From Promethearchaeia archaeon (GTDB lineage Archaea; Asgardarchaeota; Lokiarchaeia; Sigyniarchaeales; SOKP01): 64,000 bases of DNA. The notes beneath the pieces were generated by a model that saw nothing but the letters and a program-made list of their open reading frames with translations, was not told where the DNA came from and searched no databases. Where the stretch lies: the NCBI GenBank assembly GCA_029856145.1, contig JAHQWK010000012.1, positions 115,714 to 179,713 of the forward strand. The letters are read 5' to 3'. Every line of letters begins with the position of its first letter. Within the stretch, counting starts at the first letter, position 1. The position numbers and the translations under genes were made by a program. Shown here in pieces: positions 1-64,000 of the stretch.

Positions 1-326
1 TTTGAAATTACCTTTGCTAAAAGTTTACATTCTCGAAATCCTAAAAATCCTGGTTTGTAAGGAAATTTAATTAGTTCTTTAGCAAAATAATATGACTCTG
101 CTTTTTTTTGATTAAAATTCCAAACTACCACACAAGCCACTCCATAATCGATTTTTCCTTTTTCATAGTATGAGATATCTACTCCAACAATGGTTTTAAT
201 AGCCTTAAAATCCTTTATGTGTTTATTTTGGGGCAATTGGATAATTAGGTTTTGATATTTTACTTGAATTGCTTCTGCTTGTTTAAATGAATAATCGTCT
301 ACTAGTAACTCTTGAATAATTGGCAT
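1..326 (-). CDS. nfi: Endonuclease V, 5' part (runs off window start)
   Basis: Manual translation from ATG at 326: MPIIQELLV...IVGVDISY...FPYKPGFLGFRE, matching the EndoV GVD and FPYxPGxLxFRE motifs. Not in the ORF track. Confidence 0.88.
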   Translation of the reverse strand, partial: MPIIQELLVDDYSFKQAEAIQVKYQNLIIQLPQNKHIKDFKAIKTIVGVDISYYEKGKIDYGVACVVVWNFNQKKAESYYFAKELIKFPYKPGFLGFRECKLLAKVIS

Positions 327-480
327 TCTAAATTAAGTATTTTGTAATTCTTATGTAATATTAAATTCAGATGGTTTAATATTATTCTAGTTTAGTAATT
401 CACTCTAAATTATTTGAATTTATAAATAAAAACTTTAATTTACTTCGATTTATACTCTAAATTAGTTTGGTGATTTTTCT

Positions 481-1284
481 ATGAAAATTAGTGTAAGTGG
501 AAAGGGTGGTGTTGGAAAGACTTTAGTTGCTGGTATTCTAGCAAGAATGTTTGCAAAAGATGAATTTAAGGTTTTAGCAATTGATAATGATTCTGCTATG
601 AATCTTAGTTATACTTTAGGCATCGATGAAAAGACTAAGGCTCAAATCGTCCCAATTAAAGAAATGAAATCAATGATAGAAGAAAGAACGTTTGTAAAAG
701 GTGCTGGTCCTGGAGTATATAATATAAACCCAGAAGTCTCTGACATACCCGATAAATTTAAAGTATCAGGTCAAGATGGCTTACAATTGCTGGTTTTAGG
801 TGGAATTGAAGAACCAGCTACAGGATGTTTATGTCCAGAAAATGCCTTAATAAGAACCCTCTTATACAATTTATTTGTTAAAAGGGATGAAATTGTAATT
901 GTCGATTTTGAAGCAGGTATAGAACACTTAGGGCGTGGCACAGCAAAAGGTATTGATTTAATGTTAGTTATAACAGAGCCTTCTCAAAAATCTTTAGATC
1001 TCTGCAAGAAAATAATAGATCTTTCAAAAAAATTAGGAGTTATTAATATTTATTTAATTGCAAATAAAATAGCTGACGAGTCTCAAAAAGATGTGATTAA
1101 TCAAAAAATTAAAGATTGGGAGGTTCCCCTTTATCATTCAATCCCTTTTGACCCTGAAATTGGGAAAGCTGATTTAGAGGGTATATCTCCAATGGACCAT
1201 AACTCAAATTCAAAGGCAATTCTATCAATTAAATCTCTTTATAATAAATTAAAAAAATTAAAAGCTGAACTCTTTGATTTATAG
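481..1284 (+). CDS. cooC: CooC/AcsF-family nickel-insertion P-loop ATPase
   Basis: Deviant Walker A GKGGVGKT, GCLC (CxC) metal motif, DFEAGIEHLGRG. Confidence 0.85.
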   Translation: MKISVSGKGGVGKTLVAGILARMFAKDEFKVLAIDNDSAMNLSYTLGIDEKTKAQIVPIKEMKSMIEERTFVKGAGPGVYNINPEVSDIPDKFKVSGQDGLQLLVLGGIEEPATGCLCPENALIRTLLYNLFVKRDEIVIVDFEAGIEHLGRGTAKGIDLMLVITEPSQKSLDLCKKIIDLSKKLGVINIYLIANKIADESQKDVINQKIKDWEVPLYHSIPFDPEIGKADLEGISPMDHNSNSKAILSIKSLYNKLKKLKAELFDL

Positions 1285-1435
1285 GTAAATAAGTCATTTT
1301 ATTTTTCTTCTATATAATTTATTTAAGTTACTATATATTCTATATAGTTCACCTATAAATACCTAATTTTTGTTTAGGTGATTGGAGATAATCCAAAATT
1401 AAAAAAATTAAAAAAATAGAGGTGGAATAAAGAAG

Positions 1436-1618
1436 TTGAGAAAGAAAGAAAACCTTCTAGTATTAGGAATGTTTTGTTTAATCATAGCATTCGTTTTAGA
1501 AATGGCAGGTAATGGAACTTTTTTAGCTAATTTCATAAGTTTGTTGTTTGTCGGAATAGCAATTTTTTCTAATGCTGAATATCTGGTTTTAACTTCTTTA
1601 GAGAGAAATAAGAAATAG
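1436..1618 (+). CDS. Small two-TM membrane protein
   Basis: Two hydrophobic segments; GAGGTG SD-like site upstream of the TTG. Confidence 0.55.
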   Translation: MRKKENLLVLGMFCLIIAFVLEMAGNGTFLANFISLLFVGIAIFSNAEYLVLTSLERNKK

Positions 1619-1634
1619 TTTCAAATATTTTTTT

Positions 1635-1877
1635 TTAAATTACATCCGTTAAATTCAAATCCTGATCTTCAGCAAGTTCTCTCCATTGTTCGATAGATTC
1701 TTTAGCTTCTTCTTCATTCATCATTTCAATTGCATATCCTGCATGAACGATAACATACTTTCCAATTTCAGGTTTTTGAATTAACGCAATAATTACATTT
1801 TGTTTAATTCCATCAAAATCTACTAATGCAGAATTCTCATCAATTTCTAAGATTTTTCCTGGTATTGCTAAGCACAT
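1635..1877 (-). CDS. hypC: Hydrogenase maturation chaperone HypC
   Basis: MCLAIP N-terminus, VIVHAGYAI. Confidence 0.96.
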   Translation of the reverse strand: MCLAIPGKILEIDENSALVDFDGIKQNVIIALIQKPEIGKYVIVHAGYAIEMMNEEEAKESIEQWRELAEDQDLNLTDVI

Positions 1878-2027
1878 AAAAATTCTCTAGTCAAAACTAC
1901 AATTAGTAATTCTTATAATATAATTAAATAAATAAAATTATCTTTTTCTTCAATTAAAAAGCCCGTTTTAAATAAAATGAAAGGATAAGGGAGGATGAGC
2001 AAAGTAGACAAAAAAATTTAATCTAAC

Positions 2028-2822
2028 TTATTTTTTCATGCTATAGTAAGCTATAAGGTCGTCTAACCAATTGAAGATTTCTTCTTTTGATAGATTGTCA
2101 AGATTAAACTTCAGTCTTTCTAATTCTCTTAGAATATTTTTAATATCCAATGGTATAGATCGTTGACATAGTTCAAATAAAAATTCATTACTCTTTGTAA
2201 CCAATGATTTAATTTCCGAATCCATTGCTTCAAATATAGGAGTATTATCTAATTCATCCACAGTTTTATCAATATCTACAAGTAAATTTATTAAATCAAA
2301 AAGTCTTCCCGTTTCATTTCCTTTAAATGAACTATGAAACTGAAAGAAATAACCCCTGTAATCATCTATAGGAATTAATTCGGAATATTGATTCGCTATT
2401 CGAATAACAGATTTTATATGTTTATATAGATTCGATGGAGCCCATGCATATAAATCAAGACTAGACTCTACTTCCTTACTTCGTATATCTAAATTAAATT
2501 GATGCTCATCTTTAAAATAACCAAAAGGAATAATAACAAAATCCAATGAATTTACACTATTTTTCGTTAAAGAAAAGCTTAGATCATCTATAGTATAAGC
2601 TTGATCTAGTGAATGTCTATATAAGTTAAATTTTATTTTTTTAATACCTGGTTTATACATATAAAATAATAATCCTTCAAATCCCTGAAGACTAAACTCT
2701 ACTGAAAATTTTATATCTCTTTTTATATTCGCTCCATTATTAAATCTTACATCAAGAAATAAATGATAATAGTTTTCAAGATACTGGAAAAACCAAGGAG
2801 CATCGCGCTTTAAATTAAACAT
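2028..2822 (-). CDS. Hypothetical protein
   Basis: 264-aa ORF, no recognised motif. Confidence 0.6.
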   Translation of the reverse strand: MFNLKRDAPWFFQYLENYYHLFLDVRFNNGANIKRDIKFSVEFSLQGFEGLLFYMYKPGIKKIKFNLYRHSLDQAYTIDDLSFSLTKNSVNSLDFVIIPFGYFKDEHQFNLDIRSKEVESSLDLYAWAPSNLYKHIKSVIRIANQYSELIPIDDYRGYFFQFHSSFKGNETGRLFDLINLLVDIDKTVDELDNTPIFEAMDSEIKSLVTKSNEFLFELCQRSIPLDIKNILRELERLKFNLDNLSKEEIFNWLDDLIAYYSMKK

Positions 2823-2969
2823 AATTATTTTAACTATATTTTATTATTTATTTCTTATTATCTAATAATCCCTAAGATAAATACAATGGAATTGTGTAAT
2901 TGTACAAAATTATAAAATTCCAAATTATTAAATAATCCTTTATTATTTAAACTTTACAATCGTTTTTAA

Positions 2970-3260
2970 TTAAGTTTTAAAATCTAAAATTCTAGAACCA
3001 TGAAATAATCTAACTATTTGAACCTTATCTCCAAAAATTCTATAAATAAGACGATAATTTCTTAAAATTAATTCTCGAATATTTGGATCGTCGAGCTCTG
3101 GTACTTTTCTTCCCAATTTCGGAAATTGAGTTAAACTTTCAACTTTTTCACGAACCAGTTCATAAAAGGAAAGAGCATATTCAAGCGAGTCTTGAGCAAT
3201 ATAATCAATAATCTCATTCAAATCATTTTCTGCTGTTGGAGACCATTCTATTTCAACCAT
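2970..3260 (-). CDS. RelE/ParE-family toxin
   Basis: IEWSPTAENDL...GRKVPE...RELILRNYRLIY...FHGSR. Confidence 0.9.
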   Translation of the reverse strand: MVEIEWSPTAENDLNEIIDYIAQDSLEYALSFYELVREKVESLTQFPKLGRKVPELDDPNIRELILRNYRLIYRIFGDKVQIVRLFHGSRILDFKT

Positions 3261-3448
3261 TTTTCCAATCTCTTTTTAGCATTTTCCATGACTTGTTCAT
3301 GAGGAATTACTTTTCCTAGCTTAACTTCTTCAATACCCGTTAATATCTTCTTTTTAACATATAGATGATACATGATATCATCAATTGTAGCATCTTCTGG
3401 TAATTTTCTTATAAGGGCTATTATTTCTTCCTTAAGATTAGTAGTCAT
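3248..3448 (-). CDS. Antitoxin of the RelE/ParE pair
   Basis: Small ORF overlapping the toxin start; LPEDATIDDIMYHLYV...G..IPHEQV pattern. Confidence 0.8.
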   Translation of the reverse strand: MTTNLKEEIIALIRKLPEDATIDDIMYHLYVKKKILTGIEEVKLGKVIPHEQVMENAKKRLEKWLK

Positions 3449-3814
3449 AAGTTCTCACTATCTAAATAATCATTTTAACTTTTATAATTACTTATCCACT
3501 TTTAATAACCCATAGAAATGATAACAATCTTTCTAATTGAAAAACTTTCTGGCATTGTCATATTCATTAAATTTAAAAAAAAATTATTTAATTAAAATTC
3601 TCCAGTTATTTCATCTTGTCTCAAAACTTCTCTGAATTTGGTACGATTGAAAGAAATTAAAGATATTTTTTCAATCAGATCTCCGTTATTTGAAGCGAAT
3701 ACCAGTCTAGTTGGTTCTTTATTATCGTATCTTTCTTATTTAAATCTTACAATCTCAATAAGAATGTTTAAAAAAATTAAAAAAATAAAAGAATTTTAAG
3801 ATTATACTATTTAT

Positions 3815-4693
3815 CTATATACCAAGCTTTTCTAATACTCCAGATAATCTTGTACGATGAAATTTTAATCCTAATTCATCCGGACTAAATCCCATTGCTA
3901 AAGCATATAATTCTGTTAGATACAAAACAGGGATTCCATATTCGGTTTCGAACATCTTGCCGAGATCTCTTTGTCTAGTATCAAATTGCTGGAAACATGA
4001 TGGACAGTTCACAACAATGACGTCCGCACCAGTCTTTTTAATACTATCCATTTTTTTCTTTAGATTTGCCATGCCATGTTCCTCATATGCATTTGTTACT
4101 GCTGAACCGCAACAAAGTGCAATTTCTTCATAGTCTACTACTGTAGCCCCAGAAAGAGCTGCTAACTCTTTTAAATTAGTCGGTCGCATTGGATCGTCGG
4201 ATTCCATCCATTCAGCGGGTCTCATATAATGACACCCTGGATGGCAAGCTACTTTCAAACCACCTAATTGTTTAGTTATAGCTCCTCTAATCTTATCCAA
4301 TCCCACTTCATCTTTCAATACATCAACAAAATGCTTTATATCTATAGACCCTTTAAATTCCTTCCCGATTTTTGCCAGCTCCGAATTGACCTTTTCCTTC
4401 TTCAAGCTATCATGCTCTAATTGATGCTTTACACCTCTTAAAGTATTAGCACAACCATTACATAATGATACAATGTCCTTACCCTCTGTTTCTGCTAAAC
4501 ATAGATTTCGAGCACCGATTGTTAACCACGCATCATTATCAAAACATTTTACTCCAGTAGGATCTGGACAACATGAGAATGGTGCCTGAGAGGTTTCAAT
4601 ACCTAGCTTATCAAAAACTTTTCTTGAAGCAGCTTCAATAAAAGGAATTCTATTACCAATAACACATCCCTCAAACATTTTATATTCTGTCAT
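3815..4693 (-). CDS. hdrB: Heterodisulfide reductase subunit B
   Basis: Two CCG domains (GC...CC...CxxC): SCCP/CNGC and CCG/CPSC. Confidence 0.93.
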   Translation of the reverse strand: MTEYKMFEGCVIGNRIPFIEAASRKVFDKLGIETSQAPFSCCPDPTGVKCFDNDAWLTIGARNLCLAETEGKDIVSLCNGCANTLRGVKHQLEHDSLKKEKVNSELAKIGKEFKGSIDIKHFVDVLKDEVGLDKIRGAITKQLGGLKVACHPGCHYMRPAEWMESDDPMRPTNLKELAALSGATVVDYEEIALCCGSAVTNAYEEHGMANLKKKMDSIKKTGADVIVVNCPSCFQQFDTRQRDLGKMFETEYGIPVLYLTELYALAMGFSPDELGLKFHRTRLSGVLEKLGI

Positions 4694-4709
4694 TTTTCTT
4701 ATCCTCGAA

Positions 4710-5219
4710 TTATTTTAGTTTTTTATCTGTTCCAATATTTTTTAGTAATGTTTGTACTTCATTCACATCTGGTACTACTACCGCTGGTAAACCTAATTGT
4801 TCTCTTCGTCTCTCAATTGCAGGTTGTGAAGGAATTGCTTTGGCATTTTCGAAAACTGTTTTTGCCTGTGAATAGATAAATTCTGGACCTTTCCCTAGAG
4901 CAATACTCTGGTTTTTTAGAAATGTAAAGATTTCTGTAAGCTCAATATTTTGGGGACATACCTCATCACATGTATCACAAACAGTACAACCCCAAATAGT
5001 TAACTCATCTCCTCCAAGGAGTAAACCTTTATATCCTAAAAGAGCAAATAAGATATTTTTTCTAGGATTATAACCCTTAGCCGGGTCATAAAAATCCGCG
5101 GTAACATCAGTTACAGGACAATTATCAGCACATCTACTACATTGATAACAGTATTTAATCACATCAGGCCCAATATGGTAATCTAAAATCTGTTTTCTCC
5201 ATTCAAAGTTTACTTCCAT
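4710..5219 (-). CDS. hdrC: Heterodisulfide reductase subunit C
   Basis: CYQCSRCADNCP and CTVCDTCDEVCP; adjacent to hdrB. Confidence 0.92.
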   Translation of the reverse strand: MEVNFEWRKQILDYHIGPDVIKYCYQCSRCADNCPVTDVTADFYDPAKGYNPRKNILFALLGYKGLLLGGDELTIWGCTVCDTCDEVCPQNIELTEIFTFLKNQSIALGKGPEFIYSQAKTVFENAKAIPSQPAIERRREQLGLPAVVVPDVNEVQTLLKNIGTDKKLK

Positions 5220-5264
5220 TTTTTTTCACTTTTTTTCTTATTTTTTGAATGATTTTTTTTATTT

Positions 5265-5342
5265 GTAGGCTTTAACCCCACGCAAGGGGCAGTTATATCC
5301 AATTTCTATTATTTTTATTGGACATTCATCCTATAAGCCTAC
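5265..5342 (-). promoter_or_regulatory. Putative SECIS-like RNA structure 3' of vhuU
   Basis: Minus strand: GUAGGCUU/AAGCCUAC outer helix, AUGA, 9-bp AUGUCCAAU/AUUGGAUAU helix, AAAA-led loop, side hairpin CCCC-UUGCGU-GGGG. The 3' side reads UAAC rather than canonical UGAN. Confidence 0.6.
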
Positions 5343-5477
5343 GTTCAAATTTCGAGAGTAAATCTCAGTGCCCTCTTCATTAACTACAGTAATGTGAGCA
5401 GCACACGATAGTCAACAGTCAAAACAGCGAACTATCATTTCCAAGAGATTTACTACACCTTCTGGTATATCACTCAT
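5331..5477 (-). CDS. vhuU: [NiFeSe] hydrogenase small peptide subunit VhuU, selenoprotein (UGA at 5414-5412)
   Basis: Manual translation MSDIPEGVVNLLEMIVRCFDC-U-LSCAAHITVVNEEGTEIYSRNLNVGL*. Supplies the C-terminal Ni/Fe ligand motif missing from the upstream large subunit. Confidence 0.92.
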
Positions 5478-5520
5478 CTTTTTTTATTCACTTTTTTATT
5501 TAATTTTCAATATATTTGAT

Positions 5521-6825
5521 TTATTTAATCCATGGGTCTGGTAATTTTAATCCATCTAGTGCCTTGTCTTCGAAAACCTGTTTAGCTACATGCATTAATG
5601 TCTTTTCAATTCCCGCAATATTATGGTTAGTTGCTACTAAGAGATTTGCTTTTTTACAAATTCCTTCAGCATCTGACCAAATATGATACAAAAGTAATCC
5701 TCGTGGAGCTTCAGTGACGCCAACACCATCTCCTTCTCGTGGTTGGACATCCAAAGTTTTACAATCTGGATTTACCACATCATCATCTTGAAGGAGTGTT
5801 GCTACAACTTCAATTGACTCAACTAATTCAATTAATCGAGCCCAATGATATGCGAATGTATGATGAGGTATGTTTCCAACTTTTGCTCTCATTGCTTGCA
5901 ATGCTTCATCAGCTAAGGGAGTTGCCATTTTATCTGCACAGTTAATCATTGCTAATGTATTCGCTCGATAAATACCTTCAGGGTATCCAGCAGGTTTATA
6001 ATACATGTGAGTTGCATAAGAATGTTCTGGAATGTGTTCACCTAAAGCGTCTAAATATTTCTGAGGTGGATAATCGAATTTCTCTCCATCAGGAGAAACA
6101 ATACGAATATCACCATCATAAATATCATGAACACCATTTTTAGTCATACCTAAGTAATAAGTTGGAACAACACCAACATTAGCAACAACATCCCAATAAT
6201 CTTCGACAACTTTTAAACCAATATCCACAGTCTTTTTTGTCCATTCAACTTGATCCTCAATTTGTTTTAAAAACAAATCTCGAACATCTTCATCTAAAGG
6301 CTTTTTCATTCCACCAACTATAGCAGAAATTGGATGTACAGATTTACCACCTACTGCAGCGCATAATTTCTGTCCAAAATCCATCATTTTTAATGCCATT
6401 GTACCGACTTCTGGCATTTTATTGATGACATGAACAACATTCCTTAGCGCAGGATCAGCGAAAGGTCCTAATAAGAAATCAGGAGCTGCAAGTGCATAGA
6501 AATGAAGTGCATGTGATGAATATTGCTTTGCATTCTGTAACAATTGACGTAATTTATATGCTGCAGGAGGAATTTGAACGCCCCAAGCGTCTTCTACTGC
6601 TTTGGTAGGTGTTAGATGATGAGGTATCGGACATATACCACAAATTCTTGGAGTAATTCTAGGGATATTTTCGCAATATCTTCCTTCAAGAAATTTCTCA
6701 AAAAATCTTGTCGAAGTGATATTGAATTGAACATCTTGTACCTTTCCATCATCACCTAAGACTAATCTTAAGCCTCCATGTCCCTCTAATCGAGTCACGG
6801 GGTCTACTACTATTTCTTTTACCAT
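5521..6825 (-). CDS. vhuA: F420-non-reducing (group 3c) hydrogenase large subunit, split form
   Basis: DPVTRLEGHG, RICGICP, EAPRG; ends without the DPCxxCxxH motif. Confidence 0.92.
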   Translation of the reverse strand: MVKEIVVDPVTRLEGHGGLRLVLGDDGKVQDVQFNITSTRFFEKFLEGRYCENIPRITPRICGICPIPHHLTPTKAVEDAWGVQIPPAAYKLRQLLQNAKQYSSHALHFYALAAPDFLLGPFADPALRNVVHVINKMPEVGTMALKMMDFGQKLCAAVGGKSVHPISAIVGGMKKPLDEDVRDLFLKQIEDQVEWTKKTVDIGLKVVEDYWDVVANVGVVPTYYLGMTKNGVHDIYDGDIRIVSPDGEKFDYPPQKYLDALGEHIPEHSYATHMYYKPAGYPEGIYRANTLAMINCADKMATPLADEALQAMRAKVGNIPHHTFAYHWARLIELVESIEVVATLLQDDDVVNPDCKTLDVQPREGDGVGVTEAPRGLLLYHIWSDAEGICKKANLLVATNHNIAGIEKTLMHVAKQVFEDKALDGLKLPDPWIK

Positions 6826-6829
6826 TTTT

Positions 6830-8143
6830 TTATACGCCTCCTTTTCTTGATGCTAATGTAAATTTTTCAAAAGTGCCAATAGGATCTTTTACTTGAGCAA
6901 GTAGTTCATCTTTGGATAAACTCACATTGAATCCCTTAAGTATAGTATCTGCAAATCTCTCTGCTTGATCAACACCCCATTCTGTCTGACCATAACAGCC
7001 AGAACATGGAGCGTTAACCTTGATACATAGACCGCCACAGCCAGCACGAGTAACAGGACCCATACAGATATATCCTTGTTCAATAAGACAATCATCCATA
7101 TTAGGAAGCCCTTCATAGTCTCTTTTAACTTTTGTCATTGTAGATTTGCTTCCAATAATCCGAGGACATGTGTCACAGACGTTTGAGATTTCAGTGAAAT
7201 CTGAATTATCTCTCAAGAAAGCCATTAAACTTCCCGCAATTTCCTCTGTTGTTGGAGGTAAATTTGCTATGGGTGTGTCAGGAGTTCCATGTTTCTTTAC
7301 TTGTTTTAGGATATCTCCAGCTAAATCAAAACCTGCCATTAATGGGACATTCAAGAATAATGTTAGAAATTCATACAAATTCTTTTTATCTCCTGAACTA
7401 ATAGCACCAAGACTCTTCGTCATACTGCCTAATTTTTCTGCTCTAGAATCAACTGTCTTTGCAGGCCCAAAGCAACCAACACAGGGTTTTCCTTTACTGG
7501 TACATTTTAAGCTGCAACCAATACTAGTTATGGGACCGAAGCATAATTTTCCTGCGTCTAATAAACAGTTATCTTTAATAGCACAATCATTACAATATGC
7601 AAGATCATTCATAGGAAATGGCTTTTGTCCTAATAAGAATATCACAGCACTGACAATCTGTTCTGGTCTAGGCGGACACCCTGCCATATAAACATCTACA
7701 TTAATAATATCATCAACAGGAACGATTTTATCTCTAAAACCGGGAGTATGTTGTGTTGGTTCACCACCACTTCCATCAGCTATACTTTCTACTTCAGAGA
7801 ATTTTCTTCTTACTAAGTCATCTTTATTCCACTGGTTAGCTAATCCATGTACATTTCCATAGCAGGAACAACTTCCAAAATTAATGATTAGAGCGCATTT
7901 TTCTCTCATTAGTTTGACGTTTTCATAATCTTCATTAGTTCTAACAGAACCTTCAATGAATCCGACTAATATTGAACCGTTTTCTCTCGCTTTCAATGAA
8001 TCATGTTTAAAGTCTACTACTGCTGGCCAGTAAACTATTTCGAGTGCTGGAAGAACTGGCAATAATCCTAAATGAGCATTCAATAAGGATTGATGACAAC
8101 CCCAACAATCGGAAAGTTGCATAAAAGCTACTTTTACTGCCAT
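6830..8143 (-). CDS. vhuG: F420-non-reducing hydrogenase small subunit, extended
   Basis: DCWGCH, GSCSCYG, GCPP, plus two copies of the C-terminal Fe-S module. Confidence 0.9.
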   Translation of the reverse strand: MAVKVAFMQLSDCWGCHQSLLNAHLGLLPVLPALEIVYWPAVVDFKHDSLKARENGSILVGFIEGSVRTNEDYENVKLMREKCALIINFGSCSCYGNVHGLANQWNKDDLVRRKFSEVESIADGSGGEPTQHTPGFRDKIVPVDDIINVDVYMAGCPPRPEQIVSAVIFLLGQKPFPMNDLAYCNDCAIKDNCLLDAGKLCFGPITSIGCSLKCTSKGKPCVGCFGPAKTVDSRAEKLGSMTKSLGAISSGDKKNLYEFLTLFLNVPLMAGFDLAGDILKQVKKHGTPDTPIANLPPTTEEIAGSLMAFLRDNSDFTEISNVCDTCPRIIGSKSTMTKVKRDYEGLPNMDDCLIEQGYICMGPVTRAGCGGLCIKVNAPCSGCYGQTEWGVDQAERFADTILKGFNVSLSKDELLAQVKDPIGTFEKFTLASRKGGV

Positions 8144-8176
8144 TTTTTATCAATTTTTTTTTGTATATTTTGTTTG

Positions 8177-8196
8177 TTTAAATTAGCTAATTTAAA
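8177..8196. promoter_or_regulatory. Perfect 20-bp palindrome upstream of vhuG (candidate operator)
   Basis: TTTAAATTAGCTAATTTAAA, 34 bp from the start codon; related ATTTAGCTAAAT at 8308-8319. Confidence 0.4.
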
Positions 8197-8694
8197 TTAA
8201 AAAAAATTAGTTGAGATATGTTATTCATAACTGTATTAAAAAGTTCTGATTCCTTTTACATTCTGATAAAATTATTTTTACAATATGAATAAATATTCAA
8301 AATTTACATTTAGCTAAATTTGGAAGCAGATTTTTAATTAACTCCTTATTATATTTTAGAAAATGAAATATTTATTTTTTTATTCGTTTTAAGCGAAAAT
8401 AATAAGCCTTTTATCGAATAAATTAACTAAATTTATCTGATTGTGGTAAATGATAATTCCATTAAAATAACTATGTTCTTGTGTTAAATTTTAATTATTA
8501 ATGTCGACCTTGTTTTAAGAGTATTTGAAGATAAATTTTGTATTAATAAAACTGATAATTTTGTAGAAGAAAAACTGACTGACTAATTTCATTAATTTTA
8601 AATATTTTACCATCTAATTAGAATTATCATTCATTTACCTATCGAATGATTATTCAAAACAATTAAATAAAAAACAAAAAAAAGTTGGATAGAA

Positions 8695-8928
8695 ATGGTA
8701 GATATTACAGATACACTGGATTGCACGGGCGATGTTTGTCCTTATCCAGATGTAAAAAGCAAAAGAAGAGTTAAAAAGATGAATTCAGGAGAAGTACTTG
8801 AAATTCTCCTTGATTATCCTCTTTCAGCTGAGAGAATTCCCGAAACTATGAAATCTCTAGGGCATGAAGTGCTATCTGTAGATAAGACCGGAGATTCTTC
8901 TTGGAAGATTCTCATCCAAATAAAATAA
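8695..8928 (+). CDS. tusA: TusA/YeeD-family sulfur carrier
   Basis: LDCTGDVCPYP (CPxP motif). Confidence 0.9.
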   Translation: MVDITDTLDCTGDVCPYPDVKSKRRVKKMNSGEVLEILLDYPLSAERIPETMKSLGHEVLSVDKTGDSSWKILIQIK

Positions 8929-8929
8929 G

Positions 8930-9988
8930 GTGAAAAAAAAAATGGAATTTTGGTATGCATTAATAGTAGGACTTATTATTGGAGGTATTTTTGGTTTTAT
9001 ATTACAGCGCGGAAGATTCTGTATGAATTCAGCCTTCAGAGATATCATTTTAATGAAAGAATTTAAGCTCGCAAAAGCAGTCGTGGTCTCATTGGCCGTC
9101 TTAATGATTGGTTTCGCGATATTTGCATTTGGCGGAGTAATTAATTTAGCTCCAAAACCATTTAAACCATGGGCAGCAATAGTTGGTGGTTTAATATTTG
9201 GAGGTGGAATGGTTCTTGCAGCTGGGTGTGCAAGTGGAACTACATATCGAGTCGGAGAAGGAATGATGGGATCTTTTGTCGCTGCTGTTGGGTTAACAAC
9301 CGGTGCAATAATGACAAAGTTTGGGCCTCTAAATCCATCAATGCTATTCTTACAAGATGTTGTAGTTGGAGGAAACCTTACAATTTTTGGAGAATTCGCA
9401 GACTTAGGAACAATATTACCGACTTTGATGATTATTATTGGTATAGTAGGGATTGCCCTTATGCTTTTTTTCTGGGGATGGCCAGCTATAAAGAAAAAAA
9501 GAGAAGCAAAGGAACCTTTAATAAAAACTGAAAATTTTGTAGAATCAACCTTTAAAAAAGGATGGCCTTGGTGGGTTACTGGTATTGGTGTTGGTATAAT
9601 ATTAATAGCTGGTTACGTTGCTAGTAATGGTGTAGTAGGTATTACAGGTGGTTGGATTAATATCGATTTATGGCTCGTTTTTGGAGGGTTAAGTCCTATT
9701 GGATGGACTGGTGCTATAATTTTCGGTATTATCCTTGGATCATTCGTTAGTGCTATTATCGCTAAAGAGTTTAAGTTTAGGGTTCCGAAAGAAGGGTTCA
9801 CATTGGTTAAGCAGTTTATAGGCGGAGGCTTAATGGGATTTGGTGCTGTAACAGCGATGGGATGTAATATAACAAACATATTAGGTGGAGTACCTCAGTT
9901 TTCATTACATAGTATTATAGCGGGCGCATGTATAATGTTTGGAGCTTGGATAGCAGCTTATCTTCTATTTATGTGGAGACAAGACTAA
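8930..9988 (+). CDS. YeeE/YedE-family thiosulfate/sulfur-compound transporter
   Basis: Multi-TM; three conserved Cys motifs RGRFCM, GCASG, GCNI. Start is probably ATG 8942. Confidence 0.9.
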   Translation: MKKKMEFWYALIVGLIIGGIFGFILQRGRFCMNSAFRDIILMKEFKLAKAVVVSLAVLMIGFAIFAFGGVINLAPKPFKPWAAIVGGLIFGGGMVLAAGCASGTTYRVGEGMMGSFVAAVGLTTGAIMTKFGPLNPSMLFLQDVVVGGNLTIFGEFADLGTILPTLMIIIGIVGIALMLFFWGWPAIKKKREAKEPLIKTENFVESTFKKGWPWWVTGIGVGIILIAGYVASNGVVGITGGWINIDLWLVFGGLSPIGWTGAIIFGIILGSFVSAIIAKEFKFRVPKEGFTLVKQFIGGGLMGFGAVTAMGCNITNILGGVPQFSLHSIIAGACIMFGAWIAAYLLFMWRQD

Positions 9989-10010
9989 CTTTTGGAGATG
10001 AGAGAGAAAT

Positions 10011-10373
10011 ATGGGACGACTTGGAATACTTTTTTTCAATGGACCATACCAAGCAGAGTCTGCTGAAACTGTTTGTAAATTAGCGAGCACAGCATTAGAT
10101 AAAGGTCATGAAGTGCGAATTTTTTGCTATATGGATGCTGTCAATGCAGCTTTAGAAAATCAAAAAGATATTGAAGGAATATATAACATCGAAAAAGCGT
10201 TCAAAGAAATCCTTGAAAAAGGAGCAACTGTGAGATTATGTAACCTATGTCTTTTAGTGAGAGGTACCATGAAAAATTGTTTAAAGAGAGAATGCGGAGA
10301 TGTTAAAAGAGCTGGGACACCAGATCTTGCTAAGATTATTGATGAAACTGATAAATTAATAGTAATATGTTAA
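10011..10373 (+). CDS. DsrE/TusD-family sulfur relay protein
   Basis: GPY, FCYMDAV, CNLCLLVRG. Confidence 0.85.
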   Translation: MGRLGILFFNGPYQAESAETVCKLASTALDKGHEVRIFCYMDAVNAALENQKDIEGIYNIEKAFKEILEKGATVRLCNLCLLVRGTMKNCLKRECGDVKRAGTPDLAKIIDETDKLIVIC

Positions 10374-10384
10374 GGTGATAATAA

Positions 10385-10729
10385 ATGTCAGAAGAAAAAG
10401 AAGTAGTAATACTTTTACGGCAACCCCCTCATGGAACACTTTATCCCGTTGAGGGTCTAAGAATGTCGGTTGCTGTAAGTGCAGATTTTGATCCAATAAC
10501 CATTGCTATTAATGATGGTGTCTATACCTTTCTTAAAGATGTAGATAAAACGATGTATTCAATGCACATAGATTTTCTTAAGAATATTGACTTGGATATT
10601 TATGTAGATAAGAAATCACTTGATGAACGTGGTCTTACGAAAGATGATCTAATAGAACAAATTGAGATCAAAGAACATGGTGAAATTTTGAAAATGATTG
10701 AAAATTCAACCGTAACTATACCATTTTAG
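10385..10729 (+). CDS. DsrF/TusC-family protein
   Basis: PPHGT..EGLR, DGVY, SLDERGL. Confidence 0.82.
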   Translation: MSEEKEVVILLRQPPHGTLYPVEGLRMSVAVSADFDPITIAINDGVYTFLKDVDKTMYSMHIDFLKNIDLDIYVDKKSLDERGLTKDDLIEQIEIKEHGEILKMIENSTVTIPF

Positions 10730-10734
10730 GAGGT

Positions 10735-11043
10735 TTGATGACAATGAGCAAAAAAGTCTTGTATTTTATCACAAGTGAAGATATCACAGGAGTAGAACTT
10801 GCTATGGAACATACTGATGAAGATGATGTAACAATTCTCTTACTCCAAAATGCTGTATATTTCGCAAATAAAACCAATAAAACTGTTTCACAAGCACTCA
10901 ATCAAAAGAAAACTGTAGCAGCCTGTAAAGAGCATATAGATTTACGAGGTTTAAACAATTTCGTCTCTGATAAAATTAAATTAGTTGCTTCCGAACAAGT
11001 TATCGACTTAATTTTCGAAAATGATACTATCATAAATATGTAA
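10735..11043 (+). CDS. DsrH/TusB-family protein
   Basis: LLQNAVY, HIDLRGL; third gene of a DsrEFH-like triad. Confidence 0.8.
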   Translation: MMTMSKKVLYFITSEDITGVELAMEHTDEDDVTILLLQNAVYFANKTNKTVSQALNQKKTVAACKEHIDLRGLNNFVSDKIKLVASEQVIDLIFENDTIINM

Positions 11044-11187
11044 TTGACAAAATTTAATCATTCTAAATTTTTTTTTAATTTTTTTATTCTTGTAGATAAA
11101 TTAGTCTAGATTTAAAACTTAATTACTCAAAGGTAAAATCTTAATTGATTCTATTATAACCTAAATTCTTTTAATTTTTGTTTCTAT

Positions 11188-12249
11188 TTGACACTTATGA
11201 GTGTAAAAAAAGAAAGCTCAAATATAATCCGCCTAGCACATGGGGCGGGTGGAAGTTTACAAGAAGAATTAATTGATTTCATCACTAAAAATATTCCTTT
11301 TAAAAATATAAATAATGGGATTGGAGTTGAGGCATTAGATGATGGTGCTACAATTCCTTTAAATGGTTATGAAAAAGAAATCGTTGTAACAGCAGATGGG
11401 CATACAATTTATCCTCTTTTCTTTCCTGGGGGAGATTTAGGAACTTTAAGCATTTGTGGAACTGTAAATGATCTTTTAATGATGGGTGCAGAACCATTAG
11501 CTTTAACGTCCATGATAATCATAGAAGAAGGTTTTGAATTCAAAAGTTTAGAAAAAATAATTAATTCAATGAATATAATGACACAAAAAGCGAATATTGC
11601 AATAATTGCGGGAGATACTAAAATAATGCCCCGAGGATCATTAAATGAAATAATTATAGCAACAACAGGGATAGGAATAAAAGATAAAAGCATAAATATT
11701 TTAGATAGCCGCCTAAAAGTTGGAGATCATATAATTATAACTGGGAGTATAGGAGATCATGGAACAGCACTAATGGCTTCTCGAGAAGGGTTAAATATTT
11801 CTACGGACCTAAAGTCAGATCTTTCACTTTTATTAGAAATTCATAATGCAATCAAGTTTGAAATTAATAATAATTTTATTCATGCTATGAAGGATCCAAC
11901 ACGTGGAGGTATTGCAGCTGCTTTAAATGTTTGGGCCGTGAAATCAAATGTAAGCATCTGGATTGATGAGGAAAAAGTCCCGCTTAAAAAACAAGTCACA
12001 GCTATATGTGATATGTTAGGATTAGATCCATACAATATAGCAAGCGAAGGGAGAGCTCTCTTAGCAGTTGATCCAGAGCATTCTGCAAAAATATTAAAAA
12101 AAATCAAGTCAACTGAGATCGGAAAAGATGCTGAAATAATTGGGGAGGTAAAAGTACAAAATCCTCGAAGAGTGTTCTTAAAAACAATTGTAGGAGGAAC
12201 CCGGTTTATAGATATGCCTCTGGGGGACCCAATACCTCGTATTTGTTAA
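11188..12249 (+). CDS. hypE: Hydrogenase maturation protein HypE
   Basis: LAHGAGG, DPTRGG, C-terminal PRIC. Start is probably ATG 11197. Confidence 0.95.
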   Translation: MTLMSVKKESSNIIRLAHGAGGSLQEELIDFITKNIPFKNINNGIGVEALDDGATIPLNGYEKEIVVTADGHTIYPLFFPGGDLGTLSICGTVNDLLMMGAEPLALTSMIIIEEGFEFKSLEKIINSMNIMTQKANIAIIAGDTKIMPRGSLNEIIIATTGIGIKDKSINILDSRLKVGDHIIITGSIGDHGTALMASREGLNISTDLKSDLSLLLEIHNAIKFEINNNFIHAMKDPTRGGIAAALNVWAVKSNVSIWIDEEKVPLKKQVTAICDMLGLDPYNIASEGRALLAVDPEHSAKILKKIKSTEIGKDAEIIGEVKVQNPRRVFLKTIVGGTRFIDMPLGDPIPRIC

Positions 12250-12601
12250 TCATTGTATCCATTCTTATCTTTTTTACATAAAATTTTTTCTATACCTATT
12301 TTAAGAATAGATATGTCTTTCTTAGCAGTATTCCATACTTCTTTTAGATCCACTGTGAAGTATCCGTGGATTAATTTATCTCTTATTCCAGCTAATTTTA
12401 TCCAAGGTTTATTTTTGAAGTTTTTTCTTATATCATCAGAAAGGTTCATTGTAGCTTTTCCAATTATTTCAAGTTCTCTAATTACGGCACTTTGAATCAA
12501 GCATTTCTTTATGAAAGTTTTAAAATAAAAATCCTTTGTAAATTCTATGATATGTATACAGGAATCAATTATATGACTTTAAAGAAGGTCATTTTTATCA
12601 T
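12246..12601 (-). pseudogene. HEPN (DUF86) toxin with disrupted 5' end
   Basis: RDKLIHGY (Rx4H) is intact. The frame continues upstream of the TTG as SHIIDSCIHIIEFTK, then hits an in-frame TAA, and the ATG at 12601 is out of frame. Confidence 0.7.
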
Positions 12602-12901
12602 TCATTCATAAATCACAATTACTTCTTTCAATACTTGATCCTTAATGTGAGGGCTTATTCCATTTCGAGATAATAGATCAATTTTCATATCCAAAGCTTC
12701 AGATAATTCAATTTCTATGCCAACATGATCTAACAAACTAGTTCCCTCAGGGAAATCTACAATTAAATCTAAATCACTTTTTGGTGTTGCTTCTTTACGA
12801 GCATAAGATCCAAAAACTAAAATTCTTTTAATATCATGCTTTACAAGAATAGAAATTATTTTTTTTTTAATTTCCTCATTTAATTGTAACTCTTTTTTCA
12901 A
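12602..12901 (-). CDS. Minimal nucleotidyltransferase (MNT) antitoxin
   Basis: FGSYAR...SDLDL. Confidence 0.9.
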   Translation of the reverse strand: MKKELQLNEEIKKKIISILVKHDIKRILVFGSYARKEATPKSDLDLIVDFPEGTSLLDHVGIEIELSEALDMKIDLLSRNGISPHIKDQVLKEVIVIYE

Positions 12902-13039
12902 TTTGTATCAGTTCTAATTTATATTGAATATATTTTAATTATAGAGAAAGATTATCTTAAATAACTTCTACTATAAATAAAGATAATTTACATTATTATA
13001 ATTTGCTAAACTTTCAAGAATTTTTACTTAGATAATATT

Positions 13040-14134
13040 ATGAATATTCCCGGAATAAGTATCCTTAGAAGTAAAGAGTTTACAAAGAAGATTATAAATT
13101 CAATCAATAAATTAGTAAAAGATATCAATAGATCTGTTAAATTTATGCATATTTGTGGAACTCACGAACATACAATTTCTAAATACGGATTAAGAACTCT
13201 CTTACCTAAAGAAATTGAAGTGTTATCCGGTCCAGGATGTCCTGTATGTATATGTCCAGCAGCAGATATTGATAAAGCCATTGAGCTTGGAAAACGGGAT
13301 GATACGATAATCACTACTTTTGGAGATATGATCCGAGTTCCTGCCTCTAAAATATCTCTAGCAGAACTAAGAGCTAAAGGTGCAGATGTGAGAATTGTCT
13401 ATGGTCCAAATGATGCGGTGAAAATAGCGAAAGAAAACCCAGATAAAGAAGTAATCTTTTTTGCGATAGGATTTGAAACAACCGTTCCCTTAATTGGCTA
13501 TGAAATTCAATCTGGACCTCCTTCAAATTTCTCCGTAATTTGTGCACATAAATTAATTCCAGCTGCGTTAGAACTCTTGATTAGTCAGTCTCAGCTAAAA
13601 ATAGATGGATTTATCTCGCCGGGGCATGTTTCTACAATTATTGGGCTTCAACCTTATAAAATCTTTTCAGATGCTTATAAAGTTCCAAATGTAATTGCTG
13701 GTTTCGAACCTAATGATGTATTGGTTGCTATATTGATGCTCCTAAAGCAGAGAAAAGAAGAAAAGTTTGAAACCTTAAATGAATACTCCCGAGTTGTAAA
13801 ACCAGAGGGAAATAAGATTGCTCAACAAATTATTGCAGATGTTTTTGATTCTGTTTCCTCTCCATGGAGGGGTATTGGAAGAGTCTATGATGGAGGTTTA
13901 GTTATTAAAGAGAAATATCAGGCATTTGATGCTGAAAAGAAATTTGATATAAAAATCGAAAAATCCCAAGACATCCCTCCTGGTTGCTCTTGTCATTTAG
14001 TGATGGTAGGTAAACTCTATCCTTATGAATGTCAATTATTTAGAAAAGAATGCACTCCTATTAATCCTATTGGACCATGTATGGTATCTATGGAAGGTAC
14101 TTGTAGTATTTATTATAAATATCATAGTGAATAA
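13040..14134 (+). CDS. hypD: Hydrogenase maturation protein HypD
   Basis: CGTHEH, GPGCPVC, GFETT, PGHVS, GPCMVSMEGTC. Confidence 0.96.
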   Translation: MNIPGISILRSKEFTKKIINSINKLVKDINRSVKFMHICGTHEHTISKYGLRTLLPKEIEVLSGPGCPVCICPAADIDKAIELGKRDDTIITTFGDMIRVPASKISLAELRAKGADVRIVYGPNDAVKIAKENPDKEVIFFAIGFETTVPLIGYEIQSGPPSNFSVICAHKLIPAALELLISQSQLKIDGFISPGHVSTIIGLQPYKIFSDAYKVPNVIAGFEPNDVLVAILMLLKQRKEEKFETLNEYSRVVKPEGNKIAQQIIADVFDSVSSPWRGIGRVYDGGLVIKEKYQAFDAEKKFDIKIEKSQDIPPGCSCHLVMVGKLYPYECQLFRKECTPINPIGPCMVSMEGTCSIYYKYHSE

Positions 14135-14139
14135 AATTA

Positions 14140-15012
14140 TTAAACCGACCATGGAAAACAAGAATTATATTTATCAGCTCCCCAAGCATCTGTAGCGGGG
14201 AAATTACACCGGTATCCTTTTTCATAATTTTTGTTGTAATATGTTTTTACGTGCATTCCCCACACGATACTATCAAAATCAGCTCTTGTTAATCTTTGGG
14301 CGTCAGAATTTTGAGAAAAATTTTGGGTGCTATACTCAAGACTACATTTCCAATAATATGTTTTTTCTTTAAGATATGATGATTTATCTCCTTGATCCTC
14401 TTGTACCCAAGAAACAAAACAGACATCATCTTTTCCTTCCAAGCAATTAGTCAAATATTTTAACCTAGAATCAAAACCGCCTTCATTAGCGGCCCAATAT
14501 CCGCCCCAATAACTTACAAGAACAATTAGGATACGTCCTTTTAATTCTCTTACTGTTGGCCATTTATAATTCTTTTCTCTGAAATCTTTATAAGTAAAAA
14601 GAGTATTAGGTTTAAACGAATCAATTATAATCTTATTTAATTTCTTGATCCCATAAAGTTCTCCAGGTTGATTATTCGAGTCAATAATTGAATCTTTAAG
14701 TTCAATAAAGAGTGTGATAGGCGCATGGTTTTTATATTGTTCATTAGACCATTCATCTAAGATTTTAAGCCAATTATGGAAGAGAAGATTATTAGGGTTG
14801 CCATCCTCATTAAGAAGAGTATCGATATGATTTTGTAAATGGTATACTTCAAAATCTTCTAATTCTTGTATTTTATCGTCATGTATATCATATTCAAGAC
14901 CCCTAACTCCCTTGTTTAGTTGTTCTCTTATAGAATATTCATATGAATTATGGCTTGTCTTAAAAAATGCTTTATTATAAGGTACATCCCATAGATTTTC
15001 TTTGATAGTCAT
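14140..15012 (-). CDS. PI-specific phospholipase C X-domain-like phosphodiesterase
   Basis: SHNSY...QLNKGVRGLEYDIH...VYH...HAPITLFIELK...WPTVRELKGR. Confidence 0.72.
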   Translation of the reverse strand: MTIKENLWDVPYNKAFFKTSHNSYEYSIREQLNKGVRGLEYDIHDDKIQELEDFEVYHLQNHIDTLLNEDGNPNNLLFHNWLKILDEWSNEQYKNHAPITLFIELKDSIIDSNNQPGELYGIKKLNKIIIDSFKPNTLFTYKDFREKNYKWPTVRELKGRILIVLVSYWGGYWAANEGGFDSRLKYLTNCLEGKDDVCFVSWVQEDQGDKSSYLKEKTYYWKCSLEYSTQNFSQNSDAQRLTRADFDSIVWGMHVKTYYNKNYEKGYRCNFPATDAWGADKYNSCFPWSV

Positions 15013-15161
15013 TTTGGTACTGTATTACTGCATGTGTTATTTGATTCTAAAACGAAATCTTAATTTAATAAGGCTTTTCATAATAAAATATTAATCTTTT
15101 TTTTTAGCGATTATTTAATAATTTAGAATTAAAATTAAATATGAAAATTTGAAGGAACTAG

Positions 15162-17564
15162 TTGAGAGATTATAAAACAGTAGAGATTCGAATCACAGGA
15201 ATAGTTCAAGGTGTAGGATTTAGACCCTTTTTATATAATTTAGCTCGCTCCTTAAATCTCAATGGTTATATTTTAAATAGAGGGAATGCAGGAGTAAGAT
15301 TAATATTACAAGGTTATTCTCAAAATATTAAAAGATTTTTAGAAGATATTAGAATAAAAAAACCAGAAATTTCTTTTATTGAAGATATTGAAATAGATTA
15401 TTTAGATGTTCATGAAGAATTTAAGGATGTAGAGATAAGGAAAAGTGAACAAGGACGAGGTATTAGTCAATCACTTCCACCAGATATAGCAATTTGTAAT
15501 GATTGTTTAAAAGATATGCGTAACACCCAAAATGAAAAGTATTATAACTATCCTTTTATTGCGTGTGCAGTGTGTGGTCCAAGATTTACTACAGTCACAG
15601 AATTACCTTATGATAGGGAAAGGAGTACTATGGGTGAATTTCCTTTCTGCCAACGAGCTGAACCCGAATCTTGTGTTCGAGAATATTCAAATTTTAATAA
15701 TAGAAGATTTCATGCTCAAACATTTGCTTGTTCTGTTTGTGGCCCTCATTATACTTTGTATAATAAAAAGGGAGAAATTATTAATGATGACTCAATAAGT
15801 CTTATCTTGCAAAAAACGGCTAAGATGATTAATGACGGAAATATTGTTGCTGTTAAAGGTCTCGGAGGTACACATCTAGTTAGTTTAGCTGATGATGAAA
15901 CTATTATAAAACTACGTAAAAGAAAAGGAGAAAGAAAGAATAAACCTTTTGCTTTAATGGTACCAAATTTGAATTTAAGTGAAAATGCATTAGAAATTTC
16001 ACCTTTAGAAAGAGAACTCTTAACTTCATTCCGCAGACCTATTGTACTTTTACAGCTAAAGGATCCTTCCAATCATTCAATAATTAGTAATCAGGTGGCA
16101 CCCGGATTAAATAATGTTGGAATTATGCTCCCGTATTCAGGGATCCATTATTTATTATTCGATTTTATTGGAGAAAAACCTTTAATATACACAAGTGGAA
16201 ATAAATCTTATATTCCTATGGCGATAGAAAATACGGATATATTTAATCAACTTGAAGATTTAGCTGATGCGTTTCTACTTCATAATAGACGAATTTATCA
16301 AAGAGCCGATGATAGTGTTTTAAGAATTCATGATAACAAAGTAAAATTAATTAGACGCTCAAGAGGTTTTGTTCCAGAATATTTACCGTTACCGTTTAAG
16401 GTAAATGTTCAAGGTGCTCTTGCTACAGGTCCCGAATTAGCTACAACGGGAGCTATTTTAAGATTTAATAGAATATTTCCAACTCAACATATAGGGCATG
16501 TAACTCATCTTGAAACTTATGAGTTCTTAAAAAATTCGCTTTTGCATATGAAAAATCTACTTCAAATTAAAGATCCTGAAATAGAATTTATAGCATGTGA
16601 TTTACATCCAGAATTTATTACCACCAAATTTGGAAAGGAATTATCTACTCAATTTAATGTTCCACTTTATCCTATCCAACATCATTTTGCTCATATCTTG
16701 GGATTAATGTCAGAAAATAAGGTAGAATCTGAAGAAGAAATTATTGGAATAAGCACAGATGGTGTTGGGTATGGTGATGATGGTAATGTATGGGGTGGAG
16801 AGGTCATCTTATGTAGTTATAATGAGTATAAACGACTTGGCCATTTAGAATATCAACCAATGATAGGAGGAGATCGTTGCACTAAATATCCCGCTCGAAT
16901 GCTAGCTTCAATATTATTAAAAGAACTCGAAATTGAAAAAGCTTCAAAGATCTTTAGTAGCCTAAAACTACAAAATGATTTAGAATATAAAGAAACAGAA
17001 TTAAAAACTCTAATTTCACAATTTAAGGAAGTTAACAACCAATTCCCTTCTAAAAATATCCCGCTTACAAGCTCTACAGGCAGGATTTTTGATGTTGTCT
17101 CATATATTTTAGGAGTAACTAATATAAAAACATATAGAGGGGAACCTGCGATGAGACTTGAAGGATTAGCTTCAATAGGTAACCCTGATAATGTTAAACT
17201 GAAAATTAATATAATTAAAAGAAATAACATCTCAATAATAAATAGCTCGAAACTTATTCTTGATATTATAGAGTTATTTAAAGATAAAAAAAATCATCCA
17301 TCAGATATTGCTGCTAGATTTCAAATAGAATTAGCATTAGCATTTGCAGATGTTGCTAAAGAAATAGCTGAGTTGCAAGGAATTAGTAAAATTGGGTTAA
17401 CTGGAGGTGTTGCTTACAATTATTCATTTGCAAAAACAATAAAAGAAAACATAGAATTAGAAGGTTTTACCTTTTTAGAGCATAATTTGGTTGCCCCTGG
17501 AGATGCTGGTATTAGTACTGGACAATTAATTGGAGGATTATTCCAACACCTTAATAATAAATAA
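15162..17564 (+). CDS. hypF: Carbamoyltransferase HypF
   Basis: GIVQGVGFRPF acylphosphatase domain, Zn fingers, QHHFAH, DGVGYG, GDAGISTGQ. Confidence 0.96.
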   Translation: MRDYKTVEIRITGIVQGVGFRPFLYNLARSLNLNGYILNRGNAGVRLILQGYSQNIKRFLEDIRIKKPEISFIEDIEIDYLDVHEEFKDVEIRKSEQGRGISQSLPPDIAICNDCLKDMRNTQNEKYYNYPFIACAVCGPRFTTVTELPYDRERSTMGEFPFCQRAEPESCVREYSNFNNRRFHAQTFACSVCGPHYTLYNKKGEIINDDSISLILQKTAKMINDGNIVAVKGLGGTHLVSLADDETIIKLRKRKGERKNKPFALMVPNLNLSENALEISPLERELLTSFRRPIVLLQLKDPSNHSIISNQVAPGLNNVGIMLPYSGIHYLLFDFIGEKPLIYTSGNKSYIPMAIENTDIFNQLEDLADAFLLHNRRIYQRADDSVLRIHDNKVKLIRRSRGFVPEYLPLPFKVNVQGALATGPELATTGAILRFNRIFPTQHIGHVTHLETYEFLKNSLLHMKNLLQIKDPEIEFIACDLHPEFITTKFGKELSTQFNVPLYPIQHHFAHILGLMSENKVESEEEIIGISTDGVGYGDDGNVWGGEVILCSYNEYKRLGHLEYQPMIGGDRCTKYPARMLASILLKELEIEKASKIFSSLKLQNDLEYKETELKTLISQFKEVNNQFPSKNIPLTSSTGRIFDVVSYILGVTNIKTYRGEPAMRLEGLASIGNPDNVKLKINIIKRNNISIINSSKLILDIIELFKDKKNHPSDIAARFQIELALAFADVAKEIAELQGISKIGLTGGVAYNYSFAKTIKENIELEGFTFLEHNLVAPGDAGISTGQLIGGLFQHLNNK

Positions 17565-17604
17565 CCATGTGAAAATTTAAGTAATACTCTATTTTTCGAA
17601 TATT

Positions 17605-18696
17605 ATGATTGTTTCTAATAAACATAAGGAAGATTTAGTAAAAGTAGCAAAAAAATTAGAAAGAAAGACTCAATCCTTTCCTAAGGATGAGAATGGGGAG
17701 CCTACTGATACTTATTTAGAATATCTTAGCTTGATGTATGATCCTGATGTTGCAGAATTAGTTATACCCTTACCTGTTTTCCCAGAAACTATCTCCATTG
17801 TTAGACTTGCTAAAAAGACAGGATTAGATAAGAATACATTAAAAAAAAAGCTTGAAATACCGGCTAAGAGAGGTTTTATTATTAAATTAGGTAAAAGTTA
17901 TGCTCAACTAATGCCTTTATTTGTCTATGATATACCATTTATTTTAAAAGTAAATTATGAAGACCATAAAGATGAAATAAAGAAGTTTGCTTATTTAAGT
18001 CGAAAATTCTATACTGAGGAAGGATATTATAAAACTTGGCAGAATAGTAGAAAAGGTGTTCCCAGATTTAGAGTACTAACGGTTAGTGAAGAAATTGAAC
18101 CCAATCGAGAAATTATCCCTATTGAAGAGGTCTATAGTATTATTGATAAATGGGATGACTTTGCGGTAATTCCATGCCCTTGTAGAAAAAGAGCAGAAAT
18201 AGAAGGAATAAGAGAATGTAAAGAGAAATATCCTATTCATAATTGTGTATTATTTGGACCTTATGCTAAAGCTGTATTAGAAATGGGAGATCCCATAATA
18301 AAGTCCGCTTCTAAAAATGAAATCGTAAAAATCACCAAGGAAGCAGCAGAAGTGGGATTGGTTCATTGTACTGATAATAGAGCAGAAAATTGTACGATAT
18401 TGTGTGCTTGCTGTGAGTGTTGTTGCGGAATGCTGAAAGGATTAACAAGATTAGATAATCCAAGAGCTATAGCAAAAGCTAATTTTATTTCACATATAGC
18501 CGAGGATGATTGTATTGCTTGTGGAACTTGCGTAGAAAGATGTAAGTTTGGTGCAATAATAGTAGATGATATTGCTCATGTTAATCCTGAAAAATGTGTT
18601 GGGTGTGGATTATGTGCTGTAACTTGCTCAAACAACGCAATTATTATGAAAAGATTTGAAAGAGAAGAAATTCCAGGAGCCAAAATTACAAATTAA
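17605..18696 (+). CDS. 4Fe-4S dicluster protein with Cys-rich central domain
   Basis: CPCR, CACCECCCG, two CxxCxxCxxxC motifs. Confidence 0.8.
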   Translation: MIVSNKHKEDLVKVAKKLERKTQSFPKDENGEPTDTYLEYLSLMYDPDVAELVIPLPVFPETISIVRLAKKTGLDKNTLKKKLEIPAKRGFIIKLGKSYAQLMPLFVYDIPFILKVNYEDHKDEIKKFAYLSRKFYTEEGYYKTWQNSRKGVPRFRVLTVSEEIEPNREIIPIEEVYSIIDKWDDFAVIPCPCRKRAEIEGIRECKEKYPIHNCVLFGPYAKAVLEMGDPIIKSASKNEIVKITKEAAEVGLVHCTDNRAENCTILCACCECCCGMLKGLTRLDNPRAIAKANFISHIAEDDCIACGTCVERCKFGAIIVDDIAHVNPEKCVGCGLCAVTCSNNAIIMKRFEREEIPGAKITN

Positions 18697-18801
18697 TTAT
18701 ATGTTTTTTTCCAAATTATTCAGGTGCATCTTAGCTTTTTCAAATCATATTGGATTAATAATATTATTTAATAACATTTTTTCGTTCAAATATATAGTGA
18801 A

Positions 18802-20205
18802 ATGATCATGGGTGGGCTCTTCGGTGTTTATTCAGATTCAGATTGTTTAGAAGATCTTTTTTATGGAACAGATTATCATTCTCATTTAGGAACAAGAAGA
18901 GGAGGATTAGCAGTAAAAAACTCAAGTGGTTTTCAAAGATTCATCAAAGATATCACAACAACTCAATTTAGATCTAAATTTGAGAAAGATATTAAGAAAA
19001 TGCATGGTAATAAAGGAATCGGGGTGATTAGCGATTATGATGATCAACCATTAATAATTAACTCACATTTAGGCGTATTTGCTATTTGTACTGTTGGAAA
19101 AATTAATAACATAGAAAATTTAGCAAAAAAAGCTTTAAAGAATGGATCTCATTTTTCAGAGATGCATGGAGGTGAAATAAACCCTACAGAATTGGTAGCA
19201 ACAATAATAAGCCAAGGTGATAGCTTTAAAGATGGAATTCAAGAAGTTCAAGATATGATAGATGGATCATGTACTATGCTTATATTAACAAGTGAAGGTA
19301 TTTATGCAGCTCGCGATAAACTTGGAAGAACCCCCCTTGTAATAGGAGAGAAATCTGGTTCTTATGCCGTTACAATGGAAACTTGTGCATTTCCAAATCT
19401 TGGGTATAAAATAACAAAATTTCTTGGACCAGGAGAAGTAATTTATATAAGTAAGAACGGTCTTGAACAAAAAATCACACCTGGTAACCGAATGCAAATA
19501 TGTGGCTTTTTATGGGTGTATTATGGATATCCAGCATCAAATTATGAGAATATTAATGTAGAAGTTGTTCGTTATAAATGCGGCTCTTATTTAGCAAAAA
19601 ATGATGAAACCCAAGTTGATCTTGTTGCGGGTATTCCTGATTCTGGTACTGGACACGCTTTAGGTTATGCAAGCGAAGCAAAAATTCCTTTCTCACGACC
19701 ATTTGTAAAATATACTCCAACTTGGCCCCGTAGTTTCATGCCTCAAGATCAATCTATTAGGGACGAAGTTGCGAAGATGAAACTCATCCCGATTAAAGAA
19801 CTCATTAACCAAAAGCGTTTACTTTTCTGTGAAGATTCAATTGTGAGAGGGACACAACTTAAGAAGACAATTCAAAGGTTGTATGAATATGGAGCCAAGG
19901 AAGTCCATATGAGACCTGCATGCCCCCCACTAGTTTATAGCTGCAAATTTCTAAATTTTTCGCGGTCTCGTTCAGAATTAGATTTAGCGGGACGGTGGGC
20001 AATAAAAGAACTAATTGGAAGAAATATTGATAATCCCATTGAGTATACTGACCCTGATTCTGATAATTACAAAGCTATGGTTGAGGTTATACGTAAAAGG
20101 TTGGGATTGACGACCTTACAATACCAGAGGCTTGAAGATTTAATTAACGCCATAGGATTACCAAAGGAAAAGATATGCACGTATTGTTGGGATGGTATAG
20201 AATAA
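18802..20205 (+). CDS. purF: Amidophosphoribosyltransferase-like protein lacking the N-terminal Cys
   Basis: MGGLFG start, ARDKLGRTPL, PDSG, EDSIVRGT, CTYC. Confidence 0.85.
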   Translation: MIMGGLFGVYSDSDCLEDLFYGTDYHSHLGTRRGGLAVKNSSGFQRFIKDITTTQFRSKFEKDIKKMHGNKGIGVISDYDDQPLIINSHLGVFAICTVGKINNIENLAKKALKNGSHFSEMHGGEINPTELVATIISQGDSFKDGIQEVQDMIDGSCTMLILTSEGIYAARDKLGRTPLVIGEKSGSYAVTMETCAFPNLGYKITKFLGPGEVIYISKNGLEQKITPGNRMQICGFLWVYYGYPASNYENINVEVVRYKCGSYLAKNDETQVDLVAGIPDSGTGHALGYASEAKIPFSRPFVKYTPTWPRSFMPQDQSIRDEVAKMKLIPIKELINQKRLLFCEDSIVRGTQLKKTIQRLYEYGAKEVHMRPACPPLVYSCKFLNFSRSRSELDLAGRWAIKELIGRNIDNPIEYTDPDSDNYKAMVEVIRKRLGLTTLQYQRLEDLINAIGLPKEKICTYCWDGIE

Positions 20206-20217
20206 AGAAAAAATTGA

Positions 20218-21741
20218 TTAAGCTCTACTTTTAACAATTGATTTTTCCAATTCAGCTAATTTTTGTACAGATTTTAATGGATAATTTCCTGTTAAACACG
20301 CTAAGCATAATTGATTTTTATTCTTTCCAATAGCATTAGTTAAACCGTCAATAGTTTGATATAATAATGTATCTGGTCCAATTTTTTTTTGAATCTCTTC
20401 TAAATATTTTTCACCATAGAGGTTTCGAAATCTTCCAGCAATTAATTCATTTTTTGTAGGAAAATCGATTCCCATATAGCATGGACTAATAATAGGGGGA
20501 CAGCTTATACGTAAATGAACGCGCTTAGCCCCTCCTTTCTCCTTTAATAATGAAACGATTTGCTGGGTTGTTGTTCCTCTCACAATAGAATCATCTAAAA
20601 GAATAATATCTTTACCATTAACAACGTTTTTAATAGGGTTTAATTTTTCTTTTACAGCAATTTTGCGTTTTAATTGACCAGGCATGATGAAGGTTCTATG
20701 CACATATCTATTCTTCATTAACCCTTCTTCGTAGGGAAGATTAGCTTCTTTTGCATATCCCACAGCAACACCTCGCCCAGAATCTGGAACTGGAACAACT
20801 ATTGCATTTTCTCTTATTTCGTGATTATTTAAGATGGGATCGTTTTTTGCTAAATGCATTCCTAAACGTAATCTTGCCTCTGCAACTGAAACACCATCGA
20901 TAACTGAATCTGGTCTTGCGAAATATACATATTCAAATTGACATATAGCTGTTTTGTTTGTTTTAATTATCAATTCTGAATGAATATCTTTTTGATGGCT
21001 TAGATGTACGATTTCTCCTGGTTTTACATCTCGTAAGAGTTTTCCTCCAACTACATCTATCGCACATGATTCAGATGCAACAAAATATATATTTCTTTGT
21101 TCTGATTTTAATTCACCAATACATAACGGCTTGAATCCCAAGGGATCTCTCATAGCATAGATATCTCCATCAGCAGTCATAAGTATTAGAGAATAAGAGC
21201 CATCCAATATCCTACTCGCTAATCTTAATATTTCTGGCCAATCTTCAGTCCCTAATGCTATTGATCCAATTAATTGTGCCATCACTTCAGTATCAGTATC
21301 AGTGATAAAAACACGCCCCATATTATCCATATTCTTTTTGATTTCATCAAAGTTTGCTATAGTTCCATTAAAAGCCATAGAAAACTCAATTTCATTATTT
21401 TTAAAATGAAAAGGTTGCATATAATCAGTTGATTTATATCCAACCGCTCCTGTAGTTGCATACCTATTATGCCCAATTCCTACATTTCCCCAATATTGCG
21501 AAATTATTTTATCTTCTAAAACTTTCGAAACTAATCCATTTTTTTTATAAGTAAATATTTTTCCCCCAGTTTTTAAAATAGATATACCTGTAGATTCTTG
21601 TCCTCTATGCTGCAAAGCAATTAAACCTTGATACAAAAGCTTTGAGACAGAATAACCGAGATCATCACAAGTTACACCAAAAATAGCACAATTTTCTCTA
21701 GGTTTTTCTCTCATTTTTTGTCCTTTTTTTTTAAGAAGCAT
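20218..21741 (-). CDS. purF: Amidophosphoribosyltransferase (canonical, with propeptide)
   Basis: PRENCAIFG, QHRGQES, GHNRYAT, DDSIVRGTT, CLAC. Confidence 0.94.
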   Translation of the reverse strand: MLLKKKGQKMREKPRENCAIFGVTCDDLGYSVSKLLYQGLIALQHRGQESTGISILKTGGKIFTYKKNGLVSKVLEDKIISQYWGNVGIGHNRYATTGAVGYKSTDYMQPFHFKNNEIEFSMAFNGTIANFDEIKKNMDNMGRVFITDTDTEVMAQLIGSIALGTEDWPEILRLASRILDGSYSLILMTADGDIYAMRDPLGFKPLCIGELKSEQRNIYFVASESCAIDVVGGKLLRDVKPGEIVHLSHQKDIHSELIIKTNKTAICQFEYVYFARPDSVIDGVSVAEARLRLGMHLAKNDPILNNHEIRENAIVVPVPDSGRGVAVGYAKEANLPYEEGLMKNRYVHRTFIMPGQLKRKIAVKEKLNPIKNVVNGKDIILLDDSIVRGTTTQQIVSLLKEKGGAKRVHLRISCPPIISPCYMGIDFPTKNELIAGRFRNLYGEKYLEEIQKKIGPDTLLYQTIDGLTNAIGKNKNQLCLACLTGNYPLKSVQKLAELEKSIVKSRA

Positions 21742-21855
21742 GATATTCGTAATCGTAAATTTGAGAGAAGCAATTTAATTATCTTCAATTAATTTAAATC
21801 ATATATAATTTTTAATTATTAGTTTATTAAAATATTAGATATTTCGTGGAAAAAA

Positions 21856-22527
21856 TTGTCAATGATAAGTATTGATCCTAAATATCTTGCTATTGCGATA
21901 TTAGTTGGAGGAAAAAGCACTCGATTTGGAAGTGATAAAGGACTTTATGAAATCCTCGGAAAACCATTAATATCATATTTACTTGAAAATTTATTTCAAA
22001 ATAAATTCGACATTTTTATTGTTGCTCATTCGAATAGACAAGTTCAAAATTATATCAATAAAATTGATATTAGAAAAATTGTCGCTTTTATTATCGACGA
22101 TCAAATACTTTCATTAAAAACAAATAAACACTCACCAATGATTGGTTTATATTCTGCTTTTAAAGAATTAAATAAATTAAGTTATGAAAAAACATTGGTA
22201 TTGCCGTGTGATACTCCTTTAGTTCAAAAAAATGTAATAAATTTACTAATAGAGGAATCTAAAGAATATGACTGTTGTATACCAAGATGGAATAATGGCT
22301 TTCTTGAACCTCTTATAGCAGTTTATCCAATTGAAAAATCTTTTAAAAGAGCAGGAGAGATTTTGAAAGGAAATAATTATAAACTGACTAACCTCCTAGC
22401 AGAAGATTGGAAGATTAATTATATCTCAATAGAGAATTCAATCCAACCTTTAGATCCACAATTGCTCTCTTTTTTTAATATTAATGAACAATCAGAGCTA
22501 GAAATGATTAAAAAAAAATTCAAATAA
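21856..22527 (+). CDS. mobA: Molybdenum cofactor guanylyltransferase
   Basis: LVGGKSTRFGSDK, PCDTP, EPL, FFNIN. Confidence 0.88.
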   Translation: MSMISIDPKYLAIAILVGGKSTRFGSDKGLYEILGKPLISYLLENLFQNKFDIFIVAHSNRQVQNYINKIDIRKIVAFIIDDQILSLKTNKHSPMIGLYSAFKELNKLSYEKTLVLPCDTPLVQKNVINLLIEESKEYDCCIPRWNNGFLEPLIAVYPIEKSFKRAGEILKGNNYKLTNLLAEDWKINYISIENSIQPLDPQLLSFFNINEQSELEMIKKKFK

Positions 22528-22589
22528 TCATTAAATTGAATACTTTTAAAATAAGAATTTTAAAAAAAAAAAAGAGAATTTATTTTGTT

Positions 22590-23084
22590 TTAAAAATCAT
22601 CAGGACCCATTATTCCGCCAATTAGGCCTAAAACACCGCCACCGAGTAAAAGGTATGTGCCTAGTCCAACTGTAGCAAAAATACTTCCCCCAAGACCTAC
22701 ATGAAGTGGGATGATCCCTTCAACTAAAGGAAGATTCACGAAAACAGTGACACCTAAGAGAAGATCTCCTGTAAAAACCATATAAAAACTTAAGAGGAAC
22801 CATACACTCATAAATATCGCAAAAACAGAACCAATTATACCAATTGCTCGACTCTTCACTCCTAATATTATTAAGAGCCCTGAGAACATAAGGATAATAC
22901 CTAATATGGCAAATACTATGGCTAATGCTATACCTGATCCGAAGACATCACCAATGTTCAAAAATAAACCTAGACCATAGAAATAAGCACCAGGAAGAAG
23001 GGGAAAATCTCCAAATGAAAATAGGTAGCAAGCTAAAAGTGTGACTATTCCTCCAAGGATACAAAATATTTTTCCAGCACCCAT
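22590..23084 (-). CDS. Hypothetical multi-TM membrane protein
   Basis: Gly-rich hydrophobic segments. Confidence 0.7.
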   Translation of the reverse strand: MGAGKIFCILGGIVTLLACYLFSFGDFPLLPGAYFYGLGLFLNIGDVFGSGIALAIVFAILGIILMFSGLLIILGVKSRAIGIIGSVFAIFMSVWFLLSFYMVFTGDLLLGVTVFVNLPLVEGIIPLHVGLGGSIFATVGLGTYLLLGGGVLGLIGGIMGPDDF

Positions 23085-23316
23085 ATATTTACACTTCTTT
23101 ATTTGTTTTAATTTTAATTTTTAATATTAGATAGATTAACACACATATATAATATTAATCTAATTTTAACAAAATGGTGTTACATAAATAGATTTGGATT
23201 AAAAGCTAATTATTAATTATAACAATATGTAAGTAATATCAATTAGTTGAATTTCAGATTTCTTAATTATTTTTATTTGAGTATAAAAAACTAGTTTATT
23301 TAAGCTGAAAATTAAT

Positions 23317-23697
23317 TTAATGTTCCATAATTAAATCATTATTTACAATCTGCCGAATCATTATTAATAATTGCTGCATTTTGAATGGTTTATCAAGAAA
23401 AGCACATGCACCAATTGATTTAGCTTCTTCCTTTACAGTAATATCAGCGCTGGCGAAAATAATTTTTTCATTTTTGTTTATTTTCAAAATCTCAGCCATA
23501 GTGTCGAGCCCATTTTTTATCGGCATTCTATGGTCCATCAAGATTATATCCGGCTTCAATTCTAATTTATTATATTTTTCAATAGCATCTTTACCATTTA
23601 TTGCAGTAGCTATTATCTCAAAACCCGCTTCTTTTAATATCAAGGCATAAAGCCGTTGGAGTGATTGGTCATCATCGACGATAAAAATTTTTATCAT
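23317..23697 (-). CDS. Single-domain response regulator (receiver)
   Basis: IVDDD, LMDHRMP, KPF. Confidence 0.93.
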   Translation of the reverse strand: MIKIFIVDDDQSLQRLYALILKEAGFEIIATAINGKDAIEKYNKLELKPDIILMDHRMPIKNGLDTMAEILKINKNEKIIFASADITVKEEAKSIGACAFLDKPFKMQQLLIMIRQIVNNDLIMEH

Positions 23698-23997
23698 AGA
23701 GAAATACCTGATACCTTTAAGGAAACAACAATTTACTTAATTTATGTTAGTACTAACAACCCATCATTTATTTTTTTAAACAAACTAAAAATGAAAATAC
23801 TTTTATTTAAGTTTAAACATAAATAAAAAAACTGCATATTGTAATCAAAATACTCTAAAATATATTTCAGTAATTTGTTTAAAATTTATAATAAATCTTT
23901 ATAAAAATAATAGATTCTTTAAATTATTGGATTTATTCTAAATGATATAAATTGCAAAACAGTAGCAAGAACATGGAAATTACATAGGAAAATTACG

Positions 23998-25719
23998 ATG
24001 AAAGATTTAATAATAAAAAATGGCTTAGTATACGACCCATTAAACAATATCGATGGTGAAAAGAAGGAGATCCATATTAAAGATGGTATTGTCGTAGAAA
24101 AAGGTAATAGTGATGCGAAAGTAATTGATGCCTCTGGAATGATTGTTATGCCAGGAGGAGTCGATATCCATTCGCATATTGCAGGAACAAAAGTAAATGC
24201 TGGGCGTTCCTTTCGACCTGAGGATAAACTTGAAGAATTTAATGAAAAGAGAACGAAATTAACTCGAAGCGGAACTGGTTGGTCAGTACCCTCAACTTGG
24301 GCAACCGGATACCGTTATGCTAAATTGGGTTATACCACTGTTGTTGAACCCGCAATGCCATTACTTAAAGCAAGACATACACATGAAGAATTTTTGGATA
24401 TTCCGATTATAGATAAGGCTGCTTTTCCTCTTTTTGGAAATAATTGGTTCGTAATGGAATATGTTAAAGAAAAGAATTATCAAAAACTTGCTGCCTACAT
24501 TGCTTGGATATTAAAAGCTGTAAAAGGTTATGCGGTAAAGATTGTAAACCCCGGCGGAGTAGAAAATTGGGCATGGGGCAAGAATGTTAACTCGTTAGAT
24601 GATCACGTATTTCATTTTGAAGTCAGTCCAAGAGAGATTGTTGAAAGTTTAGCAAAAGTCAATGAAATCTTAAAGTTACCCCATACAATTCATGTCCATG
24701 CCAACAATTTAGGACACCCCGGGAATAAAGAACATACACTTGAAACATTTAAAGCTGTTGATAAAATTAAACCAAAAACAGGGAGAAAATCAGCATTTCA
24801 TCTCACACATTGTCAATTTAATGCATATGGGGGCACTAACTGGGGTAATTTTGAATCTGGTGCCGCTGATATCGCTGAATATTTAAATTCACACAATCAT
24901 ATTACTGTTGATGCAGGTCAAGTTATCTTTGGGAAAGCTGCAACAACAACAATGACCGCGGACGGGCCTTGGGAGTTCGCACTTCACCATATAGGCGGTA
25001 CTAGTGGATGGGGAGCACGTCCTGGAATTAAATGGATAAATGGGCAAGTAGAAGGAGAATCTGGTTCAGGAATCGTCCCATATTTCTTTTCACCAAAAGT
25101 AGCTGTTAATGCAGTTCAATGGGCAGTAGGGTTAGAGTTAATGCTATTAACTAAGAATCCGTGGCAAATTTTTATGACAACTGATCACCCAAATGGTGGA
25201 CCATTTACTTCTTATCCTCAAATTGTTCGCTGGTTAATGGATAAAAAATCGAGAGATGATGTTCTTCTAAATCAATGTTCTAAAAAAGCCTCTGAAAAGT
25301 CTCAATTAAAAGATATTGATCGCGAATTGAATTTGTATGAAATATGCATAGTTTCACGAGCAGGTACAGCTAAATGTTTAGGGATGACAGACAGAGGACA
25401 TTTAGGGAAGGGGGCAATTGGTGATGTTGCTATATATAATTTAGATCCTAAAAAAATGAATGGGCATACGATAGAAAAAGCGTTTACTTTAGCAGCTTAT
25501 ACAATTAAAGATGGACAGATTGTTGTTAAAGATGGTGAAATTACAGCTACTCCTATGGGTACAACAATTTGTGCAGAAGGAAAAGTTAAAGATGGGGTTA
25601 TGGAGGCTATGCTTGATGATGTTAAAGCTCATTGGCGTAATCATTATAGCATTAACTTCAACAACTACGCGATTGGTGACTATTATACTCCAAAAATTAA
25701 AATTATGAATGGTACCTAA
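23998..25719 (+). CDS. fwdA: Formylmethanofuran dehydrogenase subunit A
   Basis: DIHSHIAG, KIVNPGG, HANNLG, TTDHPNGGPF. Confidence 0.95.
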   Translation: MKDLIIKNGLVYDPLNNIDGEKKEIHIKDGIVVEKGNSDAKVIDASGMIVMPGGVDIHSHIAGTKVNAGRSFRPEDKLEEFNEKRTKLTRSGTGWSVPSTWATGYRYAKLGYTTVVEPAMPLLKARHTHEEFLDIPIIDKAAFPLFGNNWFVMEYVKEKNYQKLAAYIAWILKAVKGYAVKIVNPGGVENWAWGKNVNSLDDHVFHFEVSPREIVESLAKVNEILKLPHTIHVHANNLGHPGNKEHTLETFKAVDKIKPKTGRKSAFHLTHCQFNAYGGTNWGNFESGAADIAEYLNSHNHITVDAGQVIFGKAATTTMTADGPWEFALHHIGGTSGWGARPGIKWINGQVEGESGSGIVPYFFSPKVAVNAVQWAVGLELMLLTKNPWQIFMTTDHPNGGPFTSYPQIVRWLMDKKSRDDVLLNQCSKKASEKSQLKDIDRELNLYEICIVSRAGTAKCLGMTDRGHLGKGAIGDVAIYNLDPKKMNGHTIEKAFTLAAYTIKDGQIVVKDGEITATPMGTTICAEGKVKDGVMEAMLDDVKAHWRNHYSINFNNYAIGDYYTPKIKIMNGT

Positions 25720-25792
25720 ATTCTTTCTATTTTTGCTTATTATTTGAGAAAAAAAAAAATATAGGTTAAATTAGAGAAGAAGAACAAAACTA

Positions 25793-26047
25793 TTATAATA
25801 ACTTTGTTACTTTTTCACTCCAGTTAGACTTATTTGTTCCAGCCATAGCGAATCCATTTGGTAGCATATTTGGAGGTACAAATTGTGAACTTCCCAAGAT
25901 TTGGCTTATTTTTTTCCTTACACATTGATCTTGTTTCCTTCCCTTACAAAACATGTAAATAAAACCTTTCAATGCTAAGTGCTTACTTTTATCATTTTCA
26001 AACATTTTGAAGAAATTACAATTCTCCAAATTTTGGCATTCAGACAT
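25793..26047 (-). CDS. Small Cys-rich uncharacterised protein
   Basis: Cx5CxFF...FCxG...CxR...VPxNMLPNG. Confidence 0.7.
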   Translation of the reverse strand: MSECQNLENCNFFKMFENDKSKHLALKGFIYMFCKGRKQDQCVRKKISQILGSSQFVPPNMLPNGFAMAGTNKSNWSEKVTKLL

Positions 26048-26494
26048 TTTTTATCATTTGAATTAAAAATTATTTTGAATAATTATTTAATAAAGATAAA
26101 AAAAACCTCTGGTTATATTATCATTTAGAATAAATTAATTGTATGTAGCAATATCGCATAATAATTCAAAAAAAAATTATAAATGGACTTTAAATTTACT
26201 CTTTTTAATTCATTTTAAAGAGAAGAAAGATAAAGAAAAAATATTTTATTTTCTTAAATTGCCTTTGTGATTAGATCCATTCTAATATTGATGAACATCC
26301 AAGACCTTTTTTATCTTCAATCCTGCCATGAACAATAAATGTATCACCTTCATATCCACACTCAGGACATTTATTTTTTGATACTAATTCTACTAAATCT
26401 TGAGAATATGATTTAATTTTTAAAGCTAAGTAAAAACTAAATAAGTTAGATTATGATAGTTTTCATAATATATTTTGGATAAATAATAAATAAA

Positions 26495-26800
26495 TTGATG
26501 TTAAAGATGCAAAATGAAGATTTGATGAAATTATTAGCTGTTCTCGGTGGAGTTATCGCGATAATTGAAGCAATTTTGGGATTTAATGATAAGAATATAG
26601 AAACCACGCGAATAATTTTGTTAGTAATAGCTATAATTCTAGGAGTGATTATCATATTAAGTGTGGTTATACCTCATAAGTTTATAGATTTGAATTGGAT
26701 CATTTGTGTGGTAGTAGGTATTGTTATGATTATATACATAAGTACAATTGGTGGAGTTCTGATATTAATTGCTGGCTTTGTAGGATATACTGAAAGATAA
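26495..26800 (+). CDS. Small membrane protein
   Basis: Three to four hydrophobic helices; start may be ATG 26507. Confidence 0.65.
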   Translation: MMLKMQNEDLMKLLAVLGGVIAIIEAILGFNDKNIETTRIILLVIAIILGVIIILSVVIPHKFIDLNWIICVVVGIVMIIYISTIGGVLILIAGFVGYTER

Positions 26801-26831
26801 TATTATCTAAAAATTAGAAATATAAAAATAG

Positions 26832-26953
26832 AGCCAGTGATGGGAATTTCATGCTTCATTTATCCAATAAAGTATTTTGAACCCATGATGAATGGCTTTC
26901 TTCTTCAGAAAAGAAGTCTGCAGGCCATCGCCTTACGACTCGGCAACACTGGC
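26832..26953 (-). tRNA. tRNA-Cys(GCA) with two introns (26898-26917 at 37/38; 26846-26875 at 59/60)
   Basis: Acceptor GCCAGTG/CACTGGC, U73 discriminator, anticodon stem ATGGC/GCCAT, T stem ATGGG/CCCAT. Removing 20+30 nt leaves a 72-nt cloverleaf. Confidence 0.92.
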
Positions 26954-27179
26954 TTATAAGCTTTAAAATCGAATTCTATTTTAAAATTTTGTGTGTGTTA
27001 TATAAAAAGTTATTCTTGATTTTTTTTTAGCTTTTCTATTATAAAGAATTATAATATTATTAAGCCCAAACTTTCAACCGATCTAAATTTTAATCATCAA
27101 TGAGTTTAAATTATCAAACCATATTATATATCTAGGGAAATTAGGTTTTAGAAAAGTAAATAGAATTAAGGGAGTTATA

Positions 27180-27782
27180 TTGAGCGATCTTATTTTAGTA
27201 TCAAAAGATCAAATAAAGCTAGCAAGTTATGTAATAAGTGAAGCGTTTTTTAATGATCCCTTAATGTTATATTTATTTCCTAAGCCAAAAGAAAGAAAAA
27301 TAAAATTAAAATCAATGATGGAGTTATTACTTCGCATTGGTATAAAATATGGAATAGTACATACAACATCAGCAAAATTAGAAGGGATTGCTATATGGTT
27401 TCCTTCTAATAAAGCGAAAATTACTACATGGATGGGACTTCTAAGTGGAGGAATTTCTTATTTCTTTAAGCTAGGGAGCAAAGCTGTTAAGAAACAGAAT
27501 AGACTTTATAATTACATTTTGACAAAACATATGAACCTCATGCCTTCATACCATTGGTATTTATCAATTATTGGTATAAATCCTATATATCAAGGAAAGG
27601 GATTTTCCAGTGTTTTATTTAATTCTATGTTTAATCAAATTGATAAACAGAATTTACCTTTTTTTCTCGATACTAATAATGAGGAAAATTTGCCCATATA
27701 TAACCGATTCGGGTTTAGGCTTCTTGAAGAATATCAAATACTAGACACCAATGTAGTTAATTGGGCAATGATTAGAGATTAA
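27180..27782 (+). CDS. GNAT N-acetyltransferase
   Basis: AFFNDP, WYLSIIGINPIYQGKG, LDT..N..YNRFGF. Confidence 0.88.
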   Translation: MSDLILVSKDQIKLASYVISEAFFNDPLMLYLFPKPKERKIKLKSMMELLLRIGIKYGIVHTTSAKLEGIAIWFPSNKAKITTWMGLLSGGISYFFKLGSKAVKKQNRLYNYILTKHMNLMPSYHWYLSIIGINPIYQGKGFSSVLFNSMFNQIDKQNLPFFLDTNNEENLPIYNRFGFRLLEEYQILDTNVVNWAMIRD

Positions 27783-27889
27783 TATTGAACAACTTGATTT
27801 AAACAGGAGAATTATATTAAATTAAAGAAAAGAATAAATGGCTTAGAATTTTAAATTATTCTTGATTAGATTCTTTTCTATTTGATACT

Positions 27890-28918
27890 ATGAAAGAAGA
27901 AAAAGCACAAAAAAAAAAAACTTTAATTGGGCTTGGTTTGGTATCAGGAGGTTTAGACAGTTTAACTGCTTGTCTTTTATTACAATTACAAGGAATTAAA
28001 GTTATTGGGTTAAACTTTACATCTCCCTTTTGCCAATACGGTAAAGATTCTGGTCAGTCTGAATGTAGATTGGATTTACTTGAAAAAAAACTGGGAATAG
28101 AATTACATTATTTACCATTAAACAATGATTATTTAGAAATCATCCGTAATCCTAAATTCGGCTATGGTAAAAATCTAAATCCCTGTATTGATTGCAGGAT
28201 ATATATTTTAAGAAAAGCAAAAGAATTTAAGGAAGAAATTAATGCTGATTTTATATTTACCGGCGAAGTTCTTAACCAACGACCAAAATCTCAACATATG
28301 AAGGCGCTTGAAATTGTAGAAAAAGAGGTTGGACTTGAAGGTAAACTTTTAAGACCATTGTCAGCTCATCAGTTAAAGCCAACTATATACGAAGAACAGG
28401 GTTTAATAGACCGAAAGAAATTGTTAGGAATAAAAGGGAGAAGTAGAAAAATTCAAATGGAATTGGCTAGAAAACATAGACTTTTAGAAAATTATTATGC
28501 TTGCGGGGGTTGTCTATTAACTGATAATAGTTTTACAAATCGGATGAGAGACTACTTAAAGTCTAATGAGAATCTGATATTGGAAGATATAAATATATTA
28601 AAATGTGGCCGTCATTTTCGGTATAAAAATTCTAAAATTATCGTGGGGAGAAATGAATCCGAAAATAATATGTTATTGAACCTTAAAAAACAAAAAGATT
28701 TGATACTTGAAGCGAAAGGTGTTCCAGGACCAATTACAATAATACAAGGAGAATTTGATGATGAGGCATTCAATTATGCTGCCATGTTAACACTAAGATA
28801 TTCCGATTTGTCTGAATCGATAGGGCAAGTTATTTTTGGAACTGATTATAACGATTTAAGCAATGAAAAGACGGTTAAAATAGAAAATGAAAAAAATTTG
28901 AAGAAACATATTTTATAA
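27890..28918 (+). CDS. ThiI/MnmA-like tRNA sulfurtransferase with C-terminal NFACT-R (DUF814)-like domain
   Basis: PP-loop SGGLDS, NPCIDCR, TGEVLNQRPKSQ, GGCLLT, VGRNESEN. Confidence 0.82.
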   Translation: MKEEKAQKKKTLIGLGLVSGGLDSLTACLLLQLQGIKVIGLNFTSPFCQYGKDSGQSECRLDLLEKKLGIELHYLPLNNDYLEIIRNPKFGYGKNLNPCIDCRIYILRKAKEFKEEINADFIFTGEVLNQRPKSQHMKALEIVEKEVGLEGKLLRPLSAHQLKPTIYEEQGLIDRKKLLGIKGRSRKIQMELARKHRLLENYYACGGCLLTDNSFTNRMRDYLKSNENLILEDINILKCGRHFRYKNSKIIVGRNESENNMLLNLKKQKDLILEAKGVPGPITIIQGEFDDEAFNYAAMLTLRYSDLSESIGQVIFGTDYNDLSNEKTVKIENEKNLKKHIL

Positions 28919-29076
28919 TACGCTTAACATTATGATTTTGTACATTTTACTATTACGAAAATGTTATAATAAGGTAAGATATAAATAAACCTACTCTTAT
29001 AAAGGATTTATAGTTCCCATAAGATATTTGCAATTTTCTTTAAATTGAAATTTCTTATGATTTTGGTGAATTTCAT

Positions 29077-32000
29077 ATGATATCTAATGAAAAAAAGAAT
29101 AATCCTAATTTTAAGAAAATTCTTCCCTTTTTGATGGAAACAATTGATGATTTAATTATTATTGCTTCATCAAATAATTCTTTCGAAATTGAACAACTTT
29201 ATGAATGTAGGTTTTTAGATCAATTAGGATATTCGAATAATAAACTAATTGGAACATCACTATTGAAATTATTTCATTTTGGGGATGAAATTACACGAAA
29301 GGATTTTATACAGTTAATAAAGCAAGAAAAAAGTACGCAAAATATTCAGATTATCAAAAAAAATGGGAACTTAATCTGGACTGAATTAAACATTAAAAAA
29401 TTCAACGAGAAAAAAAGCCAAGAAAAATACGTTTTCAAATTACGAAATATTTCAGAATTAAAAGAATTAGAATCAAAATTGGAAGAATCAGAAAAAAATC
29501 TCAAAAAGATTGCCAAGGTAGTTCCTGAAGTTAGAACTTGGGATTTATTCACACCAAAAATATATGATAAAGCCTTACACATCTCATCTGAAAAGCTCCG
29601 TCAAAATGAAGCCAAATTTCATACAGCAATAGAGAGCTTGCCATTTGGTTTCTTTATGATAAATAAAGATGGTTATTATGTGATGCAAAATACAGTTTGT
29701 AAGGAGAATTGGGGAAACATTATCGGAAAACGCCCAGAGGATGTAGCTAATAGTAAGGACACTTTAGCAATATGGAAAGAAAATAATTTAAGAGCTTTTT
29801 CTGGAGAAATTGTCAAATCTGAAATTGAACTTAAAATAAACGAGAGGATACAATATTTCTACAATATAATCACACCAGTTTATATAGATGACAAAATAGA
29901 ATATATTCAGGGAGTTAACATTGATACAACAGATCGTAAAATTGCAGACCAAAAGCTAAAAGAATCAGAAGAAAGATATCGATTAATTTATGAAAATACT
30001 AATGACCTAATTAGAGTCTTTAATAACAATTTTGAATTTGAATACCTTAATGAAAAAGTCCATAAACGAGTTTTGGAGTATTCAATCGAGGAGCTAGCCA
30101 ATATGGATCCAATATCACTTTTTCACCCAGAAGATCGAAAACATGCAATTAATAGATTAAGTAAAATCCTGAGAAAAGGGGAGGGATCTTATGAAGCAAG
30201 ATTCAAGCATAAGGATGGACATTATAAATGGTTAGAATTATCAGCTAAAAATTTTGTAGATAGTAAAGGAAATAAAAAGATTCTTTCAATTGGTAGAGAT
30301 ATTACTGACCGCAAAATCATTGAACAAAGAATAAAAGAATCTGAAGAAAAATATAGAACGATTGCAGATCAATCAATATTAGGCATAACAATATTTCAAG
30401 ATGATGCAGTTAAATATATTAATCAAAGAGGAGCAGATTTGTTAGGATATACAGTTGAAGAGATAACGAAATGGAGCTCGAATGAATACGCAAGTAGTAT
30501 TCATCCTGAAGATAGGCAATTAGTTGTTGAACAGGTAAGGAAGAAACAATTAAGAGATCCTAATGTAATAACTCATTATCAATTTAGATGTCTTACGAAA
30601 ACAGGTGAAACTATATGGGTTGATAATTATTCAAAAACTATCGATTATGAAGGTAGACCAGCTGATTTTGTAGCAGTAATTGATATTACGGGAATGAAAA
30701 AAGCCCAACAAGCATTAAAAGAATCTGAGGAAAAATTCCACAATATTTTAGAAACATCTTCAGTTGGAGTAATGGAACTTGATGTTGTCAAGAAAAAATT
30801 ATTATATATTAACCCGAAATTGTTGAATATAATTGGGTATAAAAAAGAAGAGATAACAGAAGATCTTTTCCGCAGCAATCTTATTCATCCAAAAGATTTA
30901 AACAAACTTTTAATGACAAATGAGGAATCAGAATTAGAATTTCGAATCATTGATAAACAGGGAAAATTAAAATGGTTAGCGGGAAAGAGAATTCCTCATT
31001 TTAATGAAAATGGAGAAATTTCTAGTATTAGAATATGGTTAGACGATATAACAGAAAAAAAGATGTATGAAAACTTAATTTATGAATTAAATATTAATTT
31101 TCTCAATTTCACAACTGATATTCGGAATAATATCGATTTACTCTTAAATACTTGCTTGAATTTACTAGATGGAGACTTGATATTATACATACATAAAATA
31201 ATATCTGATGATAAAGAAAATTACCAAATAATATCATCTGATGAAACTTATATTTATAATTCAAAAGATATCAATCAACTCTTTCTTAGTGGTTTATTCT
31301 ATGAAGAACACGATTTTCCTCAAACTTTTTTTGATATTGATAGAATGAAATATGCAAAAACGGATCCATTCATTATAGAGCATAAATTTAAAGGCAGTTT
31401 TGGAAAAGTAATTAAGTCAAACGAAGGCTTTAATAGCGCTGTATGTATTTTTTATAAAAATAATCCTATTATTAGTGGGGAAGATAATTTAGTTTTATTT
31501 TTAATTTGCGATGCACTTGAAATAGAGCAAAGACGTTGGCAAGTACAGAAAGATTTAGAAAAACAAAACATAACATTGAATAAAATAAATAAGTTAAAAT
31601 CCGAGTTATTTTCAAGAACATCACATGAATTGAAAACACCTTTAATTTCGGTTAAGGGCTTTACAGAACTTTTATTAACGCTTTATAAATCTAAATTGGA
31701 CCCCGAAATTATTTCAATTTTAGAGGAAATTAGTGATGGAAGTAAACGTCTTGAAAAAATAATTAATTTGCTTTTGGATAGTACAAAATTAGAAGCAGGT
31801 CAATTATCCTTGAATCTACAAGATGAAAATTTAACCTTTTTAATCAAGTTTTGTGTTAAAGAACTCCAAGGTTTAGCTAAATTAAGAGATCAAACTATTT
31901 CTCTTAATTTACAAGATAAGTTAGAAACAAAATTTGATAAAGAGAGGATTTACGAAGTGATTTCAAACCTATTAGTAAATGCAATTAAATATACTCCTCC

Positions 32001-32286
32001 CGGAGGGAAAATAACAATTGAATCCAAGAAAAATGAAGAATCATATGAAATTTCAATTAAAGATAATGGAATTGGATTTACCGAAGAAGAAAAAAATCAA
32101 GTTTTCAGACAGTTTGGGAAAATTGAACGATATGGACAAGGCTGGGATATTGCTGCTGATGGTACAGGTCTAGGACTATATATTACAAAAAGCCTTGTAG
32201 AATTACATGGAGGAAAAATTTGGATTGAATCTGAAGGAAGAAATAAAGGAACTACATTCCATTTTTCCTTACCGATATTAAAATAA
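29077..32286 (+). CDS. Soluble multi-PAS sensor histidine kinase
   Basis: Repeated PAS/PAC units (HPED...DIT.RK...ESEEKY), SHELKTPL, NAIKYT, DNGIG, GTGLGL. Confidence 0.94.
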   Translation: MISNEKKNNPNFKKILPFLMETIDDLIIIASSNNSFEIEQLYECRFLDQLGYSNNKLIGTSLLKLFHFGDEITRKDFIQLIKQEKSTQNIQIIKKNGNLIWTELNIKKFNEKKSQEKYVFKLRNISELKELESKLEESEKNLKKIAKVVPEVRTWDLFTPKIYDKALHISSEKLRQNEAKFHTAIESLPFGFFMINKDGYYVMQNTVCKENWGNIIGKRPEDVANSKDTLAIWKENNLRAFSGEIVKSEIELKINERIQYFYNIITPVYIDDKIEYIQGVNIDTTDRKIADQKLKESEERYRLIYENTNDLIRVFNNNFEFEYLNEKVHKRVLEYSIEELANMDPISLFHPEDRKHAINRLSKILRKGEGSYEARFKHKDGHYKWLELSAKNFVDSKGNKKILSIGRDITDRKIIEQRIKESEEKYRTIADQSILGITIFQDDAVKYINQRGADLLGYTVEEITKWSSNEYASSIHPEDRQLVVEQVRKKQLRDPNVITHYQFRCLTKTGETIWVDNYSKTIDYEGRPADFVAVIDITGMKKAQQALKESEEKFHNILETSSVGVMELDVVKKKLLYINPKLLNIIGYKKEEITEDLFRSNLIHPKDLNKLLMTNEESELEFRIIDKQGKLKWLAGKRIPHFNENGEISSIRIWLDDITEKKMYENLIYELNINFLNFTTDIRNNIDLLLNTCLNLLDGDLILYIHKIISDDKENYQIISSDETYIYNSKDINQLFLSGLFYEEHDFPQTFFDIDRMKYAKTDPFIIEHKFKGSFGKVIKSNEGFNSAVCIFYKNNPIISGEDNLVLFLICDALEIEQRRWQVQKDLEKQNITLNKINKLKSELFSRTSHELKTPLISVKGFTELLLTLYKSKLDPEIISILEEISDGSKRLEKIINLLLDSTKLEAGQLSLNLQDENLTFLIKFCVKELQGLAKLRDQTISLNLQDKLETKFDKERIYEVISNLLVNAIKYTPPGGKITIESKKNEESYEISIKDNGIGFTEEEKNQVFRQFGKIERYGQGWDIAADGTGLGLYITKSLVELHGGKIWIESEGRNKGTTFHFSLPILK

Positions 32287-32559
32287 TTCAATTATAAATA
32301 ACGTTCTCATTTTTCCCTAAATTTTTTTTAAATTACGATTTATTAATTGATTTAAACATTAACTAAAAGCTAAACAACATTTAGATTTTTTATCTTTGAT
32401 TTTAATTTATTATAAAATTGTACGAAATTTATGAATTAAGTATTAAGTCTATAGAAGAAATGGACTCCTAATTTTTTATTAAAGACTTTAAATAATATTA
32501 AAACAAAAGAGTTAATCTTAAAATTTTTAATCAAACTAAAAATGGATTAGATCAAAAAA

Positions 32560-32784
32560 ATGAAAGAATTGGGAGAAAATGGAGAACTTGAAGAAATACC
32601 AGAAATTAAGAAGTACTTTTCAAGAATCTATACGACTTTATCTAAAGATATTAGGGAAAAATTAAGGGATTTAGATCTATCAAAGGAAAAGAAAAAAAAG
32701 ATAAAAAAAGAATTAGCATTCTTAACAAAAGATAAACAAATTGAGTATTTAGATGAATTAATTCAACTGAATAATCATGGATAA
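32560..32784 (+). CDS. Small charged hypothetical protein
   Basis: 74-aa helical Lys/Glu-rich ORF. Confidence 0.5.
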   Translation: MKELGENGELEEIPEIKKYFSRIYTTLSKDIREKLRDLDLSKEKKKKIKKELAFLTKDKQIEYLDELIQLNNHG

Positions 32785-33053
32785 ATTTTTGCTAAATTTC
32801 TAACCTCTTTTTAGTTTAGCTAAAATGCTAAAATGTTGAGCATTTTTTACTTATAAAAATGTAAAATATAAGAAATAACTGTTCTTTTAGATTTAGTTAT
32901 GAATTATCGATAACAAATTTTTTTAAGAAATATACTTTTTTCTTTTTAAGATTATCAATTAATTTGTTTGATCAAACACATAAAAGCAAACACCTTGTTT
33001 TTTTACAAAATTGCAAATCAATTTTTAAATCATATGCGAGATTCGAAAGAATT

Positions 33054-33656
33054 ATGAGCGAAAATGTGGAGAAATATATAAAAAGAAAAGTCTATAAGTC
33101 TACAAGTTCAAGAATTGCACAAAAGTTTGTTGATGCGGGATTAGAAAAAATAAGAGCATGTATCAACTGTGGAACTTGTACCGGAAGTTGTCCAAGTGGA
33201 CATCGAACAGCATTTAGGACTCGTTCTGCGATTCGCCGAGCTCTTACAGGAGATGAAAGCGTATTGAGCGATATAGATATTTGGCTTTGCTCTACTTGCT
33301 ATTATTGCTACGAACGTTGCCCAAGGGACATTCCTGTGACAGATATGATAATAAAATTAAGAAATATAGCAGTTGAAGAGGGATATATTTTAGATACACA
33401 TTTTACGCTAGCTAAAGATATTTTTTATGCTACTGGGCATGGTGTACCCGCAACTGGCGAAAATAATAAAAAATGGAGAGATTTAAGAAAATCCTATGGA
33501 TTGCCACCATTACCACCAACAGTTCATTCCTACCCTGAAGCTGTTAAGGAGTGCCAAGAATTGATGGATGCTGTAGGATTTAAAAAATTATTGGATAATG
33601 CAGAAAAATTAAAAAAAGAGAGAGCAAATGCAAAGAAAAAAGATAAGGAGGAATAA
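33054..33656 (+). CDS. hdrC: Heterodisulfide reductase subunit C
   Basis: CINCGTCTGSCP, CSTCYYCYERCPR. ATG 33054 preferred over TTG 32964. Confidence 0.93.
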   Translation: MSENVEKYIKRKVYKSTSSRIAQKFVDAGLEKIRACINCGTCTGSCPSGHRTAFRTRSAIRRALTGDESVLSDIDIWLCSTCYYCYERCPRDIPVTDMIIKLRNIAVEEGYILDTHFTLAKDIFYATGHGVPATGENNKKWRDLRKSYGLPPLPPTVHSYPEAVKECQELMDAVGFKKLLDNAEKLKKERANAKKKDKEE

Positions 33657-33658
33657 TT

Positions 33659-34609
33659 ATGGCTGAAGATTATAAATGGCGATATGGATTTTTTTTAGGA
33701 TGTGTAATTCCTAACCGTTACCCTATGATTGAAGCCTCAATTAGAAGTGTTTTCGACCATCTCGGTGCTGAGCTTTTAGATTTACCGGGGGCTTCATGTT
33801 GTCCCGCACCTGGTGTTTTTAGAGCATTTCATATACCAACTTGGCTTGTTATTGCTGCAAGAAATATCTCTATCTCAGAAGGATTAGGAGTAAGTCCAAT
33901 TACCGGTTGTAATGGTTGTTATGGAACTCTCAGAGATGCCTGGTATGAACTTGAACATGAATATGAATTAAAAAAAGAAGTTAATGAATATCTTGCTAAA
34001 ATTGGTCGAACGTATAAAGGCAATCTGGAACCAAAACATGTGGTTCAAGCTTTCTATCTTGATATGGGATTAGATCATTTAAAAGATTATATTAAACTTA
34101 AATTTTCAGATTTAAAAGTAGCTGTACATTATGGGTGCCATATTGTAAAACCAAGTGATAAAAGACCTTGGAATGGTGAATATGAAGCTCCTAGATTTCT
34201 TGATGAGATTGTTGAAATCACAGGAGCAAAAAGTATTGATTATAAAGATAAATATATGTGTTGTGGAGCTGGTGGAGCTGTCAGAACTGCTGTTAAAGAA
34301 GTTGCAGCAGATTTTACACGAGAGAAATTAGTGAATATGAGAGAGGCGGGAGTCGATATTATTATTAACTGCTGTCCTTTCTGTCATCTTCAATTAGACC
34401 TAGGCCAATTAGAGGTAAATAATTTTTATGGAGATATAATTGGAGAACCATTTCACATTCCCGTAATATATATAACTCAACTCTTAGGAGTTGCGTTTGG
34501 CATGGATCCGAATTTATTAGGGTTAATTAAGAATCATGAATTGCAAGGCGTTTCTCCCTTTATTTCTGTAGATCCATTCTTGAATATTGTTAAAGACCAA
34601 TTAATTTAG
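33659..34609 (+). CDS. hdrB: Heterodisulfide reductase subunit B
   Basis: FLGC..PNRYP, SCCPAPG, HYGCH, CCGAGG, CPFCHLQ. Confidence 0.95.
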   Translation: MAEDYKWRYGFFLGCVIPNRYPMIEASIRSVFDHLGAELLDLPGASCCPAPGVFRAFHIPTWLVIAARNISISEGLGVSPITGCNGCYGTLRDAWYELEHEYELKKEVNEYLAKIGRTYKGNLEPKHVVQAFYLDMGLDHLKDYIKLKFSDLKVAVHYGCHIVKPSDKRPWNGEYEAPRFLDEIVEITGAKSIDYKDKYMCCGAGGAVRTAVKEVAADFTREKLVNMREAGVDIIINCCPFCHLQLDLGQLEVNNFYGDIIGEPFHIPVIYITQLLGVAFGMDPNLLGLIKNHELQGVSPFISVDPFLNIVKDQLI

Positions 34610-34623
34610 ATAGAAGTGAATAA

Positions 34624-36621
34624 ATGACAGAAACGAAAAAAAATATTGACATTACCGGCAATGAAAGACCTAAGATTGGAGTTTATGTATGTCATTGCGG
34701 GATAAATATTGGTGGTGTAGTCTCAGTTCCTGATTTAGTAGATTATGCTAAAACTCAACCTAATGTTGAAATTGCCCGAGAATATAAATTCTTTTGTTCT
34801 GATGTAGGTCAGAAAATGATTAAAGAAGATATTGAAGCGGGATTGGTGAATAGAGTTATTGTTGCAGCATGCTCTCCCAGAATGCATGAACCTACTTTTA
34901 GAATAGCATGCAAGGAAGCAGGATTAAACCAATTTTTATTTGAGATGGCTAATATTCGAGAACACTCTACTTGGGTCCATATGAGGGAACCGGAAGGAGC
35001 TTATGAAACTGCTAAGGACCATATTAGGATGGCTATTGCAAAAGCAAGAGAATTAGTACCGCTTGAAGTTCAAAAAGTAAAAGTTGAACCCTCTTGTTTA
35101 ATAATTGGTGGAGGTATTGCAGGAATGAATGCAGCATTAGATCTTGCAAATAGTGGTTATAAAGTGTATCTTGTTGAAAAAACTCCTACCATTGGCGGAC
35201 ATATGGCTCAACTTGATAAAACATTTCCTACAATGGATTGTAGTAGTTGCATTCTTACTCCAAAAATGTCTGAAGTTTCACGTGAAAAGAATATAGAACT
35301 CTTAACCTATTCTGAAGTAGTAGAGGTTTCAGGGTACATAGGTAATTTTGAAGCTACAATCTTAAAAAAACCACATTATGTGGATCAAGTAAAATGTACT
35401 GGATGTGGAATTTGTGTAGATTACTGTCCTGTAACTGTTGGAAATGAGTTTGAACTTGGTTTAGGAACAAGAAAAGCAATATATATTCCATTTCCCCAAG
35501 CTATTCCCGGACAATATACAATAGACATGGATCACTGTATTGAATGTGGAATTTGTGCAAGACTAGATGTATGTGAACCAGAAGCTATAATTTATGATGA
35601 TAAACCAGAATATTTGAAAGTTAAAGTAGGAACTATTATTGTAGCAACAGGATGGGATTTATTTGACCCAACAGAGTTAAAACAATATGGGTATGGAAGA
35701 TATACAAATGTTATTACAGGTTTTCAAATGGAGCGTTTATTAAGTTCTTTTGGACCAGTAATTGGCAAACCAGTTAGACCTTCAGACCTTAAAGAGCCAC
35801 ATAGCATTGCTTTCCTTCAATGTGTTGGAAGTAGGAATTTTAGAGAAGGAGGTAATCAATATTGCTCTCGAGTCTGTTGTATGTATGCAACAAAACAAGC
35901 AAGGCAGTATAAAGAAAAGCATCCTGATGCTGACGTGTATATATTCTATATGGATGTTCGAGCTTTTGGAAAAGGATATGAGGAATTTTACGAATCTGCT
36001 GGTCGAAATTATGGAATAAATTATGTGAGAGGTAGAATTGCAGAGGTTACTGAAGATGAAGATCATAATATTATTATTCGATCTGAAGACACATTACTTC
36101 AGCAACCAGTTGAATTAAAAGTTGACTTATTTATATTATCTTGCGGCTTAGAACCAAGAGCAGATGCAGATATCATAACTTCTCTATTAAGAATTCAAAG
36201 ATCAGCTGATGGATTCTTTTTAGAAGCACATCCAAAATTAAGACCCGTTGATACTTTAACAGATGGGATTTTTATTGCGGGAGCCGCTCAAGGACCAAAA
36301 GATATTCCAGATGCTGTAGCTCAAGCTAAAGGAGCAGCATCTAGTGCGGCTGTATTAATGGCTAAAGGTGAAGTAGAAATAGAACCATTTTTTGGTATTG
36401 TTCATCCTGAAAGATGTATTGGATGTGGTATGTGTGTTGAGAATTGTGCTTATGGAGCAATTGAGCTTGTTGAGGACCGATGGTTTGGAACTGTAGCCAA
36501 AATCAATGAAGCACTCTGTAAAGGGTGTGGTGCTTGCTCAGGAAATTGTAGATGTTCAGCAATAGACATTAAAGGGTTTACAGCTGAACAAATTTACTCA
36601 ATAATCACAGGAAGGCTATAA
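34624..36621 (+). CDS. hdrA: Heterodisulfide reductase subunit A (all-Cys form)
   Basis: CHCGINI, ACSP, GGGIAG, DKTFPTMDCSSC, CSRVCCMY, ferredoxin motifs. Confidence 0.96.
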   Translation: MTETKKNIDITGNERPKIGVYVCHCGINIGGVVSVPDLVDYAKTQPNVEIAREYKFFCSDVGQKMIKEDIEAGLVNRVIVAACSPRMHEPTFRIACKEAGLNQFLFEMANIREHSTWVHMREPEGAYETAKDHIRMAIAKARELVPLEVQKVKVEPSCLIIGGGIAGMNAALDLANSGYKVYLVEKTPTIGGHMAQLDKTFPTMDCSSCILTPKMSEVSREKNIELLTYSEVVEVSGYIGNFEATILKKPHYVDQVKCTGCGICVDYCPVTVGNEFELGLGTRKAIYIPFPQAIPGQYTIDMDHCIECGICARLDVCEPEAIIYDDKPEYLKVKVGTIIVATGWDLFDPTELKQYGYGRYTNVITGFQMERLLSSFGPVIGKPVRPSDLKEPHSIAFLQCVGSRNFREGGNQYCSRVCCMYATKQARQYKEKHPDADVYIFYMDVRAFGKGYEEFYESAGRNYGINYVRGRIAEVTEDEDHNIIIRSEDTLLQQPVELKVDLFILSCGLEPRADADIITSLLRIQRSADGFFLEAHPKLRPVDTLTDGIFIAGAAQGPKDIPDAVAQAKGAASSAAVLMAKGEVEIEPFFGIVHPERCIGCGMCVENCAYGAIELVEDRWFGTVAKINEALCKGCGACSGNCRCSAIDIKGFTAEQIYSIITGRL

Positions 36622-36799
36622 AAAACAATATTCAAATTGTTTTTCAAAATCCATTAATATTAATTTTTATATTTCCAGCCAAATGTAGAATGATAGATTC
36701 TATAATTGATAAATTATAAGAAATATTTTTATTGAATGTAGACATATTTGTAAATACCGTTAATTTCAAAATGAAATCTAAAATAAAATTTGAGGTGTT

Positions 36800-37096
36800 G
36801 TGAATATGCCAAAATTTATTGTTGTACATTCTGTACCTAGAGATGCTTTAGAAAAAATGGCCGAAATTCCCCCTGAGGAAAACAAAATGATTATTAATAT
36901 AAGAAAAGCTGGTAATTATGATGCTTATTGGATAAGAACTTGGGCAGTACTAGACCATGAAAAGTTATATTGTGAATGGAATGCAAAAGATGCTGAATCA
37001 ATCCGTAAAATATGGGATGAAAATGTCAAAGGAATAGGAATTGATTCCATTGCTGAAATGCAAATTGTCGAAGGTGAAGATTATCGAGAAAAATAA
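36800..37096 (+). CDS. DUF4242-like (SCO4226 nickel-binding-like) protein
   Basis: MPKFIVVH...WIRTW...LYCEWNAKDAESI. Start is probably ATG 36806. Confidence 0.6.
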   Translation: MNMPKFIVVHSVPRDALEKMAEIPPEENKMIINIRKAGNYDAYWIRTWAVLDHEKLYCEWNAKDAESIRKIWDENVKGIGIDSIAEMQIVEGEDYREK

Positions 37097-37192
37097 AGAT
37101 TTAAAACCTATAAGTTTTAACTCATTTTTTTATTAATTAATTTTCTCAATAAACATAAAGCAATTAATAAATACAATATTCTGTATTTATCT

Positions 37193-37819
37193 ATGATCGA
37201 TAAATGGCTTTCAAAAACTAAATTTAAAGTATTAGTTGAAAAATTAGTCAAGCGATTATTTTATAAAAAAATTTCAGCTAATCAAATTACCGTTTTAGCT
37301 TTAATTTTGGGACTATTGAGTTCTTTATCTATTTTTTTAAGTGGAATAATGGTATGGAAAATTCAATTAATTATATGTGCTGCAATTTTAATGGTTATAT
37401 CCTTTTTCTTTGATGCTTTAGACGGAGCATTAGCAAGGTTAGATAAACCTACTACTTTTGGAGGCATTTTGGATATTTTTAGTGATAGAACTGTTGAAGT
37501 AGTCATTATTATATCTCTTATCTCTACTGACCCTTTGACTTTAATGTGGCCAGGAATTTTTTCCCTTGGAGCAATAGTACTATGTATTTCAATGTTTTTA
37601 TTGATAGGAGGGGCTTTAAAAGAAGATGAATTAGACGAATTGAAAAAAGTAATATATTATCGCCATGGACTTATGGAACGTTCAGAAACTTTTTTGTTTC
37701 TTTTCTGCATTACTCTTCTAATTTCATTACGTTTTCTATTATTATGGATTTTTGCAGGATTAGTATTCTTTACAGCAGTTTTCAGACTAAGAGATGCATA
37801 TATCCTTTTAAACTCTTAA
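37193..37819 (+). CDS. CDP-alcohol phosphatidyltransferase family protein
   Basis: ANQIT, DALDGALAR...GGILD..SDR. Confidence 0.9.
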   Translation: MIDKWLSKTKFKVLVEKLVKRLFYKKISANQITVLALILGLLSSLSIFLSGIMVWKIQLIICAAILMVISFFFDALDGALARLDKPTTFGGILDIFSDRTVEVVIIISLISTDPLTLMWPGIFSLGAIVLCISMFLLIGGALKEDELDELKKVIYYRHGLMERSETFLFLFCITLLISLRFLLLWIFAGLVFFTAVFRLRDAYILLNS

Positions 37820-37894
37820 GATAATCTTAGAAATAAAATTAATTCATAATATATTATAATAATCTTTTAAAATCTAAAAATTATAATTATCATT

Positions 37895-39133
37895 ATGAGT
37901 TCTCAAAGTCCAGAAGACATTCTTGATATAATCCTCCAAGAAAATAAAGGTAAATTTGGCTTAATTTGCCTAAACTGTTTGATAGTAAGATCACGATTTA
38001 AAGAATTAGAGAATTTTGTGGAAACCGATAGGATTCCAATTCCACAAGGAGAAGACCTAACAAAATTAGATTATCTAGACCATATCAGTATCCATTTCTA
38101 TAAGAAATACAAAGATATTGCGGAACTTCAAAAATTATATCCTACTTGCCTTGCATTCATCGCGGATATGCTCTTTAAAGATGATAAAATTAAAAAATAT
38201 TTGTCTAGATTTGATTTCATAGCAAAACATGAATTAATAGATGTGTTTGCTGATTATTGCGCTGATTTGGGGATAGATGTATATGATACTTCTAATATTG
38301 ACGAAACTAAATATAAAATAGATTTATATTTAGCAAAAAAAAAACCTCTATTAAGAACTGAAGCTGTTTTTGTGCGAACAGGTCCTCAAATGACAGAGGA
38401 AGAATATAAGAATACATTCTACCTTTTAAATGAAGCATCAAAAATTGCAACTTGGACAGTATTTGTCACAACACCAAGAGGAGTTTATAATATCGGTTTA
38501 GAAAGACTAATTTCAGATATGGAAAAATTAAATGTTTGGTTGTACGTTGTTGATCCTATTCATCAGAGAGTACTAGGAATTACCAAAGGTAAGAAATCTA
38601 AAGATCATGATATAGAAATTAGAGATGATTATATTAAGAAACTTCCACGTGAGCCAATAAGAGCCCAATCCAGAATAACAAAAATTTCTAATTATGAGTT
38701 TAATGAGTCAGATTCATATAATCCAAAAAAATTTGTTTTATATGAAATTTTACCAAAAGAAGAAGCACTAGAACGAGAAAAATCATTAGTAAGAAAGACA
38801 AGATACAGAGATAATTTTAGAACATTAATAATTATTGATAAAATATCTGGCCTACCTTTAATTAACTATGCACGTGAAGATTTAAAGGTAGATCAAGAGC
38901 TAGTGTCTGGATTCTTAAGTGCTATGGACTCTTTTGTGTCTGAAATCAGTGGAGCAGAAGGAATGGAGGAAATCAAATACAAAGGGTTTTATATACACGC
39001 TGTTTATGGACAATGGATTAAATTAGCATTATTTCTTTCAGCTCCCGCAGAAAAAGGGTTAAAGGAGAGGTTGGCTTACTTTTTACAGGATTTTGAAGAA
39101 CGTTATAGTGAGGAAATAAATAAATTCCTTTAA
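37895..39133 (+). CDS. Uncharacterised protein with C-terminal longin-like domain
   Basis: IIDKISGLPL...LVSGFLSAMDSFVSEI...FLQDFEERY; possible premature TAA. Confidence 0.65.
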   Translation: MSSQSPEDILDIILQENKGKFGLICLNCLIVRSRFKELENFVETDRIPIPQGEDLTKLDYLDHISIHFYKKYKDIAELQKLYPTCLAFIADMLFKDDKIKKYLSRFDFIAKHELIDVFADYCADLGIDVYDTSNIDETKYKIDLYLAKKKPLLRTEAVFVRTGPQMTEEEYKNTFYLLNEASKIATWTVFVTTPRGVYNIGLERLISDMEKLNVWLYVVDPIHQRVLGITKGKKSKDHDIEIRDDYIKKLPREPIRAQSRITKISNYEFNESDSYNPKKFVLYEILPKEEALEREKSLVRKTRYRDNFRTLIIIDKISGLPLINYAREDLKVDQELVSGFLSAMDSFVSEISGAEGMEEIKYKGFYIHAVYGQWIKLALFLSAPAEKGLKERLAYFLQDFEERYSEEINKFL

Positions 39134-39501
39134 ACAAGTAGAATAACTTATTTTGATTCAGAAAAAATAATTCCAGACATAAAAGATATACTCGATGTAT
39201 AATTTAAATAAGTTTTATTGCTATTTACTCAAGTATTTAAATTGGTTGGTTTCTAAAAAATGTATGATTAAATAAAGTTCAAATTATTAATTAAAATCAA
39301 TAATTCTTAGAAGTTTATAATAATCTTTTTATATAATTATTGTGCAATCGATTATTATTGTATTTTCTTCTATGAGATTAATTTTTTTAAAAGTTTTTTT
39401 CAAATGTTTATTGATAACCATATAAATTAATTAACACATGGATATATAAAGGATTATTCTTGTTAATATTACGGTAATCGTTTTACCCCACAATCTTATT
39501 C

Positions 39502-40770
39502 TTGAATATATCTCGTGGGATTTTAGGGGATAATAATTCAAGAATAAATTTTTTAATATTACTAAAATTGATATCAAAATTGGTGGTTGACATAATAAAA
39601 AAAGGATTATTTATTGAAGAGGAACATCAAAAAAGTATAAGTGTTGACTTATTTTGTCCAGTCTGTAATGCAAAAGGACAAGTTAATGTGCCGAAAAATA
39701 TCTTGAAGGAAAATGGATTAACAACGATATCAATTCCAAGTAATTCAATGTGTGAACACAATTTTCAGATCTTTATAGACCAACATTCTAGTGTTCGAGG
39801 ATATCAAAAAGTTGATTTTGAAATTATATCGAGTCGTCATGATTCAACTGGATTCACTTGTTTAATGTGTGATGCAGATGTTACTTTTAATATCAAAGAT
39901 GAGAATACATACTTGAAAAAGAAAGTAAATGAAAAATTCTTGGGAAAAGAAACGTATTCATATGAAGTAGCACATTACTATGATAATGAATTACATGTAA
40001 ATAATGTTCTCGTTGATAATTATGGAAGATTTCAAGATTACTTAAATACTTATAAGATAAAGCTTGAAAATTATACCCATGCTGAAAAAAAACCTCAACG
40101 ATTTTTTAAATTAAGCAATGAAGGTCTAGAACCTCTGGAAACCCATTCATTCTTCAAGATATTTCTTATATTCAACACATTTAATAATTGGTTATTCGAG
40201 CTTGTATCTCCCTCTCAATTTAATACCGTAGAACTCACAAATCTTCTCTATAATAAAATGGAAGAGACATTTAAAGTATATTCTTCTTTCCCTAATTATT
40301 TAAATATACCAGTAGCAGAAAAGACTTTTCACGTTTGGATTTCAGGTTCAAATATCATATGTATTAATTTAAATGAAGGAATAGAAATCCCGTGGATTAA
40401 GTCAGTAATTAAAAATATTAATAAGAATATTAATTTTGATGGAAATTTAATTGCTAAAAGTCCTAGGATTTTATTGATATCAGAATTCTTTAACGGAGCA
40501 GATTTGAATCAAAAACAGGATTCTATTATAAAACGGTTAATTTTTGACGACTTACTTCATTCAAAAATAACAATAAAATTTGAAGAGCGAATAAAACGGA
40601 TTGTTGATAGAATCAGTTCTAATTTTAAAATAAGACCTGAGATACTTAATGAATTTTTTAATGAGAATCTAAGTACAATTGAATATTTAAGGAAATCTGG
40701 AAATACTGACCTATTAGAAAAATTCATTGATATAATCGATTTCATTAACAGAAGGAAATTATTAGAGTAA
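39502..40770 (+). CDS. Hypothetical protein with two Zn-ribbon-like modules
   Basis: CPVC...CEH..FID..VRGYQ and CLMC...H..H..VD. True start is probably downstream of 39502. Confidence 0.65.
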   Translation: MNISRGILGDNNSRINFLILLKLISKLVVDIIKKGLFIEEEHQKSISVDLFCPVCNAKGQVNVPKNILKENGLTTISIPSNSMCEHNFQIFIDQHSSVRGYQKVDFEIISSRHDSTGFTCLMCDADVTFNIKDENTYLKKKVNEKFLGKETYSYEVAHYYDNELHVNNVLVDNYGRFQDYLNTYKIKLENYTHAEKKPQRFFKLSNEGLEPLETHSFFKIFLIFNTFNNWLFELVSPSQFNTVELTNLLYNKMEETFKVYSSFPNYLNIPVAEKTFHVWISGSNIICINLNEGIEIPWIKSVIKNINKNINFDGNLIAKSPRILLISEFFNGADLNQKQDSIIKRLIFDDLLHSKITIKFEERIKRIVDRISSNFKIRPEILNEFFNENLSTIEYLRKSGNTDLLEKFIDIIDFINRRKLLE

Positions 40771-41111
40771 AGCTTAGTGCTATAGGCTCATTAAAAGGTT
40801 GGACGATATAAAATAAGAATAAAATAGAGAGTAATACACAATATATTCAAAGAAAATAACGTATAATTAAATTCAATGAAATATACATAGATTATTCAAT
40901 TAGCTTTTTCTGGGCATTATGGAATTTAAACAAGAAATTTATATATTTTAATTTTTGACATAAATGAGCCATAAATTTTAATATTCTTCCTGCAAATTTT
41001 TATGACATTGATTTTTATATTCGGTTTTCTATGTTATTCAAGCATATTATTAAGAACAGTTTATCTTAAAATACTCTTAAAACTAAGTAGTATTTAAATT
41101 CCTAACTAAAT

Positions 41112-42101
41112 GTGGGAGGATTTTCTAATATGAAAAATAACATCATCATAAGGAATTTAGTTCAAGAAGATGCTGAAAAAATTGTGGAATTAATCAAAAA
41201 TGTCTATGGAAAGTTATATTATGAGCCAGAATATTATGACATTGAATTTATACAAGAGAAAATAAGAGAAAAACACACTTATTGGAAAGGGGCTTTTTTA
41301 AATCGAAAGTTGATTGGACAAATGCTTTTTACTATAAACCATAAAGCTGGATATTTAAAAGTCACAATGGTTGATCCAGAATTTCGAGGAATGGGGATTA
41401 TTACACAATTTGGTATTGAAATGATGAAATTGAAAAAAATTATGAATTCCTCAATTCTAAAATGTGTTTACGCTATTATTAATGAAGATAATAATCCCAT
41501 AATTAAAGAATTAAAGAAATTCAATTTTAAATTTTTAGGTAGGATTCCTTATCAAGATAACAGTAAAGGGTTGATAATTTTTGGTCTTATCCAATATGAT
41601 TTTAATTGGAAAATGATCAAACCACACTTAAAACTAAGTCTTTCAGTCTATAATTCAATTCAATCTGCAGGAATAAAAAGGATTCTATCCGCTTCAAATT
41701 TAAATAAGGATTCCCAGAACATCAAGAGCAGTGATATAATAATTTCTAGATCTAAAGTAAAAAATAATGGAGCAAAAATTATCCAAATTTGTATGAAAGA
41801 TGGGGAAAATATAGCAGAAATTATCGAAAATCAATATCAAAAATGTTGGTATGATTTTAAATTTCTAAGAAATAATATGAATCTCACAAGTAAAAAGAAA
41901 GTAATTGACATTATCTTAAATGAATACTCAAACAATAATAGCATAAATTCAATCTCATTTCCAATATCGGTTAATGATTTTATTAGTCAGAATATACTTA
42001 TTGATTTAGGTGCAAAATACTACGCTTACCTCCCTTTCTATTACAAAGATTATGATTCAATATTATTAGGATTTTCAAAAATTAAGAAAGAGGTGTATTA
42101 G
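41112..42101 (+). CDS. GNAT-fold acyltransferase-like protein
   Basis: IIRNLVQEDA..., MVDPEFRGMG acyl-CoA motif. Start is probably ATG 41130. Confidence 0.7.
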   Translation: MGGFSNMKNNIIIRNLVQEDAEKIVELIKNVYGKLYYEPEYYDIEFIQEKIREKHTYWKGAFLNRKLIGQMLFTINHKAGYLKVTMVDPEFRGMGIITQFGIEMMKLKKIMNSSILKCVYAIINEDNNPIIKELKKFNFKFLGRIPYQDNSKGLIIFGLIQYDFNWKMIKPHLKLSLSVYNSIQSAGIKRILSASNLNKDSQNIKSSDIIISRSKVKNNGAKIIQICMKDGENIAEIIENQYQKCWYDFKFLRNNMNLTSKKKVIDIILNEYSNNNSINSISFPISVNDFISQNILIDLGAKYYAYLPFYYKDYDSILLGFSKIKKEVY

Positions 42102-42119
42102 AAAATTAAAGTTAAGATA

Positions 42120-43631
42120 TTGTACATTAAATCTCTTCCATCAAAATTAAGATCTACTGAAGAATTTGCTTTAGAAGTATTGGATAATCCAGAATATGAT
42201 AAATTCCCCCAATATGTAAATAAAAATGACATCCAAAAAGCTTTTGATGAGTTTGGGTATAAACTTAATCCGTATAATTCCACGATTTATGCTAATAGTT
42301 TAGGGTCTCCAAATATAGAAGGTCGTTTCTTATCAAAAAATATTCCTGAAATTGAATCTATTGTCATTGATAAAGCTATCACAGAGGAAAATATTAAAGA
42401 AATAATTGATAAATCAGATGATATCACTCATATAGGCTTAAGTATATATGCTCATAGATTAGAAAATGCCATTAAAATAATTGAAGTTATTAACAAGAAT
42501 TACCCCGAGCTAGAGTTATTTATAGGAGGTACTGGGACATTATTTGAAAGATTAAGCAAACTAGTTCATAAAAAAAACATTTGTACTGGGAATGGAATTG
42601 TTTGGTTAAGAAAGAAATTTGGATTATCTCAACTAAAAATAAGAGATTATAAGATTTCTACTGTAATCATGAATACTCGGATATTACCCATAAATATTAA
42701 AACAGCTTATATGGTAACTCAAATTGGTTGTCCATATAATTGTGATTTCTGTACTACATCAAAACAGTTGCAATATTTACCATTTTCAAAGTCAGAAGTT
42801 ATTATAGAAAACTTGAGAAATTTATTAGAAATGGATCGAAGGGATAAATTTTTATATTTATGTGAACCCAATGCATGTTTTCCTGAACGAGATTGGAATG
42901 AAGTATTTAATTATTTTATTAACTATAAGGGAAGTTATGATAATTATTTGTATATTATTTGTCTGATTTCATTAAATCACTTAAAGAATTTTAACCTCAG
43001 ATTAATACAAGAAAAATGTCGAATTAAATTTCTTATGGTAAATTTTGGCATTGAATCAACACTTAAAGGAGGTTATGAAAAAAATCGTGGTATATCCAAG
43101 GATTATATTAAAAATTTGTCTGATCTTGGAATTATTACCAACCATAATTTTATTCTTGGATTACCTTATCATACAAATAAAAATATTGATTTAGAAATAA
43201 AAGGAAACCTTGAGTATAATTCTAATATATATTTCATTTCAACACTTAAAACATTGCCTCGAACTTATTTGTACGAACTCCTTAAAAAAGATGGACGCCT
43301 TTTTGGAGATGATTTACCTGCTGAGTTAGTTTATCAAGATGGATTTTTTACTTTTAATCATAAAGCACTTGGAGGAGGATTTTCTGCACTCAAATATGCG
43401 TTTAAAGCATATAATGAAGTTGAAAAAAATGTTATTGATGTATACTCAAATATGGCTGAAACTTTATTTAAGTCTCCTATTGCTGATAATTCATCTTTTT
43501 TAAAAAAAATAATTAAGATATTATTAAACCTTAGTAATCACAACTTTAAACTCTTTGAACCAAGAATGCCAAGAACGCTTTCTAATATATTCCGTGCCAA
43601 AACCCAAATGTTAATCAAAAATCTTCAATGA
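42120..43631 (+). CDS. Radical SAM protein with probable N-terminal B12-binding domain
   Basis: IGLS...FIGG, GCPYNCDFC, FGIES, FILGLP; start uncertain. Confidence 0.82.
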   Translation: MYIKSLPSKLRSTEEFALEVLDNPEYDKFPQYVNKNDIQKAFDEFGYKLNPYNSTIYANSLGSPNIEGRFLSKNIPEIESIVIDKAITEENIKEIIDKSDDITHIGLSIYAHRLENAIKIIEVINKNYPELELFIGGTGTLFERLSKLVHKKNICTGNGIVWLRKKFGLSQLKIRDYKISTVIMNTRILPINIKTAYMVTQIGCPYNCDFCTTSKQLQYLPFSKSEVIIENLRNLLEMDRRDKFLYLCEPNACFPERDWNEVFNYFINYKGSYDNYLYIICLISLNHLKNFNLRLIQEKCRIKFLMVNFGIESTLKGGYEKNRGISKDYIKNLSDLGIITNHNFILGLPYHTNKNIDLEIKGNLEYNSNIYFISTLKTLPRTYLYELLKKDGRLFGDDLPAELVYQDGFFTFNHKALGGGFSALKYAFKAYNEVEKNVIDVYSNMAETLFKSPIADNSSFLKKIIKILLNLSNHNFKLFEPRMPRTLSNIFRAKTQMLIKNLQ

Positions 43632-43640
43632 TGAATAGAT

Positions 43641-44705
43641 TCATTTTAAATATATAGAATTCTCGAACTCCTCATATTCAAGTTTTGATTCATTAAAAAT
43701 TATTTTTATAATATTATATTCTGTTGTATGCTTTTCAATTAATAGCTGAAAAGATAATTTAGATTCATTAATGTGAGTAATCCATCTTAATTTATTAAAT
43801 AGCTTTAATAATTTAAGCTTAAACTCTCTTGGTTTTATCCATTTGTTTAAATCATCAATTATTTCCCTTATTAGCTTTAAACCATCTTCAATATTTTTAA
43901 AAGAAATTAAAGGAAGGTTGGACTCATTAATTCTTACCCATAAATGTAAATCCTCCTCATCCTCTAAGATCTTATTAAAATTTGTAAAATATGCTGTATT
44001 ATACTCAAAAAGCTTTATTCTATCCTCTAAAGCGGGAGCATCCACTTTGAATAACTCTGTCGATCCAAAGTCCATTCTAGTATAATTGTTAGAATGAGTT
44101 ATTCTATCAATTTTAATACCTAAAAATCCCAAAATGCCAGCAATACACTTAGAAAAATCATAATGCATATCAGGATAAATTCCAAAATATTGAAATATGT
44201 ATTTATTTCCACTACGCTCAATCATCACATCCTTAGTGGTATTATTATTAATCATAAAGTTTTTAAACCTATTTAAAGTGATAATAGCATCATCTTCTGT
44301 GATAGGTTTACCACCAGTGAAGAAATTTTGATACATCATGAACATATTTAATAATCTTTTTAGATCAAATTTCCCATACTTATTTATTTTAACAATAAAT
44401 TCATAATACATAATTAATGCTCTAAATGACATTTTCTCATAAAATTTATTCATCCTACTATCCACTGCAACCTCTAAATCATCCATATTTTTACCTTTCA
44501 GAAATAGATTCATTACTTTTTCTAAAATATTTGTTATAAATGAAGAATATGATTTAACCTCATTTTTTATTTGGTTTCCATGTTCTTTCTGCTTTTCTCT
44601 TTCATATTTTAGATATCTCTCAATCCAATCATCAAGATACTCAGGTAAGGTTATAGATTTTCTAATTTTTTTTTTTGATAACCTTCTAGGTTTTGGAAAT
44701 GGCAT
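43641..44705 (-). CDS. Hypothetical protein with N-terminal ribbon-helix-helix-like segment
   Basis: RKSITLPEYLDDWI...SYSSFI pattern. Confidence 0.55.
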   Translation of the reverse strand: MPFPKPRRLSKKKIRKSITLPEYLDDWIERYLKYEREKQKEHGNQIKNEVKSYSSFITNILEKVMNLFLKGKNMDDLEVAVDSRMNKFYEKMSFRALIMYYEFIVKINKYGKFDLKRLLNMFMMYQNFFTGGKPITEDDAIITLNRFKNFMINNNTTKDVMIERSGNKYIFQYFGIYPDMHYDFSKCIAGILGFLGIKIDRITHSNNYTRMDFGSTELFKVDAPALEDRIKLFEYNTAYFTNFNKILEDEEDLHLWVRINESNLPLISFKNIEDGLKLIREIIDDLNKWIKPREFKLKLLKLFNKLRWITHINESKLSFQLLIEKHTTEYNIIKIIFNESKLEYEEFENSIYLK

Positions 44706-44882
44706 AAATATTTAAAAAGTAAATTTTGTTAAAAAAGATATTATTTATTCTAAATCGATATAAAATAAATATAAATTTATATAAGTTGTTTATAAAAAAT
44801 TTGTTTCATTAAATTTTTTAATCCTTATTGAGATTAAAATTGAGCTTTAGTGCTTTTTCAAAAAGAAAAGAAAAAATTGAAT

Positions 44883-45887
44883 TTATTTTAGGAATTTGAA
44901 ACAAACAGTAATGAGAGGATATGATGTTTTGATTTTTCTAGCTCCCGCTTCTTTTGCCCAATTTATTAATTGGTCTCGTGTAAAAAATCCTTGAGCACCT
45001 TTCACAACAATTACATGGGAATTTGCGTAATGATTTACTCGGGGAGCAACAGATTGAGCTCCAAAAACAAAACCATTTGGTTTTGTAACCCTTAACATCT
45101 CTGTAATTGCTTTTGGAGTATTCGTCCAATGTAGAACTTGAGAACTGTAAACCATATCAAAACTATTATCATCAAATGGAAGATTTGTTACAGATGCTTG
45201 CTGAAATTTTGGATAATATTCTTTTAGAGACGCGATTTCTTCTTCTGTTTTATCTGAGTGCCTTGATAACATCTTTGGAAATTCATCTCTTGCGATATTT
45301 AATAAAGATTCATCTGTATCAATACCTATTATTTTCATTTTTGTACCTGGATAAAATTTTTTCGCTTGTAGGTAATAATTAAATATCGCTGCAGTACTAT
45401 ATCCTGCTCCAGTTCCAATCTCTAGAAAGTCTCCTTCATGTTTAATTGCATTTACATACGCAAAGGCAGACTTCCTCATTTGCTCATATAAGGTATCTGT
45501 AAGTGCGTCGTCCCAATTAAACAAATTAATTCCTCCAGTAAAATCAGCAAATTTTCCTTTTAAACGTTGGGGATAAAATTCAACATATTGAAGCATGATA
45601 TCCAATAATGCATCAGAGAGAAGTCTTGATTTTTCTGGATAATGACCTAACTTATGATTATTAAAGTAAAATTTAGAATCTGGTGTTAATGAAAGGATTT
45701 TATCACTTTGTAAAACCTCTAAAGTTGTAGAAACTAAATCTAAGTCTGTATAGTTAAATTGTTCAACTATTTCTTCCATAGATTTAGGTAATTCTAAATA
45801 ATCAAATAATCCTTCTTTATCTAAAACCCTAATCAAATTTCCTTTATAAAATTCTCGAGCTTCCCTAATTTTCGTTAAACTCATCAT
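44883..45887 (-). CDS. Class I SAM-dependent methyltransferase with N-terminal wHTH/dimerisation-like region
   Basis: LEIGTGAG, GID, LPFDDNSFD, LHW, RVTKPNG. Confidence 0.88.
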   Translation of the reverse strand: MMSLTKIREAREFYKGNLIRVLDKEGLFDYLELPKSMEEIVEQFNYTDLDLVSTTLEVLQSDKILSLTPDSKFYFNNHKLGHYPEKSRLLSDALLDIMLQYVEFYPQRLKGKFADFTGGINLFNWDDALTDTLYEQMRKSAFAYVNAIKHEGDFLEIGTGAGYSTAAIFNYYLQAKKFYPGTKMKIIGIDTDESLLNIARDEFPKMLSRHSDKTEEEIASLKEYYPKFQQASVTNLPFDDNSFDMVYSSQVLHWTNTPKAITEMLRVTKPNGFVFGAQSVAPRVNHYANSHVIVVKGAQGFFTRDQLINWAKEAGARKIKTSYPLITVCFKFLK

Positions 45888-46249
45888 AATTTTAAGAATT
45901 TTAAGCCATGCTTTTATTCGATGAACTATTTAAACCACCTTCACATTTTTATTTATTATGACTTATTTCTGTAATCGTTCATCGATATTTAAAAGAGGTT
46001 AATAAGTTAAAACGAACTAAAACCTATTAAATATTTCAGTCTGAAAAGTTTTTATTACGCACCAGAATTATAACACACTTTTTGTACATTCCCCGTTGTT
46101 GATTAGAAATATAAGAACTTCCATGAATTCTAATAATAACCTAAATCTTAGATTATCTTAAATTATTATAATAAAGATTTAGAATTATAATCCATATCTA
46201 TATAAAATAATATGATTTCACATAAAATAGGAATTTTCAATATATTTAG

Positions 46250-46642
46250 GTGATAATTATAACAAAAAAACCAATTGGAATTACTAATGGTAAATTTCAT
46301 CCCTGCCCAAAATCTCCAAATTGTGTTTCGACTCAGAGTACTGATAAGCAACATAAAATGAGTCCATTAATTTATAACGTCTCACCAGAAGAAGCTAAAT
46401 CGAAAATTTTGAGAATTATTAACTCCCTAAAAAGAACTAGAATTAAAACTGAGACAGAAAATTATATTCATGTTGAATTTAGAACGGCAGTTTTTAGATT
46501 TGTTGATGATGTAGAATTCTATTTTGATGATTCAGAGAAAATTATACATTTCCGCTCAGCAGCTAGACTTGGATATAGCGATATGGGTGTTAATAGGAAA
46601 AGAATGGAAAATATAACAACATTATTCCAAAGTGGAAATTAA
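46250..46642 (+). CDS. DUF1499 protein
   Basis: CPKSPNCVSTQ, FVDDVEF, RSAARLGYSDMGVNRKR. Confidence 0.9.
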   Translation: MIIITKKPIGITNGKFHPCPKSPNCVSTQSTDKQHKMSPLIYNVSPEEAKSKILRIINSLKRTRIKTETENYIHVEFRTAVFRFVDDVEFYFDDSEKIIHFRSAARLGYSDMGVNRKRMENITTLFQSGN

Positions 46643-46798
46643 AATCATTATATAATTTTTCTTTTAGTAAATAATTTAATAGCTATTCTCAATTTTTTCA
46701 TATTTTTTTTCTCTAATATTGATAAAACATTTATGAAAGATAATGAGGATATTAAAAAGTGTTAATTGGGTTTATTCTATTAACGGGGTGTTGTTTTT

Positions 46799-47197
46799 AT
46801 GAAAAAATTGAATGAAAAAAAATTGATTTTTGTTTATAATGCAGATTCTGGAGTAATTAATTTAGTTAAGGATTTTTGGAAAAAGATTTTTAGACCAAGC
46901 TCATATGAGTGTAATCTGTGTATGCAAACCTTTGGTACTTTCTCTATGAAAAAAGATTGGAAAACTTTTATTAATAAGATAAATATAGATACTGAATTTT
47001 TGCATCGGGATGAATTTGAGAAAAAATATCATATGAAGGATGCAAATTATCCTTCAGCATATATGCTTGAGAACGAAAAGTTAACATTAGTGATCTCTGA
47101 TGATGAAATGAACTCAGCAAAGACTTTAGATGAGATGGAAGTTCTAGTGTTAAGTAAGATAAATTATTTGTCTTATATTCCTCAATCTACTGTTTAA
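46799..47197 (+). CDS. Conserved hypothetical CxxC protein (paralog 1)
   Basis: LIFVYNADSG...YECNLC..TFG...EFLHRDEF. Confidence 0.75.
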   Translation: MKKLNEKKLIFVYNADSGVINLVKDFWKKIFRPSSYECNLCMQTFGTFSMKKDWKTFINKINIDTEFLHRDEFEKKYHMKDANYPSAYMLENEKLTLVISDDEMNSAKTLDEMEVLVLSKINYLSYIPQSTV

Positions 47198-47348
47198 TTA
47201 TTTAATTTATGCAAATATTTCTTATTCTTCCATTATTTTTCATTTATTTTTTGTAGAGTGTTTAAAATTTATGTTTTATAACCTATAATTTAAAAAAATT
47301 TAGAATTAAACTAAATTGTATATTATCTATTAAAATTTATAATAAGAG

Positions 47349-47771
47349 TTGATCTATGTGAGTGAACATGACGGAAAGAAACTAATCTTTGTGTATAATG
47401 CAGATTCTGGTGGATTTTTTACAGGGCTTAAAGATACACTCCATAAATCATTTCGAAAAAGTACTTATGAGTGTAATCTTTGCGCTGTGACCTTTGGAGC
47501 TTTCGGTATGAAGAAAGATTGGAAGAATTTTGTAAATGATCTTGACGTACCTGTCGAATTCAAAAAAAAAGATAAATTTAAATTCGAATTCCTACATAAG
47601 GACGAATTTAGTGAAAAATACAATGTTTCCGATGCTAAGTTTCCCTCGGCATATCTTTTAGATAAATCAGGATTAGACTTATTTATATCTCAAGATGAAA
47701 TGAACGCAGTAAAATCAATCGATGAGTTAAAGGAATTAGTAAATCAGAAAATTGAGAAATTTGGATTGTAA
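47349..47771 (+). CDS. Conserved hypothetical CxxC protein (paralog 2)
   Basis: Same motifs as the upstream gene. Confidence 0.75.
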   Translation: MIYVSEHDGKKLIFVYNADSGGFFTGLKDTLHKSFRKSTYECNLCAVTFGAFGMKKDWKNFVNDLDVPVEFKKKDKFKFEFLHKDEFSEKYNVSDAKFPSAYLLDKSGLDLFISQDEMNAVKSIDELKELVNQKIEKFGL

Positions 47772-47811
47772 TTCCGATTTTCTAATTTATCTTTTGATTT
47801 TTCTATGTATT

Positions 47812-49917
47812 TTATTTCCATTTAGGTTTTAAAAATTCTAAAGTTTGATTAATATCATGAGTCGGAGGCTTACATGTCTTATTAATGCAGACATATGCCG
47901 TGGCCATATCATCAAGATTATAGAAAAATTCAACAAAATTAGAAAAATCATCAATTTCAGGAGTAGGTTGCTCCGTATTTCTTAGCATGAATACTTTATT
48001 AGGAAGGTATTCATTTAAAATTGCACTTATTAACTCTATTGTATCATTAGCATCGGAATCACCAGCTATAACTAAAGAATAACTTGGCCCTATAGCAAAG
48101 TCAATTGCTACTAAAAATTGAGTATAAGCTAAAGGGCTTGCCTTTATCTTTTCAGAAAACACTCTAACTAATGTGTCTGCTTTTTCTTCTAACTCGTGAT
48201 TCCCAGTAATATAACTTAATCTTAACAAATTTAGCATAGCAATTGAATTTCCTGAAGGAATAGCTCCATCATATATTTCTTTTTGTTTTGTTAATAATTT
48301 TTCACTATCTTTAGCAGTGAAGAAAAATCCTCCTATATTACTATCCCAAAAATCCTCGATTTGGATCTTATGGAATTCAAGAGCTGTTTTTAGGTAAAAA
48401 ATATCAAAAGTGGCTTCATATAGTTCAATAAGACCCCAAATGAAAAAAGCATAATCAGTTAAATAACCTTTAATTTCTGAAACTCCATCTTTATATCGAT
48501 GTAATAATTTATTATTAGATTCTCGAAGGTTTGAAAGAATAAAATTAATAGCCTTCTTTGCAGCCTCTAAATATTCATTTTCTTGAAAAGCTACAGCACC
48601 TTTGGCAAGAGCCACAATCAATAATCCATTCCAATCAGTTAGGATTTTATCATCTTTATGAGGATGAATTCTCTTATCTCTTGTTTTAAACAAGGTTAAA
48701 CTAATTTTCTCAATCTCTTCAAGAGTTTCTTTATCTAGAAGTTTTCTTAAATGTAAAATATTTTTATTTGTTTTTTTCCTCGATGCTTCTTCAAGGTAAT
48801 TACCGGATTCTTCTATGTTAAAAATTTTAATAGCTAAGTCTAATTCCTCTTTATCTAGGATTTTTTCTAATTCCTCTTTAGACCATACATAAAATTTTCC
48901 CTCTTCTCCTTCACTATCTGCATCTTCAGCAGAATAAAACCCCCCCTCTTTTGATGTCATATCTCTAAGAACATACGAGAATATTTCTTGTGCTGTCTTT
49001 TTATATAATTCATTTTTAGTAGCTTGATACGCTTCAATATAAGCAATTGCGATTAATGCTTGATCATAGAGCATTTTTTCAAAATGAGGAACAAGCCAGG
49101 TTGAATCAGTTGAGTACCTATGAAATCCAAAACCAACATGATCATAAATTCCACCTTTTCTCATTGCTTGAAGTGTAGTTTCAACCATTTCTAATGCTTT
49201 TTTATCACCAGTACGCTTCCAATATCTAAGCAAAAATATAAGATTATGGGGCGTAGGAAATTTTGGACGATTTCCAAATCCACCATTCATAGAATCAAAT
49301 TGTATTGATAATTGCTGATATGTATTTTTAAGAGTGTTTTCTGAAAATTTCTCTCCAGGTGATTCTTGATTAATATTTTGAAGACTGAAAGTAATTTGAT
49401 CGGCAGAATTAATTAAATCATTTCTCTGGTTATTCCAAAGCTCTTTAATACGTTTAAGTAAATCTATTAATCCTATCCTTCCAAATCGAGTCTGCTTAGG
49501 AAAATAAGTTCCCGCAAAAAATGGTTTCTTTTCAGGAGTCATTATAATAGTGAGAGGCCATCCTCCTGAGCCTGTCATCATTTGACAAACCGTCATATAT
49601 ATTTTATCGATATCTGGGCGTTCCTCTCGGTCTACTTTTATTGATACAAATGCTTCATTCATCAATTCAGCAATTTCTTCATCTTCAAAGGATTCATGAG
49701 CCATTACATGGCACCAATGACATGTTGAGTATCCTATTGACAGAAATATTGGTTTATCCTCTTCATTAGCTTTCTTAAACGCTTCTTCTCCCCATGGATA
49801 CCAATCTACTGGATTTTTAGCATGTTGTAATAAATATGGACTCTTCTCAGATTTCAATTTATTAAATTCTGCTTCTCGTGTTATCATATAGTAATTATAA
49901 ATTTCATAGAATATCAA
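47812..49917 (-). CDS. YyaL/SPATA20-family thioredoxin-domain protein
   Basis: [35 protein letters not shown]. Confidence 0.94.
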
Positions 49918-50158
49918 AACGTTGGTTATAAGCTATTAATATTATTGAAAATGAACTTAAATATGAAAATCATATTCAATATCTTTATTATAAATTAGAA
50001 AATCGGCAAATGTTTAATTAACTTAACAGCTTGGTAAAAAATGAAAAATAAATTTATAAAAACAACTTTTAAATAAATTTTTAATCTTATTTATTATTAG
50101 TTTTAATTAATATCTAATAATGATAAGATATTTTGATTATGAGGGAGTTTAAAAAATT

Positions 50159-52516
50159 ATGACTGAAAGAACTCAAAAATTAATGATGAACACACCAATA
50201 AAATCTCTACAAGTAGCCAATATCGAAATCGCTGATGATGCTAGAGCATGTAGACCTGGCATGAGATGGACATTAGATTTAGAGAGAGCTAAGTTATTAA
50301 CTGAATCATATAAGCAAACTGAGGGTAAACCAATGGTACTGAGGCGAGCTGAGGCATTAAAATATATCTTGGAAAACATGACAATTTATATTCGGCCCGA
50401 TGAGTTAATAGTTGGGAATTTTGCTTCAACACCCGATTCAGTTGTTCACTATCCTGAATTCTCATATAAATGGGTAGAGAGAGAAACTGCACCCGGAAAA
50501 GTCTATTCTGAATTATTGACTTCTGAAGAGAGGGAAGAATTAAAGAAGATAGACTCATATTGGGAAAATTTAGCGATTCATCATTTGTTTAAGAAAACAA
50601 TTCCAGAAGAGTTAGTCAGAGAATTTTATGTTTTTAATTGGGAATCTGCTACTCCAAATTTCGAAAAACTATTTCAACTAGGTTTGAAGGGAATAATTTG
50701 GGAAGTTGAGGAGAGAAAACAAAGACTTGAAAAAGAATGGTTAGAAGGAAATCTTAACGGAGATGATTATGTAAAGAAAAAGAAATTTTTGGAGAGTGTA
50801 GTCATCACATTAAATGGAGCAATCAACTGGGGAAAAAGATACGCTAAATTAGCCAGAGAAAAAATTGAAAATGTCGACAGCTTGGAACGAAAACGTGAAC
50901 TTGAAATTATAGCAAATATCTGTGATTGGGTGCCTGAAAATCCACCAAGGACTTTACACGAAGCATTACAGCTTTATTGGTTTGTCCATCTTATTGTAAA
51001 TTTCATTGATGTGCCGATGGTAGGGGATGGAATAAGATTTGATGTATGTTTTAATCCATTTTATGAAAATGATTTGAAGAAAAATGTAGTAACTAGAAAA
51101 CAAGCTCAAGAACTAGTCGAGTGTATTTTTGTAAAATCCCAAGAAACAGGTTTTCTACACCCCCCTATATGGTCAGGCGCAGGGGGTGGAGCTATAGGTT
51201 TTCAGACTATTACAATTGGAGGAATAGATTCTAAAGGGAACGATATAACAAATGAGATCTCTTATATTGTATTAGATGCTATGAATAACGTAAGAACGGT
51301 AACACCTCCATTAGCACTTAGATGGAATGATAAAATACCTAAAAAGTTGGTCGAGAAAGCAATTGAGGTGATAAGTACCGGGATGCCTCAACCTGCCTTT
51401 TTTAATGATAAAGTTAATATTACTCGACTTGTTGGTTTGGGAGTTCCTTTAGATGACGCCAGAAATTATTCCATTAATAATTGCATGGTTCCAACAATCC
51501 CAGGAAAAAATTTTAATCATCGTTCTGCATGGGCTACGGCGATTCCTCTTCCACAAGAACTAACTAAAACCTTAAAATCAATTGGAGAAAATGTAAATTC
51601 AGTTGAAGAACTTATTGATGATTTTATGGAAAACTACAAATTCAGAATCAAAAAGCTAGTTTTTCTATCAAATATCGCGGATACTTTTTATCAAGAATAC
51701 GTGCCCCGACCATTTCTTTCAGCTGTGTTAGATGAATCTATTGAGAGAGCACAAGATGTAAGAGAATGGAATTATGTTCTTGATTATCGAGATGTAGTTA
51801 TCCTTGGTCTAAATAATGTCGCCGATTCTTTTGCCGCAATTAAGAAATTAGTATTTGATGAAAAAAAGATAACTCTTAAAGAATTAGTTGATGCTGTTAA
51901 GAAAAATTGGCGGGGAAAATATGAAGAGATTAGAAAAATGTGCATAGAAGCACCTAAATTTGGCAATGATGATGACTACGTAGATTCAATATCAAGTGAA
52001 ATAGGAAAAAGAATTACTATTGAGACAATGAAATGTAAGACAAACTTAGGAACTCCTTGTATTCCTGATGGTACTGTTGCCTCCGCTTTCTGGTTCTTAG
52101 GGAAAGGTTGCGAAGCAACACCAGACGGGAGAAAGGCTAGAGAAACTCTCCACGATGGAAGTATTTCACCCGTACAAGGAAGAGATCTAAAAGGACCAAC
52201 TGCTGTATTGAACTCTGTTTCAAAAGTAGATCCTTTAATTAGCTGGAATCATCTCCTAAATCAGAGTTTTATGCCCCAATATTTAAAAGAATATAATGCA
52301 GAGATTTTCGCTCAATATTTGAAAACATGGGCTGACTTGGGAATCCATCATATTCAATTTAATGCTGTTGGAAAGGAAGTATTGGAGGATGCTCAGAAGA
52401 ATCCTGAAAATTTTTTAAATCTAATGGTAAGAGTAGCGGGATATTCCGCTTTTTTCGTTGATTTAAGTAAAGATTTACAGGATTCAATTATTGCCCGAAC
52501 ACCCCAATGCTTCTAG
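50159..52516 (+). CDS. Glycyl radical enzyme (PFL superfamily), substrate unknown
   Basis: C-terminal VRVAGYS glycyl motif; Cys loop YSINNCMVP. Confidence 0.92.
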   Translation: MTERTQKLMMNTPIKSLQVANIEIADDARACRPGMRWTLDLERAKLLTESYKQTEGKPMVLRRAEALKYILENMTIYIRPDELIVGNFASTPDSVVHYPEFSYKWVERETAPGKVYSELLTSEEREELKKIDSYWENLAIHHLFKKTIPEELVREFYVFNWESATPNFEKLFQLGLKGIIWEVEERKQRLEKEWLEGNLNGDDYVKKKKFLESVVITLNGAINWGKRYAKLAREKIENVDSLERKRELEIIANICDWVPENPPRTLHEALQLYWFVHLIVNFIDVPMVGDGIRFDVCFNPFYENDLKKNVVTRKQAQELVECIFVKSQETGFLHPPIWSGAGGGAIGFQTITIGGIDSKGNDITNEISYIVLDAMNNVRTVTPPLALRWNDKIPKKLVEKAIEVISTGMPQPAFFNDKVNITRLVGLGVPLDDARNYSINNCMVPTIPGKNFNHRSAWATAIPLPQELTKTLKSIGENVNSVEELIDDFMENYKFRIKKLVFLSNIADTFYQEYVPRPFLSAVLDESIERAQDVREWNYVLDYRDVVILGLNNVADSFAAIKKLVFDEKKITLKELVDAVKKNWRGKYEEIRKMCIEAPKFGNDDDYVDSISSEIGKRITIETMKCKTNLGTPCIPDGTVASAFWFLGKGCEATPDGRKARETLHDGSISPVQGRDLKGPTAVLNSVSKVDPLISWNHLLNQSFMPQYLKEYNAEIFAQYLKTWADLGIHHIQFNAVGKEVLEDAQKNPENFLNLMVRVAGYSAFFVDLSKDLQDSIIARTPQCF

Positions 52517-52540
52517 TAACAAGTATAGGAGGCTGATCCT

Positions 52541-53461
52541 TTGAAAGGGAGCCAAACGGGAAATGAAGGAATAATTTTTAACATTCAAAGATACAGCATT
52601 CACGATGGTCCTGGAATTAGAACAACAGTATTTCTTAAGGGTTGTCCACTAAGGTGTAGGTGGTGTTCAAATCCTGAGTCGATTAACCCTTATCCAGAAA
52701 TTTTTTTTAGGCAAGAGAAATGTGACCAATGTGGAAAATGTGTAGATGTTTGTACACCTAAAGCTATAACTATAAGTGAAAGCTCTATTCAAATAAATAG
52801 AGTAAAATGCAATTTATGCATGAAATGTGAGGATATTTGTTCGCTTGATGCAATAAATCATATAGGAGAGAAATTAACGATAAATGAAGTAGTAACTGAA
52901 GTTATGCGAGATGAATTGTTTTATAATAATTCAGGAGGGGGGGTTACGATTTCAGGGGGAGAACCGCTTTCTCAAATAGAATTCACACTCAACCTATTAA
53001 AGGAATTTAAGAAAAAATCATTACACACTACTTTAGATACTACTGGTTATGCTAATGGTGAAGATTTAGATAAAATTTTATCCTATACAGATTTACTACT
53101 TTTTGATATCAAACATTTAAACCCAGAAATACACCAAAAAGGAACGGGAGTAGCAAACGAAATAATATTAAAGAATTTTGAGAGATGCCTTAAAAAGGGA
53201 AAGAAAGTGTGGGTTAGAGTTCCAGTTATCCCTGATTTTAACGATTCTAATCAATATATGGACAAGTTAGCAAATTTTTTATCGAAAAAGCCAATTGAGA
53301 AAATATCATTATTAAAATATCATGAATGGGGGAGACATAAATACAAATATTTAGATCGAATCTACCCATTAAAAGATATTAATTTTGTTAGCGATGAGCA
53401 AATACAAAATTTTAAAAACATAATTGAAACTTACGGTTTGAAAGCGACCATCGATTATTAA
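52541..53461 (+). CDS. Glycyl-radical activating enzyme with ferredoxin insert
   Basis: HDGPGIRT, GCPLRCRWC, two CxxCxxCxxxC, SGGEP. Confidence 0.94.
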   Translation: MKGSQTGNEGIIFNIQRYSIHDGPGIRTTVFLKGCPLRCRWCSNPESINPYPEIFFRQEKCDQCGKCVDVCTPKAITISESSIQINRVKCNLCMKCEDICSLDAINHIGEKLTINEVVTEVMRDELFYNNSGGGVTISGGEPLSQIEFTLNLLKEFKKKSLHTTLDTTGYANGEDLDKILSYTDLLLFDIKHLNPEIHQKGTGVANEIILKNFERCLKKGKKVWVRVPVIPDFNDSNQYMDKLANFLSKKPIEKISLLKYHEWGRHKYKYLDRIYPLKDINFVSDEQIQNFKNIIETYGLKATIDY

Positions 53462-53469
53462 GGTACTAT

Positions 53470-54054
53470 TTACTCGAATTTTTTATTATAACTATTTATA
53501 TATACAAATTCTTCTAATTCTTTTCTTGGAGGTCGTTGTTTTTCTCCTAGCTTCATAGGTTCAGAAAGTACAGGATTTATCTCTTTTGAGTGTTTTCCAA
53601 TTATTATCAATGCAATTAATCTCATTTCATTAGGAATTTCAAGGATTTTTTTTGCTTGCTCTTCATTAAAACCAGCTATTGGATGAGCAACTAACCCTAA
53701 TTCTGTAGCTCTTAATATTATAAAAGCTGTAGCAATTCCTGCATCAAATAGATAATAAAGTCTTTCTCCAATTATACAATCATTCTTAGGTTTACTAAAT
53801 ACAGCAATGATCATAGAAGCTTTTTCTACCCATTTATTCCCTCCTGATAATGCAGTAAATAATCTTTCTAATTGTTCTTTTTCCCTCACAAAAATAAAGT
53901 TCCATGGTTGCTTATTCATACATGAAGGTGCAATTTGAGCTTTTTTAGCCAAATCTGTAATCAATTCATTTGTAATTTCAACTAATTCTAGAGATCGAAA
54001 TGCTCTTCTTTCTTTAATTGCTTCTTTAACATTCATTTTATTTATTTTTAACAA
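53470..54054 (-). CDS. Nitroreductase family protein
   Basis: RRAFR, APSCMNKQPW, DAG. Confidence 0.9.
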   Translation of the reverse strand: MLKINKMNVKEAIKERRAFRSLELVEITNELITDLAKKAQIAPSCMNKQPWNFIFVREKEQLERLFTALSGGNKWVEKASMIIAVFSKPKNDCIIGERLYYLFDAGIATAFIILRATELGLVAHPIAGFNEEQAKKILEIPNEMRLIALIIIGKHSKEINPVLSEPMKLGEKQRPPRKELEEFVYINSYNKKFE

Positions 54055-54102
54055 TTTAATTTATTCTATAAAAATTCTATAAAAAATAAGGTAAAAAAAA
54101 GT

Positions 54103-54600
54103 TTATTTAATTATTTCTTTTAAGACACTTTCAACCTCTTCAGGATGTCCTTTTACAGACACTTTAGGCCAGATGTGTGCAATATTTCCTTCTGGATCAA
54201 TTAAAAAAGTACTTCGAATAACACCTATGTATTCTTTTCCTCTGAATTTTTTCTTTCCCCATTTACCATATTCCTTGGTCACTTTTTTATCAATGTCACT
54301 CAAAAGGATTACTCTTAAATTCTTCTTTTCAATAAATTTTGCATGAGAGTCGGGAGAATCTGGGCTAATTCCTATAATAATTGCACCTAATTTTTGGAAT
54401 GCGGGTAAAATTCCTGTAAATCCAATAGCTTCAGTCGTACATGCTGGTGTATTATCTTTTGGGTAAAAGTAAAGGATTATATATTTTCTTTTAAATTCTT
54501 TCAAACAAACTTCCTTACTGTCTTTATCTGGAAGACAAAAATCAGGAGCTTTACTACCAACTTTTAATTCTAATATCTGTTCTGTCATTTTATGATTCAA
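54103..54600 (-). CDS. bcp: Peroxiredoxin Bcp/PrxQ
   Basis: YFYPKDNTPACTTEA, RSTFLID. Confidence 0.92.
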   Translation of the reverse strand: MNHKMTEQILELKVGSKAPDFCLPDKDSKEVCLKEFKRKYIILYFYPKDNTPACTTEAIGFTGILPAFQKLGAIIIGISPDSPDSHAKFIEKKNLRVILLSDIDKKVTKEYGKWGKKKFRGKEYIGVIRSTFLIDPEGNIAHIWPKVSVKGHPEEVESVLKEIIK

Positions 54601-54784
54601 TTCGTTTAATCTAACATAAATAGATTGCTAATATTATATATTTCATATATCTACTTGAGATTATGAACATTAACTTTATGAACTATTAAGTTTAAATAGA
54701 TAGAACTTAAAAAAAGAACATTTGAACTAAATATAATTAATAAAATATAAAAAATTAAATATAGAGAATTAGAGTGAATCCTTC

Positions 54785-55342
54785 TCAAATTTTTTTACCA
54801 CAGACATGACAATATTCCATACCTATTAATAAAAGTGTATTACACCTAGGACAATTAAAAAGTTCATCCTCCTTAGAAAATGCAAATTCTTCAAATTCTT
54901 CAAATTCCTTTCTATATTCTGGATCCTTAATTGAGAATGTTCCATCCATTTTAATTTCAATATAATTACTAATTCTATCATAATCTTTCATCTTGAATAC
55001 TAAATGGGTTATAAGAAGTATTAAGGCTAACGAACCAGAAATTACAGAAATAATAAATGTAAATATTGTAATAATTGGACTTATAGTGGGATTATACATA
55101 TTCCATACAATTAATAAAAATGTTGAAATACAAAATATACAAAAAAAACTGGATTTTGACCTAAGATATTTCATTATTTTTTCATATCTTATTAATTCCT
55201 TTTTACAATTATCACATACAGGGATTTTAAAATAAATTGTTTTAAATCTCCTAGCCAGTATAGATCTAGCATAAATAAATTCTTCAAGGTGAAGATCTTC
55301 TTTTTTGCATTTTATACATTTATTCGGGAATTTTATCATCAA
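54785..55342 (-). CDS. Two-TM protein with N- and C-terminal zinc ribbons
   Basis: CIKC...CDNC, two TM helices, CPRC...CHVCG. Confidence 0.7.
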   Translation of the reverse strand: MMIKFPNKCIKCKKEDLHLEEFIYARSILARRFKTIYFKIPVCDNCKKELIRYEKIMKYLRSKSSFFCIFCISTFLLIVWNMYNPTISPIITIFTFIISVISGSLALILLITHLVFKMKDYDRISNYIEIKMDGTFSIKDPEYRKEFEEFEEFAFSKEDELFNCPRCNTLLLIGMEYCHVCGKKI

Positions 55343-55374
55343 TATTATTCTTATTTTCTATTAGTTAACTTCTT

Positions 55375-56886
55375 TTAAGGATCGTTCCGAAAGGGGTGTC
55401 GTGCACTTTCAGCATTCTCAATACCATCGTCTACAGTTGGTAAACCTTCCATTGCTTTTCGAATAGCATTTCTTGTTGCTTTATAATTATTTATAAAAAT
55501 TCGTTTTCGAGCGCTAGCGCTTGGGTGTACAAATACATTTACGACAATTAAAATATCCTCTGCAGCTTCTTTAGGTAAGATCCCATCTTCTACGCACTTC
55601 ATTACAGCTTTTGCCACTGCTGCTTGAGCAGGACCATAAGTTAAGCTCGCGTGTCGAAGAGAGGAAACCTTCACTGTAGGGATCATTATTGTTGCTGGTT
55701 TAACTTGCATGTTTGGCTCAAGAATAACCTGCAACCCTTCGCGACCTTTAGCAGGATGAGTTAAAGCTCGAGCATAAGCGTCACCTACTGGTCCATCTTT
55801 ACTTCCTATCAACAAGTCAATATGTGCTAATTCTGCTCTACTCCCAACAAGCGATTCCCCAACTTTTAAGCTAAAATCTGATATTTTTTGAGGTGTTACG
55901 CCCACTGCATAAAAGCGACTCGTTAATTCTTTCTCACCAATTTCGAATTTAATATCTTTCTTTTCAATTAATCCGAGTTTCTCTAACTCAACTCGAAATT
56001 CGTCCTGAAGCTCGTACGAAAGAGTATCTCCAATAATAATAGGTCGCCTTGTCGTACCTACTGGAACGCCCATCATATTTAAGCACTCTTTAGCTCCTAA
56101 AGCTCCAGAATTGATTAACATGCGAGCTAATTTTTGAACTTTCTTTTGTAGAGTTTGAGCTTCTTTTAACCGATTATTTTTCACATGATCGTAAATTTCA
56201 AGCCATATCTTAGGAATAACATTTGCAGAACCAAGTATACAACCTGCAGCTCCACCAGCTAAAGCACCTAATACATTTTCGTCCCACCCAATCAAAACAG
56301 AGATTTTATCGCTTACTTTTTCAAGTAACGCAGAGAAGTACTTGTAATCACCACTAGAATCTTTTATTGCGACAAAATTTTCGATATCAACTAGATCTTC
56401 TACAACTGTCCAAGGCAATTCTAAACCGGTGCAAACTGGAATGTTATACAACACTAAGGGAATGTCCGTTTTTTCAGCTATCGTGAAATAATGATCGTAT
56501 AACCCCTTTGCTTTAGGTTTTAAATAGTATGGTGTTACTATTATAGCTGCATCAGCCCCAATATCTGTTGCAGCTTTGGTAGCGTCTATAACCATTTTTG
56601 TCCCGGTCTCCCCTGTTCCCGCAATTACTGGAACTCTTCCATTCGTTTCGTCTACTACGATTTCTATTACTCTCAATCGTTCCTCAAACGTCATATTCAC
56701 AAACTCTCCGGTCGTTCCTACAGGTACGAGCCCCGTAACTCCTTGTTCTATGAGATAATTGACTAAGTTTCTAAGGTTTTCTTCGTTAATTGATTCATCA
56801 TCTTTATTGAAAGGAGTTACCAAGGCAGGCATAACTCCAGTTGGTCTAAAATCAAATTTTCCCATTATTCTCGCACTCACTCTCAT
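55375..56886 (-). CDS. DapA-family class I aldolase fused to formaldehyde-activating enzyme (Fae)
   Basis: N-terminal GTTGE, PYY, YNIP, IKDSSG; C-terminal VGESLVG..AHIDLLIG...KPATI...GPAQAAVAKAV...HPF. Confidence 0.9.
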   Translation of the reverse strand: MRVSARIMGKFDFRPTGVMPALVTPFNKDDESINEENLRNLVNYLIEQGVTGLVPVGTTGEFVNMTFEERLRVIEIVVDETNGRVPVIAGTGETGTKMVIDATKAATDIGADAAIIVTPYYLKPKAKGLYDHYFTIAEKTDIPLVLYNIPVCTGLELPWTVVEDLVDIENFVAIKDSSGDYKYFSALLEKVSDKISVLIGWDENVLGALAGGAAGCILGSANVIPKIWLEIYDHVKNNRLKEAQTLQKKVQKLARMLINSGALGAKECLNMMGVPVGTTRRPIIIGDTLSYELQDEFRVELEKLGLIEKKDIKFEIGEKELTSRFYAVGVTPQKISDFSLKVGESLVGSRAELAHIDLLIGSKDGPVGDAYARALTHPAKGREGLQVILEPNMQVKPATIMIPTVKVSSLRHASLTYGPAQAAVAKAVMKCVEDGILPKEAAEDILIVVNVFVHPSASARKRIFINNYKATRNAIRKAMEGLPTVDDGIENAESARHPFRNDP

Positions 56887-56892
56887 TTATTT

Positions 56893-58173
56893 TTATTTAT
56901 GTAAATTTTGAGCAGCAATTATATCGATACCATTTTCAATTAATACTTTCGCTGTAGTATTTATAGCAATATATCTATCAAGGTGATTTCTACGCATAAA
57001 TTCCCAATGACCCGAATCAATAATTTCTTGCTTATTCCTGAAATAATCTAAAATGTCCGAAGGATGTTCTCTGTTTCCATCTATTTCCACATCACCACCT
57101 TCATGTTTAGCACTGATATTTTTTACTTTCTTAGCAACTTCCACTAATTCATCTCGTCTATCATATGGTTGCCTTACAATACTTTTTTGAGTTTCAATCA
57201 CATGATGTTCTAATCTAACAACATCTTCAAAATCAAATTCTTTTCTAATATAAGCTGAGAGTTCAATTGTTTCATTATTGACTGAATTAGCAAGATTAAA
57301 ACCAATTAAAGGACTTGTTCCATCTTCTCTGGCAAATAATTTTGCAGTCATTAGAGTCCAAAGGCATGAATAAGGATTATCATTACCCATATATACAGAA
57401 ATTTTAAACTCATTATCTATTCCTAATTTATGAATAATATATCCAAGTAATACTGTGCCTGGATTAAGATTTAAAAGCTGAGTAACTCCGTAATTTGTGT
57501 AATAATAAAGAAATTCATCAATCCACTTCAAGGCGAAGTCATTAGGTTGTCCGACTCCTCCAAAATAGCCTGTGATCGTTTCAGGACCTCCTAAATGGAC
57601 ATTTACTGGCATCCCATCAGGACCAGGAGCAGTTCCCTTGGTATCTAGTGTTTCAACATAGGTTGAGCCTATAACTTGCATTGCTGCAGCCATAGCTAAA
57701 AGATCACCATCTTCTTCTTGTTCTTTCATTTTTCTTACACGAATTATTCTCCCGGGCATCAAATTCTGATCGTTAATCGCAGCTTTTGCAATATCTATAA
57801 AAAATGGAAAATATTGGCAAGCCGAAAGTTCTAAGGTTACAGCATAATCTTTATTAAATATCATTTCTGAAAATTTATCTCCAAGGATCTTTTTTCTATA
57901 ATCAGATATGCTGATAAAAGCATTATTATCTCGTTGTTCAATCAACCAATTTATATCATTTGCATAATCAGGCTTTTTATTATTTAATTTATCTAATAAA
58001 TTATCTAAATTTCTCGCTTCTCTAGCTTTTTTATTAATTTCATCAACTCCACCATACTTATCAATGACTTCAAACAGATTATTTATTAGAACATTATTTT
58101 CATCAGAAAGAAATTTATTTATGACATCTAACGCCTTTTTGGTTATTTCAAGTTTTTTTCTTAAATCTTTCAT
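56893..58173 (-). CDS. Conserved-looking hypothetical protein, possible TIM barrel
   Basis: 426 aa, alternating beta/alpha pattern, ends 6 bp before the dapA-fae ORF. Confidence 0.75.
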   Translation of the reverse strand: MKDLRKKLEITKKALDVINKFLSDENNVLINNLFEVIDKYGGVDEINKKAREARNLDNLLDKLNNKKPDYANDINWLIEQRDNNAFISISDYRKKILGDKFSEMIFNKDYAVTLELSACQYFPFFIDIAKAAINDQNLMPGRIIRVRKMKEQEEDGDLLAMAAAMQVIGSTYVETLDTKGTAPGPDGMPVNVHLGGPETITGYFGGVGQPNDFALKWIDEFLYYYTNYGVTQLLNLNPGTVLLGYIIHKLGIDNEFKISVYMGNDNPYSCLWTLMTAKLFAREDGTSPLIGFNLANSVNNETIELSAYIRKEFDFEDVVRLEHHVIETQKSIVRQPYDRRDELVEVAKKVKNISAKHEGGDVEIDGNREHPSDILDYFRNKQEIIDSGHWEFMRRNHLDRYIAINTTAKVLIENGIDIIAAQNLHK

Positions 58174-58337
58174 TTTTCAAAAATCCCTTTTAAAATTTTA
58201 TAGTTTAAATACAATTTTCTTATTGATATAAATTTTTCTTAGAATTATTTCAGAATATTATGAAATGAGAGAATCGAAAGATTTAAACTTAAATCTAATA
58301 ATTCTTTTATTATCAAAAATAATGAATTAGAATTAAA

Positions 58338-59696
58338 ATGTACAAATATCGCGTATCGATTTTAGGAACTGGTTTTATTGGGTTATGTTCTTCTGCATGT
58401 TTTGCTGATAAAGATATAAAAGTATTAGCATCTACGCATAACGAAAGAAAAGCAGCAATAATTAATGACGGAAAAGCACCTTTTTTTGAAGCTGGATTAC
58501 AAGAAATAATGGATAATATTAAAAAAAATAATCCAGAGTTTCTACAATGTCTTACTGATCCCGTTAAAGCCGTATTAGAAACAGATATATCCATGATTAC
58601 TCAAGGAACACCTATGAGGGAGGACAAAAGTATAGATTTAAGTTTTATTGAGAGTACAGCAAAAGAAATAGGAGAAGCATTAAAGAAAAAAGATAAATAT
58701 CACCTGGTTGTTGTAAGATCTACTGTTGTACCTGGAACAACGAGAAACTTAGTAGGTAAAATTGTTTCTGAAGTTTCAGGTAAAAAACCCGGGAAAGACT
58801 ATGGATTATGTATGCAACCTGAATTTTTAGCAGAAGGACGTTCAATTGAAGATACTTTACATCCTGATAGGATTGTCATAGGAGAGTTTGATGAAAAAAG
58901 TGGTGCTATGCTTCAAGAATTCTATGAATATTTTTATGGTGATCATTTAGAAAATTGTCCTATATTACGGATGAATTTAGAAAGTGCTGAATTAGTTAAA
59001 TATGGGAATAATTGCCTTTTATCTACTAAAATAAGTTATGCCAATGAATTTGCGAATTTTGCTGAATTGGTGCCAAACGTTGATATTGCCCAAGTTATGA
59101 AAGGTGTTGGTCTAGATTATCGATTGAACCATAGATTCTTAGGTGCTGGAGTTGGTTTTGGTGGTTCTTGTTTTCATAAAGACGTCAATGCCATAAAAGC
59201 ATGGTCAAAATCCAAAGGGTATCCTTCAAGACTATTAGAAGCGGTTTTAGATATTAATGATGATCAAGCAATTCATATAGTAGATATTGCAGAAAACTTA
59301 GCAGGAAAATTAGCAAATAGGAAAGTATCACTATTAGGACTTTCATTTAAACCTGGAACCGATGATATGAGAGAAGCAGCGAGTTTAAGAGTTGTAAATG
59401 AATTAAGAAAAAGAGGAGTTACTAATATCGTTGGTTATGATCCAAAAGCTTTGAAAACTGCTGAGGAAGAATTAGGAAATAAAATCCAATATGCTAATTC
59501 TATAGAAGAAGCTCTTAAGGATTCTGAATGTGCACTATTGATTACAGAATGGGATGAATTTAAAATATTAAAAACAGATGATTTTAAGAAACACATGAAA
59601 ACACCGAATTTAGTAGATGGGAGGAGATTATACGATTATGATAAATTCAATGAAGCTTTGCCATTTAGAGCAATCGGTCGTATCAATTTAGATTAA
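58338..59696 (+). CDS. UDP-glucose/GDP-mannose dehydrogenase family protein
   Basis: GTGFIG, PEFLAEG, SAELVKY, GFGGSCFHKD, FKPGTDDMRE. Confidence 0.93.
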   Translation: MYKYRVSILGTGFIGLCSSACFADKDIKVLASTHNERKAAIINDGKAPFFEAGLQEIMDNIKKNNPEFLQCLTDPVKAVLETDISMITQGTPMREDKSIDLSFIESTAKEIGEALKKKDKYHLVVVRSTVVPGTTRNLVGKIVSEVSGKKPGKDYGLCMQPEFLAEGRSIEDTLHPDRIVIGEFDEKSGAMLQEFYEYFYGDHLENCPILRMNLESAELVKYGNNCLLSTKISYANEFANFAELVPNVDIAQVMKGVGLDYRLNHRFLGAGVGFGGSCFHKDVNAIKAWSKSKGYPSRLLEAVLDINDDQAIHIVDIAENLAGKLANRKVSLLGLSFKPGTDDMREAASLRVVNELRKRGVTNIVGYDPKALKTAEEELGNKIQYANSIEEALKDSECALLITEWDEFKILKTDDFKKHMKTPNLVDGRRLYDYDKFNEALPFRAIGRINLD

Positions 59697-59861
59697 AACT
59701 TTAGGTTTTTCTTCATATATTATTATTTTTTTATTTTATCTTTTTATTTATTATAAATAGAAACAATAATTTTATAGGTAACCTATAATATTAGTTAGAG
59801 TAATAGATGATAAAATGCAAAGTACGAGAAAAGGAAAAAAATTAGATTCTTAAAAGATTAC

Positions 59862-60098
59862 GTGCAAGAAATAAATGGAAGTATGATTAGCTCGAAGAAA
59901 AATTGTGAATTGTGTGGAAAACCGGTAAAAAGGTATCATGGGAAATATGATAGCCCTTATAAATTTGTTTTTATAAATATCACTCAAAAACCTGCAAAGC
60001 ATTATTTTTGTTCTAAAAAATGTAAAACTAAATGGATCTTTAATCCAGATAAACGCCAAATTTTTAATCTAGAAGCACCTAACTTCCCAAATCATTAA
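59862..60098 (+). CDS. Small TRASH/YHS-like Cys4 metal-binding protein
   Basis: CELCGK...YFCSKKCK. Confidence 0.6.
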   Translation: MQEINGSMISSKKNCELCGKPVKRYHGKYDSPYKFVFINITQKPAKHYFCSKKCKTKWIFNPDKRQIFNLEAPNFPNH

Positions 60099-60381
60099 GT
60101 TTAGGAGTATTTGCGAAATTACAAAATCATATCAAGAATATAGAAAAAAATATTTCTAATCTCTCTTGAAGTATTTGGTCAATTCTAAGAATGTAATATT
60201 ATTTGGATCCAAGAATTTTTCTTATCTTTCTAATCTTACTTCTTTTGATAAGCTTTTTGTAAATTACTTATATAGTTCAAAGTATTTGAACCAGAATCTC
60301 TGTACTTCTACATGGAAATGGAAGATAAAATTTCTAAAATATAAAAAAAATCCGCTTTTTTCTTCTCAATTAAATATTTAT

Positions 60382-60594
60382 TTAATTTTTTTTTGTTTTA
60401 CTGATCTTGTACCACAGTAGTCCATAATTTAACGCTGGACCCGCAATAGTAATTGCAAGTGATATGATAAAGAGCACTAAGTTTGGAGCGTTTACCCAAT
60501 AAATAGGCCACATAATTATCAGTAAGACTATCCATATCCCTATAATAACCCAATTAATTTCTTTATATGTCGGGGTTTTTTTTGTATCACTCAT
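60382..60594 (-). CDS. Small two-TM membrane protein
   Basis: Two hydrophobic helices, basic termini. Confidence 0.6.
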   Translation of the reverse strand: MSDTKKTPTYKEINWVIIGIWIVLLIIMWPIYWVNAPNLVLFIISLAITIAGPALNYGLLWYKISKTKKN

Positions 60595-60708
60595 TTTTAT
60601 TCTCAGTTTTAGTTTTTTTTTTTTACTTTTATTATAGCTTGTTTTTTTTAGTTAAAAATTTTTATTTTTTTAACTTTTTTTTATTTTTTTTTTAATTCTA
60701 TTTTTAGA

Positions 60709-61323
60709 CTATTTAATATCTCGAACCATTAACCACATTGGTAAATTCAATTGTTCTGGAAGAATTATTTTTTTTTTAACAGAAAACCCATACTTTTCAT
60801 AGAGACTTACATTCTCTTCTTTTTGAGTCTCCAAATATATAGCTTTTCTTTCTATTTCAGCTTTTTCTATAACTGCTCTTAATAATTTTCCTCCAAAACC
60901 TTTTCCTTGAAATTCTTGTGAAACACCCATTATTAGTAGATGTATGTATGGGCCTAAATTAAGACTTTTCTTCGCTTCTTCAACTGCATTACTGAGAACT
61001 TTCATTATCTTTGATTCGCTTGCTATTTTCATAGAAAGAAAAAAAGCACCACTTCGAATAACTCTCAATGTTGTCATATCTTTATCATGAGGGGAAATTG
61101 CCATTACTCCTTCTAAATTATCAGATGTTGAGAAAACATTACCATATTTCAAACAAAATCTAACCATAACTTCAGTTAGTACACGGTTCTTATCTTCATC
61201 ATTAAATACTTCTTTCCACATTGAATCTTCAGAAAATGCATTATCGAGTACATTTACTGCGTTCTTAAGATCTTTTTTTTTTATTTTGTATAAATTATCT
61301 AATAAAGTACTTCCCTGTCCCAT
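60709..61323 (-). CDS. GNAT N-acetyltransferase (paralog of 27180..27782)
   Basis: AFSED, GVSQEFQGKGFG, YLET..N..YEKYGF. Confidence 0.88.
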   Translation of the reverse strand: MGQGSTLLDNLYKIKKKDLKNAVNVLDNAFSEDSMWKEVFNDEDKNRVLTEVMVRFCLKYGNVFSTSDNLEGVMAISPHDKDMTTLRVIRSGAFFLSMKIASESKIMKVLSNAVEEAKKSLNLGPYIHLLIMGVSQEFQGKGFGGKLLRAVIEKAEIERKAIYLETQKEENVSLYEKYGFSVKKKIILPEQLNLPMWLMVRDIK

Positions 61324-61400
61324 ATCAGCAACAGCTTCATAATTTTTATATTGTGTAATTTTTTATCACTGTTTTTTTTATTATTTTCAATTATTAGTTC

Positions 61401-62006
61401 TTAGAACTCTTTAGTTTTAGAGTTTTTGCTTAGCGCAATAAGGCCTCCAGATAATGTACCCAATAATATAGTAAGGGAAATGGCAACAACGAGAGATACA
61501 GTATCCCCATAAAGCAATGCAAAATTTATCCAAACAACTCCTATGGCTGTGCCTAACAGCCAACCAATTACTTCTTTATAATTATTTTTCTTTTTGCTTA
61601 ACGCAATAAGTCCTCCAGATGATACACCCAACAATATAGTAAAAGAAATGGCAACAACGAGAAACACCATATTCCCCAGTCCGAGTATTGCATAACTTAT
61701 CCAAACAACTGCTATAGATGCGCCAAATAACCAACCAAGTAGTTTTTTAAAATTAATTTCCGTTTTGCTTAACGCTATAAGACCTCCAGATAACGTACCC
61801 AATAATATAGTAACAGCAAGGGCAACAACGAGAAACACCATATTCCCTGCTCCGAGGAATGCAAAAGCTATCCAAACAACTGCTATAACTGCACCTAACA
61901 GTTCACCAACCAATGTTTTTAGATTATACAAATCTTCCACTCTCCAAATGATATTTTTATTTTCCTTTTTTATTATTGAAAAATTAACAGTAGGAATTAA
62001 TGACAT
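61401..62006 (-). CDS. Membrane protein built of three tandem helical-hairpin repeats
   Basis: 3x G.L.G..I.VVWI..A....V.LVVA...TILLG..SGGLIALSK. Confidence 0.75.
   Translation of the reverse strand: MSLIPTVNFSIIKKENKNIIWRVEDLYNLKTLVGELLGAVIAVVWIAFAFLGAGNMVFLVVALAVTILLGTLSGGLIALSKTEINFKKLLGWLFGASIAVVWISYAILGLGNMVFLVVAISFTILLGVSSGGLIALSKKKNNYKEVIGWLLGTAIGVVWINFALLYGDTVSLVVAISLTILLGTLSGGLIALSKNSKTKEF
61423..61920. repeat. Intragenic tandem repeat, 3 copies, period 168-171 bp
   Basis: Recurring tttgctta.cgc.ataag.cctccagat...aatatagtaa...ggcaacaacgaga at about 61425, 61593 and 61764. Confidence 0.85.
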
Positions 62007-62100
62007 AGGAAAAATGAAATATGTTAATAATTTTACCCTTATTATTTAAAAGCGTTTATTAGGGGTAAAGTTTTAATATTAAGCATTAATCCAAACAATT

Positions 62101-62709
62101 ATGAGTATATTTCAGATTTTAGCAATTTGCGGAATGCTTAGTCCAATCATTTATACAGCTATGTGGATCATTTGTGGTAGGTTAGATTCGAATTATAGTC
62201 ATACTCGAGACGATATTAGTTCGTTGTTTGCAGTTGGGGCGCCTAACAGGCGCTTAGCCCAGTCATTTGTGATTACAGAAAGTGTTTTATTGTTTGTATT
62301 TTTCATTGGATTACATTGGGGAATAAACGATGGAGGTGGTTCAATACTTGGACCTACATTCCTTTTAATAAGTTCAATTTTAGGAATACTTGTTGCTCTT
62401 TTTTTCCCTCTTGATGAGGGAGGTGAATTCACAACTTATAAAGGAAAAGGACATATAGCACTTGTGGTTCTAATGGGAATTTTTGCAATTGCTGGGATGG
62501 TGATGCTGTGGATTCGTTTGCAAAATGTACCCGGATGGAGTGGATTTGCCATTTTTTCACTTATTTTAGCTATAATCTCATTAATTGGTGTAATCATCTC
62601 GAGTATATTTGCAGCAGGTAAATATATGGGGATAATCGAAAGAATTATGGTTACACCCTATCAGCTCTTCTACTTTGTTCTTAGTTTGATGGTATTTTTA
62701 AATAATTAA
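62101..62709 (+). CDS. DUF998-family membrane protein
   Basis: YSH..D.ISSL.AVGAP, FPLD, H, GIIER. Confidence 0.82.
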   Translation: MSIFQILAICGMLSPIIYTAMWIICGRLDSNYSHTRDDISSLFAVGAPNRRLAQSFVITESVLLFVFFIGLHWGINDGGGSILGPTFLLISSILGILVALFFPLDEGGEFTTYKGKGHIALVVLMGIFAIAGMVMLWIRLQNVPGWSGFAIFSLILAIISLIGVIISSIFAAGKYMGIIERIMVTPYQLFYFVLSLMVFLNN

Positions 62710-62805
62710 CATATTTTACATTCAAGTCGAGAACCTAAATTAGATAAATTAAGGTCTTATACTATGAAACACAATAAATCATAAAAAAAAAATCAAAATT
62801 TTACT

Positions 62806-63627
62806 ATGCATCAAAGCGAAAAAGAGAAGGAAAAGGTTTACAAACTCAAGATAACTATCCTCTTCTTAACGTGTGGGTTAATAGTCTTCGTGGTTCCCGT
62901 TTTCATACAAGATATTATTAGAATTATATATTTCATTGCAATACCGCTCATTTTTCTAATTGTATCGATATTAGTTTACAGGAATACTCAACTAAACAAG
63001 TTTTTTCCTGTATTTTTTGCTTTTTTTATTGCATCTTTAGTTTTTTTTCTTCAAATGCCTTGGTCATCTGGTACAACGATTGAGAACATTGTTTATAATA
63101 AATTAATAAGTACATTGATAGTTCTCATCCCTATAATTGTTTTAACCAAGATTTCTAAAAATAATATGAGCTCTTTATTCATACAAAAAGGAAAAATACG
63201 ATTAAGTCTTATTTTCGGTTTGGCGACTTTTTCGATCTTTCTCCTAACGGCGTTGCCTACTTCTGTTTATCTCTTTGGAGGTCAAAATATACCTTTTGAT
63301 AGACTGATTTTGTTGTTTCCTTGGATTCTAGCATTCGTATTTTTGAATGGAATACGTGAAGAAATATTATTCAGGGGTCTTTTCTTGAAAAAGTATGATA
63401 ATTTCCTCGGTGTTGATACTTCCAATATATTGCAAGCAATGATCTTTGCATTGGCTCATCTCTCAGCACAATTAACGCCCTTTGTATTCATTTATCTTAT
63501 TCTTGCATTCTTTCTAGGATTAGCATTTGGTGGTGTTATACAAAAAACTGACAGCTTACTTGGTGCGATTTTATTTCATGCTGGAGCAGATATTCCTGTA
63601 ATAATTGCAGCATTTTCCTTCCTCTAG
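62806..63627 (+). CDS. CPBP (CAAX/Abi) intramembrane metalloprotease
   Basis: EEILFRG, FALAH, HAGAD. Confidence 0.9.
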   Translation: MHQSEKEKEKVYKLKITILFLTCGLIVFVVPVFIQDIIRIIYFIAIPLIFLIVSILVYRNTQLNKFFPVFFAFFIASLVFFLQMPWSSGTTIENIVYNKLISTLIVLIPIIVLTKISKNNMSSLFIQKGKIRLSLIFGLATFSIFLLTALPTSVYLFGGQNIPFDRLILLFPWILAFVFLNGIREEILFRGLFLKKYDNFLGVDTSNILQAMIFALAHLSAQLTPFVFIYLILAFFLGLAFGGVIQKTDSLLGAILFHAGADIPVIIAAFSFL

Positions 63628-63804
63628 TCCATTTCTCCATAAAACAAATTATATGAATCTAGATGGCAAGAACGGATTGAACCAATACATCTTGATAAAG
63701 ATCACAAATATTATGAAAAAGGCCATTTAAAAAGGAAGAGTCCAAGATTAATAATTAGGTTCTGCAATCTTGCATAACAGTTAGAATTTTGCTTTTTAAG
63801 TCTT

Positions 63805-64000
63805 TTAACTGTTGTAATCTTTTTCTAAAAATCTCAATTTTTGTTTGATTATATAACCGTAAATTAGAAGTGATTTGTTTTTCAATTTCCTGAATGAAAG
63901 TTTGCTGCATAATTGAGAATTGGTAAAACTGAATTTAAAGAAAAGGGTATAAAAATTCCCATTAAACATTTTTGTAGTTATTTTAGTACTACATTTCACT
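63805..64000 (-). CDS. Probable 3' end of a gene starting beyond the window
   Basis: Frame open to the window edge; no motif recognised. Confidence 0.35.
   Translation of the reverse strand, partial: VKCSTKITTKMFNGNFYTLFFKFSFTNSQLCSKLSFRKLKNKSLLIYGYIIKQKLRFLEKDYNS

Follow-up and report, generated by a model that had tools for sequence, protein, structure and literature searches.

Does a gene that databases call DapA, and in which a complete formaldehyde-activating (Fae) domain follows the aldolase barrel, serve lysine biosynthesis, or would its product move a one-carbon unit between pyruvate and H4MPT? The question is raised by an ORF in the window (the whole stretch of 64 000 nt analyzed here), which comes from the genome of an Asgard archaeon, 3.55 Mb in length and 97% complete. 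In a search of the literature we found neither a DapA-Fae fusion nor the operons considered below, the Hom-AOR operon included, described.

Domain structure of the fusion gene

The ORF occupies positions 55375..56886 on the minus strand and makes, as listed, a single intact frame of 503 aa. The frame given in the preliminary description of this locus was correct; the start should probably be moved to the ATG at 56865 (Met8), which would yield a protein of 496 aa, because homologues begin with MGKF and are 495–496 aa long.

The N-terminal part (residues 15–296; 55999..56844, minus strand) is a pyruvate aldolase domain of class I, the Schiff-base type, delimited by the Pfam DHDPS model, by alignment to the solved structures 3pud, 2yxg and 1xky and by a table of motifs; the match to PF00701 has E 3.5e-76 and covers profile positions 2–281 of 289. 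The C-terminal part is the Fae domain (residues 342–499; 55390..55863, minus strand), delimited by Pfam Fae and by alignment to 1y5y; PF08714 is matched with E 1.3e-57 and 194.6 bits over profile positions 1–158 of 159. The linker between them (residues 297–341; 55864..55998, minus strand), as defined by alignment and by the domain limits, combines C-terminal helices of the barrel domain with a variable connector. Both NCBIfam models were matched above their cut-offs as well: dapA TIGR00674 with 235.7 bits (cut-off 206.15) and one_C_fae TIGR03126 with 193 bits (cut-off 118). The two domains that had been read from the sequence as joined in one frame are thus both full-length by Pfam and by NCBIfam.

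All motifs named in that first reading were found: GTTGE at residue 57, PYY at 119, YNIPVCTG at 147 and IKDSSG at 174 in the aldolase domain, and AHIDL at 354 in the Fae domain. In alignments with solved DHDPS structures GTTGE, PYY, YNIP and IKDSSG coincide with Thr44, Tyr107, Tyr133 and Lys161 (E. coli numbering). The Schiff-base lysine of IKDSSG is Lys175 (codon 56362-56364, minus strand); in the table of motifs it is conserved across all fused proteins. In the Fae domain, AHIDL, with His355 (codon 55822-55824, minus strand), is accompanied by retained YGPAQ and ARHPF motifs. The alignment with the solved Fae of M. extorquens, 1y5y, scores 114 bits; AHIDL, GPAQ and HPF are aligned and all common motifs are kept.

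Conservation and distribution

We saw both domains in >120 independent protein clusters (90% identity), with lengths of 495–496 aa and identities of 84–97%; the same unbroken frame was present in 20 loci fetched from other genomes. The fusion is therefore not an assembly chimera, an outcome that the preliminary description had named as a way for its reading to fail; the junction is genuine. Full-length fusions were found in about ten Asgard families, at 43–97% identity, and also in Bathyarchaeia and in bacteria of Anaerolineae/Caldilineae; among 1.8 billion representatives searched, the fused architecture was seen in about a dozen clusters at 50% identity. In the tree of aldolase domains built by FastTree all 74 fused proteins fall into one clade (support 0.65–0.86), and the 'unfused' rows inside this clade are mostly fragments of fused proteins. 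Judged by its domains and their conservation, the gene encodes a conserved, probably bifunctional enzyme that is misannotated as DapA in databases.

Tandem fused paralogues are present in Asgard family f31, in some other Asgard lineages and in Anaerolineae. Copy 1 of the pair has lost AH.D and, at the C-terminus, ARHPF, with YGP(V/T)Q retained; copy 2 has lost GPAQ, with AHIDL and ARHPF retained. These complementary losses can be read as a single Fae active site shared by two kinds of subunits. The window protein belongs to the single, complete kind, unlike the copies in tandem pairs. Several divergent fused clusters are without the Fae histidine and the C-terminus. The large proteins adjoining the f31 tandem pairs gave no Pfam match and showed no link to the partner genes considered below.

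Arguments against a role in lysine biosynthesis

The annotation as a true 4-hydroxy-tetrahydrodipicolinate synthase is not without grounds: the fusion exceeds the TIGR00674 cut-off, and the best solved-structure matches of its aldolase domain are DHDPS, with E 1.8e-53. In DHDPS the aspartate semialdehyde is bound by Arg138 and Asp187, its carboxylate by Arg138. At the position of Arg138 the window protein has Cys152 (codon 56431-56433, minus strand), as noticed in the preliminary description from the motif YNIPVCT. This replacement proved to be general: among the 74 fused proteins the residue is C in 43, V in 16, A in 5, T in 5, L in 4 and Y in 1, with Arg in none. At the position of Asp187 there is Trp in the window protein, and Trp or His in fused proteins. 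True DHDPS with the signature PYYN / YNVPxRTG / KEASG / GDD were seen among the 123 nearest unfused representatives, and the fused clade is separate from the proteins with this signature.

The gene content of the source genome argues in the same direction. Neither Asd (Semialdhyde_dhC) nor DapB_C was found in this 97%-complete genome by searches that matched 14/14 and 11/14 reference genomes, respectively; Homoserine_dh (Hom) was not found there either, by a search that matched most or all of the 14 control genomes. A separate true dapA, suggested earlier as something to look for, did not appear: the sole other DHDPS-family match is a weak 77-bit domain within a 646-aa protein. The argument against lysine biosynthesis, first made from one residue, is thus strengthened by the loss of Arg138 throughout and by the absence of DapB, Asd and Hom, and we give the annotated function almost no credence.

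Partner genes up426 and c7

Immediately upstream of the fusion, on the same strand, lies its co-transcribed partner, a 426-aa orphan that we call up426 (56893..58173, minus strand); the gap between the up426 stop and the probable ATG of the fusion is about 27 nt. This obligatory upstream partner was missed in the preliminary description. The protein had no Pfam or NCBIfam match, nor did the ESM Atlas contain anything for it, and it is conserved at 65–100% identity across the Asgard genomes compared. In its AlphaFold (AF2) model (pLDDT 76) a helical N-terminal domain precedes a TIM barrel. Foldseek placed class II FBP aldolases on top for this model, weakly (E 2e-3); VIA-align gave a broad tie at Z 11–12 among Kce/BKACE, class II aldolases, MTHFR and others, that is, generic TIM-barrel ties.

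All genomes compared are MAGs. In the genus of the source genome, 54 genomes were available; the fusion was present in 38 and absent in 16. We found up426 in exactly 36 of the 38, those whose locus lies wholly inside a contig, and in none of the 16 fusion-less genomes, several of which are 95–99% complete. Together up426 and the fusion make a co-inherited two-gene accessory module.

In other Asgard families the place of up426 before the fusion is taken by another orphan, c7, of 310–330 aa. The two were mutually exclusive in the 10 genomes tested, and hhalign did not indicate homology between them (probability 4%). Profile searches of both against PDB sequences and Pfam produced no match even at loose thresholds. 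For c7, too, a TIM barrel was predicted (pLDDT 84), and Foldseek ranked class II aldolases highest against this model: YdjI, tagatose-bisphosphate aldolase and FBA, with E 8e-9 to 1e-7. The ESM Atlas offered a lead only, U32-like clusters with PF01136 on 17–24% of members.

There are at least 567 relatives of c7 in genome contigs; we counted neighbors in 80 fetched loci. In 28 of the 80 the same-strand neighbor was DapA-Fae, present either once or as two copies in tandem, and in 15 it was a hydroxymethyltransferase of the PanB family (378 bits). The hosts of c7-PanB pairs are Bipolaricaulota, Fraserbacteria, Thermotogae and some Anaerolineae; in 4 of these 15 loci formate-THF ligase precedes the pair. 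All five bacterial genomes with a c7-PanB pair that were checked (5/5) have two PanB genes, and in the one genome examined for the second copy (G400) it is followed by the ketopantoate reductase PanE, an ordinary pantoate pair. By its gene context, the PanB next to c7 is a dedicated paralogue.

A third setting was seen for up426 in Asgard families f13 and f16, where neither the fusion nor Fae accompanies it. The operon there consists of up426, a class I/II aminotransferase, a homoserine dehydrogenase (NF004912, 415 bits) and an aldehyde:ferredoxin oxidoreductase (AOR); in f16 a C-S lyase of the PatB family (TIGR04350, 479 bits) is often the next gene. Similarly, c7 stands beside Hom and AOR in one Acidobacteriota contig and one Bathyarchaeia contig.

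Thus, up426 and c7 appear to head three interchangeable operons, with DapA-Fae, with the PanB paralogue, or with aminotransferase, Hom and AOR. The slot held by DapA-Fae in organisms with H4MPT is therefore filled in organisms with THF by an enzyme of the PanB type, known for carrying hydroxymethyl from a methylene-pterin onto a 2-oxoacid, and in yet other organisms by enzymes linking aspartate, aspartate semialdehyde, homoserine and a keto acid via the aminotransferase. This three-way logic of partners, with the dedicated PanB paralogue, is new here. The partner sets suggest 4-hydroxy-2-oxobutanoate (HOB)/homoserine as the metabolite common to all three.

Proposed reaction and alternatives

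In our best reading, which we consider probable, DapA-Fae moves a C1 unit in the reaction pyruvate + methylene-H4MPT + H2O <-> HOB + H4MPT. The N-terminal domain, a class I aldolase of the DapA/NAL superfamily, would bind pyruvate as a Schiff base on Lys175; the Fae at the C-terminus, having complete catalytic motifs, would interconvert formaldehyde + H4MPT and methylene-H4MPT; formaldehyde would be handed from one active site to the other, possibly by channeling. The up426 protein would act, alongside the fusion, on a neighboring metabolite at the HOB/homoserine node. The fusion could then be regarded as an H4MPT-side, non-homologous analogue of the methylene-pterin:2-oxoacid hydroxymethyltransferases of the PanB type, built with the same logic as Fae-Hps. 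The host has the corresponding C1 metabolism, since both MCH (348 bits) and, elsewhere in the genome, a separate genuine Fae-Hps are encoded. The preliminary description had proposed a 4-hydroxy-2-oxoacid aldolase passing C1 to or from H4MPT; this proposal has gained independent support from the gene neighborhoods (the PanB paralogue; the aminotransferase-Hom-AOR partners), and it is these neighborhoods that point to HOB as the likely substrate. For physical channeling there is the difficulty that the symmetries of the two components show no obvious match, DapA being a dimer or tetramer and Fae a pentamer.

One could argue that the true product is ketopantoate, i.e. that the fusion is an H4MPT-dependent ketopantoate hydroxymethyltransferase, acting on 2-oxoisovalerate and methylene-H4MPT for CoA biosynthesis. 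Indeed, bacterial c7 genes are found paired with members of the PanB family, ketopantoate amounts to a 3,3-dimethyl HOB, and methanogens among the control genomes are without PanB. The source genome, however, has its own PanB (373 bits), for which reason we reject the idea of a PanB substitute; PanB beside c7 is an additional copy, the other standing in the PanB-PanE pair of G400; near-complete genomes of the genus lack the module; and the aminotransferase, Hom and AOR partners lead to C4 amino acids rather than to valine-derived acids. Furthermore, DapA-type Schiff-base aldolases use pyruvate. This makes the ketopantoate reaction very improbable. Hardly more credible to us is an aldolase that acts on another aldehyde or on a sugar acid, with Fae kept only as an H4MPT-binding, regulatory or oligomerization module. 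The chemistry of the DapA family is diverse, and both copy 1 of the tandem pairs and the divergent fused clusters are without the Fae histidine and the C-terminus, as such a module would allow; yet the window protein keeps every motif shared with the solved M. extorquens enzyme, the losses in tandem pairs are complementary, as expected for one retained shared active site, and replacement by a PanB paralogue favors real C1 transfer.

Direction of flux

By comparison with PanB and SHMT, the overall reaction is expected to be near-reversible, and its direction may differ between lineages. Supply of homoserine fits the bacteria and Asgard families that have ThrC but no Hom or Asd. In the bacteria with c7-PanB pairs we found Hom in 0/5 and ThrC in 5/5, with a ThrB-like gene beside ThrC in two; in Asgard families f13 and f16, Asd in 0/5 and ThrC in 5/5, the only Hom being in or near the up426 operon. 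One genome, G372, has up426 about 0.8 kb from threonine synthase (ThrC). Families bearing the fusion are poor in Hom: 0/12 genomes in f18, 0/19 in f19 and 6/89 in f31.

Within the genus of the source genome Hom was seen in 17/38 genomes with the fusion versus 6/16 without it, and the module was present in 9/10 genomes lacking a ThrC-like gene; these counts are descriptive only, because relatives are not independent samples. Taken as such, they show the module to vary independently of Hom and of ThrC within the genus. The notion that the fusion replaces Hom holds for whole families only and fails at the genus level. We also discarded a link to homocysteine synthesis of the HcyBio type, as the HcyBio family occurs in 50/54 genomes of the genus regardless of the module. 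The role of a homoserine kinase was considered for up426 but found no support: a ThrB-like gene adjoins ThrC in c7-bearing bacteria, and the source genome has no ThrC.

In the source genome we found no ThrB, no ThrC above cut-off and no real Cys_Met_Meta_PP (MetB-type) enzyme. For homoserine made there from HOB no consumer is thus known, and the flux in this genome may be catabolic or feed up426. Threonine building is not supported for the source genome: in addition to the missing ThrB and ThrC, there is no positive link to ThrC within the genus.

Could the direction be catabolic everywhere? HOB, derived by up426 and an aminotransferase from homoserine, methionine or another C4 compound, would then be cleaved to pyruvate and methylene-H4MPT, the latter being oxidized or entering the Wood-Ljungdahl branch. 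The missing homoserine consumers of the source genome speak for such a scheme, as do the accessory nature of the module (38/54 genomes of the genus), the oligopeptide ABC transporter genes flanking the up426 operon in f16, and the formate-THF ligase beside c7-PanB, which could run towards ATP. On the other hand, a source of HOB or homoserine was not identified, ThrC adjoins up426 in G372, and elsewhere the module fills biosynthetic gaps, with Hom or Asd absent and ThrC present. A fixed catabolic direction is, in our opinion, unlikely, though far from negligible.

Returning to C1 transfer onto pyruvate, we tentatively propose a wider picture, at somewhat less than even confidence: a natural route, not described previously, to the HOB/homoserine node that would bypass aspartate-semialdehyde dehydrogenase or homoserine dehydrogenase. 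It would exist in three versions, each depending on a step catalyzed by up426 or c7, and be widespread (Asgard archaea, Bathyarchaeia, Anaerolineae, Bipolaricaulota and Fraserbacteria); the synthetic homoserine cycle would then have a counterpart in nature.

Should the proposed reaction prove correct, several consequences follow. Interconversion of HOB with pyruvate and pterin-bound C1, a reaction treated only as engineered in the literature that we found, would be natural. The presence of threonine synthase without Asd or Hom in many uncultured anaerobes would be explained, including that in Asgard archaea, the closest known archaeal relatives of eukaryotes. A systematic misannotation would be corrected, in which hundreds of 'DapA' calls inflate the predicted capacity of Asgard archaea for lysine biosynthesis. 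Two large orphan families, up426 and c7, would receive a testable metabolic setting, and pathway engineers a dedicated HOB-forming enzyme that works without free formaldehyde.

Comparison with known systems

With DHDPS/DapA (EC 4.3.3.7, TIGR00674) the fusion has in common its fold and the residues that serve the Schiff base with pyruvate (Thr-Thr, Tyr, Tyr, Lys); it differs by the lack of Arg138 and Asp187 and by the attached Fae, in a genome without DapB and Asd.

Closer in design is Fae-Hps (NF009833), where Fae is likewise joined to a formaldehyde-handling aldolase and formaldehyde moves between H4MPT and an enzyme that makes or breaks a C-C bond. In the fusion the order of domains is reversed, with the aldolase N-terminal; this aldolase is a class I Schiff-base barrel of the DapA family, not Hps; and its putative carbon partner is pyruvate/HOB, as against ribulose-5-P/hexulose-6-P. 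In agreement with this, the NF009833 profile gave 158.9 bits, under the cut-off of 274, from the Fae part only (positions 2–161 of 392), with no Hps domain.

PanB (PF02548) consists of one domain, depends on a metal and uses THF. Its net reaction, in which a methylene-pterin donates hydroxymethyl to C3 of a 2-oxoacid, would be of the same type as that of the fusion, and the dedicated PanB paralogue takes the same operon slot by c7 in THF-using bacteria. There is no sequence relationship, however: the fusion has no match to PF02548 in Pfam and has a Schiff-base lysine plus, for H4MPT, a separate Fae domain.

In the synthetic homoserine cycle HOB is a non-native metabolite formed by promiscuous aldolases; pyruvate and formaldehyde are condensed to HOB by the promiscuous RhmA of E. 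coli, and HOB is then transaminated to homoserine (PMC8879981). The chemistry proposed for the fusion, pyruvate and formaldehyde to HOB, is the same; the cycle is engineered and uses free formaldehyde and RhmA, whereas the fusion is natural, of class I and, as we propose, coupled to a pterin. By analogy with these systems, the DapA-Fae fusion would be a variant on known themes, the architecture of Fae-Hps put to chemistry of the PanB type.

Operons of up426 and c7 apart from the fusion

Asgard families in which neither Fae nor DapA-Fae occurs have a conserved operon that begins with up426, the 426-aa orphan TIM-barrel gene seen upstream of the fusion (L035:8001-13456; same arrangement in L034 and L036-L042). 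Behind up426 come an aminotransferase, homoserine dehydrogenase (Hom) and aldehyde:ferredoxin oxidoreductase (AOR); family f16 has a PatB-type C-S lyase as an additional gene. Asd (aspartate-semialdehyde dehydrogenase) was not found in any of the five checked genomes with this operon; threonine synthase (ThrC) was present in all five. Given this combination, AOR may be a stand-in for aspartate kinase and Asd; alternatively, the role of these genes may be the oxidation of homoserine to aspartate.

In MAGs of Bipolaricaulota, Fraserbacteria and Thermotogae, the gene that follows the unrelated orphan barrel c7, which replaces up426 elsewhere, is a dedicated second copy of PanB (L082:6166-7956 and following genes; same in L069, L081, L086, L091 and L099), with formate-THF ligase preceding the pair in some contigs. 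The other PanB copy adjoins PanE in G400 (locus L125), the sole genome examined for that copy. We did not find Hom in the MAGs with the c7-PanB paralogue; ThrC was present in these Hom-less MAGs.

Both Asd and Hom are absent from the window's own genome, which keeps a HcyBio (COG1900) protein of the 432-aa type only (contig C20, 90222-91412); the ∼495-aa type was not found there, though it is present in most relatives.

Other genes near the fusion

A 785-aa glycyl radical enzyme (PFL-like and Gly_radical) is paired with its radical SAM activase at window positions 50159-53461 (+ strand). As this pair is missing from the related loci compared, we place it outside the module of DapA-Fae and up426. 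Directly downstream of the fusion, a low-GC ORF of 185 aa (54785-55342, − strand), which has a zinc ribbon at either end and a membrane segment between them, showed no conservation in related loci.

Tandem copies and other fusions

DapA-Fae paralogues occur in tandem at L022:6568-9479, L018:7980-10868 and L105:9070-12507, and their losses of Fae motifs are complementary: copy 1 is without AH.D and the Fae C-terminus, copy 2 without GPAQ. Read from these motifs, the pair would be a heteromer sharing one active site.

The only other DHDPS-family match in the window's genome is weak (77 bits), at the N-terminus of a 646-aa ORF (L002:1630-3570, contig C18); the long extension that follows looks, by eye, like a phosphotransferase or kinase. 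Contig C9 carries a canonical Fae-Hps fusion (L003:1399-2775); thus, the organism has two different aldolase-Fae fusions.
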